This document shows positions 1 through 64,000 of a DNA stretch of 64,000 bases, in pieces (the stretch's first letter is position 1; each line of letters opens with the position of its first letter). A program made the translations under genes and the position numbers. Source of the DNA: Deferrisomatales bacterium (GTDB lineage Bacteria > Desulfobacterota > Deferrisomatia > Deferrisomatales > JACRMM01); assembly GCA_033551855.1 (NCBI GenBank), contig JAWSUI010000005.1, positions 1 through 64,000 of the forward strand, given 5' to 3'. Below the pieces are notes generated by a model. The model had not been told where the DNA came from, searched no databases, and was given only the letters and a program-made list of their open reading frames with translations.

Positions 1-54
1 CCCCCTTGTCGGAAACCCTAACCCCTCATTTTCACCGACGAGCGGGAATTGCTG
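1..54 (-). mobile_element. Possible terminus of an insertion sequence (or other foreign DNA) interrupting hsdR
   Basis: hsdR-like coding breaks after ...RLRMNVPLTP into less GC-rich sequence (minus strand CAGCAATTCCCGCTCGTCGGTGAAAATGAGGGGTTAGGGTTTCC) that supplies a stop 7 codons later; no transposase visible inside the window. Confidence 0.35.
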
Positions 55-3000
55 GCGTCAGGGGCACGTTCATCCGGAGCCTGTGGATGACGATGTGGTC
101 CTGGTGGGCCCGCAGGAAGGCCCGGGCCTTGGCGCGGAACTTCTCGAAGCCGCCGTAGCCGTCGAACCCCGGCATGGAGACGACGGACTCCTCGCCCATC
201 TCGTCCTCGAAGTCGGTGTAGACGACCTTTCGCCTCTTCTTCTCGATGAGCTTCACGAGGTCGCGCAGGCGCTTTCGCATCACCTCGAGCATGGGCACGG
301 TGACGTCCTGCCACCACTCGTCGGTCTGCACGTCCTCGATGAGCGGCAGCTGCTCTCTCACCATGGGGATCGTCGACCGCTCCTCCAGCAGCCCCGCGAT
401 CGCCTGGGTCTGGTCCCGCAGGCGCTCGAAGGCGTGCTCCTTGTTGAGGAGTGCGAGCTGGGTGCGCAGCACCAGGAGGTCGAACCGCTTGGCGTCCTCG
501 TTCTCCGGCTCCACCTCCGAGGGCAGCGCGGCCACCTCGTGGGCCAGCTCCTGCCGCTTCGCCTCGGGCAGCTCCATCCACGCCTCCGGCGCGGAGTAGG
601 TCTCCACCAGCCGGCGCTTGGGCCGCACCACGAAGTTGTCGGGGTTCATGCCGGCCACGATGGCGCGCAGCGTCTCCGCCGTCTCGGCGCGAACCCTCCT
701 CTCCTCCTCGGCGCCGGCCTGGGAGCCCTCGCCCTTCGCGGCGCGCTCGTCCAGGTGGGCGATCAGCTCCACCCGGGCCTTGAAGATCCGGGTGCCCAGG
801 CTCTCGCCCAGCGCGCCGTCGGTGGTCGCCGGGTCCTGGCTGAAGAACTCGAGGTTCTGACAGTAGTCGAAGACGTAGAAGCACGCCTTGTCCTCGCCGG
901 GGCCGAAGAGGTCGGGGCACAGCCGCGTGCCGCGGCCGAGCATCTGCCAGAACTTGGTCTTCGAGCGCACCAGCTTGAAGAAGACCAGGTTCGCCACCTC
1001 GGGCACGTCGATGCCCGTGTCGAGCATGTCCACCGAGATGGCGATGTGGGGCGCTTTCTCCACCCGGGAGAAGTCGTCGATCAGGCTCTGGGCGTACTCG
1101 GTCTTGAAGGTGATGATTCGGGCGAAGTGGCCCTTGAGCTTGGCGTAGTTGGCGTCAAAGCGCTCCTGGATGAACTCGGCGTGGGCCTGGTTCTTGGCGA
1201 AGACGATGGTCTTGCCGAGCCGGTCGCCCCCGGCCACGGCTTGCCCGCGCGTCATCAGGTGCGCCAGCACCTTGTCGACGGTGTCCTTGTTGAAGAGCCA
1301 CTTGTTGACCGCCTCGGCCTCCACCCGGTCGGGCGTGTTGCCGTCTTCGTCCCACTCCAGGGCGTCCCACGCGTCCTTCTCCTCGTCGGAGAGCTGGTCG
1401 TAGCGGATGCCCTCGCGCTGGAACCGGAGCGGCACCGACACCGCCCGGGGCGGCACCAGGAAGCCGTCGGCCACGGCGTCCTCCAAGGGATAGGCGTCGG
1501 TGGGGACCCCGGTCTCGAGGTCGAAGAGGTCGTAGGTGTTGCGGTCCACCTCGTCCTTGGGCGTGGCCGTGAGCCCCACGAGCAGAGAGTCGAAGTACTC
1601 GAAGATGGCCCGGTACTTCTGGAACACCGACCTGTGCGCCTCGTCGATGATGACCAGGTCGAAGTGGCCCACGCCGAAGCGGCGCTGCCCGTCCCCGCCG
1701 CGCTTGCCGCGGCCGTCGGACACCTCGTCGATCAGCCCCATCATCGTGGGGTACGTGGAGACGTAGACGCGCCCCGTCGTGTCCTTCTCGGTGACGAGAT
1801 TGACCGGCGAGCTGTCGGGCAGGTGGCGCTTGAAGGCGTTGACGGCCTGATTGACCAGGGCCACGCGGTCGGCCAGGAACAGCACGCGCTTGGCCCAGTT
1901 GCAGCGCATGAGCAGGTCCACGAGCGCGATCACCGTGCGGGTCTTGCCGGCGCCGGTGGCCATCACCACCAGGGCCTTGCGGCTGTTCTCCCCCTCGAAG
2001 GACTCGCAGATGCGGCGGATGGAGCGCTTCTGGTAGTAGCGCTCGACGATCGCCTCGTCCACCTCGGCGGCGGCCAGGGGCTTCCTCGCCGTCCGCCGCT
2101 GGTGGAGGAGCTCCAGTTCGTCCTTCTTGTAGAAGCCCTGCACGGCGCGCCGGGGGTGAGATGCGTCGTCCCACAGCCAGTGCTCGTAGCCGTTGGAGAG
2201 GAAGATCACCGGGCGCCGGCCGAACCGCGCCTCCAGGCAGTCGGCGTAGAGCTTCGCCTGCTGCTCGCCGGCAAGCGAACTCCGACGGGTGCGCTTGGCC
2301 TCCACCAGCGCTAGGGGGAGCCCGTCGTCGCCCCACAGCACGTAGTCGACGAAGCCCACGCCCTTCTCGTTGGGCATGCCCGCCACCTCGAGCTCCCGGT
2401 CGCGGGCCTGGTCCAGCGGCCAGCCCGCCTCCTTGAGGAGGAGGTCGATGAACAGGTCGCGGGTCTCTGCCTCGGAGTAGTCGTGCCCGTCGGGAGCCGC
2501 GGCGTTGGCCACCTTGGCGGCGGCCACCTCGGCGCGCAGCCGCGCGAGCTCCTCGTCCAGCGCCGCCCGGTCGGAGAGGATGACGGAGAGCTTCTCGTCC
2601 CTGGCCGAGAGCTCTTCCTGGAGTTTCTGCAACTGGTCGGTGGTCTGCTGGGGCACCGCGCCGGTCTTCGGGAGCGTGTCCGGGTCGAAGGCGAGGTGAG
2701 CCGGGGGTTTCGCGGCCCGGGCGTAGCTCCGGGCCAGCCAGTAGCCCACGTGGAAGAGTTCGCGCACCGCGGCGATGGCGTCGAACTGGGGCACGGGCTT
2801 CGGGGCGTGGACGGCCCGGTTACCGAGCCGGGCGATGACCTTGGCCTTGGTGAAGACCGCCTCGCCGGCGGCCGCCTGGAAGGTCGGCTCGTGGATGAGG
2901 GCGCTCAGGTTGTCCTGGTAGGGGAGCTTCAGCGCCGGGTCGTGCTTGAACACCCACGCGACGGCCAGCTCCAGGGCACGGCGGGCGTGGAAGCAGGCGG

Positions 3001-3091
3001 TGCGCGGGTCGGGGTAGGCAAAGACCTCAGCCTTCGTCGCCGCCTCATGGACATCGGGCCACTCGGCCTCAAGGAAGGAGAAGTGGCTCAT
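32..3091 (-). CDS. hsdR: Type I restriction subunit R (EcoAI/EcoEI-like, DUF4145 N-terminus), C-terminally truncated
   Basis: Nuclease motif VDYVL..VEAK, Walker A MATGAGKT, IIDEAH, TATP, DMLDTGID, QMLGRGTR; ends inside the expected C-terminal domain. Confidence 0.9.
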   Translation of the reverse strand: MSHFSFLEAEWPDVHEAATKAEVFAYPDPRTACFHARRALELAVAWVFKHDPALKLPYQDNLSALIHEPTFQAAAGEAVFTKAKVIARLGNRAVHAPKPVPQFDAIAAVRELFHVGYWLARSYARAAKPPAHLAFDPDTLPKTGAVPQQTTDQLQKLQEELSARDEKLSVILSDRAALDEELARLRAEVAAAKVANAAAPDGHDYSEAETRDLFIDLLLKEAGWPLDQARDRELEVAGMPNEKGVGFVDYVLWGDDGLPLALVEAKRTRRSSLAGEQQAKLYADCLEARFGRRPVIFLSNGYEHWLWDDASHPRRAVQGFYKKDELELLHQRRTARKPLAAAEVDEAIVERYYQKRSIRRICESFEGENSRKALVVMATGAGKTRTVIALVDLLMRCNWAKRVLFLADRVALVNQAVNAFKRHLPDSSPVNLVTEKDTTGRVYVSTYPTMMGLIDEVSDGRGKRGGDGQRRFGVGHFDLVIIDEAHRSVFQKYRAIFEYFDSLLVGLTATPKDEVDRNTYDLFDLETGVPTDAYPLEDAVADGFLVPPRAVSVPLRFQREGIRYDQLSDEEKDAWDALEWDEDGNTPDRVEAEAVNKWLFNKDTVDKVLAHLMTRGQAVAGGDRLGKTIVFAKNQAHAEFIQERFDANYAKLKGHFARIITFKTEYAQSLIDDFSRVEKAPHIAISVDMLDTGIDVPEVANLVFFKLVRSKTKFWQMLGRGTRLCPDLFGPGEDKACFYVFDYCQNLEFFSQDPATTDGALGESLGTRIFKARVELIAHLDERAAKGEGSQAGAEEERRVRAETAETLRAIVAGMNPDNFVVRPKRRLVETYSAPEAWMELPEAKRQELAHEVAALPSEVEPENEDAKRFDLLVLRTQLALLNKEHAFERLRDQTQAIAGLLEERSTIPMVREQLPLIEDVQTDEWWQDVTVPMLEVMRKRLRDLVKLIEKKRRKVVYTDFEDEMGEESVVSMPGFDGYGGFEKFRAKARAFLRAHQDHIVIHRLRMNVPLTPAIPARR

Positions 3092-4089
3092 GGGCGGTTG
3101 AATTCCTCTTCGAACGCCCGAACTACCGCAAGCACGTCGTCGAAGGGCGGCGGCTCCTCAAAGAACATCTCCTCCCTCATCGCGTTGTAGTCGCTACGCC
3201 ACTCGGCCTCCTGTTCGGCCGGCGGGACCAGGCGCAGGTGGCCCTTCCGCAGGGTGTCGTAGTCGACCCACCGATGCTTGAAGAAGACTTGACGGTGAGC
3301 CGCGACGCGGTCGAAGAGCCCCGGATCGCCGGCAGCCTCGGCAGCGACGCCGGCCCGTATGAGGCACCAGAGGTCGTAGTAGTGCCGGGAGAGCCTCGCC
3401 CGCCTGGGCCTGTCCACCGGACGGAACATCTCCTCGTGCAGCAGCATCGCCTTTTCCCAGAACGTCCGGCGGGCCGCGACGGTACGTAGCGGAAATGAGC
3501 TCTCCTTCAGTAGTTCGGGAAATGCCTTCGCCAGATACGGCTCGATGAACGGCGCTTCGACGGGCTCCGTGTCCGAGCGGGCTCCCAGTTCGATCTTGAC
3601 GACCCGTCGCACGTAGGCGAAACCCTCCTCGAAGACGGACGGATAATCGAAGAGGAGGGTCTGCTGGTCCGGGTCTTCGTCCTCGTCAGCCGGCATCAGT
3701 TGCCAGGCGACGTCGCCGGGGAGGGCAGCTCGCAAGCGTTCCTCCAGGGCCGGCCCCAGCTCGGTTTGGATGCGCCTACGGCACTCCTTGAGGAGCTTCT
3801 TCTGCCGGGTGCTCCCGAGGTCATCTCCGCCGAACCCCAGGAAGTCCCGGTCGATCACGACGTCGATGTCTTCCGAGAACCTGGCGATCAGGCGCCAACC
3901 CTTGGAGAGGGACGTGCCCCCCTTGAAGGTCAGCTGCTCTCCCCAGAACGGCAGGCCGAAGAGCTTCCGCAGTGTCCAGCACACCCAGAAGTCCTTCTCG
4001 ATACTGGCCGCCGCCAGACCGAGGCGCGCCTGGGCTTCCTCGAAAATGATTCGCCGTCGTTCCGCAGGGAGGCTCGGGAAGCTGTCCAC
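3088..4089 (-). CDS. AbiEii-family nucleotidyltransferase toxin (type IV TA / abortive infection)
   Basis: IEKDFWV, FKGGTSLSK, RFSEDID, TFWEK, SRHYYD motifs; ATGA overlap with hsdR. Confidence 0.9.
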   Translation of the reverse strand: MDSFPSLPAERRRIIFEEAQARLGLAAASIEKDFWVCWTLRKLFGLPFWGEQLTFKGGTSLSKGWRLIARFSEDIDVVIDRDFLGFGGDDLGSTRQKKLLKECRRRIQTELGPALEERLRAALPGDVAWQLMPADEDEDPDQQTLLFDYPSVFEEGFAYVRRVVKIELGARSDTEPVEAPFIEPYLAKAFPELLKESSFPLRTVAARRTFWEKAMLLHEEMFRPVDRPRRARLSRHYYDLWCLIRAGVAAEAAGDPGLFDRVAAHRQVFFKHRWVDYDTLRKGHLRLVPPAEQEAEWRSDYNAMREEMFFEEPPPFDDVLAVVRAFEEEFNRP

Positions 4090-4092
4090 GGG

Positions 4093-4713
4093 TCACTCCT
4101 CTCGGGACTCAGCCACCCGGCGCATGAGGGCGGCGACCCACGCCGGAGCATAGCGGAGATCCTGGAGCAGCTGGTTCTTGTCGTCACGGGTGAGCCGTTT
4201 CCGCAGTCGCATTACCACCGAGTCATCTACCTGACGCCGGCCGAGGTGGCGAAGGGCTTGGATGACGAGCCCGCTCACCCGCCCAGCGGTCGCCATGTTC
4301 TTTGGCGTCGTATGTTTGAGCACGATGACCTGTTTGCCCAGCCGCACTCGCCGCGCCGGCCCATCGGTGAGGAAGACGACCTTTGTCGGCACCTGCTCGG
4401 ACAGCCCCAGCAGGTTGGCCGCATACCCGCCGGCGGGTTGCAGCCGCACGGCGTCTCGTTCCTGCAGAGCCTTTGCGACGGCTTCCAGAGACGGGGAGAG
4501 CGGACCGATCTCCGGGTCCACGCGAGGGACCTCATACAGGCCCCGGGCGATCTGGCGGATCGTCCCGGCCTTCTTGTGCCGCTTCAAGGCGGAGGCCACC
4601 GCGTCGCGTGTCCCCAGCTCGGCGAAGTGACTGGGCGTGAAAACCCAGCCGTCGCCATGGCTGCGGATGCGCTCCAGCAGGAGCGTGTCGAATGACTGAG
4701 CGTGCTTACCCAT
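4093..4713 (-). CDS. AbiEi-type antitoxin (DUF6088-like, N-terminal winged helix)
   Basis: I.RIARGLY, AANLLGLSEQVP motifs; ends 3 nt before the toxin start; ATG at 4713 chosen. Confidence 0.8.
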   Translation of the reverse strand: MGKHAQSFDTLLLERIRSHGDGWVFTPSHFAELGTRDAVASALKRHKKAGTIRQIARGLYEVPRVDPEIGPLSPSLEAVAKALQERDAVRLQPAGGYAANLLGLSEQVPTKVVFLTDGPARRVRLGKQVIVLKHTTPKNMATAGRVSGLVIQALRHLGRRQVDDSVVMRLRKRLTRDDKNQLLQDLRYAPAWVAALMRRVAESREE

Positions 4714-4715
4714 CG

Positions 4716-4751
4716 TTTTGACACAAATCATAGATAGTTTTTGTGTCAAAA
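4716..4751. promoter_or_regulatory. 12-bp perfect inverted repeat TTTTGACACAAA-N12-TTTGTGTCAAAA, putative AbiEi operator
   Basis: AT-rich palindrome immediately upstream of the antitoxin ATG; AbiEi proteins are known to autorepress through inverted repeats. Confidence 0.65.
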
Positions 4752-4791
4752 AATAGAGGCGACCACCGCCGCTCCCTGCTCCACTCTGCGG

Positions 4792-4896
4792 TCACTCGAA
4801 GGAATCGAGGATGGTCAGGTAGGCGACCAAGATGATGACCAGGATGAGGGCGACTACGCCGAAGCCCAACCGCGCAGGTGTCGGCCGCCGCCTCAT
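4792..4896 (-). CDS. Putative 34-aa single-pass membrane peptide (not in ORF track)
   Basis: MRRRPTPARLGFGVVALILVIILVAYLTILDSFE*: basic N-terminus then one hydrophobic helix, G/C-rich third positions. Confidence 0.45.
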   Translation of the reverse strand: MRRRPTPARLGFGVVALILVIILVAYLTILDSFE

Positions 4897-4939
4897 TCAC
4901 GGCCGGCCATTCCTCTCGGAGGAAGCAGACGTGGCTCAT
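4886..4939 (-). pseudogene. Relic second copy of the hsdR 5' end
   Basis: MSHVCFLREEWPAVNEAA versus hsdR MSHFSFLEAEWPDVHEAA (12/18 aa, 40/54 nt by hand count); same ATGA overlap with the upstream gene stop. Confidence 0.7.
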
Positions 4940-5745
4940 GGCGTTCCCCTCCCGAGCCCCGTGGGCACGCACGCGTCCAACTTGCGGTGCAGGAGCGAAA
5001 TCAGCGTCAGGTAGTCCGCGGCGTCGTCCTCCCCCTGCCACAGCAGCTTGGGCTCGTGGGCCAGCGGGTTCCTCACGGCGCCGAAGCAGCCCTTGAGCAG
5101 GGCGGCGAAGCCCTTGTGCTCCGACCGCTCCGTTTCGGTCTGGAGCGAGTTGAGGGCGAGGATCGGCCGCTCCACCGAGAAGACCTCGTCCACCAGCTTC
5201 GCCCCATCGGTTCTCAGGCCGGACTGTTCGCGAATCCGCTGTGCCAGCCCCTTGGTGGCCTCGAAGACGGCGTGGAAGTAGTTCTCCTGCATCAACTCCG
5301 CCCGGCAGTACTTCAACACCTCCGCGTGGATGGCCCTGCCCTGGAGCCTGGCCCGGATCGTGCGGGCGCGCTCCTCCGCCTGGTCGAGTGTCTCGGCCAT
5401 CCCACAGCTGCGGAACGCTCCGTCCTTGCCATACTCCAGGCCCGAGAACGCCAGCACCGTGTTGAGCTCCTGCCGGTGCGCCTCAAAGTGCTGGGCCTTG
5501 CCCACGAAGCGCGCCGGCGCAAGGAGTGCCCGGATGAACTCCAGGACCTTGTTGCCGCAACGGGTCTTGGCCTGGCTGTCGAGGAAGACCCGGTTGATCC
5601 GCCTCCACTTCGTCGACTCGCCCGATTCGTCCGCGAGCCCGCACGACTGGAAGACACGCGAGATGTCCGAGCCCGACCCACACTCCCCCAGGACCTTGGC
5701 CAGGGCCTCGACTTGGTCGGCGGGGAACGGGGGGATGGGCGGCAT
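4936..5745 (-). CDS. TIGR02391-family (hypoth_ymh) protein with Abi-like N-terminal domain
   Basis: STKWRR N-terminal motif; C-terminal NYFHAVFEATK, DGAKLVD..FS, SEHKGF, RNPLAHE typical of the family. Confidence 0.75.
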   Translation of the reverse strand: MPPIPPFPADQVEALAKVLGECGSGSDISRVFQSCGLADESGESTKWRRINRVFLDSQAKTRCGNKVLEFIRALLAPARFVGKAQHFEAHRQELNTVLAFSGLEYGKDGAFRSCGMAETLDQAEERARTIRARLQGRAIHAEVLKYCRAELMQENYFHAVFEATKGLAQRIREQSGLRTDGAKLVDEVFSVERPILALNSLQTETERSEHKGFAALLKGCFGAVRNPLAHEPKLLWQGEDDAADYLTLISLLHRKLDACVPTGLGRGTP

Positions 5746-5762
5746 CTACGACGCTCCGGGGA

Positions 5763-6323
5763 TCACGTGCGCCCCCTCTTCCGCCCTTCCAGTCGGGTGC
5801 GGGTCATGCGCTCTCGCAGCCCCCCTTCCTTGAGAAAGGCCTGTTCCAGGCTGCGCAGTTGCCGCTCCAGCAAGTAGCTGGTCACGCGGATCAGCCCGAT
5901 GATCACGTTGGCCGAGATCGCCGGGTCGGGATTCTCGACGCCTCTTCGGAACGTCTCATACGTGGCGTCCGGAATCCGGTTGAGCTGCCGGAGCCGCTTC
6001 GCGTAGGGGTGGTCCTTGGGCCATTCGGAGAGGCCGCGCGTCCGCAGGAAGTCGCGGTAGTCGGCCAGGAGCTCCTCCAGGCTCGCCCGCGCGACGTTCG
6101 TCAGCTTGATCTCCATCTCCTTCGAGGTGCCGGATGCCATGCTGCCTTCGATGATGTTCTGCTTTCCCGACCGGGCGGCCTGGACCATTTGGTCGTGGGT
6201 GCGGCTGCGCCGATCGACGAAGCGATCGCAGAAGTACACGGTGGCGTCGTAGACGATCTGCGCCTTCTGGTGAGAGAGAAGCTTCTGGTAGCCGCCGTGG
6301 GGCGGCAGGAAGCCCTCGGGCAA
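5763..6323 (-). CDS. Four-helix-bundle protein (23S rRNA IVP/bAvd-like) with suffix domain
   Basis: HGGYQKLLS, DQMVQAARSGKQNIIEG, VARASLEELLADY, F..EGGLRERM; TTG start. Confidence 0.85.
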   Translation of the reverse strand: MPEGFLPPHGGYQKLLSHQKAQIVYDATVYFCDRFVDRRSRTHDQMVQAARSGKQNIIEGSMASGTSKEMEIKLTNVARASLEELLADYRDFLRTRGLSEWPKDHPYAKRLRQLNRIPDATYETFRRGVENPDPAISANVIIGLIRVTSYLLERQLRSLEQAFLKEGGLRERMTRTRLEGRKRGRT

Positions 6324-6344
6324 GGGAGGCCCTCAGTCTCGGTC

Positions 6345-6443
6345 AAGGACCCCAAGGACAGCAATGACCCCAACGACCGGGGGTCGCACCCGCCGTGTGC
6401 TCTTGTTCTTTGGGTCCTTGAGGTCCTTTTCGTCCTTGGTCTT
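6345..6443. repeat. Two opposed arrays of degenerate 9-nt AAGGACnnn units forming an imperfect inverted repeat
   Basis: aaggacccc-aaggacagc-aatgacccc-aacgac followed by gtccttgag-gtccttttc-gtccttggtc. Confidence 0.65.
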
Positions 6444-6455
6444 TCGCCCCCTATA

Positions 6456-7649
6456 TCACAGCTCCCCCCGAAACGCCCGGTGCTGGAGCGAGGCGAAGAG
6501 GGCGTCGAGCTCGGCGAGCGAGGCGCGGTGGGCGGCCGTGAGCTTCTCCACGGCGGCGACCCCGGCCGCGAAGGTGCGCTGGAGGCTCACTGGCGGGACG
6601 AGCAGCCGAAAGCCACGAAGCTGGGTCATGTTGATCGACGCGATGCCGGTCGTCTGCTTGGCCGAGCGAAGGAAGTACTTCTTTCCCCGCTGGCTCCCGA
6701 CCAGCCAATTGAGGAAGAGCGGCTGCACCGTCGACGTGGTCAGCCGCACCCGGAACACGTGGTTCTGGTGAATGCACTCCGGCAGCTCCTCGGACCAAAG
6801 CGTTCCCCGGCCCAACTTGTCCGGATCGCCACCCTCCGTCAGGAGCAAGTCGTCTCTCTCGAGCCGGTACCGCTCGATCTCCTCCTCGGTGGCCTCGATC
6901 GTCTTCACCGCTGAAAGATTCAGTGCCCGGTCCTGAACGTTGGCCACGGCCAGGTACGGAACCTCTCGGGCCGACCTGCCGTTGAGCTTCCGGCCCTTGG
7001 TGACACCGGACACGATGTCGGCGACCTCTCCGAGGCAAGCAGTCTCGGGCCACCCCTTCGGGTTCGCCACCGGATCCCCGAACATCTCCAGGAAGATCGA
7101 CTGCGCGAGGGTGTCGAGCTCGGCCAGGGCGGCGCGGCGCTTGGCCCGCATCTCGTCCGCCTTGTCCAGGATCGCCGCGATTCTCTTCTGCTCGGGGAGG
7201 GGAGGGAGGGGAACGGTGAGGGCCTTCAGGTTGTCGATCGGGAAGTTATCCGCGGTCGTAGCCCTAACCCATTTCAGGATAGCCGGCGACTGCGCCTTGA
7301 TGAACCGTGCCAAGAACGCGGGGACAACTCGATTGCCGCACAAGAGCGCCTTCATGTCTTGGTTGATCGCTGCCGGGACCCGACTCAGCGCGACCGGCAC
7401 CGTGTGTTTCAAGACGCCAGACCGGACCACGATCAAAACCGAATCAGCCGGAACCAGGCGCGTTGCGCTGTTGTCCAGTCCGGCTTGCGTGATCGAGACC
7501 TGGGCGCCGGAGATCTCCCAGACCTTCATGTCCTTGGGCGTGATCCAAGGAATCGACCCCCCGTAAAAGTCCGCGTTGCTCCGGGACGGCGTCCCGCCTC
7601 CCACGATCCTGCACACGTCGGCCAGCGCTGCCTCGCTCCAGGGGCTCAC
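6456..7649 (-). CDS. hsdS: Type I R-M specificity subunit S
   Basis: GGGTPSR, PLPPLPEQKRIAAILD, SIFLEMFGDP, SLQHRAFRGEL; two TRDs; GTG start overlaps hsdM stop. Confidence 0.92.
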   Translation of the reverse strand: MSPWSEAALADVCRIVGGGTPSRSNADFYGGSIPWITPKDMKVWEISGAQVSITQAGLDNSATRLVPADSVLIVVRSGVLKHTVPVALSRVPAAINQDMKALLCGNRVVPAFLARFIKAQSPAILKWVRATTADNFPIDNLKALTVPLPPLPEQKRIAAILDKADEMRAKRRAALAELDTLAQSIFLEMFGDPVANPKGWPETACLGEVADIVSGVTKGRKLNGRSAREVPYLAVANVQDRALNLSAVKTIEATEEEIERYRLERDDLLLTEGGDPDKLGRGTLWSEELPECIHQNHVFRVRLTTSTVQPLFLNWLVGSQRGKKYFLRSAKQTTGIASINMTQLRGFRLLVPPVSLQRTFAAGVAAVEKLTAAHRASLAELDALFASLQHRAFRGEL

Positions 7650-9139
7650 TTCACCATCCCCCCCAAGAGTCTCATCCCTTCCTGGATCTCTGCCTCGATC
7701 CGCGCCAGTTCTGCCAAGATGTCCTTGGGCGCCCGGTGCTCCACCTCCTCGTGTACCACCTCCTTGTAGCGGTTCAGGCTGAGGTCGTAGCCCTGGGCGG
7801 CGATGTCGGCCTTGGGCACGCAGAAGCTCTTCTCGGTGCGGGCTCTCTTCCGCTCGGTGCCGGCGCGCTGGAGCCAGCGGGCGGCCACGTCGGGCAGGTC
7901 GTTCGCCGCCATGGGCTGGCGCTTGTCGTCCAGGGAGAAGCCGTCCGCCTCGACATCGTAGAACCACACCTGATCCGTTCCGCCGGAGTTGGTCTTGGTG
8001 AAGAGGAGGATCGCGGTGGAGACGCCGGCGTAGGGGCGGAAGGCGCCGCCGGGCAGCGAGACGACGCCGTCGAGTTTCTGGTCCTCCACCAGGATGCGGC
8101 GGAGTTTCTTGTGGGCCTTGGAGGAGCCGAAGAGGACGCCGTCGGGCACGATCACCGCCGCGCGGCCGCCGGGCTTGAGGAGCCGCAGGAAGAGGGCCAG
8201 GAAGAGGAGCTCGGTCTTCTTCGTCTTGACGATCTGGAGGAGGTCCTTGGCGGTGTTCTCGTAGTCGAGGCTCCCGGCGAAGGGCGGGTTGGCTAGCACC
8301 AGGGTGTAGCCTTCGGCGTCGCCGGCGTGGTCCTGGGCCAGGGAGTCCTGGTAGCGCACGTCGGGGTTCTCGACGCCGTGGAGGAGCATGTTCATCGAGC
8401 CGATGCGCAGCATGGTGCTGTCGAAGTCGAAGCCGTGGAACATCCCCTTGTGGAAGTGCTCCCGGAGCTTGGGGTCGCGCAGAACTTCCGGATGTTTCTC
8501 CCGCAGGTACTCGCCCGCGGTCACCAGGAAGCCGCAGGTGCCGCTGGCCGGGTCGCAGATGACCTCCTTGGGGCCCGGCGCGGTCATCTCGACCATCAGC
8601 CGGATGATGTGCCGGGGCGTGCGGAACTGGCCGTTCTGCCCGGCCGTGGCGATCTTGCCGAGCATGTACTCGTAGAGGTCGCCCTTGGTGTCGCGGTCCT
8701 CCATGGGCACCTGGTCGATCAGGTCCACCACCTTGGCCAAGAGAGCGGCCTTGGGGATGGTGAAGCGGGCGTCCTTCATGTGGTGGGCGTAAGTGGAGTC
8801 GTCGCCGCCCAGGGTGCGCAGGAAGGGGAAGACGTGCTGGCCGAGTACGTCGAACATCTCCGCCGGGGCGAAGTGCTTGAGCCGCGACCAGCGAAGATCT
8901 TCGTAGGGCCGGCCCCCGCCCTTGCCGATGCCGTCCTTCCCCTTGGGGAAAATGCGCCGCTCCATGGGGCGGCGCAGCCGCGCCGACTTGTTCTCCTCCA
9001 GAGTGTGGAGGTCGTCGAGCCGCCGCAGGAAGAGCAGGTAGGTGATCTGCTCGATCACCTCCAGCGGATTCGAGATGCCCCCCGACCAGAAGGCGTCCCA
9101 GATGCGGTCGACCTGGTTGCGGATGTCCCCGGTCAGCAT
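7646..9139 (-). CDS. hsdM: Type I R-M N6-adenine methyltransferase subunit M
   Basis: GQFRTPRHII, DPASGTCGFL, ANPPF, VIVPDGVLF. Confidence 0.95.
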   Translation of the reverse strand: MLTGDIRNQVDRIWDAFWSGGISNPLEVIEQITYLLFLRRLDDLHTLEENKSARLRRPMERRIFPKGKDGIGKGGGRPYEDLRWSRLKHFAPAEMFDVLGQHVFPFLRTLGGDDSTYAHHMKDARFTIPKAALLAKVVDLIDQVPMEDRDTKGDLYEYMLGKIATAGQNGQFRTPRHIIRLMVEMTAPGPKEVICDPASGTCGFLVTAGEYLREKHPEVLRDPKLREHFHKGMFHGFDFDSTMLRIGSMNMLLHGVENPDVRYQDSLAQDHAGDAEGYTLVLANPPFAGSLDYENTAKDLLQIVKTKKTELLFLALFLRLLKPGGRAAVIVPDGVLFGSSKAHKKLRRILVEDQKLDGVVSLPGGAFRPYAGVSTAILLFTKTNSGGTDQVWFYDVEADGFSLDDKRQPMAANDLPDVAARWLQRAGTERKRARTEKSFCVPKADIAAQGYDLSLNRYKEVVHEEVEHRAPKDILAELARIEAEIQEGMRLLGGMVK

Positions 9140-9146
9140 GTTCCTC

Positions 9147-10112
9147 CTATTCTCCTCGATCCATTCGGGCCCGCACCGTCTCCGGGTGGGCAGGGGCAGT
9201 GCCTTCTTCCGGGGCGCAGCCGCCCGCCAGGACCTCCAGCCCCCGGAGGGCGGCGGCGCGGTAGACAGGTTCCAGGGCGTCGGCGGGGCGCGCCTGGCCG
9301 CGCCAGAAGGGGAAGGGGCAGAGCCGGCGCAGGAGGGCTGCGGAGACGGCCGGAGCCGAGGCCGGGCCGAACAGGTCCTCCTCAGCGGGCCGCCCGCCCC
9401 AAAAGGCCTCGGGAGCAGCGGGTAGCGGTTCGGGGGCGGCCGCTCCCAGTCCTTCTTCGCCTGCCGGGCCGGTGGCGGGCTCCCCGTCGCTCGCGCCGCC
9501 CGCGCCGCCCAGGAGGGTGGTCAGCTCCTCGCGCTCGAGGCCCCGGAGCCGGAAGATCAGGAAGGGGTCCCGGTCGAACTCCTCGCCCAGCAGGTAGTAG
9601 ACGGCGGCGATGTGCTTGCAGGGGTTGGACCAGTCGGGGCAGGAGCAGTCGGTGGCGAGGTCTCCGGCCCGCTCGGGGAAGAGGGAGACGCGAGCCTCGG
9701 CGAAGGCGGTCTCGATGTCCTGGGGCATCTCCCCGGCAAGCAGCTTGGCCGCGAACAGGGCCTGGCGGGAGAGGACGGCGCCGACCTTCTCCCACGCGGC
9801 CCGGGTCAGGGGCTTGACCTGGAGGGTCACCCCGTAGGGCTTGGCCCGAGAGCCCTGGACCCGGGCGGTCACCCGGCCCTTCTCCACGTTCACGTCGAGC
9901 ACCTGGCCGCTGCGGGCGTAGGAGCGGCCGCGCCCGAGGCGGGCGCCGATGCGAAAGCCCTCGAGGACGGCGATCCAACGCTTGGCCCACCAGCTCTTGC
10001 CGAACCCGCCGCGCTGGGACTCGGCCACGATACCCCCCGCGGCCTCTCGGGGCCGGGACGGAGGGAAGTAACCGAAATCGTCGTCATAGTACCTGCTGCG
10101 CCTTCGCGCCAT
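9147..10112 (-). CDS. SWIM zinc-finger protein
   Basis: CSCPD....CKHIAA motif, RLGRGRSYARSG, FDRDPF. Confidence 0.9.
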   Translation of the reverse strand: MARRRSRYYDDDFGYFPPSRPREAAGGIVAESQRGGFGKSWWAKRWIAVLEGFRIGARLGRGRSYARSGQVLDVNVEKGRVTARVQGSRAKPYGVTLQVKPLTRAAWEKVGAVLSRQALFAAKLLAGEMPQDIETAFAEARVSLFPERAGDLATDCSCPDWSNPCKHIAAVYYLLGEEFDRDPFLIFRLRGLEREELTTLLGGAGGASDGEPATGPAGEEGLGAAAPEPLPAAPEAFWGGRPAEEDLFGPASAPAVSAALLRRLCPFPFWRGQARPADALEPVYRAAALRGLEVLAGGCAPEEGTAPAHPETVRARMDRGE

Positions 10113-10124
10113 GGGACGGCCCTC

Positions 10125-13100
10125 CTACTCCCCCACCGCGTCGCGGCGCAGCCGGAAGAGCTCCTGGAGCTCCCGGGTCGACAGCTCGGTGAGCCAGCCC
10201 TCCCCTGTGCCCACCACCTCCTCGGCGACTGCGCGTTTGGCTTCGATCAACTCGTCGATCTTCTCCTCCAGGGTGCCCGCGCACAGGAACTTGTGGACCT
10301 GCACGTTGCGGGTCTGCCCGATGCGGAAGGCCCGGTCGGTGGCCTGGTTCTCCACCGCCGGGTTCCACCAGCGGTCGAAGTGGAACACGTGGTTGGCGGC
10401 GGTGAGGTTGAGGCCGGTGCCCCCGGCCTTGAGGGAGAGGAGGAAGACCCGGGGGCCGTGACCGTCACCCCCGTCCTCTTGAAACCGCTCCACCATCCGG
10501 TCCCGCGCCACCTTGGCCACGCCGCCGTGGAGGAAGGGCACCTCGCGGCCGAAGGACTCCTGCAGGTGGCGCCGCAAGAGCTCGCCCATCTCGGCGAACT
10601 GGGTGAAGACCAGGGCCTTCTCCCCCACAGCGGCGATCTCCTCGAGCATCTCGGTGAGGCGCGCGAGTTTGCCCGAGCGGCCCGGGATCGCCGAGTTGTC
10701 GCCCAGGAACTGGGCCGGGTGGTTGCACACCTGTTTGAGCTTCATCAGTGTAGCCAGCACGATGCCCTTGCGCTGGATGCCCTCGGCCTCTTCCAGGGCC
10801 CGGCCGGCCTCGTCCACCACCGCGGCATAGAGCGACGCCTGCTCCCGGGTGAGGGTGCAGAAGACCTTCATCTCGAGCTTCTCGGGCAGGTCGGCGATGA
10901 TCGACCGGTCGGTCTTCAGGCGCCGCAGCACGAAGGGGCCCGTGAGGCGCTTGAGCCGTGCGGCGGCCTCGGGGTCGCGGCCGGCCTGGATGGGCAGGAA
11001 GAAGCGGCGCCGGAACTCGGCCCGGGTGCCCAGGAGCCCGGGGTTGAGGAACTCCATGAGGGACCAGAGATCCCCCACGTTGTTCTCCACCGGGGTGCCG
11101 GTGAGGGCGAGCCGATAGTCGGCGGGGAGGCCCCGGGCGGCCCGGGCCTGCTGGGTCTCGGGGTTCTTGATGTTCTGGGCCTCGTCGAGGATCACGCCCG
11201 CCCAAGGGACCCCGGCGAGCACCGCGGCGTCCCGGTGCAGGAGGGCGTAGCTCGAGAGCACCAGGGCGTGGCGGCCGGCCTCGGCGCGGAAGGCCTCGCC
11301 CTTGGCCCGGGACACCCCGTGGTGGACGAGCACCGGGAGGTCCGGGGCGAAGCGCTCGGCCTCCTTCTGCCAGTTGCCCACCACCGAGGTGGGGCAGACC
11401 AGGAGCACCGGGCGGCGTTCCTCGGGGGCCGTTGCCGTCCAGTCGCGGAGCACCAGGGCCAGGGCCTGGATGGTCTTCCCCAGCCCCATGTCGTCGGCGA
11501 GACACGCCCCGAGCCCCCACTGGCGCAGGAACCCGAGCCACGAGTAGCCGCGGCACTGGTAGGGGCGCAGCTCGGCCCGGAGGGCGACGGGGGGCGCGAG
11601 CTCTGCGAAGGCCCCGTCCCCGGTGAGGCGGGCCAGAAGGTCGCCGACCCAGCCCGCGGCCTCCACCCCCTCCACCGGGAGCGCTCCCGGGCCGTCACCC
11701 TGGCCCAGGGACAGGCGCAGCACGTCGCGCACCGTCATCCGCTCCGCCCCCTTCTTCTTCCACAGGGCCAGGGCGGCCTTGAGCTCGGCCCCGTCCACCT
11801 CGACCCATTGGCCCCGCACCCGCACCAGGGGGCTCTTGAGGGCGGCCAGCTCCTGTAGCTCAGCCAGGGTCATGGTCTCCCCGCCCAGGGCGGCCTGCCA
11901 GCGGAACTCCACCAGGGCGTCCAGGGTGAGCCCGCCGCCTGCGGACAGCTTGGGGCTCTTCACCTGGGCGCGGACGCCCAGGCGCACCCGGCTGCCCCGG
12001 CCGGTCCACCAGGCCGGCAGGAGGACGCCGAACCCGGCCTGCTCCAGGGCACCGGCAGTCTCGACCAGGAAGTCGCGGGCGCCGTCGCCGTCGAGGGCGT
12101 ACCCCTCGGGGGCCGGTGACCGAAGGCTCTGCTCGATCGCGGGGCACAGGCCTGCGGCCTGGCCCAGGGCCCCCAGGAGGTAGTGCCGGGGGTCGGCCCC
12201 GCCGCGGGCCAGCAGGGCCTTCTTCTTGCCCTTGGCGCTCCACACCTCCCCGGCCGGCAGGAGCAGGCTGGGATCGTCCAGGGGCTGGAGGAGGTAGCGC
12301 ACCTGCCAGGGGGCCGCGCCGTCCTCCTCCGGCGGCTCCTCCAGCCGGAAGCACAGGCGCAGGGGCGAGGCGGAGACGGCGTCCAGGGGGCGGTGCCACT
12401 CGCCGACGGCCCGCGCCAGGGCGGCCAGCTCATCGGCCGTGCCGGTCAGGGCGGGGTCGGGGGCCACCAGGGCGGCGAGCCACTGGTCGTGCAGGCTCGG
12501 GAGAGGGGTGCGCTTGCGGGCGGGGCTGGGCCGGGGGGAGAGGACGGAGGAGCGGACCAGGTGGTCCAGCGCCCGCGCGACGAAGCGCGCGAGGAGGCCC
12601 GCGGCCGTCCCCTCGGGGAGCGCTGCCGGGTCCGCCCCGAGGGCCCGAGCCGCCGGGGGCATGGCGGCCGCCAAGGCGGCCAGGCGCTCCCGGTCCTCGG
12701 CCAGGGGGGCGGGCTGCCAGCGGGCGCACCACGCCTTGCCTTCCCCGCTTACGCCCGGGAGAAACCGCTCCCGGGCCGCGAGCGCGCCGGTGAAGCGCAG
12801 GGCGAGTGTCCAGAAGGCCAGGTCCGGCCCCACCAGCACCCCCGCCTCCAGCACCTCCTGGCCGGCGCAAGCGCAGAGGAAGTCAGCGGCGACGCCCGGC
12901 GCCAGGGGCAGGGCGGTGACGGTCCAGGGCCGCAGGCTCGTCTCCCCGGCCGGGGGCGGCTCCGCCTCCAGGAGCCCGTTCGAGGCCAGGGGGTGTTCCC
13001 CGATGGTCGGGAGCCAGGCGGTGAGCTGCCGGGGGGCGGCGTAGACCGTGGTCAGGTCGACGCCGCCCGCGGCGAGGGCCGCCGCGATCCCTTCCAGGCC

Positions 13101-13262
13101 GCCGTCACGGCCCAGGGGCTGGGCAGCCGCCGGGGGCTTCTTCGGCCCCCTGCCCCGGCGGGGCCTGGGCGCCGGCGGCGGCGCTTCCCCGGCAGCCGGG
13201 TCGGGGCCCTCTGTCCAGAGGTGGAGGGCGTCCTCCAGAAAGGCGGCGTGGGCGATCCACAT
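10125..13262 (-). CDS. SNF2-family helicase/ATPase
   Basis: LRPYQ, LADDMGLGKT, LDEAQNIKN, TGTPVEN, SLKAGGTGLNL, QATDRAFRIGQ; start MWIAHA at 13262. Confidence 0.93.
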   Translation of the reverse strand: MWIAHAAFLEDALHLWTEGPDPAAGEAPPPAPRPRRGRGPKKPPAAAQPLGRDGGLEGIAAALAAGGVDLTTVYAAPRQLTAWLPTIGEHPLASNGLLEAEPPPAGETSLRPWTVTALPLAPGVAADFLCACAGQEVLEAGVLVGPDLAFWTLALRFTGALAARERFLPGVSGEGKAWCARWQPAPLAEDRERLAALAAAMPPAARALGADPAALPEGTAAGLLARFVARALDHLVRSSVLSPRPSPARKRTPLPSLHDQWLAALVAPDPALTGTADELAALARAVGEWHRPLDAVSASPLRLCFRLEEPPEEDGAAPWQVRYLLQPLDDPSLLLPAGEVWSAKGKKKALLARGGADPRHYLLGALGQAAGLCPAIEQSLRSPAPEGYALDGDGARDFLVETAGALEQAGFGVLLPAWWTGRGSRVRLGVRAQVKSPKLSAGGGLTLDALVEFRWQAALGGETMTLAELQELAALKSPLVRVRGQWVEVDGAELKAALALWKKKGAERMTVRDVLRLSLGQGDGPGALPVEGVEAAGWVGDLLARLTGDGAFAELAPPVALRAELRPYQCRGYSWLGFLRQWGLGACLADDMGLGKTIQALALVLRDWTATAPEERRPVLLVCPTSVVGNWQKEAERFAPDLPVLVHHGVSRAKGEAFRAEAGRHALVLSSYALLHRDAAVLAGVPWAGVILDEAQNIKNPETQQARAARGLPADYRLALTGTPVENNVGDLWSLMEFLNPGLLGTRAEFRRRFFLPIQAGRDPEAAARLKRLTGPFVLRRLKTDRSIIADLPEKLEMKVFCTLTREQASLYAAVVDEAGRALEEAEGIQRKGIVLATLMKLKQVCNHPAQFLGDNSAIPGRSGKLARLTEMLEEIAAVGEKALVFTQFAEMGELLRRHLQESFGREVPFLHGGVAKVARDRMVERFQEDGGDGHGPRVFLLSLKAGGTGLNLTAANHVFHFDRWWNPAVENQATDRAFRIGQTRNVQVHKFLCAGTLEEKIDELIEAKRAVAEEVVGTGEGWLTELSTRELQELFRLRRDAVGE

Positions 13263-13278
13263 GGTCGAACACTCTTCC

Positions 13279-13824
13279 TCAGCGCTTCCGCAGCGGCGCC
13301 AGCCGCCGGTCGGCGTCCTCGGCGGCAAAGGCCGCGGGGGCCCACTCGCCCCCCAGCCACTCCACGCGCTAGACCCGCTCCGGGTGCCCGGGGTCGGCCG
13401 GTACCTCGAGGAGCTCCGCGTAGCCCCACACCCCGCCGCAGTCCTCGGGCGGGCACGCCCGCTTGCCGGCGACGCACGTGGGAAGGGCGGTGGCCGGGGC
13501 GGGGGCCAGGATCTTCTCGACCAGGATCGTGTGCTCCCACCCGTCGCCGAAGTCGTAGAGGTAGGTGAATTTGTCCTTCACCTCGGGAGCGAGGGAGGAC
13601 AGCGCGACCCGGCGCTCGTCCATCACCTCGCCGGGCGCGCCCCACTCCGGGTCGCGGCGGCCGATGCGCACTCCGCGCCCCACGTGGAACTCGTGGAGCC
13701 GGGAGAGCCTGGTGTCTCCGGCCACCAGAACGCGGCGCCAGATCGGGGGGCGGCTGCCCTTCAGCGTGACCTTGAGCTGGCGCACGGGAGCCAGAGGCTT
13801 GGCGGGGCGATTCTTCGGGGGCAT
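13279..13824 (-). pseudogene. pRiA4b ORF-3 family protein, probably inactivated (in-frame TAG at 13369-13371, apparent internal deletion)
   Basis: PPIWRR, YLYDFGDGWEH, ACPPEDCGG..GY; frame continues past TAG as RVEWLGGEWAPAAF...LRKR*. Confidence 0.75.
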
Positions 13825-13952
13825 GGGATCCTCCTTCGCCCGACGGCTTCTCACGGGAAACGCAGGGCCGTCCACGTACCCCATCTTCGCGCCTCGGTAG
13901 CATGGGGACGCGCCGCGGGTCAAGCGGAGCTCCGGGAACTCCGGGACCCAAG

Positions 13953-14342
13953 GTGGATCGGCTGATCCGGTCCAAGGAAATCGTCGCCCTCACTGGTCTG
14001 TCGGCGTCGACCATCGGGCGCAGGAAACGGGCGGGGGACTTCCCCCGGCGGCAACGGATCAGCCCAGGTGCGGTGGGGTGGCTCGCCTCGGAGGTGCAAG
14101 GCTGGATCGACGCGAGACAGTGCGCTCGGGGCACATCTGCGCCCTCGGGTCATCGGTGGCCCGCCGCTTCGGCAGGAAGGTGGGCGGTGCGGGCAGGCTA
14201 TGGCGGAGTTTCCAGCGGGCGAAAAAGGGACACCAAAAGAAACACCTATGGCACACCCAAAGACAAAGGGCTTACGGAGCGAATCCGTAAGCCCTTGATA
14301 TTGCTGGTCGGGACGAGGAGATTCGAACTCCTGACCCCCTGA
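13953..14342 (+). CDS. AlpA-family phage regulator / recombination directionality factor; frame runs on into the tRNA
   Basis: RLIRSKEIVALTGLSASTI.R....GDFP....I....VGWLASEVQGWI; homology covers only the first ~55 aa. Confidence 0.75.
   Translation: MDRLIRSKEIVALTGLSASTIGRRKRAGDFPRRQRISPGAVGWLASEVQGWIDARQCARGTSAPSGHRWPAASAGRWAVRAGYGGVSSGRKRDTKRNTYGTPKDKGLTERIRKPLILLVGTRRFELLTP
14228..14300 (-). promoter_or_regulatory. att-like junction: IHF consensus, 13-bp hairpin (possible tRNA terminator) and three ACACC repeats
   Basis: Minus strand TATCAAGGGCTTA (14288-14300) fits WATCAANNNNTTR; AAGGGCTTACGGA/TCCGTAAGCCCTT at 14266-14296; ACACC at 14230, 14242, 14253. Confidence 0.6.
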
Positions 14343-14381
14343 ACCCCATTCAGGTGCGCTACCAGGCTGCGCCACGTCCCG
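14305..14381 (-). tRNA. tRNA-Pro(GGG)
   Basis: CGGGACGTGGCGCAGCCTGGTAGCGCACCTGAATGGGGTTCAGGGGGTCAGGAGTTCGAATCTCCTCGTCCCGACCA folds as a cloverleaf with encoded CCA. Confidence 0.97.
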
Positions 14382-14393
14382 ACATATCTCTTT

Positions 14394-14744
14394 TCATCCC
14401 CGCGCCAGCAAGCGGAGAATCTCCTGCAACTCCCTCCTCACTTGCCGAAGGGCCCCCGCCCCGTCCGTACCAGCCTCCCCCGCCCGGACGGTCCTCCACT
14501 CCTCGCGGAAGCGCCTCTTTGCGCCGGCGATGGTGAAGCGGTCCTGGTACAGCAGCTTCTTGATCGTCAGGACCTTCTGCAGATCCTGCTGGGTGTAGAG
14601 CCTCTGGTTCCCTTCGTTCTTTTCCGGGGAGAGGAAGCCGAACTCCGTCTCCCAGTACCGCAGCACGTGGGGTTTGACCCCCGCGATATCCGCGACCTCG
14701 CCGATGCGGTAGTAGAGCTTCTGGGATATGGGCCTGGCGCCCAA
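14394..14744 (-). CDS. MerR-family HTH regulator (ihfA-linked)
   Basis: KLYYRIGEVA...HVLRYWETEF, RLY, FTIAGAK; TTG start after GAGGAGG; conserved ihfA-merR-tRNA-Pro order. Confidence 0.88.
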   Translation of the reverse strand: MGARPISQKLYYRIGEVADIAGVKPHVLRYWETEFGFLSPEKNEGNQRLYTQQDLQKVLTIKKLLYQDRFTIAGAKRRFREEWRTVRAGEAGTDGAGALRQVRRELQEILRLLARG

Positions 14745-15126
14745 CCGCGACCCTCCTCGCCCGGAAAGCCCGGCGATCTTAGCAACCCACCCCCGAAAAG
14801 GCAACCGACTTGTTGCCCCTGGATCCACCACCTGGAACGTGCTCGGGGTCGGGGAGCCCCCCCGCTCCGCCCCGCAATCCGCGATATCCGGACGAGGCGT
14901 TGGCGAGGAAGCGGGTACGCCCCGCTTCACCCGTTTCTGCGGGCTTGGGCCCATCGGTCGAGGCGGTACGGGGCTGCGCTCCACGGCGCCCCGACCCCGC
15001 CCGAAAATCCGAGTCGCGGAATCTGCTGCCCCGAGCTGCCCGCCCCGGAGGGGAGTGGGGATCCCGAGGAGCCCTTGCGTTTCGACGCGAAAGCCGGGAC
15101 GGCCGGCACCGGCACCCCCGGCCGCG

Positions 15127-15405
15127 TCACCGCTGGTTGAGGCGGTCCTTGAGCACCTGGCTCGGCTTGAAGGTCAGCACCTGGCGCTCGGTGATCACGA
15201 TCTCCTCGCCGGTCTGGGGGTTGCGCCCCTTGCGGGGCTCCTTCCGGCGGAGCTCGAAGTTTCCGAAGCCGCTGATCTTCACCTTCTCCCCGGTCTCCAG
15301 CGCCTCCTTGACGAGGTCGAGCACGAGGGCCACGACCTCGGACGAGCGCTTCTTGCTGAACCCCACCCTCTGGTGGATGGCCTCCACGATGTCGGACTTG
15401 GTCAT
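15127..15405 (-). CDS. ihfA: Integration host factor alpha
   Basis: MTKSDIV, VKISGFGNF, GRNPQTGEE, TFKPS; follows pheT. Confidence 0.93.
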   Translation of the reverse strand: MTKSDIVEAIHQRVGFSKKRSSEVVALVLDLVKEALETGEKVKISGFGNFELRRKEPRKGRNPQTGEEIVITERQVLTFKPSQVLKDRLNQR

Positions 15406-15503
15406 GGCCGGTGTCCTTTCCTTGCTGTCCGAAGGCGGTGCCGCGGGCCGCGGATCCCGGCCGTCACGGCGCAAAACGGGGCGAGAGCTCCCGTGCTCTT
15501 CCC

Positions 15504-17933
15504 TCACGTGTCCCGCAGGCGCGCCCCCACCCGCTCCTCCAGGCGCCCCAGAATGGCGGCCTCCACTGCCGCCACCTCCTCCTCCGTGAGGGTGCGCTCG
15601 TCGGATCGGTACACGACCCGCACCGCGAGGCTGAGGGTGCCCGGCGGGAGGCGCCCCCCCTCGAAGACGTCGAAGAGGCGCGCGCTGCGCACCAGGGGCG
15701 ATTCCACCGAAGCCACGGCGTCGAGCACGTCCTGCGCCCGCACGGACCGCTCCACCAGCACGGCCACGTCGCGCTCCACGGCCGGAAACCGCTCGAGACC
15801 GGGGAAGTGACCCGGGGTCGCCGCCGCCCGGCCTGCTGCCTCCAGGTCGAGCTCGAACCCCACCGCCGGTGACGGGAGCTCGTAGCCCTCCGCCCGGTCG
15901 GGGTGGATCTGGCCGACCCACCCGAACACGGTCCCCTCCCCGCCCTTCCCGGGCCCGACGAGAACCCGGGCGGCCCGGCCGGGATGGAGCCAGGGGATGT
16001 CCGGGGCGGCCTCGAAGCGGGCACCGGAGACTCCCAGGGACCGCAGGAGCTCCTCCACCAGGCCCTTGGCGTCGAAGAAGTCGACCGGCTCCGCGTCCGC
16101 CCACCAGGCCAAGGGCCATCGCCGTCCCGTGAGGACCGCCGCTACCCCCAGGACCTCCCGGGGCAGGGTCTGCCCCTCGATCGGGTGGTAGGTGCGGCCC
16201 ACCTCGAACAGGCGCACGTCCCGGTTCTGGCGCCGGGCGTTCAGGCCGGCCGCCCGCAGGAGCCCGCCGAGGAGGCCCGTCCGGAGGACCGCGGTCTCAC
16301 GGCTCAGGGGGTTCGCGAGCGCCACCTTTCGGCGCAGAGGCGAATCCGCCGGTAAGCCGAGGCGGTCGTCGTCCTCCGGATCGACGAAGCTCAGGCTGAT
16401 CGCCTCCCGGAGCCCCAGGGCCGCCAGCGAGTCCCGCGCGCGCTCGGCCAGGACCAGCCGGGGGGGGAGCGCCTCGCAGGTCATGGGCACCGTGGGAAGG
16501 GTCGCGGGAACGGCGTCGTATCCTCGCAGCCTGGCAATCTCCTCGATGAGGTCGATCTCCCGCTCCAGGTCCACCCGGAAGGGGGGGATCTCGGCCTCCA
16601 GGCCCTCGCTGTCCCGGCGCACGACGGCGAGCCCCAGGGACTCGAGCCGAGCCTGCGCCTCCCCCGGGGGGACCTCGACGCCCAACACGCCTGCGAGCTT
16701 GGCGTACCGCAAGGGCACCCTGCGAGCGGCATGGGGCGTGGGGTAGGCATCCCACACCCCCCGGGCCACGACACCGCCCGCAAGCTCGACGATGAGCTCC
16801 GCCGCCCGGTCCAGGGCGAGACGCAGGCCCTCGACGTCGGTGCCACGCTCGAAGCGGTACGAGGCCTCGGTCCGCAGGCCCAGCTTCTTCGAGGTCTTGC
16901 GGATGTTTGTGGGCAGGAAGTAGGCGCTCTCCAGGAGGAGGTCGACGGTGTCGTCCTGGACCTCGGAGTTGAGACCCCCCATGATCCCTGCCAGGGCCAC
17001 CGCACCCTCGGCGTCGCAGATGACGAGGCTGTCTTCGCCGAGGGTCCGCTCCTGGCCGTCGAGGGTGGTGAACCGCTGGCCCGGCCGGGCGCGCTGCACG
17101 ACGATCCGCTCCCCCTCCAGACGCTGCAGATCGAAGGCGTGCAGGGGATGTCCCAGCTCGAGCAGCACGTAGTTGGTCACGTCCACCACGTTGTTGATCG
17201 CCCGCACCCCGGCCGAGCGGAGCCGCTGCCGCAGCCAAACCGGCGAGGGCGCCAGGCGCACCCCCCGGATCACCCGGGCCGCGTACCGATGGCAGAGATC
17301 CGGGTCCCGGATCTCGACCGAGGTCTGGTCCTCCACTGCCGGCCCCTCCTCGGGAACCACCGGCGTGGGCACCCGGAGGACAGCCCCCGCCAGGGCCGCC
17401 ACCTCCCGCGCCACCCCCACCACCGAGAGGCAGTCCGCCCGGTTGGGCGTGAGCTCCACCTCCATGACGTGGTCCGGCAGGCCCAGCACCTCCACGAGAG
17501 GGCGGCCCACCTCGGCCCCCGGCGGCAGGATCAGGATGCCCGCGTGGTCGTCTCCCAGACCGAGCTCCCGCTCGGAGCACAGCATCCCGGAGCTCGTCTG
17601 TCCCCGGATCTTCGCCTTGCGGATCGTCACGCCGCCTGGGAGGGTGGCCCCCACCCGCGCCAGGGCCACCCTGTCCCCGGCCTGCATGTTGGCGGCGCCG
17701 CAGACGATGTCGTGCGTCTCCCGGCCGTTGCTGACCCGACAGAGGCTCAGGCGGTCGGCGTTGGGGTGGGGGTTGCGCTCGAGGATCTGGGCAACCACCA
17801 CCTCTGCGATCCCCTCCCCCAGTCGCTCCACCCCGGACACTTCGAGGCCCGCCAGGGTCAGTCGACGGGCCACTTCCTCGGGCGGCAGGTCCACGTCCAC
17901 GTAGGCCTTGAGCCAATTCAGGCTGATTCTCAT
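15504..17933 (-). CDS. pheT: Phenylalanyl-tRNA synthetase beta
   Basis: HPNADRL, IVCGA, SGMLCS, TPNRADCLS, REIDLIEE, C-terminal anticodon-binding domain. Confidence 0.97.
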   Translation of the reverse strand: MRISLNWLKAYVDVDLPPEEVARRLTLAGLEVSGVERLGEGIAEVVVAQILERNPHPNADRLSLCRVSNGRETHDIVCGAANMQAGDRVALARVGATLPGGVTIRKAKIRGQTSSGMLCSERELGLGDDHAGILILPPGAEVGRPLVEVLGLPDHVMEVELTPNRADCLSVVGVAREVAALAGAVLRVPTPVVPEEGPAVEDQTSVEIRDPDLCHRYAARVIRGVRLAPSPVWLRQRLRSAGVRAINNVVDVTNYVLLELGHPLHAFDLQRLEGERIVVQRARPGQRFTTLDGQERTLGEDSLVICDAEGAVALAGIMGGLNSEVQDDTVDLLLESAYFLPTNIRKTSKKLGLRTEASYRFERGTDVEGLRLALDRAAELIVELAGGVVARGVWDAYPTPHAARRVPLRYAKLAGVLGVEVPPGEAQARLESLGLAVVRRDSEGLEAEIPPFRVDLEREIDLIEEIARLRGYDAVPATLPTVPMTCEALPPRLVLAERARDSLAALGLREAISLSFVDPEDDDRLGLPADSPLRRKVALANPLSRETAVLRTGLLGGLLRAAGLNARRQNRDVRLFEVGRTYHPIEGQTLPREVLGVAAVLTGRRWPLAWWADAEPVDFFDAKGLVEELLRSLGVSGARFEAAPDIPWLHPGRAARVLVGPGKGGEGTVFGWVGQIHPDRAEGYELPSPAVGFELDLEAAGRAAATPGHFPGLERFPAVERDVAVLVERSVRAQDVLDAVASVESPLVRSARLFDVFEGGRLPPGTLSLAVRVVYRSDERTLTEEEVAAVEAAILGRLEERVGARLRDT

Positions 17934-17940
17934 GGGGCGC

Positions 17941-18969
17941 TCAGGAGAAGTGGGAGAGGAACCGGAGGTCGTTCTCGTAGAAGAGCCGGATGTCGTCCAT
18001 CCCGTAGCGGAGCATCGCGACCCGCTCCACGCCGAGGCCGAAGGCGAAGCCCTGCACCCGCTCGGGGTCGTACCCGACGAACCCGTACACGGCCGGGTCC
18101 ACCATGCCCGCGCCCAGGATCTCGAGCCAACCGGTTCCCTTGCACAGGCGGCATCCGGCTCCGCGGCACAGCACGCACTGGATGTCCACCTCGGCGCTCG
18201 GCTCGGTGAAGGGGAAGTAGCTGGGTCGCAGGCGCACCCCGGTGCCCGGGCCGTAATACCGGTGGACGAACTCGGTGAGGGTCCCCTTGAGGTCGCCGAA
18301 GGTCACGCCCGCCTCCACCAGCAGGCCCTCGACTTGGTGGAACATCGGGGAGTGGGTGATGTCGGAGTCGCACCGGTACACCTTGCCCGGGGCGACGATC
18401 TTGACCGGGGGCTGGCGGGACTCCATGATCCGCACCTGGACCGGCGAGGTGTGGGTACGCAGCACCACCCCGGGGGCCACGTAGAAGGTGTCCTGCATGT
18501 CACGGGCCGGGTGGTCCGCCGGGATGTTGAGGGCCTCGAAGTTGTAGTACTCCTCCTCGACCTCGGGGCCCTCGGCCACCGAGAAGCCCATCCGGGCGAA
18601 GATGTCGAGGATCTCCCGGAGCACCTGCGTAATGGGGTGGAGCCCTCCGGGGTGGGGCCGGCGGCCCCCCCGGGTCACGTCCAGGGCTTCCCGGGCAACG
18701 CGGGCACCGGCCTCCTCCTCCCGCAGGGAGGCCGCCCGGGCCTCGAGGGCCTGCTCGATGCGGGCCTTCACCCGGTTGGCCACCTGGCCCACGTGGGGGC
18801 GCTCCTCGGCGCTCAGGCGGCCCATCTCGCGCAGGCACCCCGTCAGGGCCCCCTTGCGGCCCAGGTAGCCCACCCGCACCGACTCCAGGGCGGCAACGTC
18901 CGCCGCCGCGGCCACGGCTCCGAGCGCCTGCCCTTCCAGGACCTGCAGCTGCTCGAGTATCGCGGACAT
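17941..18969 (-). CDS. pheS: Phenylalanyl-tRNA synthetase alpha
   Basis: [41 protein letters not shown]. Confidence 0.97.
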
Positions 18970-18991
18970 TCCAGCGGCCCGGGAAAGCCCC

Positions 18992-19345
18992 TCAGCGGGG
19001 CGGGAAGACCTGTACGACCAGGCGGGAGAAGTCCTCCGGGTGGCGCACGGCGATCTCGGCAAGGACCTTGCGGTTGAGGTCGACCCCCGCCTTCTTGAGG
19101 GCATCGACGAGCCGGCTGTAGGAGGTGCCGTTCATCTTGGCCGCGGCGCTGATCCGCGCGATCCACAGGCGGCGGAACTCCCGCTTGCGCACCTTGCGGT
19201 CGCGGTACCCGTAGGCCCACGCGCGGTGCAGGGCCTCCGTGGCGGTGCGCAGCAGGCGGTGCCTGCCGCCCACGTACCCGCGGGCCTGTTTGAGAATCTT
19301 CTTGCGGCGCTGACGCGAAGCCACCGAAGGTCTGCTGCGTGCCAT
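18992..19345 (-). CDS. rplT: 50S ribosomal protein L20
   Basis: [29 protein letters not shown]. Confidence 0.97.
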
Positions 19346-19465
19346 GGCTTTTCTCCTCGTGGGAAGACCCCCCGCGCGCCGGGGCTCTCGGCCCAGGCCT
19401 ATCCCCCAGGCACATGGCAGCCCGGGGATGAGGCATTCGCGCGGCGGGGCGTAACGTACGTCCGC

Positions 19466-19663
19466 TTACCGGTACGGCATGAGCTGCTTCACGGCCTTCA
19501 GGTTGGTGTCGTCCACGTACCCGGGCCCCCGCAAGTGGCGCTTCCGCTTGCGGTCCTTGCTCCCGAGGATATGGCTCCGAAAGGCCTTGCGGTGCTTCAC
19601 CTTTCCGGTGGCCGTGAACTTGAACCGCTTGGCCGCGGCCCGCTTCGTCTTGAGCTTGGGCAT
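19466..19663 (-). CDS. rpmI: 50S ribosomal protein L35
   Basis: [21 protein letters not shown]. Confidence 0.97.
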
Positions 19664-19681
19664 CGTCGTCTCTCTTTCCGT

Positions 19682-20206
19682 CTACTTGGGCGGGGCCTTG
19701 GCCACCGGGGCGAGCATCATGAACATCGTTCGCCCCTCCCGGCGGGGCGGCGCCTCCACCTTGGCGATACCGTCGAGGTTCTCCACCAGCTTCTGGAGCT
19801 GCTCGAGGCCCTTCTCCGGAAGGGTCACCTCCCGGCCCCGGAACATCACCGTAACCTTGACCTTGTCCCCTGATTCCAGGAACTCGCGCACTTTCTTGAG
19901 CTTCACCTGGAAGTCGTGCTCTTCGGTCTTGGGGCGAATCTTCACCTCCTTGACCTGGATCACCACCTGCCGCTTCTTGGCCTCGGCGGTCTTCTTGGCC
20001 ATCTGATACTTGTACCGGCCGTAGTCCATGATCTTGCACACCGGCGGGCTCGCCAGAGGGGCCACCTCCACCAGGTCGAGCTCTTGCTCCTCGGCCAGGG
20101 CCAGCGCCCGCTCGATGGGCAGAATCCCGAGCTGATCCCCCTCGGGCCCGATGGTGCGCACTTCTCGGACACGGATCATACGGTTGATGCGCGGTTGGTC
20201 GGCGAT
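19682..20206 (-). CDS. infC: Translation initiation factor IF-3, non-canonical ATC start
   Basis: PRINRMIR, LDLVEVAP, PPVCKIMDYG, VMFRGRE; GAGGAGGT precedes in-frame ATC at 20206. Confidence 0.95.
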   Translation of the reverse strand: MADQPRINRMIRVREVRTIGPEGDQLGILPIERALALAEEQELDLVEVAPLASPPVCKIMDYGRYKYQMAKKTAEAKKRQVVIQVKEVKIRPKTEEHDFQVKLKKVREFLESGDKVKVTVMFRGREVTLPEKGLEQLQKLVENLDGIAKVEAPPRREGRTMFMMLAPVAKAPPK

Positions 20207-20330
20207 GAGACACCTCCTCGCGTGTGAGATCTCGACCCACGGGGCTCAGAATCTGTGAAACAATCTGCTGCGCGACCGAATGGCTTCGTTGCGCACTCCG
20301 GTCTGCTCACGACGATTCTTTGACCGACGT

Positions 20331-22244
20331 TCAGCGCAGGTGGGCCGTCGCTTCCTCTTCCAGTTGCCGCACGAACTCGTCCAGGGGGACCAGGTTCCGG
20401 GCCTCCCCGGAGCGCAGCCGCGGGGACACCGCCTCCTGCTCCACCTCTTTGTCCCCCACCACCACCATGTAGGGAATCTTCTGGAGCTGGGCCTCGCGGA
20501 CCTTGTAACCCAGCTTCTCGTTGCGGTCGTCGAGCTCCGCGCGAAGCCCGCGGGAACGCAAAATCCCCTGCACCTTCTGGGCGTAGGGGATGTGGCGGTC
20601 CGTGATCGGCAGAAGGACGGCCTGCACGGGGGCGAGCCACGTGGGGAACGCCCCGGCGTAGTGCTCGATCAGGATCCCGATGAACCGCTCGATGGAACCC
20701 AGGATCACCCGGTGCAGCATCACCGGCCGGCGACGCTCCCCGTCAGGCGCCACGTAGGTCAGATCGAACCGCTCCGGCAGCGTAAAATCGGCCTGGATTG
20801 TAGCACACTGCCACCTTCTGTCAAGCGCGTCCTTGAGCTTGACGTCGATCTTGGGCCCGTAGAACGCCCCGTCCCCCTCGTTCACCTGGTAGGGGATGGC
20901 GTGGGTCTGGAGCGCCTGTCTCAGGGCCTCGGTGGCCCGCTCCCAGGCCTCGTCGTCGCCGATGGACTTCTCCGGGCGGGTGGAGAGCTCCACCTCGTAG
21001 GAGAAACCGAACCGGTCCATCACGTCCTTGACGAACGCCAGGATCCCCGTGATCTCGTCCTGGAGTTGCTCCGGCGTGCACAGCAGGTGGGCATCGTCCT
21101 GCGTGAACCCCCGCACCCGGGTGAGCCCGTGAAGGACCCCGGACTTCTCGTGGCGGTACACCGTGCCCAGCTCGAAGAAGCGCAGGGGGAGGTCGCGGTA
21201 GGAGCGCAGCTTCGACTTGTAGATGAACATGTGGGCGAGGCAGTTCATGGGCTTGATGCCGTAGGTCTGACCCTCGACCTCCGTGAAGTACATGTTCTCC
21301 CGGTAGTTGTCGTAGTGCCCGGAGCGCTCCCACAGCTCCTTGCGCAGGAGCTGCGGCCCCATCACGATCTGGTACCCCCGCTTGAGGTGCTCCCGGCGCT
21401 CGAAGTCCTCGAGGACCGTCCTCAGGAGCGCCCCCTTCGGGTGCCAGATCACGAACCCCGGCCCCACCTCCTCGTCGATGGAGAAGAGCTCGAGCTCCCT
21501 TCCGAGCTTCCGGTGGTCCCGTTTCCGGGCCTCCTCGAGCATGTGCAGCCGGTGCTCCAGCGCCTCCCGGTCGGCGAAGGCCGTACCGTAGATCCGCTGG
21601 AGCATGGCGTTCTTCTCGTCGCCGCGCCAGTACGCCCCGGCCAGGGAGAGCAGCTTGAAGGCCCGGAGCTTCCCGGTGGAGGGCACGTGGGGCCCGCGGC
21701 ACAGGTCCACGAAGTCGCCCTGCCGGTAGACCGAGAGGGTCTCGCCCACGGGGAGCTCCCGGATCAGCTCCTCCTTGTAGGTCTCCCCTTGGGAGGCGAA
21801 GAGCGTCAGGGCCTCCTCGCGGCTCACCTCCTGCCGGACCACGGGCAGGTCCTCGCGAGCGAGGCGCTCCATCTCGTGCTCGATCGCCTCCAAGTCCTCG
21901 GGGCGGAAGGGCCGGGGCGTGTCGAAGTCGTAGTAGAAACCCTCCTCGGTGGCCGGGCCGATCGCCACCTTCACCTCGGGGAAGAGGCGCTTCGCCGCCT
22001 GGGCCATGAGGTGGGCCGCGGAGTGGCGCAGCACGTCGAGCCCCTCGGGGGTGGCGCCGGTGTGCAGCTTGAGGGTGCAGTCTCCGGGGAGGGGCGCGGT
22101 GAGGTCCACCAGGCGGCCGTCGACCTCCGCGGCCACGGCATCGCGGGCGAGCCGCTTGCCGATGGATGCCGCGATCTCGGCGGGGGTGGTACCTTCCGCC
22201 ACCTCTTTGACGCTGCCGTCGGGCAGGGTCACGTGAATGGACAT
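20331..22244 (-). CDS. thrS: Threonyl-tRNA synthetase
   Basis: TGS domain, [28 protein letters not shown]; start [10 protein letters not shown]. Confidence 0.97.
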
Positions 22245-22330
22245 GGGGTCACTGCTCCTTCCTGCAACGCGGCGCTCGTCGATCCGCGACCCACCGCAGC
22301 GGACAGACCACAGGGAACCCGCGGGCCCAA

Positions 22331-22366
22331 AGAAAAAAGGCATCGGTGGGCGGCCCACGCGATGCC
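22331..22366 (-). terminator. Intrinsic terminator-like hairpin after tRNA-Val
   Basis: Minus strand GGCATCGCGTGGG...CCCACCGATGCC followed by TTTTTTCTTT. Confidence 0.6.
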
Positions 22367-22394
22367 CCTCGCGGTCGACTCGGACGGACAGAGA

Positions 22395-22469
22395 TGGTAG
22401 GCACGGGCGGGATTGAACCGCCGACCCCCTGCGTGTCGGGCAGGTGCTCTCCCACTGAGCTACGTGCCT
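22395..22469 (-). tRNA. tRNA-Val(GAC)
   Basis: AGGCACGTAGCTCAGTGGGAGAGCACCTGCCCGACACGCAGGGGGTCGGCGGTTCAATCCCGCCCGTGCCTACCA. Confidence 0.95.
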
Positions 22470-22520
22470 GTGCAGTCGTCGTCGAGTGCGGCCCCGGCGC
22501 TTCGGACTCGAGGCCGCCTC

Positions 22521-22587
22521 TCTATACCAGTGCAGTTTTCCTCTTGTCAAGGCTGCCTTGACACCCCCGATTCCCACCTTCTATGCT
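22521..22587. promoter_or_regulatory. Back-to-back sigma70-like promoters for tRNA-Val and tatBC
   Basis: Minus TTGACA-N18-TATAGA; plus TTGACA-N18-TATGCT; both -35 boxes lie in the palindrome TGTCAAGGC-T-GCCTTGACA. Confidence 0.55.
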
Positions 22588-22624
22588 CGGATCCACGCCG
22601 TTCCCTCCGCCTCCGAGGTGCCCC

Positions 22625-22933
22625 GTGTTCGGAATGGGCATGACCGAGATCCTGATCATCCTCGCCGTGGCACTGATCGTCATCGGACCCAAGAAGCTGC
22701 CCGACCTGGCGCGCACCCTCGGCAGGGGCCTGGCCGAGTTTCGGCGGGCCACGGACGATCTGCAGCGCACCATCTACAAGGAGGTGCACCCGCCCCGGCA
22801 GCCCCCCCGGCACGGGGAGGACCACCCCAAGGCCAAGGTCCAGGAAAGACCGGGGCCTCCGCCGGGGGAAGAAGAGCACGGCCCCTCCGAACCGCCCGTC
22901 CCCGAGGCCCCGGACCGGGAACGCGGGGCCTGA
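22625..22933 (+). CDS. tatB: Twin-arginine translocase TatB (TatA/B family)
   Basis: [32 protein letters not shown] start; directly upstream of tatC. Confidence 0.85.
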
Positions 22934-22936
22934 CCC

Positions 22937-23752
22937 ATGGGGGACGCGGAAGATCGCGGCACGGGGCGCGAGGAGCCCGACGACGACAAGCTGCCGTTCA
23001 CCGCGCATCTGGAAGAGCTTCGATCGCGCCTGATCAAGTGCTTCGCGGCCGTCGTCATCGGGTTCGCCGCCTGCTACTCCGTGAGCGACCGCCTCTTCGA
23101 TGCCTTTGTCGAGCCCCTGGTGAGGTCCCTTCCCGAGGGAAGCCACCTGGCCATGATCCGGGTCCAGGAGGGGTTTCTCGCCCACCTGAAGGTGGGCATC
23201 CTCGCCGCCATCATCGTCTCCAGCCCGGTCATCTTCTACCAGGCATGGAAATTCGTCGCTCCGGGGCTCTACCCCCAGGAGAAGCGCCTGGTGTGGCCCT
23301 TCGTGGCTTCCGCCACGGCGTTCTTCCTGCTGGGCACCTCGTTCGCCTACTGGGTGGTGTTTCCCTTCGGGTTCCAGTTCCTGCTGGGCTACGCCACGGG
23401 GGGCATCCAGGCCACCATCTCCATGGAGGCCTACCTCGACTTCGCCACGAAGCTGATGGTGGCCTTCGGCGTCGTCTTCGAGCTGCCGGTGGTGGTGTTC
23501 TTCCTGGCCCGCATGGGGGTCCTGACCCACCGCCCCCTGGCCCGCAACCGCGGCTACGCCCTGGTGATCATCGCCATCGTGGCGTCGGTCCTCACCCCGC
23601 CCGACCCCTTCACCATGACGCTCATGGCCATCCCCCTGTTCGTGCTCTTCGAGCTGAGCATCCTGGTGGCCCGACTCGCGGCTCCGCCCCCGGAAGAGCC
23701 GGAGGAGCCGGAGGTGGCGGAGCGCGGCGCCGATGGCGACGGGGAGGGGTGA
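22937..23752 (+). CDS. tatC: Twin-arginine translocase TatC
   Basis: HLEELRSRL, FVAPGLY..EK, FELPV, LTPPD. Confidence 0.96.
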   Translation: MGDAEDRGTGREEPDDDKLPFTAHLEELRSRLIKCFAAVVIGFAACYSVSDRLFDAFVEPLVRSLPEGSHLAMIRVQEGFLAHLKVGILAAIIVSSPVIFYQAWKFVAPGLYPQEKRLVWPFVASATAFFLLGTSFAYWVVFPFGFQFLLGYATGGIQATISMEAYLDFATKLMVAFGVVFELPVVVFFLARMGVLTHRPLARNRGYALVIIAIVASVLTPPDPFTMTLMAIPLFVLFELSILVARLAAPPPEEPEEPEVAERGADGDGEG

Positions 23753-23762
23753 GCGGCTCCCC

Positions 23763-23880
23763 GGACCCGATCCCGAGTTGGGCCCCCTATCGGAATCGGA
23801 ATCGGGATCGGAGGCGAAGCCGAGGGGGCGGTTCGATCTCGATATCGATGGGGAATCCCCCGTCCCTGTCGGGATCGGGT
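23763..23880. repeat. ATCGGR/ATCTCG hexamer-array intergenic repeat
   Basis: atcgga-atcgga-atcggg-atcgga ... tcgatctcgatatcgat; related array at 46471-46533. Confidence 0.6.
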
Positions 23881-23882
23881 TC

Positions 23883-24782
23883 TCAGACAGCAGCCCTCGC
23901 CGACCGCGTGAGCACCTCCAGAAAAGCCTGGGCGGCGGGGGGCATGGTGCGCTGGCCGTCCCAGACGGCGTAGAACCGGCGCACCACCGGGGGAAGCCCC
24001 TCCACCGGCACCGGCCGCAGGGCTCCCGCCTGCACCTCCAGCAAGGTGGCCGCGTCCGAGAGGAACCCTCCGCCGATTCCAGCCTTCACGGCCTCCTTGA
24101 CCGCCGCGGTGGATCCGAGCTCCCCCACGACCTCGAGCTCCTCGGCACCGACCCCCAGGCCCTGGAGAGCGCGCTCCACCGCGCGGCGGGTCCCGGATCC
24201 CCGCTCCCGCAGCACCAGGGGTACCCGGCGCAGGCCGTCGAGGTCCAGGGGCCCCTCCAGCCCGGACTTCGGGGCGGCGTAGAGCACCACCCGATCCTCC
24301 CAGAGGGGCACATAGCAGAGCCCCAGTCCCTCTTCCCGGCTCCCCACCACCCCCAGATCCCCGTCCCCTGCCCGGAGCCTTTCCAGTACCTCGGCGGAGT
24401 CTCCCACCCGAAGGTGCACCGTCACCTCCGGGTGCGCCCGCTGAAAGCCCACCAGGGGGGCGGGGAGCAGGTACTCCCCCGGGATCGTGCTCGCCTGCAC
24501 CCGCAAGCGCCCCCAGAGTAGACCCCGATAGGCCGCAGCGCGCTGCCGGAGCCGGTCCCGGGCCTCCAGGATCACCCGCGCCTCCGCCAGGAGCCGGCTT
24601 CCGGCGTCCGTGAGCTCCACCGACCGCGGAAGCCGGTCGAAGAGGGTCACGCCCAGCTCCTGCTCCAGCTCCTTGACCTGCCCGCTCACGGTCGGTTGGG
24701 TGAGGTACAGGGCTTCTGCCGCCCGGGTGAACCCCCCCAGGGTCGCCACGTGCACGAAGGCCTCGATGTGGCGCAAGTTCAC
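23883..24782 (-). CDS. LysR-family regulator (CysL / selenium-metabolism-associated type)
   Basis: FTRAAEALYLTQPTVS.Q...LE.ELG..LFDR, ASTIPGEY.LP, RERGSGTR; GTG start overlaps upstream stop. Confidence 0.9.
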   Translation of the reverse strand: MNLRHIEAFVHVATLGGFTRAAEALYLTQPTVSGQVKELEQELGVTLFDRLPRSVELTDAGSRLLAEARVILEARDRLRQRAAAYRGLLWGRLRVQASTIPGEYLLPAPLVGFQRAHPEVTVHLRVGDSAEVLERLRAGDGDLGVVGSREEGLGLCYVPLWEDRVVLYAAPKSGLEGPLDLDGLRRVPLVLRERGSGTRRAVERALQGLGVGAEELEVVGELGSTAAVKEAVKAGIGGGFLSDAATLLEVQAGALRPVPVEGLPPVVRRFYAVWDGQRTMPPAAQAFLEVLTRSARAAV

Positions 24783-25600
24783 GGGATCACCTCCCTCAAC
24801 CCCTGCCCCAGGAGCCGCCGAACCGTGGCCTCGGCCAGGAACACGAGGGCCTCCTGGTCCAGGTAGTCCAGCACCTGACGGTCCACGAGGAACGCAGCCC
24901 GGGCGCCGAACTCCTCCTCGGGGCCCCAGTAGAGCAAGAGCAGCGCCACCCGGGGCAGGGCGGGCAGCAGGTAGGCCCGCTGGGCCGAACCGAAGACGGT
25001 GGGGCTGCCCCCCAGGTCGCGGCAGGCTGCGTCCAGCTCCTCCTCCCTCCCGGTAAACGCCTCCGCCACACGGTCCCCGCAGGCCTCGAAGGAGCGCGCC
25101 TTGCTCACGGTGTTGGGGAGCTCCCGGAACGCGGCCCACTCCCCCGCGGGCGGCGCCCCGGAGGCCCGAGTAGCGTAGATGGCCAGGAAGATCTTCACCC
25201 ACACCGTGGGCTCCTCGGCGCCGGCCGCCGTCACGTCCTCCCGGGTCACCCGGTGGGGGACGCCCAGGAAGGGAAGGACCAGGGCCTCCGGGGGGCCCGG
25301 ATCGAGCTCGGCGCCGCTGGCCGCGGCGAGCCGGGCGAAGTCGGCCTCGGCGAGCTTCCCCTGGAGAAACGCGAAGGCCTGCTCACTGGCCTCCGGCCTT
25401 CGCCCCTCGCCGCGGGCCCGGCCCTCCTCGAGCTTGGTCTCCATGGCCGCCCGCAGCCCCGGTGGGAGGTGGGGGCAGCCCTCCAGGGACAGGCCGTCCA
25501 GGTACACCGCCGACGCAAAGGCGAAGCACCCGCTCCTCCCGCAGTCCCCGCAGTTGGTGCGGGGCAGGTCGCGGTAGATGTCCAGCACCTTGTATGCCAT
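24779..25600 (-). CDS. Fe-S (LP.TNCGDCG..GC) plus DUF3786-like domain protein
   Basis: N-terminal NCGDCGRSGC.AFA...CP; C-terminal W.AFRELP, LPRV...W..EEEF. Confidence 0.8.
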   Translation of the reverse strand: MAYKVLDIYRDLPRTNCGDCGRSGCFAFASAVYLDGLSLEGCPHLPPGLRAAMETKLEEGRARGEGRRPEASEQAFAFLQGKLAEADFARLAAASGAELDPGPPEALVLPFLGVPHRVTREDVTAAGAEEPTVWVKIFLAIYATRASGAPPAGEWAAFRELPNTVSKARSFEACGDRVAEAFTGREEELDAACRDLGGSPTVFGSAQRAYLLPALPRVALLLLYWGPEEEFGARAAFLVDRQVLDYLDQEALVFLAEATVRRLLGQGLREVIP

Positions 25601-25614
25601 TGGCGTTTCCTCTG

Positions 25615-26850
25615 TCAGTCATCGGCAGGAAGCAGGGTACTCCCGCCGCGCCCCGCCGGTCCAGGGGGGCGACGGGGTCCGGGAGGGGTTCGGATCCAGC
25701 CCATGCGGCCCCAGGCGAGCACCTGCCAGGCCCAGCTCTCTTGGGTCTGCCAGTACCCGTCCTCCGCGCCGGCGGCACGGAGGCCCACCAGGAATGCCCG
25801 GGTCTCCGGGTCCAGGGGTGTCGGCTCCCGGCCCCAGAGGGGCGTCCCGGGCAGGGGGTGGAAGTAGTGGGCGTGGATCTTGGCGCCGGTGGTGCGCCGC
25901 AGGTCCGAGGCCAGGCGTACGGTGGCTTTCCGGTCCTCGAGGGACTCCTCCGGCAGCCCGAAGATCAGGTCCACGTGGGGCAGGAAGCCCGCAGCCCGGG
26001 CGACCCGTGCCGCCCGCGTCACGTCCCCTGCCGTGTGCCCGCGCCCCAGCCGCCGCAGCACGGCATCGCTGCCCGACTGGCCCCCGATCACCAAGGCCCG
26101 GTTGCGGCAGTGTGCCCGCAGAAGTGCGGCCGCGTCCGGCGTGACGCGCTCGGGGCGGACCTCGGAGGGGAAGATCCCGAGGGCGGGGGCAGCCCCCACC
26201 TCGCGAAGACCCCGCAGCAGGGCCTCCAGGGCATCGAGACCTCCCCCGTAGGTGAGGGCGTCCGGGGTGATGAACGAAACCGCCGGGCGGCCCCTGGCGC
26301 ACAGGTCGGCGACCGCCGCGAGGACCGGTGCGTGGCTCCGGTGCCGGGGCGGCCTGCCCCCCACCGCGCAGAAACCGCAGCCGAAGGCACAACCCCGCGT
26401 GAGCTCCACGGGCCCGTGCCGACCCCGGCCGAACGGGGGGAAGGCATCCAGACAGACCCGGCCCTCGCCCCGGCTCACGGGGGCCCCCTCCCCCGATGCG
26501 AGGAAGGCCGGCAGGGTCTCCTCCGCTTCCCCCACGAACACGTGGTCGAACCCCAGGGCGAGGGCGCCCTCCGGATCCGCCGAGGTGTGGGGTCCCCCCG
26601 CCAGGAAGCGCAGCCCGGGGTTCTCCCGCCGCAGATTCGCCACTTCCCGCCGGACGTCCGGGAGCTGGAGGGTCGGGAACGAGTAGAGGGCCAGGGCGCG
26701 GTCTCGACGGCGGCGGGCTCGCTCGGCAGCCGTGCAGAGCTCGGCGGCGGACCGGCAGGCCTCCCAGGGGACCTCGCAGGCGTCCAGCACGCCGGTCAGC
26801 GCGTTGAGGGTGTACAGGTTGGTCCGGGTCTGTCGCAGAAGGGCGATCAC
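25615..26850 (-). CDS. B12-binding-domain radical SAM protein
   Basis: AGGPH, VGEAE, RGCAFGCGFC (CxxxCxxC), GGQSGS, DLIFGLP, F.PLPGTP. Confidence 0.88.
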   Translation of the reverse strand: MIALLRQTRTNLYTLNALTGVLDACEVPWEACRSAAELCTAAERARRRRDRALALYSFPTLQLPDVRREVANLRRENPGLRFLAGGPHTSADPEGALALGFDHVFVGEAEETLPAFLASGEGAPVSRGEGRVCLDAFPPFGRGRHGPVELTRGCAFGCGFCAVGGRPPRHRSHAPVLAAVADLCARGRPAVSFITPDALTYGGGLDALEALLRGLREVGAAPALGIFPSEVRPERVTPDAAALLRAHCRNRALVIGGQSGSDAVLRRLGRGHTAGDVTRAARVARAAGFLPHVDLIFGLPEESLEDRKATVRLASDLRRTTGAKIHAHYFHPLPGTPLWGREPTPLDPETRAFLVGLRAAGAEDGYWQTQESWAWQVLAWGRMGWIRTPPGPRRPPGPAGRGGSTLLPADD

Positions 26851-27162
26851 GGCGCCGCAGGGCTCCAGCCTCGGTGGAGGCCGGGCCAGGTCATCCGCAT
26901 CCTGCGCCCCGTTCCCCGCGGCCCATTCTCTATCCGTAACATGATGGATAACATTGACTTAAAGAAAGTGTTGCACCACCTCTTCCATGAGGGTATGGTT
27001 CCGCCCGCGCCGCCGGCCCGCTCCGCGGAGCCAGGGCCGGCCGAGACCCGGGAGGAGCCCCGAGACCGTCCCCGCCAACGTGCACCGCAGACAACGGTCT
27101 CCACCCGCCTCGTCCCGTCGGCACGCGGCACGCGGTGGGGGCCGAGGGGGGAGGCACCGCAC

Positions 27163-27504
27163 GTGGACACCGCACCCGACCCCGGCCTCTGCAGCGACCT
27201 GACGAGACTCACCGCTTCCCTCCACGCGGCCCACGCACAAGGCCTTCTGCGGAACCCGGCCGCGGTGGACGAGCTCCTTCGGGGCATCGCCCAGGCGATC
27301 TCCCAGACCGTGGAGGGCGACCACGTGGACCCGGAGACATCGTGGTCGCTCCGCAGCGCCCTCCACTGGGATTATTTCGAGATGGGCCTCAAGGAGGCCC
27401 TGCTGCGGTCCTCCTTTGGGCTCCAACCGTCGCTGTGCGTGGCCGTGCGGGAAGTGGTGGACCTGACCCTGCGCTCCCTGAGGCGCTCCCACCTGTGCGA
27501 CTGA
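27163..27504 (+). CDS. Hypothetical protein (~113 aa; start uncertain)
   Basis: GTG after GGAGG, G/C-rich third positions; possible promoter TTGCAC-N17-TATGGT at 26971. Confidence 0.5.
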   Translation: MDTAPDPGLCSDLTRLTASLHAAHAQGLLRNPAAVDELLRGIAQAISQTVEGDHVDPETSWSLRSALHWDYFEMGLKEALLRSSFGLQPSLCVAVREVVDLTLRSLRRSHLCD

Positions 27505-27519
27505 ACCGCCCCACCCCTC

Positions 27520-27601
27520 GTTGGCAGCGCCCTCCCGGGCGCGAACCGGGCTGCAGGCCCGCCGGCGCACCCCCCGTCGCGGGCGGAAGCCCGCCTCCCA
27601 C
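27520..27601. repeat. REP doublet (REPIN-like), GTGGGAGCG family
   Basis: Arms and GCAGGCCCGCC spacer shared with 50361-50512 and 32000-32023. Confidence 0.7.
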
Positions 27602-27637
27602 GGGCTGACCAAATCCCTTGCCCCCGGCTTCCCCGGG

Positions 27638-28240
27638 TCACGCGTCGGGCCGCCCCCTCCCCCCTGCCAGCAGCACCCGCACGCCGAAGCGCTCCAGGAG
27701 GGAGGTGAGGGCGATCAGGGGCAGGCCCACCAGGGCCGTGAAATCCCGGCCCTCCACCGCCTCCATCAGGGCGATCCCGAGGCCCTCGATGCGGAAGGAC
27801 CCGGCCGAATCCAGGGGGCGCTCCGCGGCCACGTAGGCCTCGATCTCCTCCGGGGCTAGGGGGCGCAGGGTGACCCGCACCGTCTCCAGGGCCGTCTCCT
27901 CTCGATCGCCGAGGACGAGCGCCAAACCGGTGTGGAAGGCCGCCTGTCGCCCGGCCATGGCCCGAAGCTGGTCCACCGCCGCGGCCTCCGTGCCGGGCTT
28001 TCCCAGGATCCGCCCTCCCACCTCGGCAACCTGGTCGGACCCGACCACGAGCCGCCGGGGGTACCGGCGCGCCGCGGCGCGGGCCTTCCCCAAGGCGTGG
28101 CGGAGCGCGAGCCCCGGCGGGCCCAGACCGGCGACCAAGCCCTCGTCGTAGCCCGGCGCCACCGTCTCGAAGGGCAGCCCCAGGCGGCCGAGGATCTCCC
28201 GACGAGCGGGGCTCGTGGAGGCGAGGATCAGGGGAAGCAT
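27638..28240 (-). CDS. maf: Maf-family nucleotide pyrophosphatase
   Basis: LILASTSPARR, VGSDQV, LGKPG, AGSFRIEG, LVGLPL. Confidence 0.92.
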   Translation of the reverse strand: MLPLILASTSPARREILGRLGLPFETVAPGYDEGLVAGLGPPGLALRHALGKARAAARRYPRRLVVGSDQVAEVGGRILGKPGTEAAAVDQLRAMAGRQAAFHTGLALVLGDREETALETVRVTLRPLAPEEIEAYVAAERPLDSAGSFRIEGLGIALMEAVEGRDFTALVGLPLIALTSLLERFGVRVLLAGGRGRPDA

Positions 28241-28322
28241 GTCTTTGCTCGTTGGGGGTTCGGGGTCCGACGGGACCTTGGGGACCCAGGGGACGGATCG
28301 GACCCCGGGATGCGGCCGCCCG

Positions 28323-29339
28323 TCACGTCTCGCACTTCACGTCACCCGCACCCGTCCGCTCGTTGGCGGCGAAGAAGGCCTCGGACCTCTCCCGAGCCTC
28401 CTCCAGGGAGCGGCTTCCCTGGACGGCAGTGGCCAGGGAGTGGCCGAAGGGGTAGGTCTGGCTGAAGTAGTGGGTGAATTCCTTGATGCGCCCGAGCCGG
28501 CGCTCCGGCGGGAAGCTCTCCGCCGCCAAGGCCAGGAACCGCCGGTACAGGGCAGGGCGGGAAACGGCCGGGACCTCGGCGCCCGCCCCGAACACGTCAC
28601 GCGCCACCCGGGCGAAGAGCCAAGGTCGGATCACCGCTCCCCGGCCCAGCATCAGGCCGTCGCACCCCGACTCCTCCAGGCAGCGGCGCGCGTCCTCCGG
28701 GGTGAAGATCCCCCCGTTCCCCACCACGGGCACCGAGACCCAGGATTTCACCTTCCCGATCCAGGCCCAGCGGGGTCGGCGGCCGTAGGGCTCGCCGCGC
28801 AGCCGGGCGTGCACCGTGACCAGGTCCACCCCCTCGGCCTCGAGGAGGAGGCAGAGGTCCCGCAGGGCTCCCTCGTCCAGGCGCTCCCCCAACCGGATCT
28901 TGGCGGTGAGGGGCAAGGGCGTCCTTCGCCGTGCCTCCCGCAGCACCCGGGCTGCCTCCTCGGGCAGCGCCGCCAGTGCACTCCCGGCCCCCCGGCGCCG
29001 CACCTCCGGCGCCGGGCAACCGAGGTTCACGTCGATCGCGTCGGCCCCCAGGGCGTGGAGCACTTCGAAAGCGGGACCCACCTCCTCCGGGGCGGCGAGC
29101 AGCACCTGGTGGGAGAGGGGGGATTCCGCCGGGGTACGGCGCAGGTAGGGGGAAGCCCACCGGTCCTCCGCCGGGAGGCTTCGGGCCGAGAGCATCTCGG
29201 TGGAGTACAGCCCCACCCCGCCGAGCTCCGAGAGCAGCCGGCGGAAGGCCGTGTGGGTGACTCCCGCCATGGGCGCGAGAAACAGGGGCGGATCGACCAC
29301 CAGGGCGCTCCTCCCCACCCGGAGGAGCGCCCTGCTCAC
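28323..29339 (-). CDS. tRNA-dihydrouridine synthase family protein
   Basis: LAPMAGVT, IDVNLGCP, TAKIRLG, TVHAR, GNGGI, MLGRG. Confidence 0.9.
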   Translation of the reverse strand: MSRALLRVGRSALVVDPPLFLAPMAGVTHTAFRRLLSELGGVGLYSTEMLSARSLPAEDRWASPYLRRTPAESPLSHQVLLAAPEEVGPAFEVLHALGADAIDVNLGCPAPEVRRRGAGSALAALPEEAARVLREARRRTPLPLTAKIRLGERLDEGALRDLCLLLEAEGVDLVTVHARLRGEPYGRRPRWAWIGKVKSWVSVPVVGNGGIFTPEDARRCLEESGCDGLMLGRGAVIRPWLFARVARDVFGAGAEVPAVSRPALYRRFLALAAESFPPERRLGRIKEFTHYFSQTYPFGHSLATAVQGSRSLEEARERSEAFFAANERTGAGDVKCET

Positions 29340-30577
29340 CGCTCCACCCACTCGGCCCGCACGACCCCGACTCCCCCTTCGTCTCCGGGCAGAGTTTCGC
29401 GCCACACCAATCGACCCTGGGGGAGGCGAAGCGCCCCGAGCAGAGCTTCCGGGCCCAGGCCGGCGTCACGGGCCTCGAGGCGCCACACCGCCGAGCCGTA
29501 CCTCACCTCGCGCAGGGTGGCCTCGCGCACCTCCGCCACCAGGGGAAGGGAGCGCCCGATGGCCTCGACGAGGGAAGGCGCCCGCAGCCCCTCCACCGCC
29601 AGGTCGAACCGCTCCACCTCCTCCCCCAGGCTCCAGCCCGATTGCTCCAAGCGGGCGAGCAGAGAGGCGGCCAAGCGCTCGCCCGCCCGCCTCGCCGCCC
29701 GGGCGGCGGCCTCCACCGGGTCCTCTGCCTCTGCGCCCGCCGCCGCCTCGCCTCGGGCGAGCAGATCCCCACGGCGAGCCTCGACGATCCACCCCTCCAG
29801 GGCAACGGAGGCCTCACCCCCTCCCGCTTGCGGGAAGAGCACGAAGGCCACGTGGCAGCCCAGGTCCCTCGCCCACCGGGCGGCGGCGCTCTGGTCCGGA
29901 GCTTGCGAGAAATCGGCAGGCAGGCTTCGGGTGACGTACCCCTGGGCCTCCAGCACCCGGCGAAGCGCCCGGGCGGCCCCCTCGGCGGCAGACCCGCCCA
30001 GGGGCACCACCGCGACGCGGGGGCGGGCCGGGAGAACGTGAACCAGGACCCCCAGGGCGCGGAGGCGGGCCAACACGCTGTCCCGGTCGATCTCGGCCTC
30101 CACCGACATGACGAGCTCGTCGCCCTCGACATCTTCCAGGACGATCGAGTAGCGCTGGATGTAGGGCAGGGGACGGGCCAGGAAGGTCGATCGGAGCTCG
30201 GGGGCGCGGGACCGGAGGTCCTGCGGGGAGACGTGTCGCTCGAGGACAGACCCCACGGCCCGGGAGAGGGCCGCCGCCAGCGCCGCCCGCTGGGCCACGG
30301 AGAGGTCGCCCTCTGCGGCGGGGGCGCGCCCCTCCGCGTAGACCGTGAAGGCCCCGGCGTCCGGGGCCGCGAGCGCCGCGAAGAGGGCCGCGCCGAAGAG
30401 GAGCGCCCCCAGCCATCGTCCGCCCCGCCCGGGTCCGCCCCCTGCCCGGCGCCTCCTCGGCCCGGCCCCCGAGGAAGCCTTCGCCGGTGCCCAGCCCGGC
30501 TCGGCCGGCCCGGCACCCGCACACCCCCGGAGCGCCCGCGGGCCGGCGCGCTCAGAAGTTCTCGTAGATCGCCTCAA
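29336..30577 (-). CDS. Hypothetical exported protein (start uncertain)
   Basis: Signal-like WLGALLFGAALFAALAAPDAGA then a globular region; GTGA overlap with dus. Confidence 0.6.
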   Translation of the reverse strand: MRRSTRTSERAGPRALRGCAGAGPAEPGWAPAKASSGAGPRRRRAGGGPGRGGRWLGALLFGAALFAALAAPDAGAFTVYAEGRAPAAEGDLSVAQRAALAAALSRAVGSVLERHVSPQDLRSRAPELRSTFLARPLPYIQRYSIVLEDVEGDELVMSVEAEIDRDSVLARLRALGVLVHVLPARPRVAVVPLGGSAAEGAARALRRVLEAQGYVTRSLPADFSQAPDQSAAARWARDLGCHVAFVLFPQAGGGEASVALEGWIVEARRGDLLARGEAAAGAEAEDPVEAAARAARRAGERLAASLLARLEQSGWSLGEEVERFDLAVEGLRAPSLVEAIGRSLPLVAEVREATLREVRYGSAVWRLEARDAGLGPEALLGALRLPQGRLVWRETLPGDEGGVGVVRAEWVER

Positions 30578-30794
30578 ACTTCTTCAGGGGCTCGAAGGGA
30601 CGGATGTGGGAAATGGCGTGTTTGTACAGAAGGTGATAGCTGCCGCCGGTGCGGATCACGACGCAGAAGTTGTCGAAGGCCTTCAGGGACCCCTCGATCT
30701 CCTCCCCGGAGAGCAGGCGTACCGTCACGTCGACCTTCTCGCGGCGCAGGTTGTTGAGGAACTGGTCCTGGATGTTGATCTTCGTCTTGGCCAT
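30552..30794 (-). CDS. hfq: RNA chaperone Hfq
   Basis: IQDQFLN.LRREK, FDNF, YKHAIS; follows miaA; ATG after GGAGGTG. Confidence 0.93.
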   Translation of the reverse strand: MAKTKINIQDQFLNNLRREKVDVTVRLLSGEEIEGSLKAFDNFCVVIRTGGSYHLLYKHAISHIRPFEPLKKFEAIYENF

Positions 30795-30851
30795 CGTGGC
30801 CACCTCCGGGGAAAAGACAGCAAGCGAACAGATAGAAAGGACAGAAGGGTA

Positions 30852-31820
30852 TCATAGCGGCGTGCTGCCCGTTAGCAAGAAGTTTCTCGCCCGATCCCGC
30901 ACCTCGGCTACCTCCCCGGGCCGGACCCACTCCAACTCCATCCTCCGGAACCAGGTCATCTGGCGCTTGGCGAGGTTCCGAGTGGCGCGCTGGATCGACG
31001 CCGCCACCGCCTCCCGCTCCCCCCCCTGCCGCAGGTAACGCGTGATCTCCCGGTACCCGATGGCTTGGAGAGCGGGGGAGTCGGGCGAGACCCCCGCAGT
31101 CAGCAGGCCCCGCACCTCGGCCTCCCAACCCTGGGCCATCATGCGCACCACCCGCTCGTCGATGCGGCGGTAGAGCTCCGCCCTCGGCCGCTCCACCCCC
31201 AGGCAGAGGGCATCGTAGGTCCGCTCGGCAAAGCCGTGGGCGGCCTGGAGAGCGGAGAGGCGCACCCCCCGCACCCTCCACACCTCGAGGCCTCGCACGA
31301 TGCGGCTGCGGTCGTTGGGGTGGAGCCGGGCCGCGAGCTCCGGGTCGGCCGTCGCCAACTCCGCGTACAGGAGCCCCCCTTCGCCGGCTGCCCAGGCCGC
31401 CTCGAGCTCCCCCCGCACCGCCGGGTCCCGAGGAGGGCCCTCCGCAAGCCCCCCGAGGAGGGTCTTGAGATAGAGGGCGGTTCCCCCGCACACCAGGGGC
31501 ACCCGCCCCCGGGCCCGGATCTGCCGGATCGCCCGGTCGGCCTCGGCCCGGAAACGCCCCGCGTGGTATGCCTCCCCGGGCTCCGCCACATCGACCAGAT
31601 GGTGGGGGACCCGCGCCCGCTCCTCCCGGGACGGCTTGGCGGTGCCGATATCCAGGCCGCGGTACACCTGCAGCGCGTCCGCCGAGACGATCTCGCCCCC
31701 CAGGGCCTCGGCCAGCCCCAGGGCCAGCTCCGACTTCCCCGAAGCCGTGGGGCCGGTGATGACGAGGATGGAAGGCCGCAGGGCTGCGTCGGTCAGGGAG
31801 TGCGGTCGCGGGCCCCTCAT
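30852..31820 (-). CDS. miaA: tRNA dimethylallyltransferase
   Basis: GPTASGKS, SADALQVY.GLDIGTAKP, GGTALY, AIGY, AKRQMTW. Confidence 0.96.
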   Translation of the reverse strand: MRGPRPHSLTDAALRPSILVITGPTASGKSELALGLAEALGGEIVSADALQVYRGLDIGTAKPSREERARVPHHLVDVAEPGEAYHAGRFRAEADRAIRQIRARGRVPLVCGGTALYLKTLLGGLAEGPPRDPAVRGELEAAWAAGEGGLLYAELATADPELAARLHPNDRSRIVRGLEVWRVRGVRLSALQAAHGFAERTYDALCLGVERPRAELYRRIDERVVRMMAQGWEAEVRGLLTAGVSPDSPALQAIGYREITRYLRQGGEREAVAASIQRATRNLAKRQMTWFRRMELEWVRPGEVAEVRDRARNFLLTGSTPL

Positions 31821-31842
31821 CACAGCTTCTTCTCCTGGGCAC

Positions 31843-32023
31843 GAGGACCTAGGGGACCGCAGGGACGGCAAGGACCGCAAGGACGGGGGCCGTTCCTCTT
31901 CACGCTTCCCGCCCTCCCAATCACCCCACTTCCTCAATCTCCCTCCCCCGCCGGGGGAGGGCCGGGGCGGGGGTCCCCCGGACCCGGCTACAAACCCCGT
32001 CGCGGGCGGGAGCCCGCTCCCAC
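31843..32023. repeat. Cluster of three repeat types in the mutL-miaA spacer
   Basis: 9-nt GGAC array 31843-31885; CCCTCCCCC/GGGGGAGGG hairpin 31939-31973; REP TCGCGGGCGGGAGCCCGCTCCCAC 32000-32023. Confidence 0.65.
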
Positions 32024-32049
32024 AGGCCCAGCCTCCAGCCTCCAGCTTC

Positions 32050-33981
32050 CTACCCCCGATGAAACATCCCCTCCACCTGCCGGCGGGTCAGGCGGACCAG
32101 GAGGGGGCGGCCGTGGGGGCAGTGGGTGGGGTGGCGCAGGGTCTCCAGCCGGGCCAGGAGCTCCCCCACCTCCGAGGGGTCCAGACAGGCCCGGGCCTTC
32201 ACCGCCGCGGCGCAAGCCGCCCGGCGGGCCAGGGCCTCGCGCCGGCCGCCCTCTTCGAACCCGGGGACGCCGCCCCACGCCGCGGCCTCGGCCCCCAGCA
32301 GGTCCCGCACCGCCGCCTCAACGGCCTCCACCGGGAGTCCGGCCGGCGCCTCGCGCACGGCCACCGCTGCCGGGCCGAAGGCTTCGGTGCGAAATCCCAG
32401 GGCCGCCAAGGCGTCCCGGCGCTCCTCCCACCCGGCCAGCTCCCCGGGGGAGCACTCCAGGGTCACGGGCAGGAGCAGGGTCTGGGTCTTGGGCGCCCCG
32501 GGCCGGCCGGCCGCGTCGTCCAGGAGCGCCTCGTAGAGCACCCGTTCGTGGGCCGCGTGCTGGTCCAGGAGCACGAGCTCGCGGCTGCCGGGATCCTCGA
32601 AGAGGAGGTAGGTGGCGTCGAAGGCCCCCAGGTAGCGCAGCCCACGAAACGGCCCAGCGCCCGTCCCCGCATCGACGGGCACGCCCTCCCCGGGAACGCC
32701 GTCGTCGTGGCGGCTTCCCCCTCCGGCCCCCGCCCCCCCCGAGACGGTCCGGAAGGACCCGAAGGGCGGCGGAGGCCGGGGGGCCATGCCGCGGGCCTCC
32801 GCCCGGCGGGCGTAGTCCTGCAGAGCCTCGGCTACCCGTGTCGCGGCGGGCGCGTCCCGGCCTCGGCCCGGCGGAGGCGCTCCCTCGCCCGCCGCGCGGC
32901 CCCAGCTCGGCGGTGTCCCGGAACCCCCGACCGGCGGCTCCTCGCCGACCGTCTCGCACCCCGGCTCGCGGCGGCGCCCCGGCCCGGCCCACGCCCCCTC
33001 GGCCAGGGCCTGGGCGGTCCGCCCGGCCACCCAGCGGAACACCCGGGACTCGTCCCGGAACCGCACCTCCCGCTTGGCCGGGTGGACGTTCACGTCCACC
33101 TCCTCCGGGGGGAGCCGCAGCCACAGCAGGGCCACCGGGAACCGCGCCGTCTCCAGCAGGCCCCGGTACCCCTCCAGGAGCGCCCGGAAGAGCAGCCGGT
33201 CCTGCACAGGCCGGCCGTTCACGAAGAGGCGCATCCCCCGGCGGTGCCCCCGCCCCTCGTGGGGGGCCCCGAAGGCGAGCGTGAACCCCCACCCGTCGGC
33301 CTCCCCCTGGGCCCAGCGCAGCCCCGCCGGCGCCTCGGCCCCCACCACCTCGGCCGCGCGGTCCTCGAGGCTCTGGTCGGGGGGAAGGGCCAGGAGCACC
33401 CGGTTCCCGCTGCGCAGCTCGAACCCCACCCCGCAGTGGGCCAGGGAGAGCTGGGTCAGGGTCTCCACCACGTTGCGGAGCTCGGTGGCGTCGCCCTTGA
33501 GGAACTTGCGGCGGGCCGGAACATTGTAAAAGAGGTCCTCCGCCTCCACCCACGTGCCCCGGGCCGCCCCCCGGGTCTCCACCGAGACCAGGCGCCCGCC
33601 CTCCAGCCGCACCTCGGTCCCCTCGGGGTCGCCCTCCGCCCGGGTGAGCAGGCGGAGGCGGCTCACCGAGGCGATGCTCGGCAGGGCCTCGCCCCGAAAC
33701 CCCAGCGTCCCGATCCGTTCCAGGTCCTCCGCAGCGGCCAGCTTGCTCGTGGCGTGGCGCTCCAGGGCCAGCAGCGCGTCGTCGCGCCCCATGCCGCACC
33801 CGTCGTCCTCCACCGAGATCGCGCGCCTGCCGGCCCCCTCCACCCGCACCCGCACCCGGCGCCCCCCGGCGTCGACCGCGTTCTCCACCAGCTCCTTCAC
33901 CACGCTCGCCGGCCGCTCCACCACCTCCCCCGCCGCGATGCGGTTGGCCACCTCGTCGGGCAGCACGCGTATCCTTGCCAT
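32050..33981 (-). CDS. mutL: DNA mismatch repair protein MutL
   Basis: IAAGEVVERP, GFRGEAL, DVNVHPAK, endonuclease DQHAAHER, CPHGRP. Confidence 0.96.
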   Translation of the reverse strand: MARIRVLPDEVANRIAAGEVVERPASVVKELVENAVDAGGRRVRVRVEGAGRRAISVEDDGCGMGRDDALLALERHATSKLAAAEDLERIGTLGFRGEALPSIASVSRLRLLTRAEGDPEGTEVRLEGGRLVSVETRGAARGTWVEAEDLFYNVPARRKFLKGDATELRNVVETLTQLSLAHCGVGFELRSGNRVLLALPPDQSLEDRAAEVVGAEAPAGLRWAQGEADGWGFTLAFGAPHEGRGHRRGMRLFVNGRPVQDRLLFRALLEGYRGLLETARFPVALLWLRLPPEEVDVNVHPAKREVRFRDESRVFRWVAGRTAQALAEGAWAGPGRRREPGCETVGEEPPVGGSGTPPSWGRAAGEGAPPPGRGRDAPAATRVAEALQDYARRAEARGMAPRPPPPFGSFRTVSGGAGAGGGSRHDDGVPGEGVPVDAGTGAGPFRGLRYLGAFDATYLLFEDPGSRELVLLDQHAAHERVLYEALLDDAAGRPGAPKTQTLLLPVTLECSPGELAGWEERRDALAALGFRTEAFGPAAVAVREAPAGLPVEAVEAAVRDLLGAEAAAWGGVPGFEEGGRREALARRAACAAAVKARACLDPSEVGELLARLETLRHPTHCPHGRPLLVRLTRRQVEGMFHRG

Positions 33982-34305
33982 GGGCCACCTCCGCGGGCAC
34001 TCTAGCACCCGGCCTCCGGGGGACTCAAGACGCACCGTCCCCGGACCCCGGCACAGGCCGACACCGCACCTTGCCCCAAGGGGTAGCGCCCTTCCGGGCC
34101 GCGAGCTACGATCTGTGGCAACAGGGAAATTTCCGCCAGGATTGATTCTCGCCTTAGCCTAATCGCCACGGTTTCTCGTAGGTCTCTCCCCGACCCGGTG
34201 CTTTCCGTGTCGTTAACCCTTGACTCGGACCTCCCCCCGAAGGCACCCTGCCGTCCGCAGAGCATTGCGCTCTAAGGGGAAAATGTGCTTTGTTGCCAAA
34301 GACGC

Positions 34306-34468
34306 TTGCCTTCCTTGTGTTTGCTGGCTATACTCCGCTGCCAAATCGCAGAGCCGTGAAGGAGGGGCGACCTTCGGCAGACCTCCGGGCTTCTTCTGGA
34401 TCTCGCAGATTCGGGCGAAAAGCAGCGCTTTCCAGGCCTTGACTCTGGATTTAAACCGCTGTTATGCT
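34306..34468 (+). promoter_or_regulatory. Two tandem sigma70-like promoters upstream of the porin
   Basis: TTGCCT-N17-TATACT (34306-34334); TTGACT-N18-TATGCT with TG extension (34439-34468). Confidence 0.5.
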
Positions 34469-34664
34469 CCGCGCGCGAGATTTTCGTTTGTGTGGCCGCA
34501 GCGGCGGCTCGGCCCTCGGGCCGTATGAAATAGAGGGTAGTAGGAGGCGTGTCCTGCTCTTTCAACCTAGGAAAAAGGAGGTGACGCGGACAATCCGAGG
34601 TCGGAAGGTACCAAACAGGACCGATTCACCAACGGGTTGGGTCAACCACTACAGGAGGAATGGG

Positions 34665-36008
34665 ATGAAGAGACTTCTTCGCACGGCCCTCGTCGGGACC
34701 CTGGCCTTGGGCCTGGCCGCCCCGGCCTTCGCCGACCACGAGATCGGCGGGTACTTCCGCACCCAGTTCATCATGGCATCCCAGGGCGTGTCGGCCGGAT
34801 GGGGCGCGCCCGTCGTCCCTGGCGCCGGGCTGGTGACCAAGGACGAAAAGCCGGACAAGATGGTCGACAACCGCCTCCGGATCCGGTGGCAGAACAACAT
34901 CAACGAGTACGTGAGCATCGTGTGGTTCGGCGAGATCGACACCCCTTGGGGGCAGCCGTCCAAGGGCGCCATCGGCTCCGGCGGCAGGCAGGGGATGGAC
35001 GGCGTCAACGTCGAGACCAAGCATGCCTACGCCGACGTGAAGATCCCCGACACGCCGGTGTCGTTTCGCGTGGGCGGCCAGGGATGGGGCGGAGCCTTCA
35101 ACGGCGTCGTCATGAACGACGACATGATGGGCGTGAGGGCCAACGTCAAGCTGGACATGGTCAGCACCACGCTCTTCTGGGCCAAGCTGCTGGAAAACGA
35201 CCGCTTTCGGGAGGATGACAAGGACCTGTACTCCGTCCAAGTCGGTCTGACGCCGATCAAGGGGCTCAAGATCACCCCGGAGCTGACCTGGATCAGGGAT
35301 CAGCCGGGCGACCGTGACGACTTTTTCGCCGGCATCGAACTCGCCCACAAGATTGCCAACATCGACGTGTCCGGATGGTTCCTCTACAATTGGGGCACGG
35401 ACGAGAGCGGCCCCGCGGACGTGGACACCCAGGCCTTTGCCGCCAGCGCGAAGGTGGCTACCCAGATCGCCGGCGTCAAGGCGAGCCTCCGGCTCATGTA
35501 CTTCAGCAACGACGACGACGCCAAGGACGACAAGTCGATCAACCCCGGCGGCAGGGACGGCGGAGCCGCCTTCTCCAACGGCGGTTTCGAGTTCTTCGAC
35601 GAGTACCTCCAGATCTTCCTCACCGACATCTACTACAACAACTGGATCGGCGGGAGAAGAGCCCTGCTCGACGCTGCCTACTCCGGCTTCGGCCTCTTCG
35701 GCGCGGTGGCGGGAGGGACGTACGTCCCGCCTGCGGTGAAGGCGCTCACGCTCAGGGGAGCCGTCGGCTACTTCATGGCCCTCGACGACGAGCGCAATGA
35801 CAGCGCCGCTGCCGCTGACAACCGCGAGGGCACGAGCCTCGGCACCGAGATCTCCGTCTCGGTCGGCTACAAGATCGCTGGGAACGCCGAGCTGAACCTG
35901 CGCGGCGCCTATGCTCTCTTGGGAGACTTCTACGACGGCCAGGCGGCCGGCGGCAGGGACCCCGACGACCTCTACATTACCGTTTTGATGCTCAACATCC
36001 CCTACTGA
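34665..36008 (+). CDS. Outer-membrane beta-barrel porin (deltaproteobacterial major porin-like)
   Basis: Signal peptide ending APAFA, FGEID..WG, G.DGVNVETKHAY, alternating beta pattern, terminal aromatic residue; AGGAGG RBS. Confidence 0.8.
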   Translation: MKRLLRTALVGTLALGLAAPAFADHEIGGYFRTQFIMASQGVSAGWGAPVVPGAGLVTKDEKPDKMVDNRLRIRWQNNINEYVSIVWFGEIDTPWGQPSKGAIGSGGRQGMDGVNVETKHAYADVKIPDTPVSFRVGGQGWGGAFNGVVMNDDMMGVRANVKLDMVSTTLFWAKLLENDRFREDDKDLYSVQVGLTPIKGLKITPELTWIRDQPGDRDDFFAGIELAHKIANIDVSGWFLYNWGTDESGPADVDTQAFAASAKVATQIAGVKASLRLMYFSNDDDAKDDKSINPGGRDGGAAFSNGGFEFFDEYLQIFLTDIYYNNWIGGRRALLDAAYSGFGLFGAVAGGTYVPPAVKALTLRGAVGYFMALDDERNDSAAAADNREGTSLGTEISVSVGYKIAGNAELNLRGAYALLGDFYDGQAAGGRDPDDLYITVLMLNIPY

Positions 36009-36035
36009 TCATCGAACCGGTAGCACCGAAGCACC

Positions 36036-36070
36036 AAGCCCCGGAGGGTCCGCCCTCCGGGGCTTTCTTT
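36036..36070 (+). terminator. Intrinsic terminator after the porin
   Basis: AAGCCCCGGAGGG-tccg-CCCTCCGGGGCTT then TCTTT. Confidence 0.8.
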
Positions 36071-36216
36071 CGCGTTCTTCCCCTGCGTGTCCCGCGGCGG
36101 CAACCGGCGCTGTCTTTCGGAACGGGGACCTGCGTCCGCTCCGAAGCGGCGCTCGCCGAGCCCCTGTTCCCTGTCCTCCAGAACAGGGAGAGAAGCCAGC
36201 GGAAGAGCCCCGCCTC

Positions 36217-36315
36217 GGCCGCCCGCCTCCGGCTCCACCCCCGCTCGTCGATGAGAAAGGCCACCGGGGCCTCCAGGAGCGAGATCGCGCTGGTGAGGCC
36301 CGCGAAGGCGAGGAG
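36217..36315 (-). pseudogene. Short remnant of a sodium-dependent (NSS/SNF) transporter gene
   Basis: LLAFAGLTSAISLLEAPVAFLIDERGWSRRRAA resembles the conserved FAALTS.IS.LE helix; no start or remainder of gene. Confidence 0.55.
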
Positions 36316-36429
36316 GCGTGGAATGGGGGCTCGGGCCGGGTTCGGGATCGAGGTGGACCGGGCCGCCGGGAGCTCCTCAGCACGCCGCGCGGCGGAGCGA
36401 GTCCAGGCCAGTGAGGGTCTCGGGAGCAA

Positions 36430-36465
36430 GCGAGCCCCGGAGGCTTGCCTCCGGGGCTCGTGTTT
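36430..36465. terminator. Strong hairpin downstream of the flavoprotein gene
   Basis: CGAGCCCCGGAGGC-tt-GCCTCCGGGGCTCG. Confidence 0.55.
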
Positions 36466-36503
36466 GCCCTGGTCCCCAGCTCGGTTCCGAGCCGGCGCCC
36501 TCG

Positions 36504-37598
36504 TCAGCCGTTCACCGCCGCCCGGCTCTCCTCCACGGCGAAGAGCTCGTCGAAGATCTCCGGGACGGTGGAGATCCGGTCGGACCTCCAGGCGTTGCTG
36601 CCGCAGAAGACCAAGCCGCGCTCCACGTCGCCGCGCTGGGCCCGGTCCAGGGCCCGGGCGATGCAGAAGCGCTCCCCCTCGTCCCGGTAGGCGCACTTGC
36701 GCAGGCACGCGACGGGGCAGCGAAGCTCGTCGTCCAGGTCGCCCTGGCGGATGCGGCCCACGTTCCCGACGAGGGCGCGGCCCGGCAGCCCCGCCGGGCT
36801 CATGACCAGGCCGATGTCCTCCCGGCGGCTGGCCAGGTAGGCAGCCTTGAAGGCCGGGTCGGCGTCGCACTCCTCGGTGCACACGAAGCGCGTGGCCATC
36901 TGCACACCGTCGGCGCCCTGTTCCAGTGCGGCGACCAGGTCCTCCCGGTCCCAGATGCCCCCCGCCGCGATCACGGGCACGTCGGCCCCCAAGGCTTCCC
37001 GGAAGAAGGCCTTCACGCCGCGAACGGTGGCGTACTGGTCGTAGGTTCCGTTGCCGATGTTCTCGAGCTTCTCCCCCAGGTGGCCGCCCGCGGTGTCCGG
37101 GTCCTCCACCACCACCGCGTCGGGGAGCCGGTTGTAGCCCTTGCTCCACTTGCGGGCGATCAGCTCGGCGGCCCGCACGGAGGAGACGATCGGGACCAAG
37201 GCGACCTCCGGGTAGTCTGCCGTGAGGCCGGGCAAGGACAGGGGCAGGCCGGCGCCGCTCACGATCACCTTGGCGCCCCCCTCGCAGGAGGCCCGCACCA
37301 CCTCCTCGTAGTCGCCCAGCGCGACCATGCAGTTGGTCCCGACCACCCCGTCGGGAGCAATGGCGTAGGCTTTGCGGAGCTCGTCCTTCACCGCCCCGAC
37401 GTCGGCTGCGGGCAGGCGCCTCCCGTCGAAGTGGGGGCTGTTCAGTCCCAGCGCCGCGGTGGCCACGAGGCCCACCCCTCCGCACCGGGCCACGTGACCC
37501 GCGAGGTTCCCGGCCGAGATGCGCACGCCCATCCCTCCCTGGATCACCGGGAAGTGCGCCGTGTGCCGTCCGATGGCGAGGGGTCGGAATTCTTCCAT
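36504..37598 (-). CDS. Nitronate monooxygenase-family flavoprotein (FabK/FabX-like)
   Basis: PVIQGGMGV, SGAGLP, AGGHLG, AAGGI, GVQMATRF, C-terminal CxxxCxxxC..C. Confidence 0.85.
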   Translation of the reverse strand: MEEFRPLAIGRHTAHFPVIQGGMGVRISAGNLAGHVARCGGVGLVATAALGLNSPHFDGRRLPAADVGAVKDELRKAYAIAPDGVVGTNCMVALGDYEEVVRASCEGGAKVIVSGAGLPLSLPGLTADYPEVALVPIVSSVRAAELIARKWSKGYNRLPDAVVVEDPDTAGGHLGEKLENIGNGTYDQYATVRGVKAFFREALGADVPVIAAGGIWDREDLVAALEQGADGVQMATRFVCTEECDADPAFKAAYLASRREDIGLVMSPAGLPGRALVGNVGRIRQGDLDDELRCPVACLRKCAYRDEGERFCIARALDRAQRGDVERGLVFCGSNAWRSDRISTVPEIFDELFAVEESRAAVNG

Positions 37599-37712
37599 AG
37601 AGGGCCTCCGTTCATGGTCTACCGATCGATTTCATGGTATCAGAGTCCCTGGGAAGCCGATGTAATACTTGTGTAAAACCTCACCCGCCCCGCCGGGGCG
37701 CCGGAAGGGACC

Positions 37713-38675
37713 GTGCCGCGCCTGCGCAGCCTCCTGTCCCCCATCGTTGTGTTCGTCGCGGTCCAGCTCGCCTGGATCCTCGCGGTGGTGTTCTGGGTGT
37801 ACGGGAGCCTCCGCAGCCAGCGTCGGCTGCGGGAGCTGGCGGAAACCTACGGGCCCGAGCTGCCCCACAGCCCCCTGGACTGGCTGATCCTGATCGAGGG
37901 CCTCGTGCTCCTGGTGGTGATCCTGGTCGGCGTCTATGTGATCTTTCTTTACTGGCGCCGACAGGCCGCGCTCTACCGGGAGCAGAAGCGCCTGGTCTCC
38001 CAGGTGACCCACGAGCTCAAGTCGCCCCTGGCCTCCTTGCGGCTCTACCTGGAGACGATCCGGCTGCGCCGCCCCTCCCCCGAACAGCTCGACTCCTTCG
38101 TGGAAACGATGCTGGAGGACACGGAGCGCCTCAACCGACTCACCACCAACCTTTTGACCGCCAACCGCCTGGAGCACCGGGGCCTGAAGCTCGCTTTGCG
38201 CCCCGGCGACCTCTCGGCCTTTGTCGAGGGGTACTTCGGGGACAGGCGTCAGGACCTGCCGGAGGGGGGAACGCTCTCCCTGCACCTCGAACCGGGCCTG
38301 CGGGCCCGGTTCGAGGCCGAATCCCTGAGCATGGCCCTTCGCAACCTCTTCGAGAACGCCCTGCTGTACTCCGAGGGGCCGCCCCGCATCGAGGTCACCC
38401 TCCGGGGCCGCGACCGCAGCTGCCACCTCGCTATCTCGGACCGGGGCCGCGGCATCGAGCCCCGGGAGCAGCGCAAGGTGTTTCGGATGTTCTACCGGGT
38501 GCGGCGCGGGGACGACGGCACCCAGGGGTCCGGCCTCGGCCTCTTCATCACCCGGGTGGTGGTGCTCCGCCACAAGGGCAAGATCTGGCTCGAGAGCGCG
38601 GGGCCGGGCCAGGGCACCACGGTGCACCTGGCGCTCCCCCGACTGCGAAACGGCAAGCCCGAGGAGGTCCCGTGA
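37713..38675 (+). CDS. Sensor histidine kinase (2 TM, HisKA, HATPase)
   Basis: VTHELKSPL, NLFENA, DRGRGI, GSGLGL. Confidence 0.92.
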   Translation: MPRLRSLLSPIVVFVAVQLAWILAVVFWVYGSLRSQRRLRELAETYGPELPHSPLDWLILIEGLVLLVVILVGVYVIFLYWRRQAALYREQKRLVSQVTHELKSPLASLRLYLETIRLRRPSPEQLDSFVETMLEDTERLNRLTTNLLTANRLEHRGLKLALRPGDLSAFVEGYFGDRRQDLPEGGTLSLHLEPGLRARFEAESLSMALRNLFENALLYSEGPPRIEVTLRGRDRSCHLAISDRGRGIEPREQRKVFRMFYRVRRGDDGTQGSGLGLFITRVVVLRHKGKIWLESAGPGQGTTVHLALPRLRNGKPEEVP

Positions 38676-39379
38676 GCCAGACGGAGATCCTGCTCGTGGA
38701 AGACGAGCCCCACATCGCCCGGGGCCTGGTGTTCAACCTCGAGCAGGAGGGCTACCGGGTCGTCCACGCGGAAACCGGGGAGGAGGCGCTGCGCCTCCTC
38801 CCCGAGCACCCCTTCGCCCTGGTGGTACTCGACCTGATGCTCCCCGGCATCGGAGGGCTCGAGGTCTGCCGGCGCATCCGGACCCTGGAACCGCGCCTGC
38901 CGGTCCTCATGCTCACCGCCCTCTCCTCCGAGGCCGACCGGGTCGAGGGCCTCCGCCACGGCGCCGACGACTACCTGACCAAACCCTTCAGCCTCGCGGA
39001 GTTCCTCTTGCGGGTGCAGGGCATGCTGCGGCGGTCGGGCTGGTACCGGCAGCCCGTGGATGTCGCGGAGCGGTACCGGTTCGGGGACAACCGCGTCGAC
39101 CTGGCCTCCGGGGCGGCCGCGGGTCCCCGGGGGGACGTGACGCTGACCGAGCTCGAGCTGAAGATGCTGCGCCTGTTCGTGGCCCGCGAGGGCGAGGTGC
39201 TCCCCCGCGCCGAGCTCCTGGGCTCGGTCTGGGGAATGCCCCCGGACAGCGAGACCCGGACCCTGGACAACTTCGTGGTGCGACTGCGCAAGTACTTCGA
39301 GCCGGATCCGTCGTCCCCCGTGCACTTCCTCACCGTGAGGGGCCGGGGCTACCGCTTCGTGCGCGAGGGTGGGTCGTAG
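38672..39379 (+). CDS. OmpR-family response regulator
   Basis: LLVEDE, LDLMLPG, GADDYLTKPF, TVRGRGYRF; GTGA overlap with kinase. Confidence 0.93.
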   Translation: MSQTEILLVEDEPHIARGLVFNLEQEGYRVVHAETGEEALRLLPEHPFALVVLDLMLPGIGGLEVCRRIRTLEPRLPVLMLTALSSEADRVEGLRHGADDYLTKPFSLAEFLLRVQGMLRRSGWYRQPVDVAERYRFGDNRVDLASGAAAGPRGDVTLTELELKMLRLFVAREGEVLPRAELLGSVWGMPPDSETRTLDNFVVRLRKYFEPDPSSPVHFLTVRGRGYRFVREGGS

Positions 39380-39501
39380 AGCCTCCCCCCGGAGGGGCCT
39401 GCACGGTCGGGCGGGCACCGCTCGTGCTTCGAGCGCCCCCCTCCTGCCTCCCCCCGGAGGGGGAGGGAATAAGGAAGTACTTAACGATGAAAGGAGCTGC
39501 G

Positions 39502-40026
39502 ATGCCCGGAGACCTGCTCAAGGGAGACCTGGTCCGCCACCCCGCCCTGGGGCTGGGCCGTGTGGAGGAGACCTCAGGCTTCGGGGAGGAACAACGGTGC
39601 AAGGTGTGCTTCGTCCGCTCCGGCAAGGAGACCTACTTCGGCCGCGGCGATCTGGCGCCGCTGACCCCGGCCGAGATCGCCGCCTACGAGCTCGTCAAGC
39701 TCGCGGTGCGCGACCTGCGCGAAGAGGAGCTGCCCGCGGTGGAGATGGCCGAGCGGTGGGAGGGGGGCGAGCTCGTCCTCAAGCCCGCGGATCCCGCCCT
39801 GGCCCCCAAGGCCGTGCCGCTCGAGGCCTTCTTCCACAAGATCGTCATGATCCGGGACCGCCTGCGCGTCCTCGAGCAGCAGGTCAACGCCCACCCCAAC
39901 CTCACCGACCAGGACCGGGTGGGCCTCCAGCAGTACATCACCCGCTGCTACGGGAGCCTCACCACGTTCAACGTGCTCTTCAAGCGCAAGGAGGACTGCT
40001 TCGTGGGGCAGAAGGGGGAGAAGTAA
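39502..40026 (+). CDS. Conserved hypothetical protein
   Basis: AAGGAG RBS; N-terminal VRHP.LG.G.V; C-terminal FFHKIVM.RDRLRVLEQ..LQQYITR.YGSLTTFNVLF. Confidence 0.75.
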   Translation: MPGDLLKGDLVRHPALGLGRVEETSGFGEEQRCKVCFVRSGKETYFGRGDLAPLTPAEIAAYELVKLAVRDLREEELPAVEMAERWEGGELVLKPADPALAPKAVPLEAFFHKIVMIRDRLRVLEQQVNAHPNLTDQDRVGLQQYITRCYGSLTTFNVLFKRKEDCFVGQKGEK

Positions 40027-40894
40027 AGAGCTGCTGCACCGCCAGCCCGCCCACGATGAGGGCGAGGCCGGCGAAGGTGGAGGGGAGGATCGCCTCTCCC
40101 ACAAACGTCCGGATGAAGACGAGCGAGAGGAAGGGGGAGAGGAAGACCAGGTTCCCCACCCGCGAGGCGTTCTCCGCCAGCCGCAGCGCCCGCAGCCAGA
40201 GAACGAAGGCGATCCCCATCTCGAAGGTGCCCACATAGGCCGCCCCCAGAAGACCTCCGGCGTCGGGAAGGCGCACCTCCGAGAAAAGGGCGCACCCGAG
40301 CCACACGAAGGGGAGCCCGAAGAGGAAGTTGAGGAAGAGCGCCGCCACGGGGTCCCGGTCGTCCCGGGTGTTGGCGATCCAGTAGAGGGACCAGAGGACG
40401 GTGCTTCCCAGGGCCAGGGAGACCCCCAACGGGTCGGAGAAGTGCAGGCCCAGGGGATCCCCCCGCGTGGCAATGACCACGACCCCCGCATAGCCCAGGA
40501 GCCCCCCGGCCACGTCCCCTCGCCGCAGCCGCTGCCCCAGGAGCGGGACCGAGAGCAACGCCAGGGTGATGGCCCAGGTGTAGTTGAGGGCCTGGGCCTC
40601 CTGGGCCGGCAGCCGGTCGTATGCCCCGAAGAGCACGAGGTAGTAGAGGAGCGGGTTCAGGAGCCCCAGAACGGCCGAGCGCAGGTACTGGCCCCGGGTG
40701 TAGGTCAGCAGCACCCCCAGGCGCCCCTGGGCCGCCAGGATGACCGCGAGGACCAGGGTGGAGACGGCGCTCGCGTACAGGAGGAGCTGGAGCGGATCCA
40801 GGCGGCGGAGCGAGAGCTTGAACGCGCTGGCCACGGTGGACCAGAGGAGCACCGTGGCCAGCGCGTAGAGGGTGGCCCGGGTCCGGCGCGTCAC
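39980..40894 (-). CDS. EamA/DMT-family transporter
   Basis: About 10 hydrophobic helices, LWSTVASAFK, LNP.LYY, NYTW. Confidence 0.88.
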   Translation of the reverse strand: MTRRTRATLYALATVLLWSTVASAFKLSLRRLDPLQLLLYASAVSTLVLAVILAAQGRLGVLLTYTRGQYLRSAVLGLLNPLLYYLVLFGAYDRLPAQEAQALNYTWAITLALLSVPLLGQRLRRGDVAGGLLGYAGVVVIATRGDPLGLHFSDPLGVSLALGSTVLWSLYWIANTRDDRDPVAALFLNFLFGLPFVWLGCALFSEVRLPDAGGLLGAAYVGTFEMGIAFVLWLRALRLAENASRVGNLVFLSPFLSLVFIRTFVGEAILPSTFAGLALIVGGLAVQQLFTSPPSAPRSSPPCA

Positions 40895-41349
40895 CCCCTT
40901 TGGGCCCTCCGGATCGCCTGGATCACCTCGTCGAGCCGGGAGAGGTAGCGGGACCGGTCCGCCTTGCCCATGGGCGGAGGCCCCCCGGACGCCATCCCCA
41001 TCTGGCGGAGCTGGTCCATGAGGGCCCGGCTCGCCAAGGCGTCGCCGATGGTCTCCTCGGTGAAATCCTGGCCCCGGGGGCTCAGCACCCGCGCCCCCTT
41101 CTCCAGGCACCGGGCCGCCAGGGGGATGTCGGCGGTGACGGCGATGTCGTCCTCTCCCACCCGCTCGGCGATCCAATCGTCGGCCGCGTCGAAGCGCCCC
41201 CCCGCCGCGATCGCGTGGATCCGCGGGTCGCTCGGCACCCCCAGGGCGCGGCTCGCCACCACGTACACCGTGAGCCCGTAGCGCTGGGCGACCCGGTAGG
41301 TCTCGTCCTTCACGGGGCACCCGTCGGCATCCAGGTAGATTTCGGGCAT
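40891..41349 (-). CDS. YaiI/YqxD-family protein
   Basis: IYLDADGCPVK, DAADDWI, VTADIPLA. Confidence 0.92.
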   Translation of the reverse strand: MPEIYLDADGCPVKDETYRVAQRYGLTVYVVASRALGVPSDPRIHAIAAGGRFDAADDWIAERVGEDDIAVTADIPLAARCLEKGARVLSPRGQDFTEETIGDALASRALMDQLRQMGMASGGPPPMGKADRSRYLSRLDEVIQAIRRAQRG

Positions 41350-41390
41350 CGTGTCTCCTCTTTGGGGACGTCACGGGTGGGTTCGCGAGG

Positions 41391-41485
41391 TTCCTCCCCC
41401 CGCCGGGGGGAGGCAGGAGGGGGGCGCCCTGTCCGGCCCCCGGGTCCCCCACCCCGACCCTCCCCCTGTGGGGGAGGGAGGGAGA
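41391..41485. repeat. Paired CCTCCCCC/GGGGGAGG hairpin repeats
   Basis: Related copies at 31939-31973 and 39436-39467. Confidence 0.6.
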
Positions 41486-41517
41486 GAGCCCATCCTGTCA
41501 TCCGCCCAAGTCCCCCC

Positions 41518-44500
41518 TCACGACGCCGCCATTTCCTTGCGCAGGCCCAGGGCGTCGAGCTCCTCGTCCAGACCCTCCCAGCCGAGCTTGCGGAAGACCC
41601 ACCGCCGGATGCCCGCATAGCTCAGGTACAGGGTGGGCACCACCCCGAGGGTCAGCACCGTGGAGAGCGCCAGGCCGAAGATGATGGCCACGGCCATGGA
41701 CTGCCACCACTGGGACGACTCGGTGTTGTACTGGTAGGTGAAATTCCAGAAGTCGATGTTGAGCTTGAGCGCCATGGGGAGCAGGCCGAGGATGGTCGTG
41801 ATCGCGGTGAGGAGCACCGGGCGCAAGCGGATCATGCCGGCCGTGACCACGGCCTCCCGGGCGCTCTTGCCCTGGGCCTGGAGCTGGCGGATGGCGTCGA
41901 GGAGCACGATGGCGTTGTTCACCACGACCCCGGCCAGCGAGATGACGCCGATGCCGCTCATGATGATCCCGAAGGGCATGCGAAAGACCAGGAGCCCCGT
42001 GAAGACCCCGATGAGCGACAAGATCACCGAGCACAGGATGATGCCGGGCACGAGGAGCGAGTTGAATTGGATCACGAGCACCATGGCGATGAGGAAGAGG
42101 GCGATGAGGAAGGCCTGCTGGAGGAACTCCGTGGACTCCTGCTCCTCCTCGGCCGCCCCCCCGAACCGATAGGTCATGCCCGGGGGAAAGGCGTAGGCCC
42201 GCACCTTCTCCTGGAAGGCGGCACGCACGTCGGCGTCGGCTCGCACCCAGGGCTGCACCTCGGCCCCCGCGTTGAGCACCCGGCCGCGGTCCAGGTGGCG
42301 GATGGTCACGGGGCCGGGGACGAGCTCTGCCCAAGCCACCGAGGCGATGGGGACGGCCCCCCCCAGCTCCGTGGGGATCGTGACGTTCTCCAGCCTCCGC
42401 GTGTCGAGCCGGTACCTCTCCGGCAGGCGCACCAGGATGTCCTGTTCGTCGTCTCCGTGCCCCAGGGTGCCGGTCCTGAGCCCGCCCACCGCCATCTGCA
42501 GGGCGGCACCCACGGCGGCCTGGTGGAGGCCCACCATCCCCGCCCGGTCCCAGTCGACGGTCCACCGAAGGGTCGGCTGGGCCGTTGCGGCGTCGTCGGT
42601 GGGCTTGGCTACCCCTTCGGTCTGCTCCATGAGGGCCTTCATGTCCCGGATGACCTCGGTCATCCGGTTCAGGTCATGCCCAAAGACGTCGATGGACACG
42701 GCCTTCCCGGTGGGAGGGCCCTCCTGGGGCCTGACCACGTCGAACTCCGCGCCGTAGAGGGGATGGGTGACCGTCCGGCCGTCCCGGTCCAGCCCCTCCA
42801 CCCGGTTGCGGATCTCCGCCAGGGTCAGGTTCGTGCTCTCGGTGCGGTACTCCCGATCCACGAACTCGATGCGCGTCTTGATCGGGCCCAGGCCCTCCTC
42901 CCCGAAGCCCCCCTGGCCCTCCTCGAGCCCCACGGACACGGTGGCGTGCTTCAGGTTCGCTACCGGCCGGTCGTACCCGCTCCCCGGACGGCCGAAGAGC
43001 CGGTCCTCGAGAGTGCGGCTCAGCCGGTCCGACTCCTCGAGTGAGACCCCGTCGGGGGACTTGATGCTGCCGACGACGAAGTTGGGCTCCAGGGTCGGGA
43101 AGAACTCCGTTCCCCTCCCAAAGACGCCGTACAGGGTGAAGACCAGGGCCAGCACGGCGAAGGCCGTCGAGAGGGTCCAGCCGGGTCGGTCCAGCAGGAA
43201 CTCCAGCGCCCTGCCGTACCACACCGCCAAGGGGTAGGTGGGGCGCCGCGACTCCGGGTCGATGGCTGCCTCGGCCCCTGCGGGACGCTTCAGGAAGAGG
43301 GCCGCCAGGGTCGGGTTGATGACCAGAGCGACGAAGAGGGAGCTGGTGAGGACGATGATCACCGTCTTGGGAAGGAACCCCATGAACTCGCCCATGATCC
43401 CGGGCCAGAAGAGCAACGGCGAAAAAGCCCCCACGGTGGTGGCGGTGGAGGCGATGACCGGCCAGGCCACCTCGGAGGTGCCGTCGAGGGCCGCCCGCGC
43501 GCGGCTCGCCCCCATGCACAGGTGCCGGTAGATGTTCTCCACGATGACGATCGCGTTGTCCACCAGCATCCCCAGCGCGAGGATCAGGGAATAGAGGACG
43601 ATCATGTTCAGCGTGAGGCCGAGCACCTGGAGCGTGAGCACCGACAGGAGCATGGAGAAGGGGATGGCCCAGGCCACGAGCACCGCGGTGCGGGCGCCCA
43701 GGCCCACGAAGATCACCAGGAGCACCAGCAGGAGCGCCGTGCCGATGCCGTTTTCCAGGTCGGAGAGCATCATCCGGACGTCCTTGGACATGTCGAGCCC
43801 GGTGACTACCTGCACGTCCGCGGGCAGCGGGTAGTGGGTGAGCACCTCCCGCACCGCCTCGGCCATGTCGAGGATGTTCTCCCCGCTCTTCTTCATGATC
43901 TCGATGCTGACCGAGTGGCGGGGCTCCACGTGCTCGTCCCGGGGCCTCTCCCCGTCCGGTCCGGTGAAGTCGTAGAAGCGCGCGCGGGAGGTCTCGTCCT
44001 CGAAGCTCTGGCGCACCATGGCCACGTCGCGCAGGTGGATCGACGTTCCCCCCGGGCTCCGGCCGACGACCAGGCGGAAGATTTCCGCCGGCGTTCGGAA
44101 CTCCCCGGGCAGGCGCATCACGATGCGGCTCGTGGTCGCTTCGGCCACCCCCGCCGAGACGTTGCGGTTGGTCCCGGTGAGCACCCCCTGCACCTGGGCC
44201 AGGGTCAGGCGGTAGTGACGGAGCCGCTCCGGGTCGATCTCCACCAGGACCTGCCGCTCGCGCCCGCCCCGGATCTTCACGTCGAGCACCCCGGGAATCC
44301 GCGTGAGCTCGTTCTCGATCTCCTCCGCGAGGTCCTTGAGCTCGGAGCGCGCCACGTGGCCCGGGGCCACCAGGTTGAGCACCAGCACCGGCACGTCGCC
44401 GGCCAGGGAGAACTCCTTCACGATGGGCTCGTCCGCCTCGGACGGAAGGTCCGCCTTGGCCTTGTCCACCGCGTCGCGCACCCGGCCCAGGGCGATCTCG

Positions 44501-44802
44501 ATGTTGACCCCCAGCTCGAACTCCAGGGTGACGGTGGACACCCCCTCGGCGCTGACGCTGCGCATCTCCTTGAGCGCCTCGACGCCGTCGAGCTCGGTCT
44601 CCAGGGGGATGGTGAGCGCGAGCTCCACGTCCTCGGGGTTGGCGCCCTCGAGGAGGGTGGTGACGATGACCACCGGGATCTCCACGTCGGGGAAGTTCTC
44701 CCGGGGCATGCTCCGGTAGGAGAGGGAGCCGAAGAGCGTGATCCCCAAACACAGGACGAGGACCGCCATGAAGTGGCGGATGGCGAAGCGGGTGAGGGTC
44801 AC
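41518..44802 (-). CDS. RND efflux permease (AcrB/AcrD/AcrF family)
   Basis: GMLVDNAIVIVENI, AGVVVNNAI, RLRPVLLTA.TT, two large periplasmic loops. Confidence 0.93.
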   Translation of the reverse strand: MTLTRFAIRHFMAVLVLCLGITLFGSLSYRSMPRENFPDVEIPVVIVTTLLEGANPEDVELALTIPLETELDGVEALKEMRSVSAEGVSTVTLEFELGVNIEIALGRVRDAVDKAKADLPSEADEPIVKEFSLAGDVPVLVLNLVAPGHVARSELKDLAEEIENELTRIPGVLDVKIRGGRERQVLVEIDPERLRHYRLTLAQVQGVLTGTNRNVSAGVAEATTSRIVMRLPGEFRTPAEIFRLVVGRSPGGTSIHLRDVAMVRQSFEDETSRARFYDFTGPDGERPRDEHVEPRHSVSIEIMKKSGENILDMAEAVREVLTHYPLPADVQVVTGLDMSKDVRMMLSDLENGIGTALLLVLLVIFVGLGARTAVLVAWAIPFSMLLSVLTLQVLGLTLNMIVLYSLILALGMLVDNAIVIVENIYRHLCMGASRARAALDGTSEVAWPVIASTATTVGAFSPLLFWPGIMGEFMGFLPKTVIIVLTSSLFVALVINPTLAALFLKRPAGAEAAIDPESRRPTYPLAVWYGRALEFLLDRPGWTLSTAFAVLALVFTLYGVFGRGTEFFPTLEPNFVVGSIKSPDGVSLEESDRLSRTLEDRLFGRPGSGYDRPVANLKHATVSVGLEEGQGGFGEEGLGPIKTRIEFVDREYRTESTNLTLAEIRNRVEGLDRDGRTVTHPLYGAEFDVVRPQEGPPTGKAVSIDVFGHDLNRMTEVIRDMKALMEQTEGVAKPTDDAATAQPTLRWTVDWDRAGMVGLHQAAVGAALQMAVGGLRTGTLGHGDDEQDILVRLPERYRLDTRRLENVTIPTELGGAVPIASVAWAELVPGPVTIRHLDRGRVLNAGAEVQPWVRADADVRAAFQEKVRAYAFPPGMTYRFGGAAEEEQESTEFLQQAFLIALFLIAMVLVIQFNSLLVPGIILCSVILSLIGVFTGLLVFRMPFGIIMSGIGVISLAGVVVNNAIVLLDAIRQLQAQGKSAREAVVTAGMIRLRPVLLTAITTILGLLPMALKLNIDFWNFTYQYNTESSQWWQSMAVAIIFGLALSTVLTLGVVPTLYLSYAGIRRWVFRKLGWEGLDEELDALGLRKEMAAS

Positions 44803-46328
44803 GGGGTCGCGCCCCCTGTCGCGGCCGGGCCGCCCCCTCCCTCCCCGGCACCCCCGGTGAAGACGCCGTCCTCCAGCACCACGTTCACCTCGGTGCCCGA
44901 GACGAGCCCCTTCCAGCCCGAGACGACGAGGCTCTCTCCCCCGGCGAGCCCCTCGAGCACCTGGACCCGGTCCTCCTGGATGGACCCGGGCACGATGTCG
45001 CGCGCGTCGGCGTACGCCCTCCCCTCGTCACGCCGCAGCACGAAGACCCGGGGGCCGGCGTCGGTGACCTGCACGGCCCCCAGGGGGACCACCACGGCGT
45101 CGGGAAAGGCGAGGTAGTCGATCTCCGCCCGGACGATCATGCCGTGGCGCAGCGCCCGCCCGGGGTTCGGCACACGGAGCTCCACGGCAAACGTGTTGCT
45201 CTCGGCGTCCGAAGCCTGGGCGATCCGGACGAGCTCCGCCGGCACCTCGAAGCCCCTCCCTTCCCCCCCGGTGAGCTGGGGGAGCCCCGGCACCACCACC
45301 CGGGCGCGCACCTCCCGGAGCGCTCCCGGCCGGGTGCGGCGCACGAACTCCTCGGCCGCCGGGTTCCAGGTGTCGAGGAAGGACACGAACCGGTCCGGCA
45401 CGTGGACCACGGCCCGCAGGCGGTCGAGGTCGTAGAGGAGGGCCAGGGGCCTCGCCGACTCCACCGTCTCCCCCGGCTCGGCCAAATGCTTCTCGAGCAT
45501 CCCCGGGATCGGCGCCAGGAGCCGGGTCTTGGACCGCTGCACTTCGAGGCTCGCCACGGCCGCGTCGAGCTCCTCCACCCCCGACCGGGCCAGCGCGAGC
45601 CGTGCCTCCGCCTCGGCCAGCCCCACCTGGGCCGCCCGGATCCCGAGCCGTGCCGCCGCCAGGGCCTCGCGCGCCTGCTCCGCCCCCACCTCGGCCTGGG
45701 TCAGAGCGTTGCGAGCCACGTCGAGGCGGGCTCGGTCGAGCACCTGTTGGGCCACCAGGCTCTCCGCCCGGGCGTGCTCGGTGCGGACGAGCTCCAGGTT
45801 CGCCAGCGCCCCCCGCAGGGCGAGCTCGCGCACCTCCGCCTCCTTCCCCGCGTGCTCCACCGCGACACTGGCGGCTTCCAGGCCCACCCGGGCGTGCTCC
45901 ACGGTGCTCTCCGCCGACGCCCGGCGCGCCCGAAGCTCGGCCAGCGCCGCATCGAGGGCTTCCGTGTCGAGCTCGGCCACCAGCTGCCCCGCGGCCGCCT
46001 CCCCTCCCTCGGGGACGTGCCAGCGGGCAAGCCGGCCGGCGAACTCCGGGCTGACGGCGGCGACCCGGTCGGCTTCCAGACGGGCCGCGAGGATCAGGGC
46101 CTCCCGGTACAGGGCAGGCACCACCGTGCGGACCTCGACGTTGGCGAGCCGCCTCGCCACGTGCGGCGGGGCCGGGGTCTCCCGGGTGACTCCGTACACA
46201 ACGACGCCGACCGTCAGGACGGCGATCGCCAGGGTCACAACCCACGGGCGGAGCCTGCGGAAGCGATCCGCAGCGGGCGACGACGCCGGAGGCGCCGGCT
46301 CGATGGGGGGCGAAGGGTCTTGGGTCAT
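44799..46328 (-). CDS. RND periplasmic adaptor (MFP) with long alpha-hairpin
   Basis: N-terminal TM, lipoyl halves, long Ala/Glu/Leu coiled coil, LLAPIPG, GL..GE.LVV.G. Confidence 0.85.
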   Translation of the reverse strand: MTQDPSPPIEPAPPASSPAADRFRRLRPWVVTLAIAVLTVGVVVYGVTRETPAPPHVARRLANVEVRTVVPALYREALILAARLEADRVAAVSPEFAGRLARWHVPEGGEAAAGQLVAELDTEALDAALAELRARRASAESTVEHARVGLEAASVAVEHAGKEAEVRELALRGALANLELVRTEHARAESLVAQQVLDRARLDVARNALTQAEVGAEQAREALAAARLGIRAAQVGLAEAEARLALARSGVEELDAAVASLEVQRSKTRLLAPIPGMLEKHLAEPGETVESARPLALLYDLDRLRAVVHVPDRFVSFLDTWNPAAEEFVRRTRPGALREVRARVVVPGLPQLTGGEGRGFEVPAELVRIAQASDAESNTFAVELRVPNPGRALRHGMIVRAEIDYLAFPDAVVVPLGAVQVTDAGPRVFVLRRDEGRAYADARDIVPGSIQEDRVQVLEGLAGGESLVVSGWKGLVSGTEVNVVLEDGVFTGGAGEGGGGPAATGGATP

Positions 46329-46470
46329 GGCGAGCCTGGGGGGGGCGGAGCGGGACGGCCCCGGGGCCGGACCCCGGGACCCGTGAAGAAGAACACAAGG
46401 GTGCAGCCTACCCCAGGGGTAGAGACCCCCGCAAGGTCGGCCCCGCGAACAGGAACGAACATCTCTCGCT

Positions 46471-46533
46471 ATCGGGATCGAGGTCGGGATCGCCATCGGA
46501 ATCGGCATCTCGATTTCGATGGCGATCCCGATG
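46471..46533. repeat. ATCGGR hexamer-array repeat
   Basis: atcggg-atcgag-gtcggg-atcgcc-atcgga-atcggc-atctcg-atttcg. Confidence 0.6.
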
Positions 46534-46544
46534 CGGGGAGGGGC

Positions 46545-48311
46545 CTACGCCTCTCCGCTCTGCACCGCCCAGAGCCCCGAGTACACGCCCTTGGCGGCGA
46601 GGAGCGCGTCGTGGGTGCCCCGCTCCACCACGACCCCGTCCACCAAGACCAGGATCTCGTCGCTGTGCCGGACGGTGGAGAGGCGATGGGCCACCGCCAG
46701 GGTCATCCGCCCCTCCCGGAACTGGTGGAGGTTTCGCTGGATCACCTCCTCGGTTCGGGTGTCCACCGCCGACGTCGCCTCGTCGAGCACCAGGATCGGG
46801 GGATCCCGGAGCACCGCCCGGGCCAGGGAGATCCTCTGGCGCTGCCCGCCGGAGAGCTTCACGCCCCGCTCCCCCACCCGGGTCTCGTACCCTTCGGGCA
46901 GGAGGTGGATGAACTCATCCGCCCCGGCGATCCTCGCCGCCTCCCGCAGGTCGGCGTCGGACGCAGCGGGAGAGCCCAGGCGAATGTTCTCGGCCACGGT
47001 CCCCGAGAAGAGGAACGCCTCCTGCGAGACGTACCCCACGTGTCGGCGCAGGCTCTCGAGCGTGACTCCGCCGAGGGGCCGTCCGTCCACCGCGATCTCG
47101 CCCTCCTGGGGCTCGTAGTAGCGCAGGAGCAGCTTGACCAGGGTGCTCTTCCCGGCGCCGGTGGGGCCCACCACCCCCAGGACCTTCCCCCTCTTTAGCA
47201 GGAAGTCTACCCCGTTGAGCACCGGGGGCCTGCCGGGGTAGGCGAACCGCACGCCGCGGAACTCCAGGGACCGCGGGGGAGCGCCGAGGGCCTGGGCGTC
47301 CGGCCGGTCCGCGATCTTTGGGGTCGTCCCCAGGAGCTCGGCGATGCGCCGGGCCGAGGCCTCCGAACGCTGGAACTGGTTGATGAGCATGCCGAAGACG
47401 AACAGCGGCAGCACCAGCCGCATGGCAAAGAGGACGAAGGTGGTGTAGTCGCCCACGGTGGGCCCGTGCCCGGCGAAGGTGAGCCACCCCCCGGCGCCGA
47501 TGAGGGACGCAAAGGCGCACCCCGCGATGGCGTAGATGACCGGGATGAACTTGGCCCGCTCCCGCGCCGCCTGCATCGCGGCGTCCCGGTACTCGGCGGA
47601 CCGCTCCACGACCCGGGCGGCCTGCTGGGCCTCGGCCGTGTAGGCCTGGATCACGCCCATGCCCTGCAGGTTCGTCTCGAGGATGCTGTTGATGGCTCCC
47701 ACCGCCTGCCGGGAGCGGCGGTACTGGGGCTGGACGCGCGTGGCGAAGAAACGCACCGCCACCACGGCGAAAGGCAGCGGGGCGAAGAGCAGCAGGGCGA
47801 GGCGCCAGTCCAGCCAGAGGAGGAACCCGTAGGTGCCGAGGAAGGTCACCGCGATGCGAACGACGCTGGTGGTGGCGTCGGAGAAGAAGTTCTCCAGGTT
47901 GTCCACGTCGTTGGACAGCACCGCCATGACGTCGCCGGTCTGGCGCTCCTCGAAGAAGGAGAGCTCCAACCGCTGGAGGTGCTCGTAGAGGCGCACCCGA
48001 AGGTCGTGGCGCACCTTCTGGGCAAGGGTGTCCCACGCGTAGTCGCTGGAGCTCTGGAACAGGGCGAGCCCGGCGAAGGTGCCGAGCACGGTCAGGCCGT
48101 AGAGCGCAAAGGTTCCCGACCCGCCCTCCCCTCGCACCGCGGCGTCCACGACCCGGCCGACCACCACCATGGGCAGCAGGTCGAAGAACCGCGCCAGCAC
48201 GTTGGTGGCCAGGCCGACGGCGACCCGCCGGCGATAAGGGCGGACGAAGGGGAGCAGCCCCCAGAGGTGGCGTCCCAAGACCGGTGCGGGGGAGGGCTTG
48301 CCGACAGTCAC
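46545..48311 (-). CDS. ABC exporter, fused TMD-NBD
   Basis: GPTGAGKS, LSGGQRQR, LVLDEATS, AHRLS; start uncertain. Confidence 0.92.
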   Translation of the reverse strand: MTVGKPSPAPVLGRHLWGLLPFVRPYRRRVAVGLATNVLARFFDLLPMVVVGRVVDAAVRGEGGSGTFALYGLTVLGTFAGLALFQSSSDYAWDTLAQKVRHDLRVRLYEHLQRLELSFFEERQTGDVMAVLSNDVDNLENFFSDATTSVVRIAVTFLGTYGFLLWLDWRLALLLFAPLPFAVVAVRFFATRVQPQYRRSRQAVGAINSILETNLQGMGVIQAYTAEAQQAARVVERSAEYRDAAMQAARERAKFIPVIYAIAGCAFASLIGAGGWLTFAGHGPTVGDYTTFVLFAMRLVLPLFVFGMLINQFQRSEASARRIAELLGTTPKIADRPDAQALGAPPRSLEFRGVRFAYPGRPPVLNGVDFLLKRGKVLGVVGPTGAGKSTLVKLLLRYYEPQEGEIAVDGRPLGGVTLESLRRHVGYVSQEAFLFSGTVAENIRLGSPAASDADLREAARIAGADEFIHLLPEGYETRVGERGVKLSGGQRQRISLARAVLRDPPILVLDEATSAVDTRTEEVIQRNLHQFREGRMTLAVAHRLSTVRHSDEILVLVDGVVVERGTHDALLAAKGVYSGLWAVQSGEA

Positions 48312-48820
48312 GGGGGCCTCGCCCCCCCGACCCGAGAAGGACGGGTGGCGGGACCCGGCGGGCCCAGAGGGGGCACCTCGTCCCACCGGGGACCCGGTTG
48401 CCTCGGACGCAGAAGGCTCTTCTCTCACCGACTTTTCACCTCGAGCTCATCGCCGTTTCATCTGGACGGTGTATGCTTCCGCTCGTACCGCGAGGCGGAA
48501 CCCGGGGAGCGTGGCACTCCCCGGATCCGACGAGCGGCACGCTTCCTCCTCCCCTCCTCCTGGGAAACGGGGCCGCCGATGCGGCCCCGTTTCCTTTTTA
48601 GGTTCTTCCGGTAACGATCGGGTGGGCCCGCCCACTCCGGCAGACGATGCCGGGCTGCACGGCGGGAGCGCGCTCCCGCGCCGCATCCGGAATCCTCGCG
48701 ATATCGCGGCTCCCGAAGCAGTTGCTCCCGTCGAGCGGCCGTCTGCCTACGTGGTCGGGCCCACCCGATCGTCCCTGGACACGAGCACCCGGTCATTTCC
48801 CGGATGATCCCCTTCTGGGG

Positions 48821-49423
48821 TCAGAGGAGACCGCTCGGCCCCTGCCGTGCCGGCCGCGCCTTGAGCTTCCGGCCGAAGCGCCGGCGGAGCTTCGCCACCT
48901 TGGGGGCGATCACCACACGGCAGTAGCCCTGGCCCGGGTTGCGGCGGTAGTACTGCCTGTGCTCGGCCTCCGCCGGGTAGAAGGCGTCGAAGGGTACGAC
49001 CTGGGTGACGAACCGAGCCCCCCACAGACCCTCTGCCTCGAGCTGCCCGATGACCTCCTCGGCCGTCGATCTCTGGGCCTCCGAGTGGTAGAAGACCGCG
49101 GAGCGGTACTGGCTGCCCACGTCCGCCCCCTGGCGGTCGGGCGTGGTCGGGTCGTGTACGGCGAAGAAGACCTCGAGGAGCTCGCGAAACGAGAGGATGG
49201 CGGGGTCGAAGACCACCTGCACGGCCTCGGCGTGCCCCGTGGCACCGGTACACACCTGGCGGTAGGTCGGACGAGGCACGGCGCCCCCCGCGTACCCGGG
49301 CACCACCTCCTCCACGCCGGCCAGCTCCTCGAAGAGCGGTTCGAGGCACCAGAAGCACCCTCCGGCCAGGGTGGCCGTCTCCCGCCGTGCCGTTCCCCCC
49401 TCGCCGCCCCTTGCCATCGTCAC
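48821..49423 (-). CDS. msrA: Peptide methionine sulfoxide reductase A
   Basis: AGGCFWC, TGHAE, RQGADVGSQYRS, AEAEH. Confidence 0.95.
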   Translation of the reverse strand: MTMARGGEGGTARRETATLAGGCFWCLEPLFEELAGVEEVVPGYAGGAVPRPTYRQVCTGATGHAEAVQVVFDPAILSFRELLEVFFAVHDPTTPDRQGADVGSQYRSAVFYHSEAQRSTAEEVIGQLEAEGLWGARFVTQVVPFDAFYPAEAEHRQYYRRNPGQGYCRVVIAPKVAKLRRRFGRKLKARPARQGPSGLL

Positions 49424-49614
49424 CGTCCCATCCCCTTTCTATCCCGCAAGCGCCCGCACACACGGCCGTGTCGCGCGGGGCCGTTGACCGGCGCGCGGGG
49501 CCATGCTATCCAGATCCCACCGTGACCCTGGAACCCAGCCCCCTCGACCCCTCTGCCGCCGTCCCCGGCGGCGGGAGCGCGCCCGCCCGCGAGACAGGCG
49601 TCCGCCCGCAGCGG

Positions 49615-50340
49615 ATGTCCTTCTATCCCACCCTCCCGGTGCCTCTCGGCCTCGAGGTCTCCGCCACCCCGCCCCACGAGTGCCCGTACCTGCCGGGCCG
49701 ATCCGCCGTGAGCCGGGGCTTCCGGTGCGACGCCGTGCCCGGGTGGGCGTACCAGGAGCTGATGGACGCCGGCTTTCGCCGCTCGGGCCGGGTCTTCTAC
49801 CAGATGGCGTGCCCGGGCTGCCGGAACTGTGTACCGCTCCGGGTTCCGGTGGCGGGATTTCGCCCCGGCAAGAGCCAGCGCAGGGTCTGGCGCCGCAACG
49901 GCAACCTGGAGATCAGCCTGGGCCCTCCGGAGCTCACGGGGGAGAAGGCCGACCTCTTCCGGCGCTACCTCGCCGCCCGCCACGACGGCCGGATGGCCGG
50001 TGACCCCCGGGAGCTGGAGGGCTTCCTGTACCGCTCGCCCACGGACACCCTTGAGACCTGCTACCGGACCCCCGAGGGCCGGTTGGTGGGGGTGGGCATC
50101 TGCGACCGGACCCCCACGGCCCTGAGCACGGTCTACTTCTACTTCGAGCCCGACTGCTCCCCGCGGGGACTCGGCATCTTCAGCAGCCTGGCGGAGATCC
50201 GGCTCGCCGAGGCCCTCGGCCTGACCCACTACTACTTCGGCTACTGGATCGAGGGTTGTCCCAGGATGGCGTACAAGGCGGGTTTCCGGCCCTGTGAGCT
50301 CCTGGGCACCGACGGCCTGTGGCGACCCTTCGGGGTTTGA
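49615..50340 (+). CDS. Arginyl/leucyl-tRNA-protein transferase (ATE/Bpt family)
   Basis: HECPYLPG, GFRRSG, C..C..C.PLR, YFGYWI..C..M.YK; alternative GTG start at 49522. Confidence 0.9.
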   Translation: MSFYPTLPVPLGLEVSATPPHECPYLPGRSAVSRGFRCDAVPGWAYQELMDAGFRRSGRVFYQMACPGCRNCVPLRVPVAGFRPGKSQRRVWRRNGNLEISLGPPELTGEKADLFRRYLAARHDGRMAGDPRELEGFLYRSPTDTLETCYRTPEGRLVGVGICDRTPTALSTVYFYFEPDCSPRGLGIFSSLAEIRLAEALGLTHYYFGYWIEGCPRMAYKAGFRPCELLGTDGLWRPFGV

Positions 50341-50360
50341 GCCCCTCGCGTCCCACCCCT

Positions 50361-50512
50361 GTGGGAGCGCCTCCCGGGCGTGAACCGAGCCGCAGGCCCG
50401 CCCGATCACAGACCCGTCTCGGGCAGGAGCCCGCTCCCACAGAGGCAAGCATCGCGCGTCCCCGCAGGCCCGCCAAGGCACAGACCCGTCGCGGGCGGGA
50501 GCCCGCTCCCAC
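50361..50512. repeat. REP cluster (one forward and two reverse GTGGGAGCG copies)
   Basis: GTGGGAGCGCCTCCCGGGCGTGA at 50361; reverse copies at 50417-50440 and 50489-50512. Confidence 0.75.
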
Positions 50513-50536
50513 GGGCAGCGGCAGCCGCCCGGCGCC

Positions 50537-50959
50537 CTATCGCCCGGCGCCGTCCTCGCGAAACCCCAGCACCACGAGGACGCAGCTCCCGTCGGCGATG
50601 ACGTTCACCCCGGCCTCCTCGCACCGTGCCACCGCCGCCGGGCTCTCGGCCCCGGGCTGCATCCAGACGTTGCGGATGCCTCGGGCGATGGCCTCCTCCA
50701 CCACCCGCTCCGTGACCGCCGGCGGAGTGATGACCGAGATGCTCGAGACCTCGTCCGGGAGGTCTGCGACCCCTGCCGCGCAGGGGAGGCCTTCGACCGC
50801 TGCCTCCTTCGGGTTCACCGGGACGACCCGGCGCCCGTTCTGGACGTAGCAGCGCAAGACCTTGTTGCCGTACTTGGACCGGTCCGCCGAGGCCCCCACC
50901 ACGCCGAAGGCCGGGGCGACGAGGAACTGGCGGATGCGCTCTTCGATGGCGGTGCTCAT
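50537..50959 (-). CDS. CoA-binding protein (YccU-like)
   Basis: VVGAS.DRSKYG, VPVNP, VWMQPG. Confidence 0.9.
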   Translation of the reverse strand: MSTAIEERIRQFLVAPAFGVVGASADRSKYGNKVLRCYVQNGRRVVPVNPKEAAVEGLPCAAGVADLPDEVSSISVITPPAVTERVVEEAIARGIRNVWMQPGAESPAAVARCEEAGVNVIADGSCVLVVLGFREDGAGR

Positions 50960-51927
50960 GGACCCTCCAGTGCAGCGCTGGTCGCGGGCAGGGCGAAGAG
51001 CTCCTCGGCGTTCCGGCCCAGGAGCCGCTCCAGGTGCCCGTCGGTGAGACCCGCCGCCTGGATCCGGCGCAACTCCCGGTCCCAGGCGTAGGGCAAGTGA
51101 CAAAAATCGGTCCCGTACAGGACCCGGTCCTCCCGGAACCGGGTCAGGGGAGGCGGCCGCAATCCCGGGAAGTATCCGGAGAGCATCATCGTCGTGTCGA
51201 GCCACAGATTGTCCCACCGGCAGCAAAGGGCGGCGTAGGCGTCGAACTCGTCCGCCCCCAGGTGCGGCACGCACAGGCGCAGCCGGGGGAAGTCCCGCAG
51301 GAGCCGCGCCACCTTGTCGACCGCGCAGTGGGTGTGGGGGTCGCAACGGTAGGCGGGGCTCTTGGGCTCTCGCCCCAGGTGGGCCACAAGGGGCCGGTCG
51401 GCGCCCTCGCACACTGCGCAGACCTCCCGCAGCCCCGGACCGTCCGGGTCGAAGCACTGGACGTGCTGATGGACCTTGACCCCGCCAAGCCCGAGGCCAA
51501 AGGCCTCCTCCAGGACGTCGGCGGCCCCCTCCTCTCCCGGGAACACGGTGGCGAGGCCGGTCAGGCGCGGGCTGCCCGCACACAGGCCCGCCACGTACCG
51601 GTTGAGCTCCCGTGCCATACCCGGCCGGTGGGCGTAGTGCAGGAGCACCAGGCGCTCGACCCCGCGTCCGAGGAGGAAGGCCACGAGCTCCTCGGACGAC
51701 AGGCGGTACCGCACCGGCCAGCCGTGGACGTCGAACCATCGCCGCACCGCCCCCATGAGCCCATCCGGGAAGACGTGCACGTGGGCGTCGGTCACGGGGG
51801 GGAGGCCCGCCGGCACCCGGGCCCCTTCGGGGTCGTCGAGGGCGGGAAGGCGAGAGGCGAGCGCCCCGGCCCAGTCGGGGGGAGACCCCGGCCCCGAGGG
51901 GAAGCGCGCCCGGTCGGACTCAGCCAC
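50956..51927 (-). CDS. Amidohydrolase_2 family metallohydrolase
   Basis: DAHVH, GVKVH, VPHLG, LYGTDF. Confidence 0.85.
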   Translation of the reverse strand: MAESDRARFPSGPGSPPDWAGALASRLPALDDPEGARVPAGLPPVTDAHVHVFPDGLMGAVRRWFDVHGWPVRYRLSSEELVAFLLGRGVERLVLLHYAHRPGMARELNRYVAGLCAGSPRLTGLATVFPGEEGAADVLEEAFGLGLGGVKVHQHVQCFDPDGPGLREVCAVCEGADRPLVAHLGREPKSPAYRCDPHTHCAVDKVARLLRDFPRLRLCVPHLGADEFDAYAALCCRWDNLWLDTTMMLSGYFPGLRPPPLTRFREDRVLYGTDFCHLPYAWDRELRRIQAAGLTDGHLERLLGRNAEELFALPATSAALEGP

Positions 51928-53719
51928 TCTTGTCCGTGCGCAGCACGGCCACGAAGGCCTCTTGCGGGATCTCCACCGAACCGAACATGCGCATCTTCTT
52001 TTTCCCCTCTTTCTGCTTCTCGAGGAGCTTGCGCTTGCGCGTGATGTCGCCACCGTAGCACTTGGCGGTGACGTCCTTGCGCACGGCCTGGATGTTCGTG
52101 CGGGCGATGATCGACCCGCCGACGGCGCCCTGGATGGGAATCTTGAACTGGTGGCGAGGGATCATCTCGGCAAGCTTCTCGCAGTAGTGGAGGGCCCGAG
52201 GCCGGGCCTTGTCCCGGTGCACCAGGTAGGAGAGCGCATCGACCCTCTCCCCGTTGACCAGGATGTCCACCTTGACGATGTCGCTGGGGCGGTACTCGAG
52301 CTCCTCCCAGTCGTAGGAGCCGTAGCCCCGGGTCACCGTCTTGAGTCGGTCGTGGAAGTCGAAGAGCACCTCGGCCAGGGGCATCTCGCTCACGACCTCG
52401 ACCCGGCCCACCGCCAGGTAATTCACGGTGAGGCTCGCCGCCCGGTACTCGCGGCACAGGTCCATCACCGTGCCCATGTACTTCTCGGGGCACAGGATGG
52501 TGGCCCGGATGAAGGGCTCTTCCACAGACTGGATCTTGACCGGGTCGGGCCAGAAGGTGGGGTTGTCCACCTCCACGAGCTTCCCGTCGGTGAGGGTGAC
52601 CTTGAAGTGCACCGAGGGGGCCGAGAGGATGAGCGACATCCCGAACTCCCGGGTCAGCCGCTCCTGGACCACGTCCAGGTGCAGGAGGCCGAGGAACCCG
52701 CAGCGGAACCCGTAACCCAGCGCGGCCGACGAGTCCTTCTGGTAGACGAGGGCGGCGTCGTTGAGGGAAAACTTCTCCAGGGCTCGGGTGAGGTCCTCGT
52801 ACTCGTCGGTCGACACCGGGTACATCGAGGAGAAGACCACGGGCTTCGCCGGCCGGTACCCGGGGATCGGCTCCGCCGTGGGGCGGGCCGCGTCGGTGAT
52901 CGTGTCGCCGATCTCCACGTCGCGGATCGTCTTGATGCCCGCGATCACGTACCCCACGGCCCCGGCGGAGAGCTCCTCCGTCTTGACCCTCCCCAGGCGC
53001 AGGAGGCCCACCTCCTCGACCTCGTGCTCCTTCTCCGTGTGCATGAAGCGAATCCGCCGGCCCGCGCGCAAGACCCCATCCCGGACCCGGCACTGGAGGA
53101 TGGCCCCCCGGTACGGGTCGTAATAGGCGTCGAAGATCAAAGCCTTGAGGGGGGCCTCGGGATCCCCCGTGGGCGGGGGCAGATGGGCCACCACTCCCTC
53201 GAGCACGTCTTCGACGCCGATGCCCTTCTTGGCCGAGATCGGGATCGCCTCGAAGGGGTCGAGCCCCAGGTCCGCGTCGATCTCCTCCCGGGCCCCTTCC
53301 ACGTCCGCGGCGGGGAGGTCGATCTTGTTGATCACGGGCAGGAGCCGCAGGTCGTACTCCAAAGCCAGGTAGAGGTTGGCCACCGTCTGGGCCTCCACGC
53401 CCTGGGTGGCGTCCACGATGAGAAGCGCCCCCTCGCAGGCCATCAGGGAGCGGCGCACCTCGTGGGAAAAATCCACGTGGCCCGGCGTGTCGATGAGGTT
53501 CAGCACATAGGGACGGCCGTCCCGGGCCGTGTAGCGGAGCGTGATGGTATTGCTCTTGATCGTGATGCCCCGCTCCCGCTCGATGTCCATGCTGTCCAGG
53601 AGCTGGTCCTGGAACTCCCGGTCCGACACCCCCCCGCAGGCCTGGATCAGCCGATCCGCCAGGGTGGACTTGCCGTGGTCGATGTGCGCGATGATGCAGA
53701 AGTTTCGGATCTCGTCCAT
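51920..53719 (-). CDS. lepA: Elongation factor 4
   Basis: AHIDHGKSTLAD, ERERGITIK, DTPGH, KCYGGDITRKRKLL. Confidence 0.97.
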   Translation of the reverse strand: MDEIRNFCIIAHIDHGKSTLADRLIQACGGVSDREFQDQLLDSMDIERERGITIKSNTITLRYTARDGRPYVLNLIDTPGHVDFSHEVRRSLMACEGALLIVDATQGVEAQTVANLYLALEYDLRLLPVINKIDLPAADVEGAREEIDADLGLDPFEAIPISAKKGIGVEDVLEGVVAHLPPPTGDPEAPLKALIFDAYYDPYRGAILQCRVRDGVLRAGRRIRFMHTEKEHEVEEVGLLRLGRVKTEELSAGAVGYVIAGIKTIRDVEIGDTITDAARPTAEPIPGYRPAKPVVFSSMYPVSTDEYEDLTRALEKFSLNDAALVYQKDSSAALGYGFRCGFLGLLHLDVVQERLTREFGMSLILSAPSVHFKVTLTDGKLVEVDNPTFWPDPVKIQSVEEPFIRATILCPEKYMGTVMDLCREYRAASLTVNYLAVGRVEVVSEMPLAEVLFDFHDRLKTVTRGYGSYDWEELEYRPSDIVKVDILVNGERVDALSYLVHRDKARPRALHYCEKLAEMIPRHQFKIPIQGAVGGSIIARTNIQAVRKDVTAKCYGGDITRKRKLLEKQKEGKKKMRMFGSVEIPQEAFVAVLRTDKSG

Positions 53720-53847
53720 GGGTCGCCCGCTGTCTCTCCGCCCCTGCCAAAAGGCGGTAGTCTACCCTGAGTGTAGCGCCCGGGGGAAGGACCGCCGGCG
53801 ACCCGGCCGCCGCCCCCGGCCGTCCGTGCCTCGACGCCGAAACGGAA

Positions 53848-53872
53848 GCAGGGCCCCGAAGGGGCCCTGCTG
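53848..53872 (-). terminator. GC hairpin after nuoN
   Basis: GCAGGGCCCC-gaa-GGGGCCCTGC; weak U-tract. Confidence 0.4.
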
Positions 53873-53904
53873 TCCTCTGCGCTCGCTCCGGCCCCGGGGC
53901 CGGT

Positions 53905-55359
53905 TCAGATCAGGAACCGCACGGCCTCCCGGGCCAGGTCCACGATGCTGCCGGGGATGACGCCCAGGTACAGCACCCCGATGCCCGCCAGGACCGTGGC
54001 CAGGGCAGCGGAGGGTCCCCCCCGCAGCTCTTCCACGACCGGGGTCTCGGGGGCCTCTCGGAAGTACATGACCACGATGACCCGCAGATAGTAGTACACG
54101 CTCGCGGCCGAGTTGAGCACCCCCAGGATCGTGAGCCAGTAGTAGCCCTCGTTCACGGCCGCCTTGAAGATGAGGAACTTTCCGATGAAGCCGGCGGTCG
54201 GCGGGATCCCGGCCATGGAGAACATGAACACCGTCATCGCCAGGCCGAGAAGGGGAAACTTGAACCCCAGCCCCGAATAGGCCTCGAGCTCGGTGTTCTC
54301 CTGGCCGAACTTCCCCACCATGATCACGCACGCGAAGGCCCCCACGTTCATGAAGGCGTAGGCCAGGAGGTAGAAGAGCATGCCGGAGCTCGCCTCCGGG
54401 GTCCCCACCACGAGCCCGACCAGGAGGTACCCGGCGTGGGCGATGGAGGAGTAGGCCAGCATGCGCTTGACGTCGGTCTGGGCGATGGCGGCGAGGTTCC
54501 CCAGGGTCATCGTGAGCAGCGCGAGCACCCACAGGGCCCCGGACCACTCGCCGTGCAGCGCGGGGAACGCCGTGACGAAGACGCGCACGAAGGCGCTGAA
54601 CGCCGCCGCCTTCACCCCGGTCGCCATGAACGCCGTCACGGCGGTGGGGGCTCCCTGGTACACGTCGGGGGTCCAGGCGTGGAACGGCACCGCCGCCACC
54701 TTGAAGGCGAACCCCACCGTGATCAGGCCGACGCCGATGAGCGCCATCGGGGAGGCCGTGAGCCCCCGGACCTCGGCGAAGTGCCGCATCACGTCGTGGA
54801 GCTGCGTGCTCCCGCAGGCCCCGTAGATGAGCGCGATGCCGTACAGGAGGAACGCCGAGGCGAACGCCCCCAGGAGGAAGTACTTGTAGCTCGCCTCCGC
54901 TCCCCGCTCCGTCCGCAGGAAGCCGGCCAGGGCGTAGATGGCCAGGCTCATGGTCTCGAGGCCCAGGAAGATCACCAGCAGGTGCGTGCCCCCGGCCATG
55001 AGCATCATGCCCACCATGGCCAGCAGCACCAGCGCGTAGTATTCCCCGTGGTCCATCCGCTCGGAGCGCAGGTAGCCCTCGGAGAGGAGCAGGGTCAGCG
55101 CCCCCACCACGTAGATCACGAAGTAGAAAAACGCGGCGAAGCCGTCCGCGGCCAGCATCCGGGAGAACCCCAGGCGCTGCGGGCCGAAGAGGGCGGGGGT
55201 CAGCAGGGCCGCCACGACGATGCCGGCGATGCCCAGGTACGCCAGGTACCCCTTGCGGCCGGCCGGGTTGAAGGCCTCGGCCAGGAGGACCAGCAGGGCG
55301 GTCGCCGCGATCGCCATGTGGGGGGCCAAGGCCCCGAGGTCAGCCATCTGGAAGTCCAT
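53905..55359 (-). CDS. nuoN: Complex I subunit N
   Basis: EA..KYFLLGA, FKVAAVPFHAWTPDVYQGAP, KRMLAYSSIAH, YYYLR. Confidence 0.96.
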   Translation of the reverse strand: MDFQMADLGALAPHMAIAATALLVLLAEAFNPAGRKGYLAYLGIAGIVVAALLTPALFGPQRLGFSRMLAADGFAAFFYFVIYVVGALTLLLSEGYLRSERMDHGEYYALVLLAMVGMMLMAGGTHLLVIFLGLETMSLAIYALAGFLRTERGAEASYKYFLLGAFASAFLLYGIALIYGACGSTQLHDVMRHFAEVRGLTASPMALIGVGLITVGFAFKVAAVPFHAWTPDVYQGAPTAVTAFMATGVKAAAFSAFVRVFVTAFPALHGEWSGALWVLALLTMTLGNLAAIAQTDVKRMLAYSSIAHAGYLLVGLVVGTPEASSGMLFYLLAYAFMNVGAFACVIMVGKFGQENTELEAYSGLGFKFPLLGLAMTVFMFSMAGIPPTAGFIGKFLIFKAAVNEGYYWLTILGVLNSAASVYYYLRVIVVMYFREAPETPVVEELRGGPSAALATVLAGIGVLYLGVIPGSIVDLAREAVRFLI

Positions 55360-55377
55360 CGAGTTGCCTCCCTCTCC

Positions 55378-56943
55378 TCACTCGGCCGCGGAACGGCTCG
55401 GTTCCCGCCCAAGGATCAGGGCCACGGCGTCCTGGTGTCCCAGCTCCGCACACGCCACCCTCCGGGACTCCACCCGCTCCAACCACTGCTGCACCGAAGC
55501 GTCCATGGGACGCAGGAACACTGCGGGGTAGATCCCCATCCAGAAGGCCAGCACGACCATGGGGACGAGGTAGGCCCACTCCAGGCCCGTCAGGTCGGCC
55601 AGCCCCTTGTTCTTCTCGTTGTCCAGGGGGCCGAAGAAGACCCGCAACACCATCCACAGCATGTACCCCGCCGCCAGGATCACCCCGGACGCGGCAAAAA
55701 CCGCAGCGGTCTTGGAGGCCAGGAACGCGCCGACCATGATCAGGAACTCGCCCACGAACCCGTTCAGGCCCGGCAGCCCGATGGAGCTCATGGTGATCAC
55801 CACGAAGATCGCCGCGTACCACGGCATCTGCTTGGCCAGGCCGCCGAACTGGGCGATCTCCCTGGTGTGGCGGCGCTCGTAGATGACCCCGACCAGGAGG
55901 AACAGGGCGCCCGTCGACACCCCGTGGGCCAGGCTCTGGAAGATGCCTCCCTCGACGCCCTGGACGTTGAAGGCGAAGAGCCCCAGCATGACGAACCCGA
56001 GGTGCGACACCGAGCTGTAGGCCACCAGCTTCTTCACGTCGCTCTGGACCATGGCCACCAGGGCACCGTAGATGATGCCGATCACCGCGAGCACCATCAT
56101 GAAGGGCGCGAAGGCCTCGGCGGCGTTCGGGAAGAGCGGGATCGCGAAGCGCAGGAAGCCGTAGGTGCCCATCTTCAGGAGCACTCCCGCCAGGATCACG
56201 GACCCGGCCGTGGGCGCCTGGGTGTGGGCGTCCGGGAGCCAGGTGTGGAGCGGGAACATCGGCACCTTGATGGCGAAGGCCAGGGCGAAGGCGGCGAAGA
56301 GCCAGAACTGCACGTTGGGGGCGATGGGCAGGTCGTAGAGCCGCAGCACGTCGAAGGTCGCCCCGTAGCCCGCCTTGATGTTCAGGAAGTAGAGCGTCAG
56401 GATCGCGACCAGCATGAGCAGCGACCCCACCATGGTGTAGAGGAAGAACTTGATCGCCGCGTAGATCCGCTCCGCCCCTCCCCAGACTCCGATGAGGAAG
56501 TACATGGGGATGAGCATCGCCTCCCAGAAGATGTAGAAGAGGAAGAGATCAAGGGCCACGAGCGCCCCGAGCATCCCGGTCTCCAGTAGGAGGAAGAAGA
56601 ACATGTACTCCCGGACCTGCTTCTCGATGCTCCAGGACGACAGGATGCAGATCACCGAGAGGAAGGTGGTCAGGAGCACCAGGAAGAGGCTGATCCCGTC
56701 GATCCCGAGAAGGTACTGAATCCCCAGGCTCTCAATCCACGGGGCGCGCTCCACGAACTGCATGCCCCCCTCCCCGTTGTCGAAGCCGAACCACAGGGGC
56801 AGGCTCAGGGCGAAGGTCAGCAGCGTCACGAAGAGGGTCCAGCCGCGGAGCAGCCCCAGGCCCCCCCGGGGGAGGAAGAGCAGGACCACCGCCCCCGCCA
56901 ACGGCAGGAAGGTGATCAGGGTCAGGATCGGAAGCTCACCCAT
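55378..56943 (-). CDS. nuoM: Complex I subunit M
   Basis: FWEAMLIPM, KVPMFPLHTWLP.AH, LLKMG, GFVGEF. Confidence 0.96.
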   Translation of the reverse strand: MGELPILTLITFLPLAGAVVLLFLPRGGLGLLRGWTLFVTLLTFALSLPLWFGFDNGEGGMQFVERAPWIESLGIQYLLGIDGISLFLVLLTTFLSVICILSSWSIEKQVREYMFFFLLLETGMLGALVALDLFLFYIFWEAMLIPMYFLIGVWGGAERIYAAIKFFLYTMVGSLLMLVAILTLYFLNIKAGYGATFDVLRLYDLPIAPNVQFWLFAAFALAFAIKVPMFPLHTWLPDAHTQAPTAGSVILAGVLLKMGTYGFLRFAIPLFPNAAEAFAPFMMVLAVIGIIYGALVAMVQSDVKKLVAYSSVSHLGFVMLGLFAFNVQGVEGGIFQSLAHGVSTGALFLLVGVIYERRHTREIAQFGGLAKQMPWYAAIFVVITMSSIGLPGLNGFVGEFLIMVGAFLASKTAAVFAASGVILAAGYMLWMVLRVFFGPLDNEKNKGLADLTGLEWAYLVPMVVLAFWMGIYPAVFLRPMDASVQQWLERVESRRVACAELGHQDAVALILGREPSRSAAE

Positions 56944-56962
56944 CGGTCTCTCTCCTCCTACC

Positions 56963-58936
56963 CTAGAACGCAGCCATGAGCGCGTAGTAGGCGACCACCA
57001 CCACGGCCCCGAAGAGGATCGTCAGCGCGTAGCCCTGCACCCGGCCCGTCTGGAGCTGCCGTAGCCCGCCGCCCACCGTGCGCACCAGGTACCCGGTGCC
57101 GTTGACGATCCCGTCGATCACGACCACGTCCCAGAACGCCCACAGGAAGGTCGCCAGGGACAGGCAGGTGTCCACGAACACCGCCTGGTAGATCTCGTCC
57201 ACGTAGTACTTGTTGTTCAGAAGCTCGTACGCGCCGCGGCACTTCTCGGCGATCGCCTTCGGCAGGTCGGGCTTCAGGAGGTAGAGGAAGTAGGCGCCCA
57301 GGATGCCCAGGAGCGCGTACGCCACGCTCAGGAACATGAGCACGTACTCGACGGGATCGTGGTGGGCGGCCCCGTGCTCCCCCGCCGCGCCGGCCATTTC
57401 CGCCGCCGCGTGGACGCCGGCCTGGGACCCGACGTCGAGGACGGGCGCGAGCCAGTGGTGGAAGTGGTTTGCTCCCCCCAGGGCCGCGGGGATTCCGATC
57501 CAACCGCCCACCACCGAGAGCAGGGCCAGGATCCACAGAGGCCCGGTCATGCTCACGGGCGACTCGTGAACGTGGACCTCGTGATGGTCGAAGCGCTCCT
57601 TGCCGAAGAAGGTCATGAACACGAGGCGGAACATGTAGAACGCCGTGATGCCGGCCGCTATGAACCCCAGGAACCACTGAAACTGGAATCCGTTGGACCA
57701 CGCCATCCACAGGATCTCGTCCTTCGAGAAGAACCCGGCCAGGGGCGGAAGCCCCGCGATGGCGATGGTGGCCACGAGGAAGGTGAGATAGGTGTGGGGC
57801 ATGTGGGCCTTCAGGCCCCCCATCTTGCGCATGTCCTGCTCGCCGCCCATCCCGTGGATCACCGACCCGGACCCGAGGAACAGGCAGGCCTTGAAGAAGG
57901 CGTGGGTCATGAGGTGGAAGATGCCCGCCACGTACGCCCCCACCCCCATGGCCGTGAACATGTAGCCGAGCTGGCTCACGGTGGAGTAGGCGAGCACCTT
58001 CTTGATGTCGTTCTGGGTCAGGGCGATGGTCCCGGCGAAGAGGGCCGTGAGGGCCCCGATGGTCGCCACCACCGCCATGGTGGTCGGGGCCAGGGAGTAG
58101 AGCACCGCCGCCCGGCCGATCATGTAGACGCCCGCGGTGACCATGGTGGCCGCGTGGATCAGGGCCGATACGGGGGTCGGGCCCGCCATCGCGTCGGGGA
58201 GCCAGACGTAGAGGGGAATCTGGGCGCTCTTGCCCGTGGCTCCGACGAAGAGCAGGAGGGTGATCGCGGTCACCGCGGCCCCTCCGACCGCAAGGGTCGC
58301 CGGCGCCTGGGCCATGACGGTGCGGAAGTCCAGGGTGCCGAAGTACACGAAGATCAGGAACATGCCCAGCAGGAAGCCGAAGTCGCCGATCCGGTTGACG
58401 ATGAAGGCCTTCATGCCGGCCGCCGCCTTGGCGCGGTCCTCGAACCAGAATCCTATGAGGAGGTAGGAGCACAGCCCCACCCCTTCCCAACCCACGAACA
58501 TCACCAGGAAGTTGCTCCCCAGCACCAGGGTGAGCATCGCGAAGCTGAAGAGGTTGAGGTACGCAAAGTAGCGGGAGTAGCCCGGGTCGTGGTGCATGTA
58601 CCCCACCGAGTACACGTGGATCAGGAACCCCACGCCCGTGACCACCAGGATCATCACGGCGCTCAGGGGATCCAGCAGGTACGCGAGATCGACCTTCAGC
58701 GAGCCGGCGGCGATCCACTCGAACAGCGTCTGGGTCAGGACCCGCTCGGTCTCCGGGAGGGCCCGCAGGGTGAAGAACCCCCACACCGAGACCAGGAACG
58801 AGAGAAACACGCTCCCGCACGCGATCCAGTGGACGAGGCTCTTGGGCAGCCGCTTCCCGATGAGGCCGTTGATCAGGGCCCCCACCATCGGGAAGAGCGG
58901 GATGAGCCAGATGTACTCCCAGGTGTGTTCGTGCAT
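56963..58936 (-). CDS. nuoL: Complex I subunit L
   Basis: GWEGVG, NRIGD, GKSAQIPL..WLPDAMAGPTP, THAFFKA, C-terminal lateral helix. Confidence 0.96.
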   Translation of the reverse strand: MHEHTWEYIWLIPLFPMVGALINGLIGKRLPKSLVHWIACGSVFLSFLVSVWGFFTLRALPETERVLTQTLFEWIAAGSLKVDLAYLLDPLSAVMILVVTGVGFLIHVYSVGYMHHDPGYSRYFAYLNLFSFAMLTLVLGSNFLVMFVGWEGVGLCSYLLIGFWFEDRAKAAAGMKAFIVNRIGDFGFLLGMFLIFVYFGTLDFRTVMAQAPATLAVGGAAVTAITLLLFVGATGKSAQIPLYVWLPDAMAGPTPVSALIHAATMVTAGVYMIGRAAVLYSLAPTTMAVVATIGALTALFAGTIALTQNDIKKVLAYSTVSQLGYMFTAMGVGAYVAGIFHLMTHAFFKACLFLGSGSVIHGMGGEQDMRKMGGLKAHMPHTYLTFLVATIAIAGLPPLAGFFSKDEILWMAWSNGFQFQWFLGFIAAGITAFYMFRLVFMTFFGKERFDHHEVHVHESPVSMTGPLWILALLSVVGGWIGIPAALGGANHFHHWLAPVLDVGSQAGVHAAAEMAGAAGEHGAAHHDPVEYVLMFLSVAYALLGILGAYFLYLLKPDLPKAIAEKCRGAYELLNNKYYVDEIYQAVFVDTCLSLATFLWAFWDVVVIDGIVNGTGYLVRTVGGGLRQLQTGRVQGYALTILFGAVVVVAYYALMAAF

Positions 58937-58958
58937 CGCAGCGTCCTCTTTCGGGCGC

Positions 58959-59261
58959 TCAGCCCTTGAGCAGATCGAGCTCGTCCGCGTACACCGTGTG
59001 CCGGATCCGGTACAGCGACACGATGATAGCCAACCCCACCGCGGCCTCGGCCGCCGCCACCGTCATGACGAAGAGCACGTAGATGAGCCCCTCGGCGCTG
59101 TTGAGGTGGTCGGCGATGGCCACGAAGGCCAGGTTTACGCCGTTGAGCATGAGCTCGATGCACATGAGAAGGACGATGACGTTGCGCCGGAGCAGGACGC
59201 CCACGGCCCCCAGGGTAAAGAGCACTGCCGAGAGGGTCATCGAGTACTCGAGGGGAATCAT
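58959..59261 (-). CDS. nuoK: Complex I subunit K
   Basis: RRN, IELMLN, AAAEAAVGLA. Confidence 0.96.
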   Translation of the reverse strand: MIPLEYSMTLSAVLFTLGAVGVLLRRNVIVLLMCIELMLNGVNLAFVAIADHLNSAEGLIYVLFVMTVAAAEAAVGLAIIVSLYRIRHTVYADELDLLKG

Positions 59262-59312
59262 CTCATCCTCCGTTGCCCGTCGGGCCTGAACACAACGTCC
59301 GCCCCGCGGGGA

Positions 59313-59819
59313 TCACAGGCGCTTCTTCGCGAGGACAACCGCGCCGACGAGCCCCACCAGGAGCAGGATGCCGGCGGCCTCGAAGGGCAGCAGGTACGTG
59401 GTGAAGAGCTCGTCGGCGATGAGCTCCACGCTGCCCACCTGCTCCCGGGCCTCGAGGGTCATCCCCCCGGTCACCCCCGTGAGCCGGGAGGCCAGGGGCA
59501 CCACGAGGAGCACGAAGAGCAGGCCCGCCCAGACCAAGCCCACCAGCTTCGCCCCCGAGGGCCGCTTCCCGGCGCCTTCCTCCTTCCGGATGTCCAGGAG
59601 CATGATCACGAACACGATGAGCATCATCACGGCCCCGGCGTACACCATGAGCTGGATGGCGAAGATGAACTCGGCGTGGTGGAGCAGGTAGATCACCGCC
59701 AGGCTCACCATGGTCCCCACCAGGGACATGGCCGAGTGGATGGGGTTGCGGCAGGTCAGCACCCCCAGCGCGCCCAGCACCGCCAGACCCGCGAAGACGA
59801 AAAAGAGCGCTACGGCCAT
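59313..59819 (-). CDS. nuoJ: Complex I subunit J
   Basis: NPIHS, QLMVYAGAV, YLLPFE. Confidence 0.94.
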   Translation of the reverse strand: MAVALFFVFAGLAVLGALGVLTCRNPIHSAMSLVGTMVSLAVIYLLHHAEFIFAIQLMVYAGAVMMLIVFVIMLLDIRKEEGAGKRPSGAKLVGLVWAGLLFVLLVVPLASRLTGVTGGMTLEAREQVGSVELIADELFTTYLLPFEAAGILLLVGLVGAVVLAKKRL

Positions 59820-59842
59820 AGAGAACCTCCTCCCCTTTCGCC

Positions 59843-60244
59843 TCAGTTCCGGGCCAGCACGTCCCGGGTCATGTGGAACTCCTCCCGGGTGTACCCGCAG
59901 AACTCGTATTCGCGCGTGAGCTCGATGGCGTCCTTGGGGCACGCCTCCGCGCAGTACCCGCAGAAGATGCAGCGCGACACCTCCACCACGAACCGCTCCG
60001 GAAACCGGCGGCCGTCGGGGGTCTCCTTCGCCTCCACGGTGATCACGTCGGCCGGGCACACCGCCTCGCACAGGCCGCAGGCCACGCACTTGAGGCGTCC
60101 GTTCTCGCTCTTGAGCCGGTGCAGCCCTCGCCAGCGCTCTGCGGGCTCCCGCTTCTCCTCGGGATACTGGATGGTGACGGGCTTGGTGAAGAACCGCCCC
60201 AGGGTGAACGCCAGTCCCTTGAGGAGGGGGGTGATGACCGCCAT
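59843..60244 (-). CDS. nuoI: Complex I subunit I (2x[4Fe-4S])
   Basis: TIQYPEE, CVACGLCEAVCP, CIFCGYCAEACP. Confidence 0.95.
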   Translation of the reverse strand: MAVITPLLKGLAFTLGRFFTKPVTIQYPEEKREPAERWRGLHRLKSENGRLKCVACGLCEAVCPADVITVEAKETPDGRRFPERFVVEVSRCIFCGYCAEACPKDAIELTREYEFCGYTREEFHMTRDVLARN

Positions 60245-60278
60245 CTCGTCTCTCCTGTGCCGGCCCGCGCCGCGCCGG

Positions 60279-61286
60279 TTACGCGAACACCGTGTAGTAC
60301 ACGCCCACCACCACCACGTTGGCGATGGACACCGGGATCAGCACCTTCCACCCGAAGTTCATCACCTGGTCGTACCGGAATCGGGGGAAGGTGCCCCTCT
60401 CCCAGATGAAGAAGAAGACCAGCACGAACACCTTGAGGAGGAACCACACGACCTTCGGGACGAAGGGCACCTCGATGCCGAAGGGCAGGTGCCACCCGCC
60501 CAGGAAGAGGCAGGTGATCAGTGCGGCCAGCGAGATCGCGTGGGCATACTCGGCCATGAAGAACATGGCGAACTTCATGCTCGAGTACTCGATGTTGAAG
60601 CCGCAGGCGAGCTCGCTCTCGGCTTCCGGCATGTCGAAGGGCGTGCGGTTGATCTCGGCCAGCCCGCAGATCAGGTACAGGACGAAGGGAACCCAGAGGA
60701 TGGGGTTGAAGATGTTCCACATGTGGCTCTGGCCGTCCACGATCTGCACCAGGGAGAGGCTGCCGCTGACCATGATGACGCTGATCAGCGTGAATCCCAG
60801 GGCGAGCTCGTAACTGACCATCTGGGCCGCCGCCCGCAGGGAGCCCATCAGGCCGTACCGGTTGTTCGAGCCCCACCCCCCCAGGACGACGCCGAACTCG
60901 CCGAGGCTCGCCAACCCGAGAATGAAGATCAGCGCCACGTTGATGTCCGCCACCCTCATCGTGATTTCCCGCCCGAAGAGGGTGATCGACTCCCCGAAGG
61001 GGATCACCGAGACGATCAGGATGGCCGGGATGATGGAGAGGGCCGGCGCCAGGATGTACGCCACCCGGTCCGCGTTCGCCGGGACGATGTCCTCCTTGAA
61101 GAACCCCTTGATGCCGTCGGCGATGGGCTGGAGCAGGCCGAAGGGGCCCACGCGGTTGGGCCCGCGGCGCACCTGGATGCGGCCCAGCACCCGGCGCTCC
61201 AGCCAGGTGGTGTAGGCCACCATCAGCATGAGAACGCCGAAGACCACCACCACCTTGATCACGCTCTCGATCAGGAAGGCAACCAT
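60279..61286 (-). CDS. nuoH: Complex I subunit H
   Basis: ERR....Q.R.GP, LLQPIADG.K, SYE, NRTPFDMPEAESEL, PRFRYDQ. Confidence 0.97.
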   Translation of the reverse strand: MVAFLIESVIKVVVVFGVLMLMVAYTTWLERRVLGRIQVRRGPNRVGPFGLLQPIADGIKGFFKEDIVPANADRVAYILAPALSIIPAILIVSVIPFGESITLFGREITMRVADINVALIFILGLASLGEFGVVLGGWGSNNRYGLMGSLRAAAQMVSYELALGFTLISVIMVSGSLSLVQIVDGQSHMWNIFNPILWVPFVLYLICGLAEINRTPFDMPEAESELACGFNIEYSSMKFAMFFMAEYAHAISLAALITCLFLGGWHLPFGIEVPFVPKVVWFLLKVFVLVFFFIWERGTFPRFRYDQVMNFGWKVLIPVSIANVVVVGVYYTVFA

Positions 61287-61414
61287 GGGCTCCTCGCTTT
61301 GCTCGGCCGCGACGCGTGACGGGTGACGCGTGACGCGCTACCCCCTAGCCGCTGCCCGTCGCGCGTTGCTGTCGGCCGACGGCGTTTGGCCGTTGACCCT
61401 TCACTCTTCAACGT

Positions 61415-64000
61415 TCACACCTTCTCCACCCGCACCGCGCAGACCTTGTACTCGGGGATCTTGGCCGTGGGGCAGACCACCGGGTTGGTCAGCACGTTCA
61501 CCGGGGACTCGCTGTAGTGGAAGCTCAGGAACACGGTGCCGGGCGCGGTGCGGTCCACCACCTGTACCTTGGTCCGGATCTCGCCCCGGCGGGAGGACAC
61601 CTGGACGGTGTCGCCGGTCCGGAGTCCCAGCTTCTCCGCGTCGGCCGGGTGCACCTCCATGAAGCCCTCGGGAAAGCAGTCGTTGATGCGCCCGCACCGC
61701 CGGGTCATGGTGCCCGAGTGGTAGTGGGCGTGCTCCCGGCCGGTGGTGAGCAGGAGCGGGTACTCGGCGTCCGCCTTCTCGTCCGCCCCGCGGAACGCGA
61801 CCGGCGTGAAGAGCCCCTGGCCCCGGGTGAACTTGCCCACGTGGAGGATCGGCGTGCCCGGGTGATCCTTGCTCGGGCAGGGCCACTGGAGCCCCTCGCG
61901 CTCGAGCCGGGCGTAGTCCATGCCGGCGTAGCTGGGCGTCAGGCGGGCGATCTCGTCGAAGACCTCCGAGGGCCCTTCGTAGCTCATCTTGAGGCCCATG
62001 CGGCCGGCCAGGTCCTGAAAGATCTCCCAGTCCGGCCGGGACTCGCCCCGGGGCGCCACGGCCGCCCGCACCCGCTGGACTCTGCGCTCGGTGTTGGCGA
62101 AGGTGCCGTCCTTCTCGGCGAAGGAGCTGGCCGGGAGCACCACGTGGGCCTTGGCGGCGGTCTCGGTGAGGAAGATGTCCTGGACCACCAGGAGCTCGAG
62201 CTTCTCGAGCGCCTCTCCGACGTGGCTCAAGTCCGGGTCGGTGATCATGGGGTTCTCGCCCATGACGTAGAGGGCCTTGACCGTACCGTCCAGCGCGCCG
62301 TGGGTGGCCTCGGTCACGGTGAGCCCGGGCTTGCGGGGGACCTTGCGGCCCCAGGCCTCTTCGAACTTGGCCGCGGCCGCGTCGTCGTCCACCCGCTGGT
62401 ACCCGGTGAGGACGTTGGGGAGGCCCCCCATGTCGCAGGCGCCCTGCACGTTGTTCTGGCCCCGCAAGGGGTTCAGCCCCCCGCCCTCCACGCCGACGTT
62501 GCCGCACAGCATCGCGAGGTTGGCCAGGGCCTTGACGGCATCGGTGCCCTGGGAGTGCTGGGTGACGCCCATGCAGTAGAGGATCGATGCCGGCTTCGCG
62601 GCGGCGTAGAGGCGCGCGGCCTCCCGGAGGGACTCCGCGGGCACCCCGATGATCAGCTCCACCTTCTCCGGCGTGAAGTCGGCCAAGGACGCGGCGAGTT
62701 CCTCGAAGCCCTCGCACCGCTCGGCCACGTAGGCCGCGTCGTGGAGCCCCTCCGCGAGGATCACGTGCATCATCGCGTTGAGGACGGGGATGTTGTGGCC
62801 GGGTTCGATCTGCAGGAAGACGTTCGCGTAGTCCGTGAGCGGGATCCGGCGGGGATCGACCACGACCAGCTTGGCCCCCTTCCGGGTGATGGCTCGTTTG
62901 AGCACATCGCCGATGATCGGATGGTTCTCGGTGGTGTTGGAGCCGATGACCAGGAACGCCGCGGCCTTCTCGAAGTCGGCGATGGAGTTGGTCATCGCGC
63001 CGGAGCCGAAGCTGGTGGCCAGACCGGCCACGGTGGCGCTGTGTCAGAGTCGTGCGCAGTGATCGACGTTGTTGGTGCCGATCACCGCGCGGAAGAACTT
63101 CTGGAAGAGGTAGTTGTCCTCGTTCGTGCACCGGGCGCTCGCGAACCCTGCGACCGCGTCGGGGCCGCTCTCGTCCTTGATCTGCTGGAGCTTCGACGCG
63201 ACAAAACCGAGGGCCTCGTCCCAGGTGGCCTCCGCGAGCTGGCCGTTCTTCCGCACCAGGGGCACGGTGAGCCGGTCGGGGTGGTTGACGAACTCCCAGC
63301 CGAACCGGCCCTTCACGCACAGGCTCCCCCGGTTCGGGACCGCGTCGAAGTCGGTGGTGGTGACCCGCAGGACCTGGTCGTTCTTCGCGTTGAGCTCGAG
63401 CTGACACCCGACGCCGCAGTACCCGCACGTGGTGCGGACGCGGCTGGCCTGCCAGGTGCGTGCCTTGCGGGGCATCACCGAGTCGGTCAGCGCCCCCACC
63501 GGGCAGACCGAGAGGCACTCGCCGCAGGAGATGCACTCCACCCCCGGCACCGGGCCGATGTAGGAGTGGAACCCGTTGTCGACGATCTGGATGCACCCGA
63601 TGCCCTTGATCTCCTTGCAGGCGTGGACGCACCGGGCGCACAGCACGCATCGGTCGGGCCACTGCTGGATGAATGGGGAGACGTACCGGGGCACGGGGCG
63701 CTCGAAGGTCTCGGCCGCAAAGTCCTGCTTCGTGACGCCGAATTCCCAGGTCAGGTCCTGGAGGTCGCACTCGCCCCCCTTGTCGCAGACCGGGCAGTCC
63801 AGGGGGTGGCGCACGAGGAGGAGCTTGAGGACGTCGCGCCGCATCTCCCGGAGCTCCTCCGACTCGGTGCGCACGACGAGGCCCTCTCCGGCCGGGGTGT
63901 CGCAGGCGGTGATGGGCTTCCGATACCCCTCCACCTCCACCACGCACATGCGGCAGGACCCGATGGGGGCGAGCTTCTTGAGCCAGCACAGGGTCGGGAT
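61415..64000 (-). CDS. Selenocysteine-containing formate dehydrogenase alpha subunit (Mo/W-bisPGD) with NuoG-type N-terminal Fe-S module; 5' end outside the window; Sec codon 63044-63046
   Basis: Track ORFs 63044-63949 and 61415-63031 are in one frame joined by TGA: NNVDHCARL-U-HSATVAGL; IPTLC..GSCRMC..C, HPLDCPVC..GGEC, CVLCARC..AC, CISCGEC..VCP, TCGYCGVGC..LCVKG, PLRGQNNVQG. Confidence 0.93.
63015..63031 (-). promoter_or_regulatory. Bacterial SECIS element
   Basis: GTGGCC-GGTCT-GGCCAC hairpin after a 12-nt spacer from the UGA; same GGTCT apex as the E. coli fdhF SECIS. Confidence 0.85.

Follow-up and report, generated by a model that had tools for sequence, protein, structure and literature searches.

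An intact-looking selenocysteine formate dehydrogenase in the NuoG slot of a complex I operon: a candidate formate- and NADPH-fed proton pump

The NuoG (75-kDa) subunit of complex I is viewed as a burnt-out relative of formate dehydrogenase (FDH), which in some species carries an orphan iron-sulphur cluster, N7. Published accounts hold that NuoG has lost its catalytic portion (PMC3144371) and treat N7 as a remnant (PMC7171172). A complex I operon of a Deferrisomatales bacterium, lying partly within the window (the whole 64,000-nucleotide stretch of DNA that was analysed, from contig C5) and partly beyond it, raises the question of whether an FDH with its active site in place can serve as NuoG, and what a complex built in this way would do. 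A search of the literature, itself incomplete, found no description of an intact FDH in a complex I operon.

The operon runs nuoA-B-C-D, a 652-aa flavoprotein (beta), an 890-aa selenocysteine (Sec) FDH (alpha) and nuoH-N (Table 1). NuoA, B, C, D, H, I, J, K, L, M and N are all present, each with its own family as best match, NuoA and NuoJ falling below curated cut-offs. As the sequence-only reading of the window had stated, alpha lies on the strand of nuoH-N, 128 nt upstream of nuoH and across a terminator-free gap; the transcript boundary that it named as counting against a single operon is not apparent at 61287-61414, where neither a terminator-like nor a promoter-like site was found and the gap folds worse than its shuffles (z +1.12). 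The sole sigma70-like promoter in 16 kb sits directly before nuoA, a weak signal because 1.0 such site is expected by chance against the 1 found. No NiFe CxxC ligands were found in NuoD, as had been anticipated, which rules out a formate hydrogenlyase; since NuoD also passes the NuoD families, the acceptor should be quinone. NuoD has GPQHPATHG and RMDY, which we take to be quinone-site motifs, and NuoB has adjacent Cys.

Table 1. Features of the operon and of the alpha gene; positions belong to the window or, where marked, to contig C5 beyond it.
Feature	Position	Strand	Remark
nuoA	68879-68523 (C5, beyond window)	-	NuoA best family, below curated cut-off
nuoB	68532-68032 (C5, beyond window)	-	own NCBIfam family best
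nuoC	67938-67459 (C5, beyond window)	-	own NCBIfam family best
nuoD	67409-66231 (C5, beyond window)	-	NuoD families passed
beta subunit, 652 aa	66213-64255 (C5, beyond window)	-	NuoF-type 4Fe-4S domain and GltD-like FAD/NADP(H) domain
Sec-FDH alpha, nuoG slot	61415..64000 in window; full frame 64087-61415 on C5	-	890 aa
complex I-type loop of His-ligated cluster N5/A4, HPLDCPVCDKGGEC, Pro99	63767..63808	-	predicted to touch NuoI and NuoD
in-frame UGA (63046-63044) and candidate SECIS hairpin	63015..63046	-	GGUCU loop, offset as in E. coli fdhF
alpha-nuoH gap, 128 nt	61287..61414	-	no terminator-like or promoter-like site found
nuoH	60279..61286	-	curated NCBIfam cut-off passed
nuoI	59843..60244	-	curated NCBIfam cut-off passed
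nuoJ	59313..59819	-	best family NuoJ, below cut-offs
nuoK	58959..59261	-	curated NCBIfam cut-off passed
nuoL	56963..58936	-	curated NCBIfam cut-off passed
nuoM	55378..56943	-	curated NCBIfam cut-off passed
nuoN	53905..55359	-	curated NCBIfam cut-off passed

Upstream of alpha, where nuoA-F had been expected, nuoA-D are in place and nuoE/F are absent, a single flavoprotein gene occupying their position; all that the operon has of them is the NuoF 4Fe-4S domain, as the N-terminus of beta. The suggested entry of NADH through an upstream nuoEF therefore fails, and the NuoE/F-like genes on contigs C16 and C26 belong to other clusters. Beta, which adjoins the NuoG-like alpha, is GltD-like with a GxGxxA motif of NADP(H) type (a meaning given in the accessible part of PMC7483475), and its homologues carry the JGI name 'formate dehydrogenase (NADP+) beta subunit'. 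In this anaerobic bacterium, as in many relatives, an apparently intact Sec-FDH and an NADPH-type flavoprotein take the place of the NADH-binding head of complex I.

The alpha frame begins 87 nt beyond the end of the window, at C5:64087, and contains a single in-frame TGA, at codon 348 (context HCARL-U-H). Its product passes TIGR01591 (FDH alpha; 875 bits, cut-off 666), misses TIGR01973 (NuoG; 440 bits, cut-off 470) and scores 821 bits against R. capsulatus FdsA and 204-209 against E. coli and Thermus NuoG. The full catalytic set claimed for it maps onto E. coli FdhF: U348, H349, R542 and K259 are the aligned counterparts of Sec140, His141, Arg333 and Lys44, positions at which E. coli NuoG carries G, E, A and R in the alignment, and C221, C224, C228 and C257 align to the four cluster Cys. 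Five Fe-S motifs are present (N1b, N5, N4, bridging A2 and N7); A2, which E. coli NuoG does not have, forms the bridge towards the metal site and, according to PMC7171172, joins A1/N7 to the Fe-S chain. Judged by its sequence, alpha looks like an intact selenium-containing FDH; a single-sequence AlphaFold model of it was too low in confidence for use (mean pLDDT 35.6).

The candidate SECIS hairpin does not stand out from shuffles in its folding energy (z -1.33 and -0.83; -0.45 for the E. coli control), and a short stem occurs there in most relatives, a signal confounded by codons. The UGA and catalytic set are kept in 12 families, and Cys versions of alpha have the Cys at this codon. All the accessory genes that the prediction called for (selA, selB, selD, tRNA-Sec, fdhD and moaA) were found in the assembly, which also has mqnC (menaquinone synthesis), a Wood-Ljungdahl cluster and molybdoenzymes resembling respiratory reductases, labels that come from reading their sequences; pyruvate formate-lyase (PF02901) was not found. 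Apart from alpha, the assembly yielded no FDH motifs, no NuoG-type loop and no separate nuoG, the NuoG-like genes on C16 and C26 being short (206 and 281 aa) and loop-less. With nuoA-D in the same operon and no other nuoG found, the layout that would have told against the proposal, a separate soluble FDH operon with nuoA-G elsewhere, was not seen, and the central claim, that an intact Sec-FDH fills the nuoG slot of a genuine complex I operon, is supported. Gene order, motifs, conservation and accessory genes are direct observations.

On an unlikely alternative reading, alpha and beta form a soluble NADP-dependent FDH of the Moorella kind, which shares a transcript with a headless 11-subunit complex I but does not join it, ferredoxin or some other carrier supplying that complex with electrons. 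In Moorella, an FDH of this type occurs together with a headless complex that is separate from it (PMC13040438), the alpha-beta pair moves around and is unlinked in families f49 and f26 and in genome G102, and the Wood-Ljungdahl pathway needs an FDH anyway. What argues against this alternative is the complex I-type N5 loop of alpha, with Pro99 where soluble FDHs mostly have a Leu; according to PMC7171172, this Leu makes a contact in the FDH dimer and complex I does not conserve it. The loop occurs in 74/74 nuo-operon NuoG or alpha rows against 1/16 free FDH-type alphas in a first alignment, and in a second set, 60 loci chosen by FDH similarity, in 15/15 nuo-linked alphas against 7/45 unlinked ones, with none of the 38 loop-less alphas nuo-linked; the pattern was set after the first alignment had been seen, and the counts span related, non-independent loci. 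Pro at position 99 alone gives 15/15 against 12/45 in the second set. Because seven alphas with the loop (eight if the near-miss L192 is counted) lie away from nuo genes and four free FDHs have Pro99 within a different loop, the loop is no proof of docking; several of the unlinked loop-bearing copies, however, belong to genomes whose nuoH locus is without NuoG (G042, G082, G102, G066 and G131), and dead alphas persist in the slot, both of which speak against a merely co-transcribed enzyme.

So does a complex model, which places alpha on NuoI and NuoD with a score of 0.79, the best of three controls, none of them a soluble FDH, reaching 0.59, so that the margin is exactly the required 0.20. The runs share at least 93% of contacts, with partner pLDDT at least 83, and Pro99 in the model touches NuoI 54/56/58/103 and NuoD 307/311. 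In calibration the mark was reached by 116/157 solved and 2/215 mismatched pairs, the alpha job being unlike those of the calibration, and the pass may reflect memory of complex I, which has been solved many times. The modelling proposed by the earlier reading thus came out in favour of docking, and its assignment of alpha to the structural role of NuoG stands as far as slot, loop and docking model carry it.

A comparative survey covering the source phylum found nuo-linked Sec/Cys-His alphas in 37 other genomes (12 families), so that the synteny looked for in relatives is there. The alpha-nuoH gap is about 7-18 nt in 9/18 intact slot loci (two of the 18 are duplicates), and in other families alpha lies directly before nuoA or after nuoN; in G062 and G280, nuoD, Sec-FDH and nuoH are consecutive and 6-25 nt apart, and a search with the first 85 residues of beta gave no match. 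A degenerate alpha sits in the same slot at 19/80 nuoH loci; in most of these the Fe-S module is about 50% identical, the catalytic domain 17-43%, and the slot therefore appears to select for the electron wire. The FDH site occurs in 0/34 sampled NuoG rows from nuoEF-type or other operons. Organisms with the alpha-nuo design are widespread anaerobes carrying acetyl-CoA synthase, among which the design is common, and no link was seen between this enzyme and an intact site (35/37 intact and 20/23 degenerate carry it). A scan of named genomes gave six loci, all uncultured. One carrier of the operon, G010, has its genome in a single contig.

With an intact-looking FDH and an NADPH-type flavoprotein in place of the NADH head, formate and NADPH are the probable electron donors of the pump. 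We consider it probable that the operon encodes a 13-subunit formate/NADPH:menaquinone proton pump, whose N-module is an NADP-type FDH heterodimer with alpha as structural NuoG, and we infer from the observations that it assembles and is active, which metal (Mo or W) and quinone it uses, its specificity for NADP and its direction. Alpha would dock on NuoI/NuoD through the N5 loop; formate electrons would pass from Mo/W-Sec through A1(N7), A2, A3(N4), A4(N5), NuoI and N2 to menaquinone, NADPH electrons would enter the same wire at N1b from the FAD and clusters of beta, and NuoL, M, N and H would pump protons. Against this reading, a second, headless complex I-like operon on contig C30 could supply the pumping. 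Formate and NADP(H) might also equilibrate through the pair. With redox potentials from PMC9304861, electron transfer from formate to menaquinone is calculated at -67 kJ/mol, or about 3.8-4.6 H+ against 2.3-2.7 for NADH, and the main job would probably be energy-conserving oxidation of formate (from an oxidative Wood-Ljungdahl pathway, or taken up) together with reoxidation of NADPH. If site and wire are intact, this would be a new complex I input module performing direct proton-pumping oxidation of formate in the cytoplasm with no NADH step, and also a reversible route for CO2 reduction driven by the proton-motive force.

Whether the docked, active enzyme works mainly in that reverse sense, with the proton-motive force driving electrons from menaquinol (and NADPH) to CO2 and the formate serving autotrophic fixation by the Wood-Ljungdahl pathway or being exported in syntrophy, seems doubtful. 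In its favour, the search of this genome, which has a Wood-Ljungdahl cluster, yielded no other FDH, the 67 kJ/mol required is roughly what four protons provide at 180 mV, and the Moorella homologue reduces CO2 with NADPH; yet NADPH alone can do so without a membrane arm, and the molybdoenzymes, respiratory-reductase-like by sequence reading, and menaquinone synthesis fit the oxidative direction. It is very improbable that alpha docks as NuoG with a vestigial or rarely made FDH site, leaving an NADPH:menaquinone oxidoreductase: the UGA read as a stop would give a 347-aa piece holding all five cluster motifs, the folding energy of the SECIS is ordinary and many kin, one of the same family among them (G005, with SARRCH and Arg to Ala), tolerate loss of the site, but the conservation described above, the sel genes, the failure to find another FDH for the Wood-Ljungdahl pathway and the separate intact FDH of several kin with dead alphas (G005, G033, G047, G162 and G223) all count against it.

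The proton pump that we favour and canonical 14-subunit complex I agree in gene order and in their Q- and P-modules, and both have, encoded between nuoD and nuoH, a NuoG-fold subunit with the N1b/N4/N5/N7 motifs and N5 loop; the operon here, however, has no NuoE/F, and its NuoG-slot protein retains the FDH site and bridging cluster. By their descriptions in PMC13040438 and PMC7483475, the NADP-FDH of Moorella thermoacetica (beta sfrB2, alpha sfrA2+fdhF3) and Geobacter SfrAB likewise combine an alpha of about 96 kDa with a GltD-type beta; they are described as stand-alone, whereas the pair here lies within a nuo operon, with a loop of complex I type in its alpha. Nuo-Bfu (Schut et al. 2022, PMC9304861) is similarly a predicted menaquinone-reducing complex I of anaerobes with an altered mid-operon input module, built however on a NADH/ferredoxin core, BfuBC (NuoE/F-like), absent from this operon. 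Formate hydrogenlyases (E. coli FHL; Moorella Fdh-Ech) also have an FdhF-type enzyme feeding a complex I-like membrane arm, but in them the electrons end at a NiFe site that makes H2. Fpo/Fqo and Campylobacter complex I exchange the N-module for another donor module (PMC3144371), and Campylobacter NuoG is predicted to retain A2 (PMC7171172); in the available parts of these sources the donors are F420H2 or flavodoxin and no Mo/W catalytic site is described. R. capsulatus FdsABG (NAD-dependent FDH, 6TG9), the best full-length solved relative of alpha, has the same five cluster motifs; it differs from the proposed complex in being soluble and in having a NuoE/F-like diaphorase, and its A4 faces the dimer partner via Leu122 (Pro99 here).

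A tentative further possibility is that the operon preserves, in living organisms, the stage at which NuoG was still catalytic. It would then be a formate:menaquinone proton pump, seen at its purest in G062 and G280, and the dead alphas of kin, and perhaps the nuoEF-type NuoG of this phylum, would represent repeated losses of the site from an ancestor of this kind. The FdhF/NuoG trees, built under faster models and without resolution in deep branches, are compatible with such an origin rather than a demonstration of it: in the catalytic-domain tree all complex I-linked rows can form one clade (AU p 0.63), and a constraint for later recruitment or a chimera is not rejected (AU p 0.26). The design may show how the normally inactive NuoG once worked, and pairs of live and dead sites among close kin, found in families f1, f15, f50 and f56, make the loss of NuoG catalysis directly testable.

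The window is bases 1–64000 of contig C5 (JAWSUI010000005.1), and contig sequence beyond its end completes the operon, whose order on the minus strand is nuoA-nuoB-nuoC-nuoD, a 652-aa flavoprotein (beta), an 890-aa molybdopterin-family protein (alpha) and nuoH-I-J-K-L-M-N, with intergenic gaps of 17–167 nt or a 10-nt overlap. The sequence-only reading had placed a selenocysteine (Sec) formate dehydrogenase (FDH) in the nuoG slot, with no terminator before nuoH; seven terminator-like sites were found (5.3 expected), none inside the 128-nt alpha-nuoH gap, and the single sigma70-like promoter in 16 kb precedes nuoA (1.0 expected). The upstream check for nuoA–F that it proposed finds nuoA, B, C and D, and NuoD has no NiFe-type CxxC and passes TIGR01962. 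NADH entry through nuoEF is not supported: nuoE and nuoF are absent from the operon and a flavoprotein gene follows nuoD.

Coordinates of alpha, of its surroundings and of related clusters in the source genome (G000)
Feature	Contig	Positions	Remark
alpha gene	C5	64087–61415	minus strand, nuoG slot
Tandem repeats, 7–9 nt	C5	61300–61345	within the window
Tandem repeats, 7–9 nt	C5		nuoB-nuoC and beta-alpha gaps
lepA-like GTPase (presumed)	C5	51920–53719	directly downstream of nuoN
Arginyl/aspartyl transferase-like frame (presumed)	C5	49387–50340	farther beyond nuoN
Second complex I-like operon	C30	14394–26528	no N-module; two NuoL-like genes before nuoM, nuoN
NuoE/F/short-G-like cluster	C16	15331–23986
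NuoE/F/short-G-like cluster	C26	19095–22543
Mrp-like antiporter clusters	C57, C66

The alpha frame contains a single internal TGA, at codon 348. Alpha scores 875 bits against the FDH-alpha family, above its cut-off of 666, and 440 bits against the NuoG family, below its cut-off of 470; among solved relatives R. capsulatus FdsA scores best (821 bits), E. coli and Thermus NuoG reaching 204–209. The full FDH catalytic set first read from the sequence is borne out by alignment, in which U348, H349, R542 and K259 correspond to Sec140, His141, Arg333 and Lys44 of E. coli FdhF. The motifs for all five clusters are complete, among them that of A2 (C157/185/188/191), a cluster absent from E. coli NuoG; the accessible part of PMC7171172 equates A1 with N7, describes A2 as its connection in FDH, and treats N7 of Thermus complex I as a disconnected remnant. 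A hairpin with a GGUCU loop shares its offset with that of E. coli fdhF, and neither of the two folds better than shuffles. The expected Sec and cofactor genes (selA, selB, selD, two tRNA-Sec calls, moaA, fdhD) are present in the assembly, which is 100% complete and 4.2% contaminated; among its six molybdopterin-family matches, alpha alone carries FDH motifs or the NuoG loop.

In beta, a NuoF-type 4Fe-4S domain is fused to a GltD-like one that bears GGGNVA...YRRS; close homologues (77–83% identity) are from Deferrisomatales bacterium, and JGI names many homologues formate dehydrogenase beta subunit, 2 of the 120 listed adding (NADP+). We take beta to be SfrB-like, likening it to the Geobacter and Moorella proteins by description, in part that of PMC13040438 as far as available. 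In the accessible text, Moorella NADP-FDH consists of a 96-kDa alpha and a beta encoded by sfrB2 (PMC13040438), and GxGxxA is proposed as NADP(H)-binding (PMC7483475).

The placement of an FDH alpha within a nuo operon is real and conserved. Among the best 30 matches inspected from a search of 61 genomes, with 1.5-kb flanks, family and order relatives keep the beta-alpha and/or alpha-nuoH-nuoI order at 67–89% identity. NuoH matched in 161 of 221 phylum genomes, and 80 nuoH loci were taken from the top part of the best 150 of 217 matches, a sample biased towards the G000 NuoH: an intact alpha directly precedes nuoH in 15 and nuoA in four, a degenerate alpha follows a beta gene in 19, NuoG of nuoEF-type or other operons occurs in 34 (none with an FDH site), and eight have no alpha within the stretch. 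All samples pooled, nuo-linked alphas with Sec/Cys-His occur in at least 37 genomes besides G000, from 12 family codes, seven order relatives among them being scored on the Sec-His motif alone.

Live and dead alphas intermingle within a single clade (SH-aLRT 99) of the tree built from NuoD and NuoH, a clade of 34 rows of which nearly all are beta-bearing; the whole tree implies nine changes of alpha state, three rows being scored intact by an inferred assignment from an unlinked alpha. Most dead alphas retain about 50% identity to the G000 alpha in the Fe-S module and 17–43% in the catalytic domain. The sites of L039 and L065 were lost recently, and these two alphas are closer. The site at L039 (G005) is half-decayed (Cys, SARRCH, Arg to Ala), with a separate Sec-FDH elsewhere in the genome. 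The alpha of L028 (G016) matches as two pieces, possibly through a frameshift or assembly error.

A complex I-type loop at the His-ligated cluster N5/A4, H-P-x-D/E-C-P-x-C-D/E with a few variants allowed, occurs in 74/74 nuo-operon rows against 1/16 free FDH-type alphas, the pattern having been set after viewing this first alignment, from which L033 and L037 were excluded as duplicates and in which two short FdhF rows lack the domain. A search for alpha matched 252 of 401 genomes; from the best 150 of 337 matches we hand-picked 60 new ones, some from earlier genomes and three with a nuoH distance already noticed. Here 15 were loop-bearing and nuo-linked, seven loop-bearing and unlinked, none linked without the loop, and 38 neither; Pro99 alone marked 15/15 linked and 12/45 unlinked rows; as kin are not independent, the p-value carries no weight here. 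Eleven of the 15 linked loop-bearers are intact, five of these lying after nuoN, three with a beta gene intervening. Among the seven unlinked loop-bearers, the nuoD-nuoH stretch was inspected in four (G066, G131, G102, G082) and contains no NuoG in any of them, nor in G042 of the first set. Intact loop-bearing FDH alphas stand as orphans at L029/L120 (G042:C28), L190 (G082:C83) and L159 (G102:C23), in genomes whose nuoH loci lack NuoG.

A four-chain model of alpha residues 1–300 with NuoI, NuoD and NuoC scored 0.79 against 0.59 for the best of its controls, none of them a free FDH, exactly the margin set; the mark applied was reached by 116/157 solved complexes and 2/215 mismatches. Runs share at least 93% of contacts, with partner pLDDT of at least 83, and the predicted interface centres on alpha residues 91–121, with Pro99 against NuoI and NuoD. 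As complex I is already solved, the score may reflect a learned likeness to it.

Most probably, formate would be oxidised at the Mo/W-Sec site of alpha and its electrons passed through A1-A2-A3-A4 to NuoI, N2 and menaquinone, and NADPH electrons would enter via beta and then N1b; G000 carries the menaquinone synthesis gene mqnC. Calculated with potentials from the accessible part of PMC9304861, electron transfer from formate to menaquinone releases 67 kJ/mol, sufficient for some four protons, against 40 kJ/mol from NADH, and reverse electron flow through the complex is feasible at about 180 mV. Contig C3 holds a Wood-Ljungdahl cluster, with fhs and acetyl-CoA synthase from family searches and adjoining acs genes from reading the sequence, for which alpha is the only FDH found in the assembly. 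Acetyl-CoA synthase occurs in 35/37 intact-alpha and 20/23 degenerate-alpha genomes, the only two classes compared, and so does not explain retention of the site. The complex should work like complex I with a different input; it falls outside the 14-subunit enzyme because NuoE/F are absent and its NuoG is predicted to be live.

The nearest systems described in the accessible texts are Nuo-Bfu, Moorella NADP-FDH/SfrAB, formate hydrogenlyase and Fpo. We found no published description of such an operon, or of an FDH in the nuoG slot, in the full-text literature as far as available, including the accessible parts of PMC7171172, PMC13040438, PMC7483475, PMC9304861, PMC3144371, PMC4758237, PMC3543383, PMC13186404, PMC2885270, PMC7325909, PMC4046663, PMC7117926, PMC7894505 and PMC2825233; the word formate does not occur in that of PMC4453560. 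An earlier mention is possible, and absence from print is not established, since Coppi 2007, Pereira 2011 or Chadwick 2018 could refer, in the text or a supplement, to nuo clusters with sfrAB-like genes.

Whether the slot alpha is a relic or a recruit, the trees appear compatible with both, neither being rejected. A full-length tree (FastTree) places 39 slot alphas, beta-type and related, in a single clade amid free FDHs (SH 99). When the Fe-S module is analysed without the loop, the slot alphas group with two rows that are NuoG of nuoEF operons (SH-aLRT 97). The catalytic-domain tree, from which six divergent rows were dropped, is poorly resolved, and rejects neither a single clade of all complex I-linked rows (AU p 0.63) nor slot alphas with free FDHs (AU p 0.26).

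At L090 (G062:C22) and L151 (G280:C56) nuoD and nuoH directly flank a Sec-FDH alpha, in the order nuoABCD-alpha-nuoH; no flavoprotein gene occurs in either operon and the G000 beta query found no full-length beta in either genome, making these candidate formate-only pumps on gene content. Just upstream of both lies what we take to be a sulfate adenylyltransferase-like gene. In family f49 (L138, G066:C7; L139, G131:C16; L082; L083) the nuoD-nuoH slot reads as an HdrA-/MvhD-/HdrD-like cluster, followed at L083 by a Sec-FDH alpha ahead of nuoH. At L155 (G261) and L146 (G356) a degenerate alpha is preceded in the slot by nuoE/nuoF-like genes and an extra NuoG-like gene, the latter with a GltD insert at L155; at L146 Trp occupies the Sec position. 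At L050 (G223) and L056 (G194), where the alpha in the slot is dead, a short Sec-FdhF directly precedes nuoA, a possible division of catalysis and docking between two genes. In G000, one of the two NuoE/F/short-G-like clusters includes MvhD- and HdrA-like genes and fdhD, and the other lies beside succinyl-CoA synthetase-like genes.
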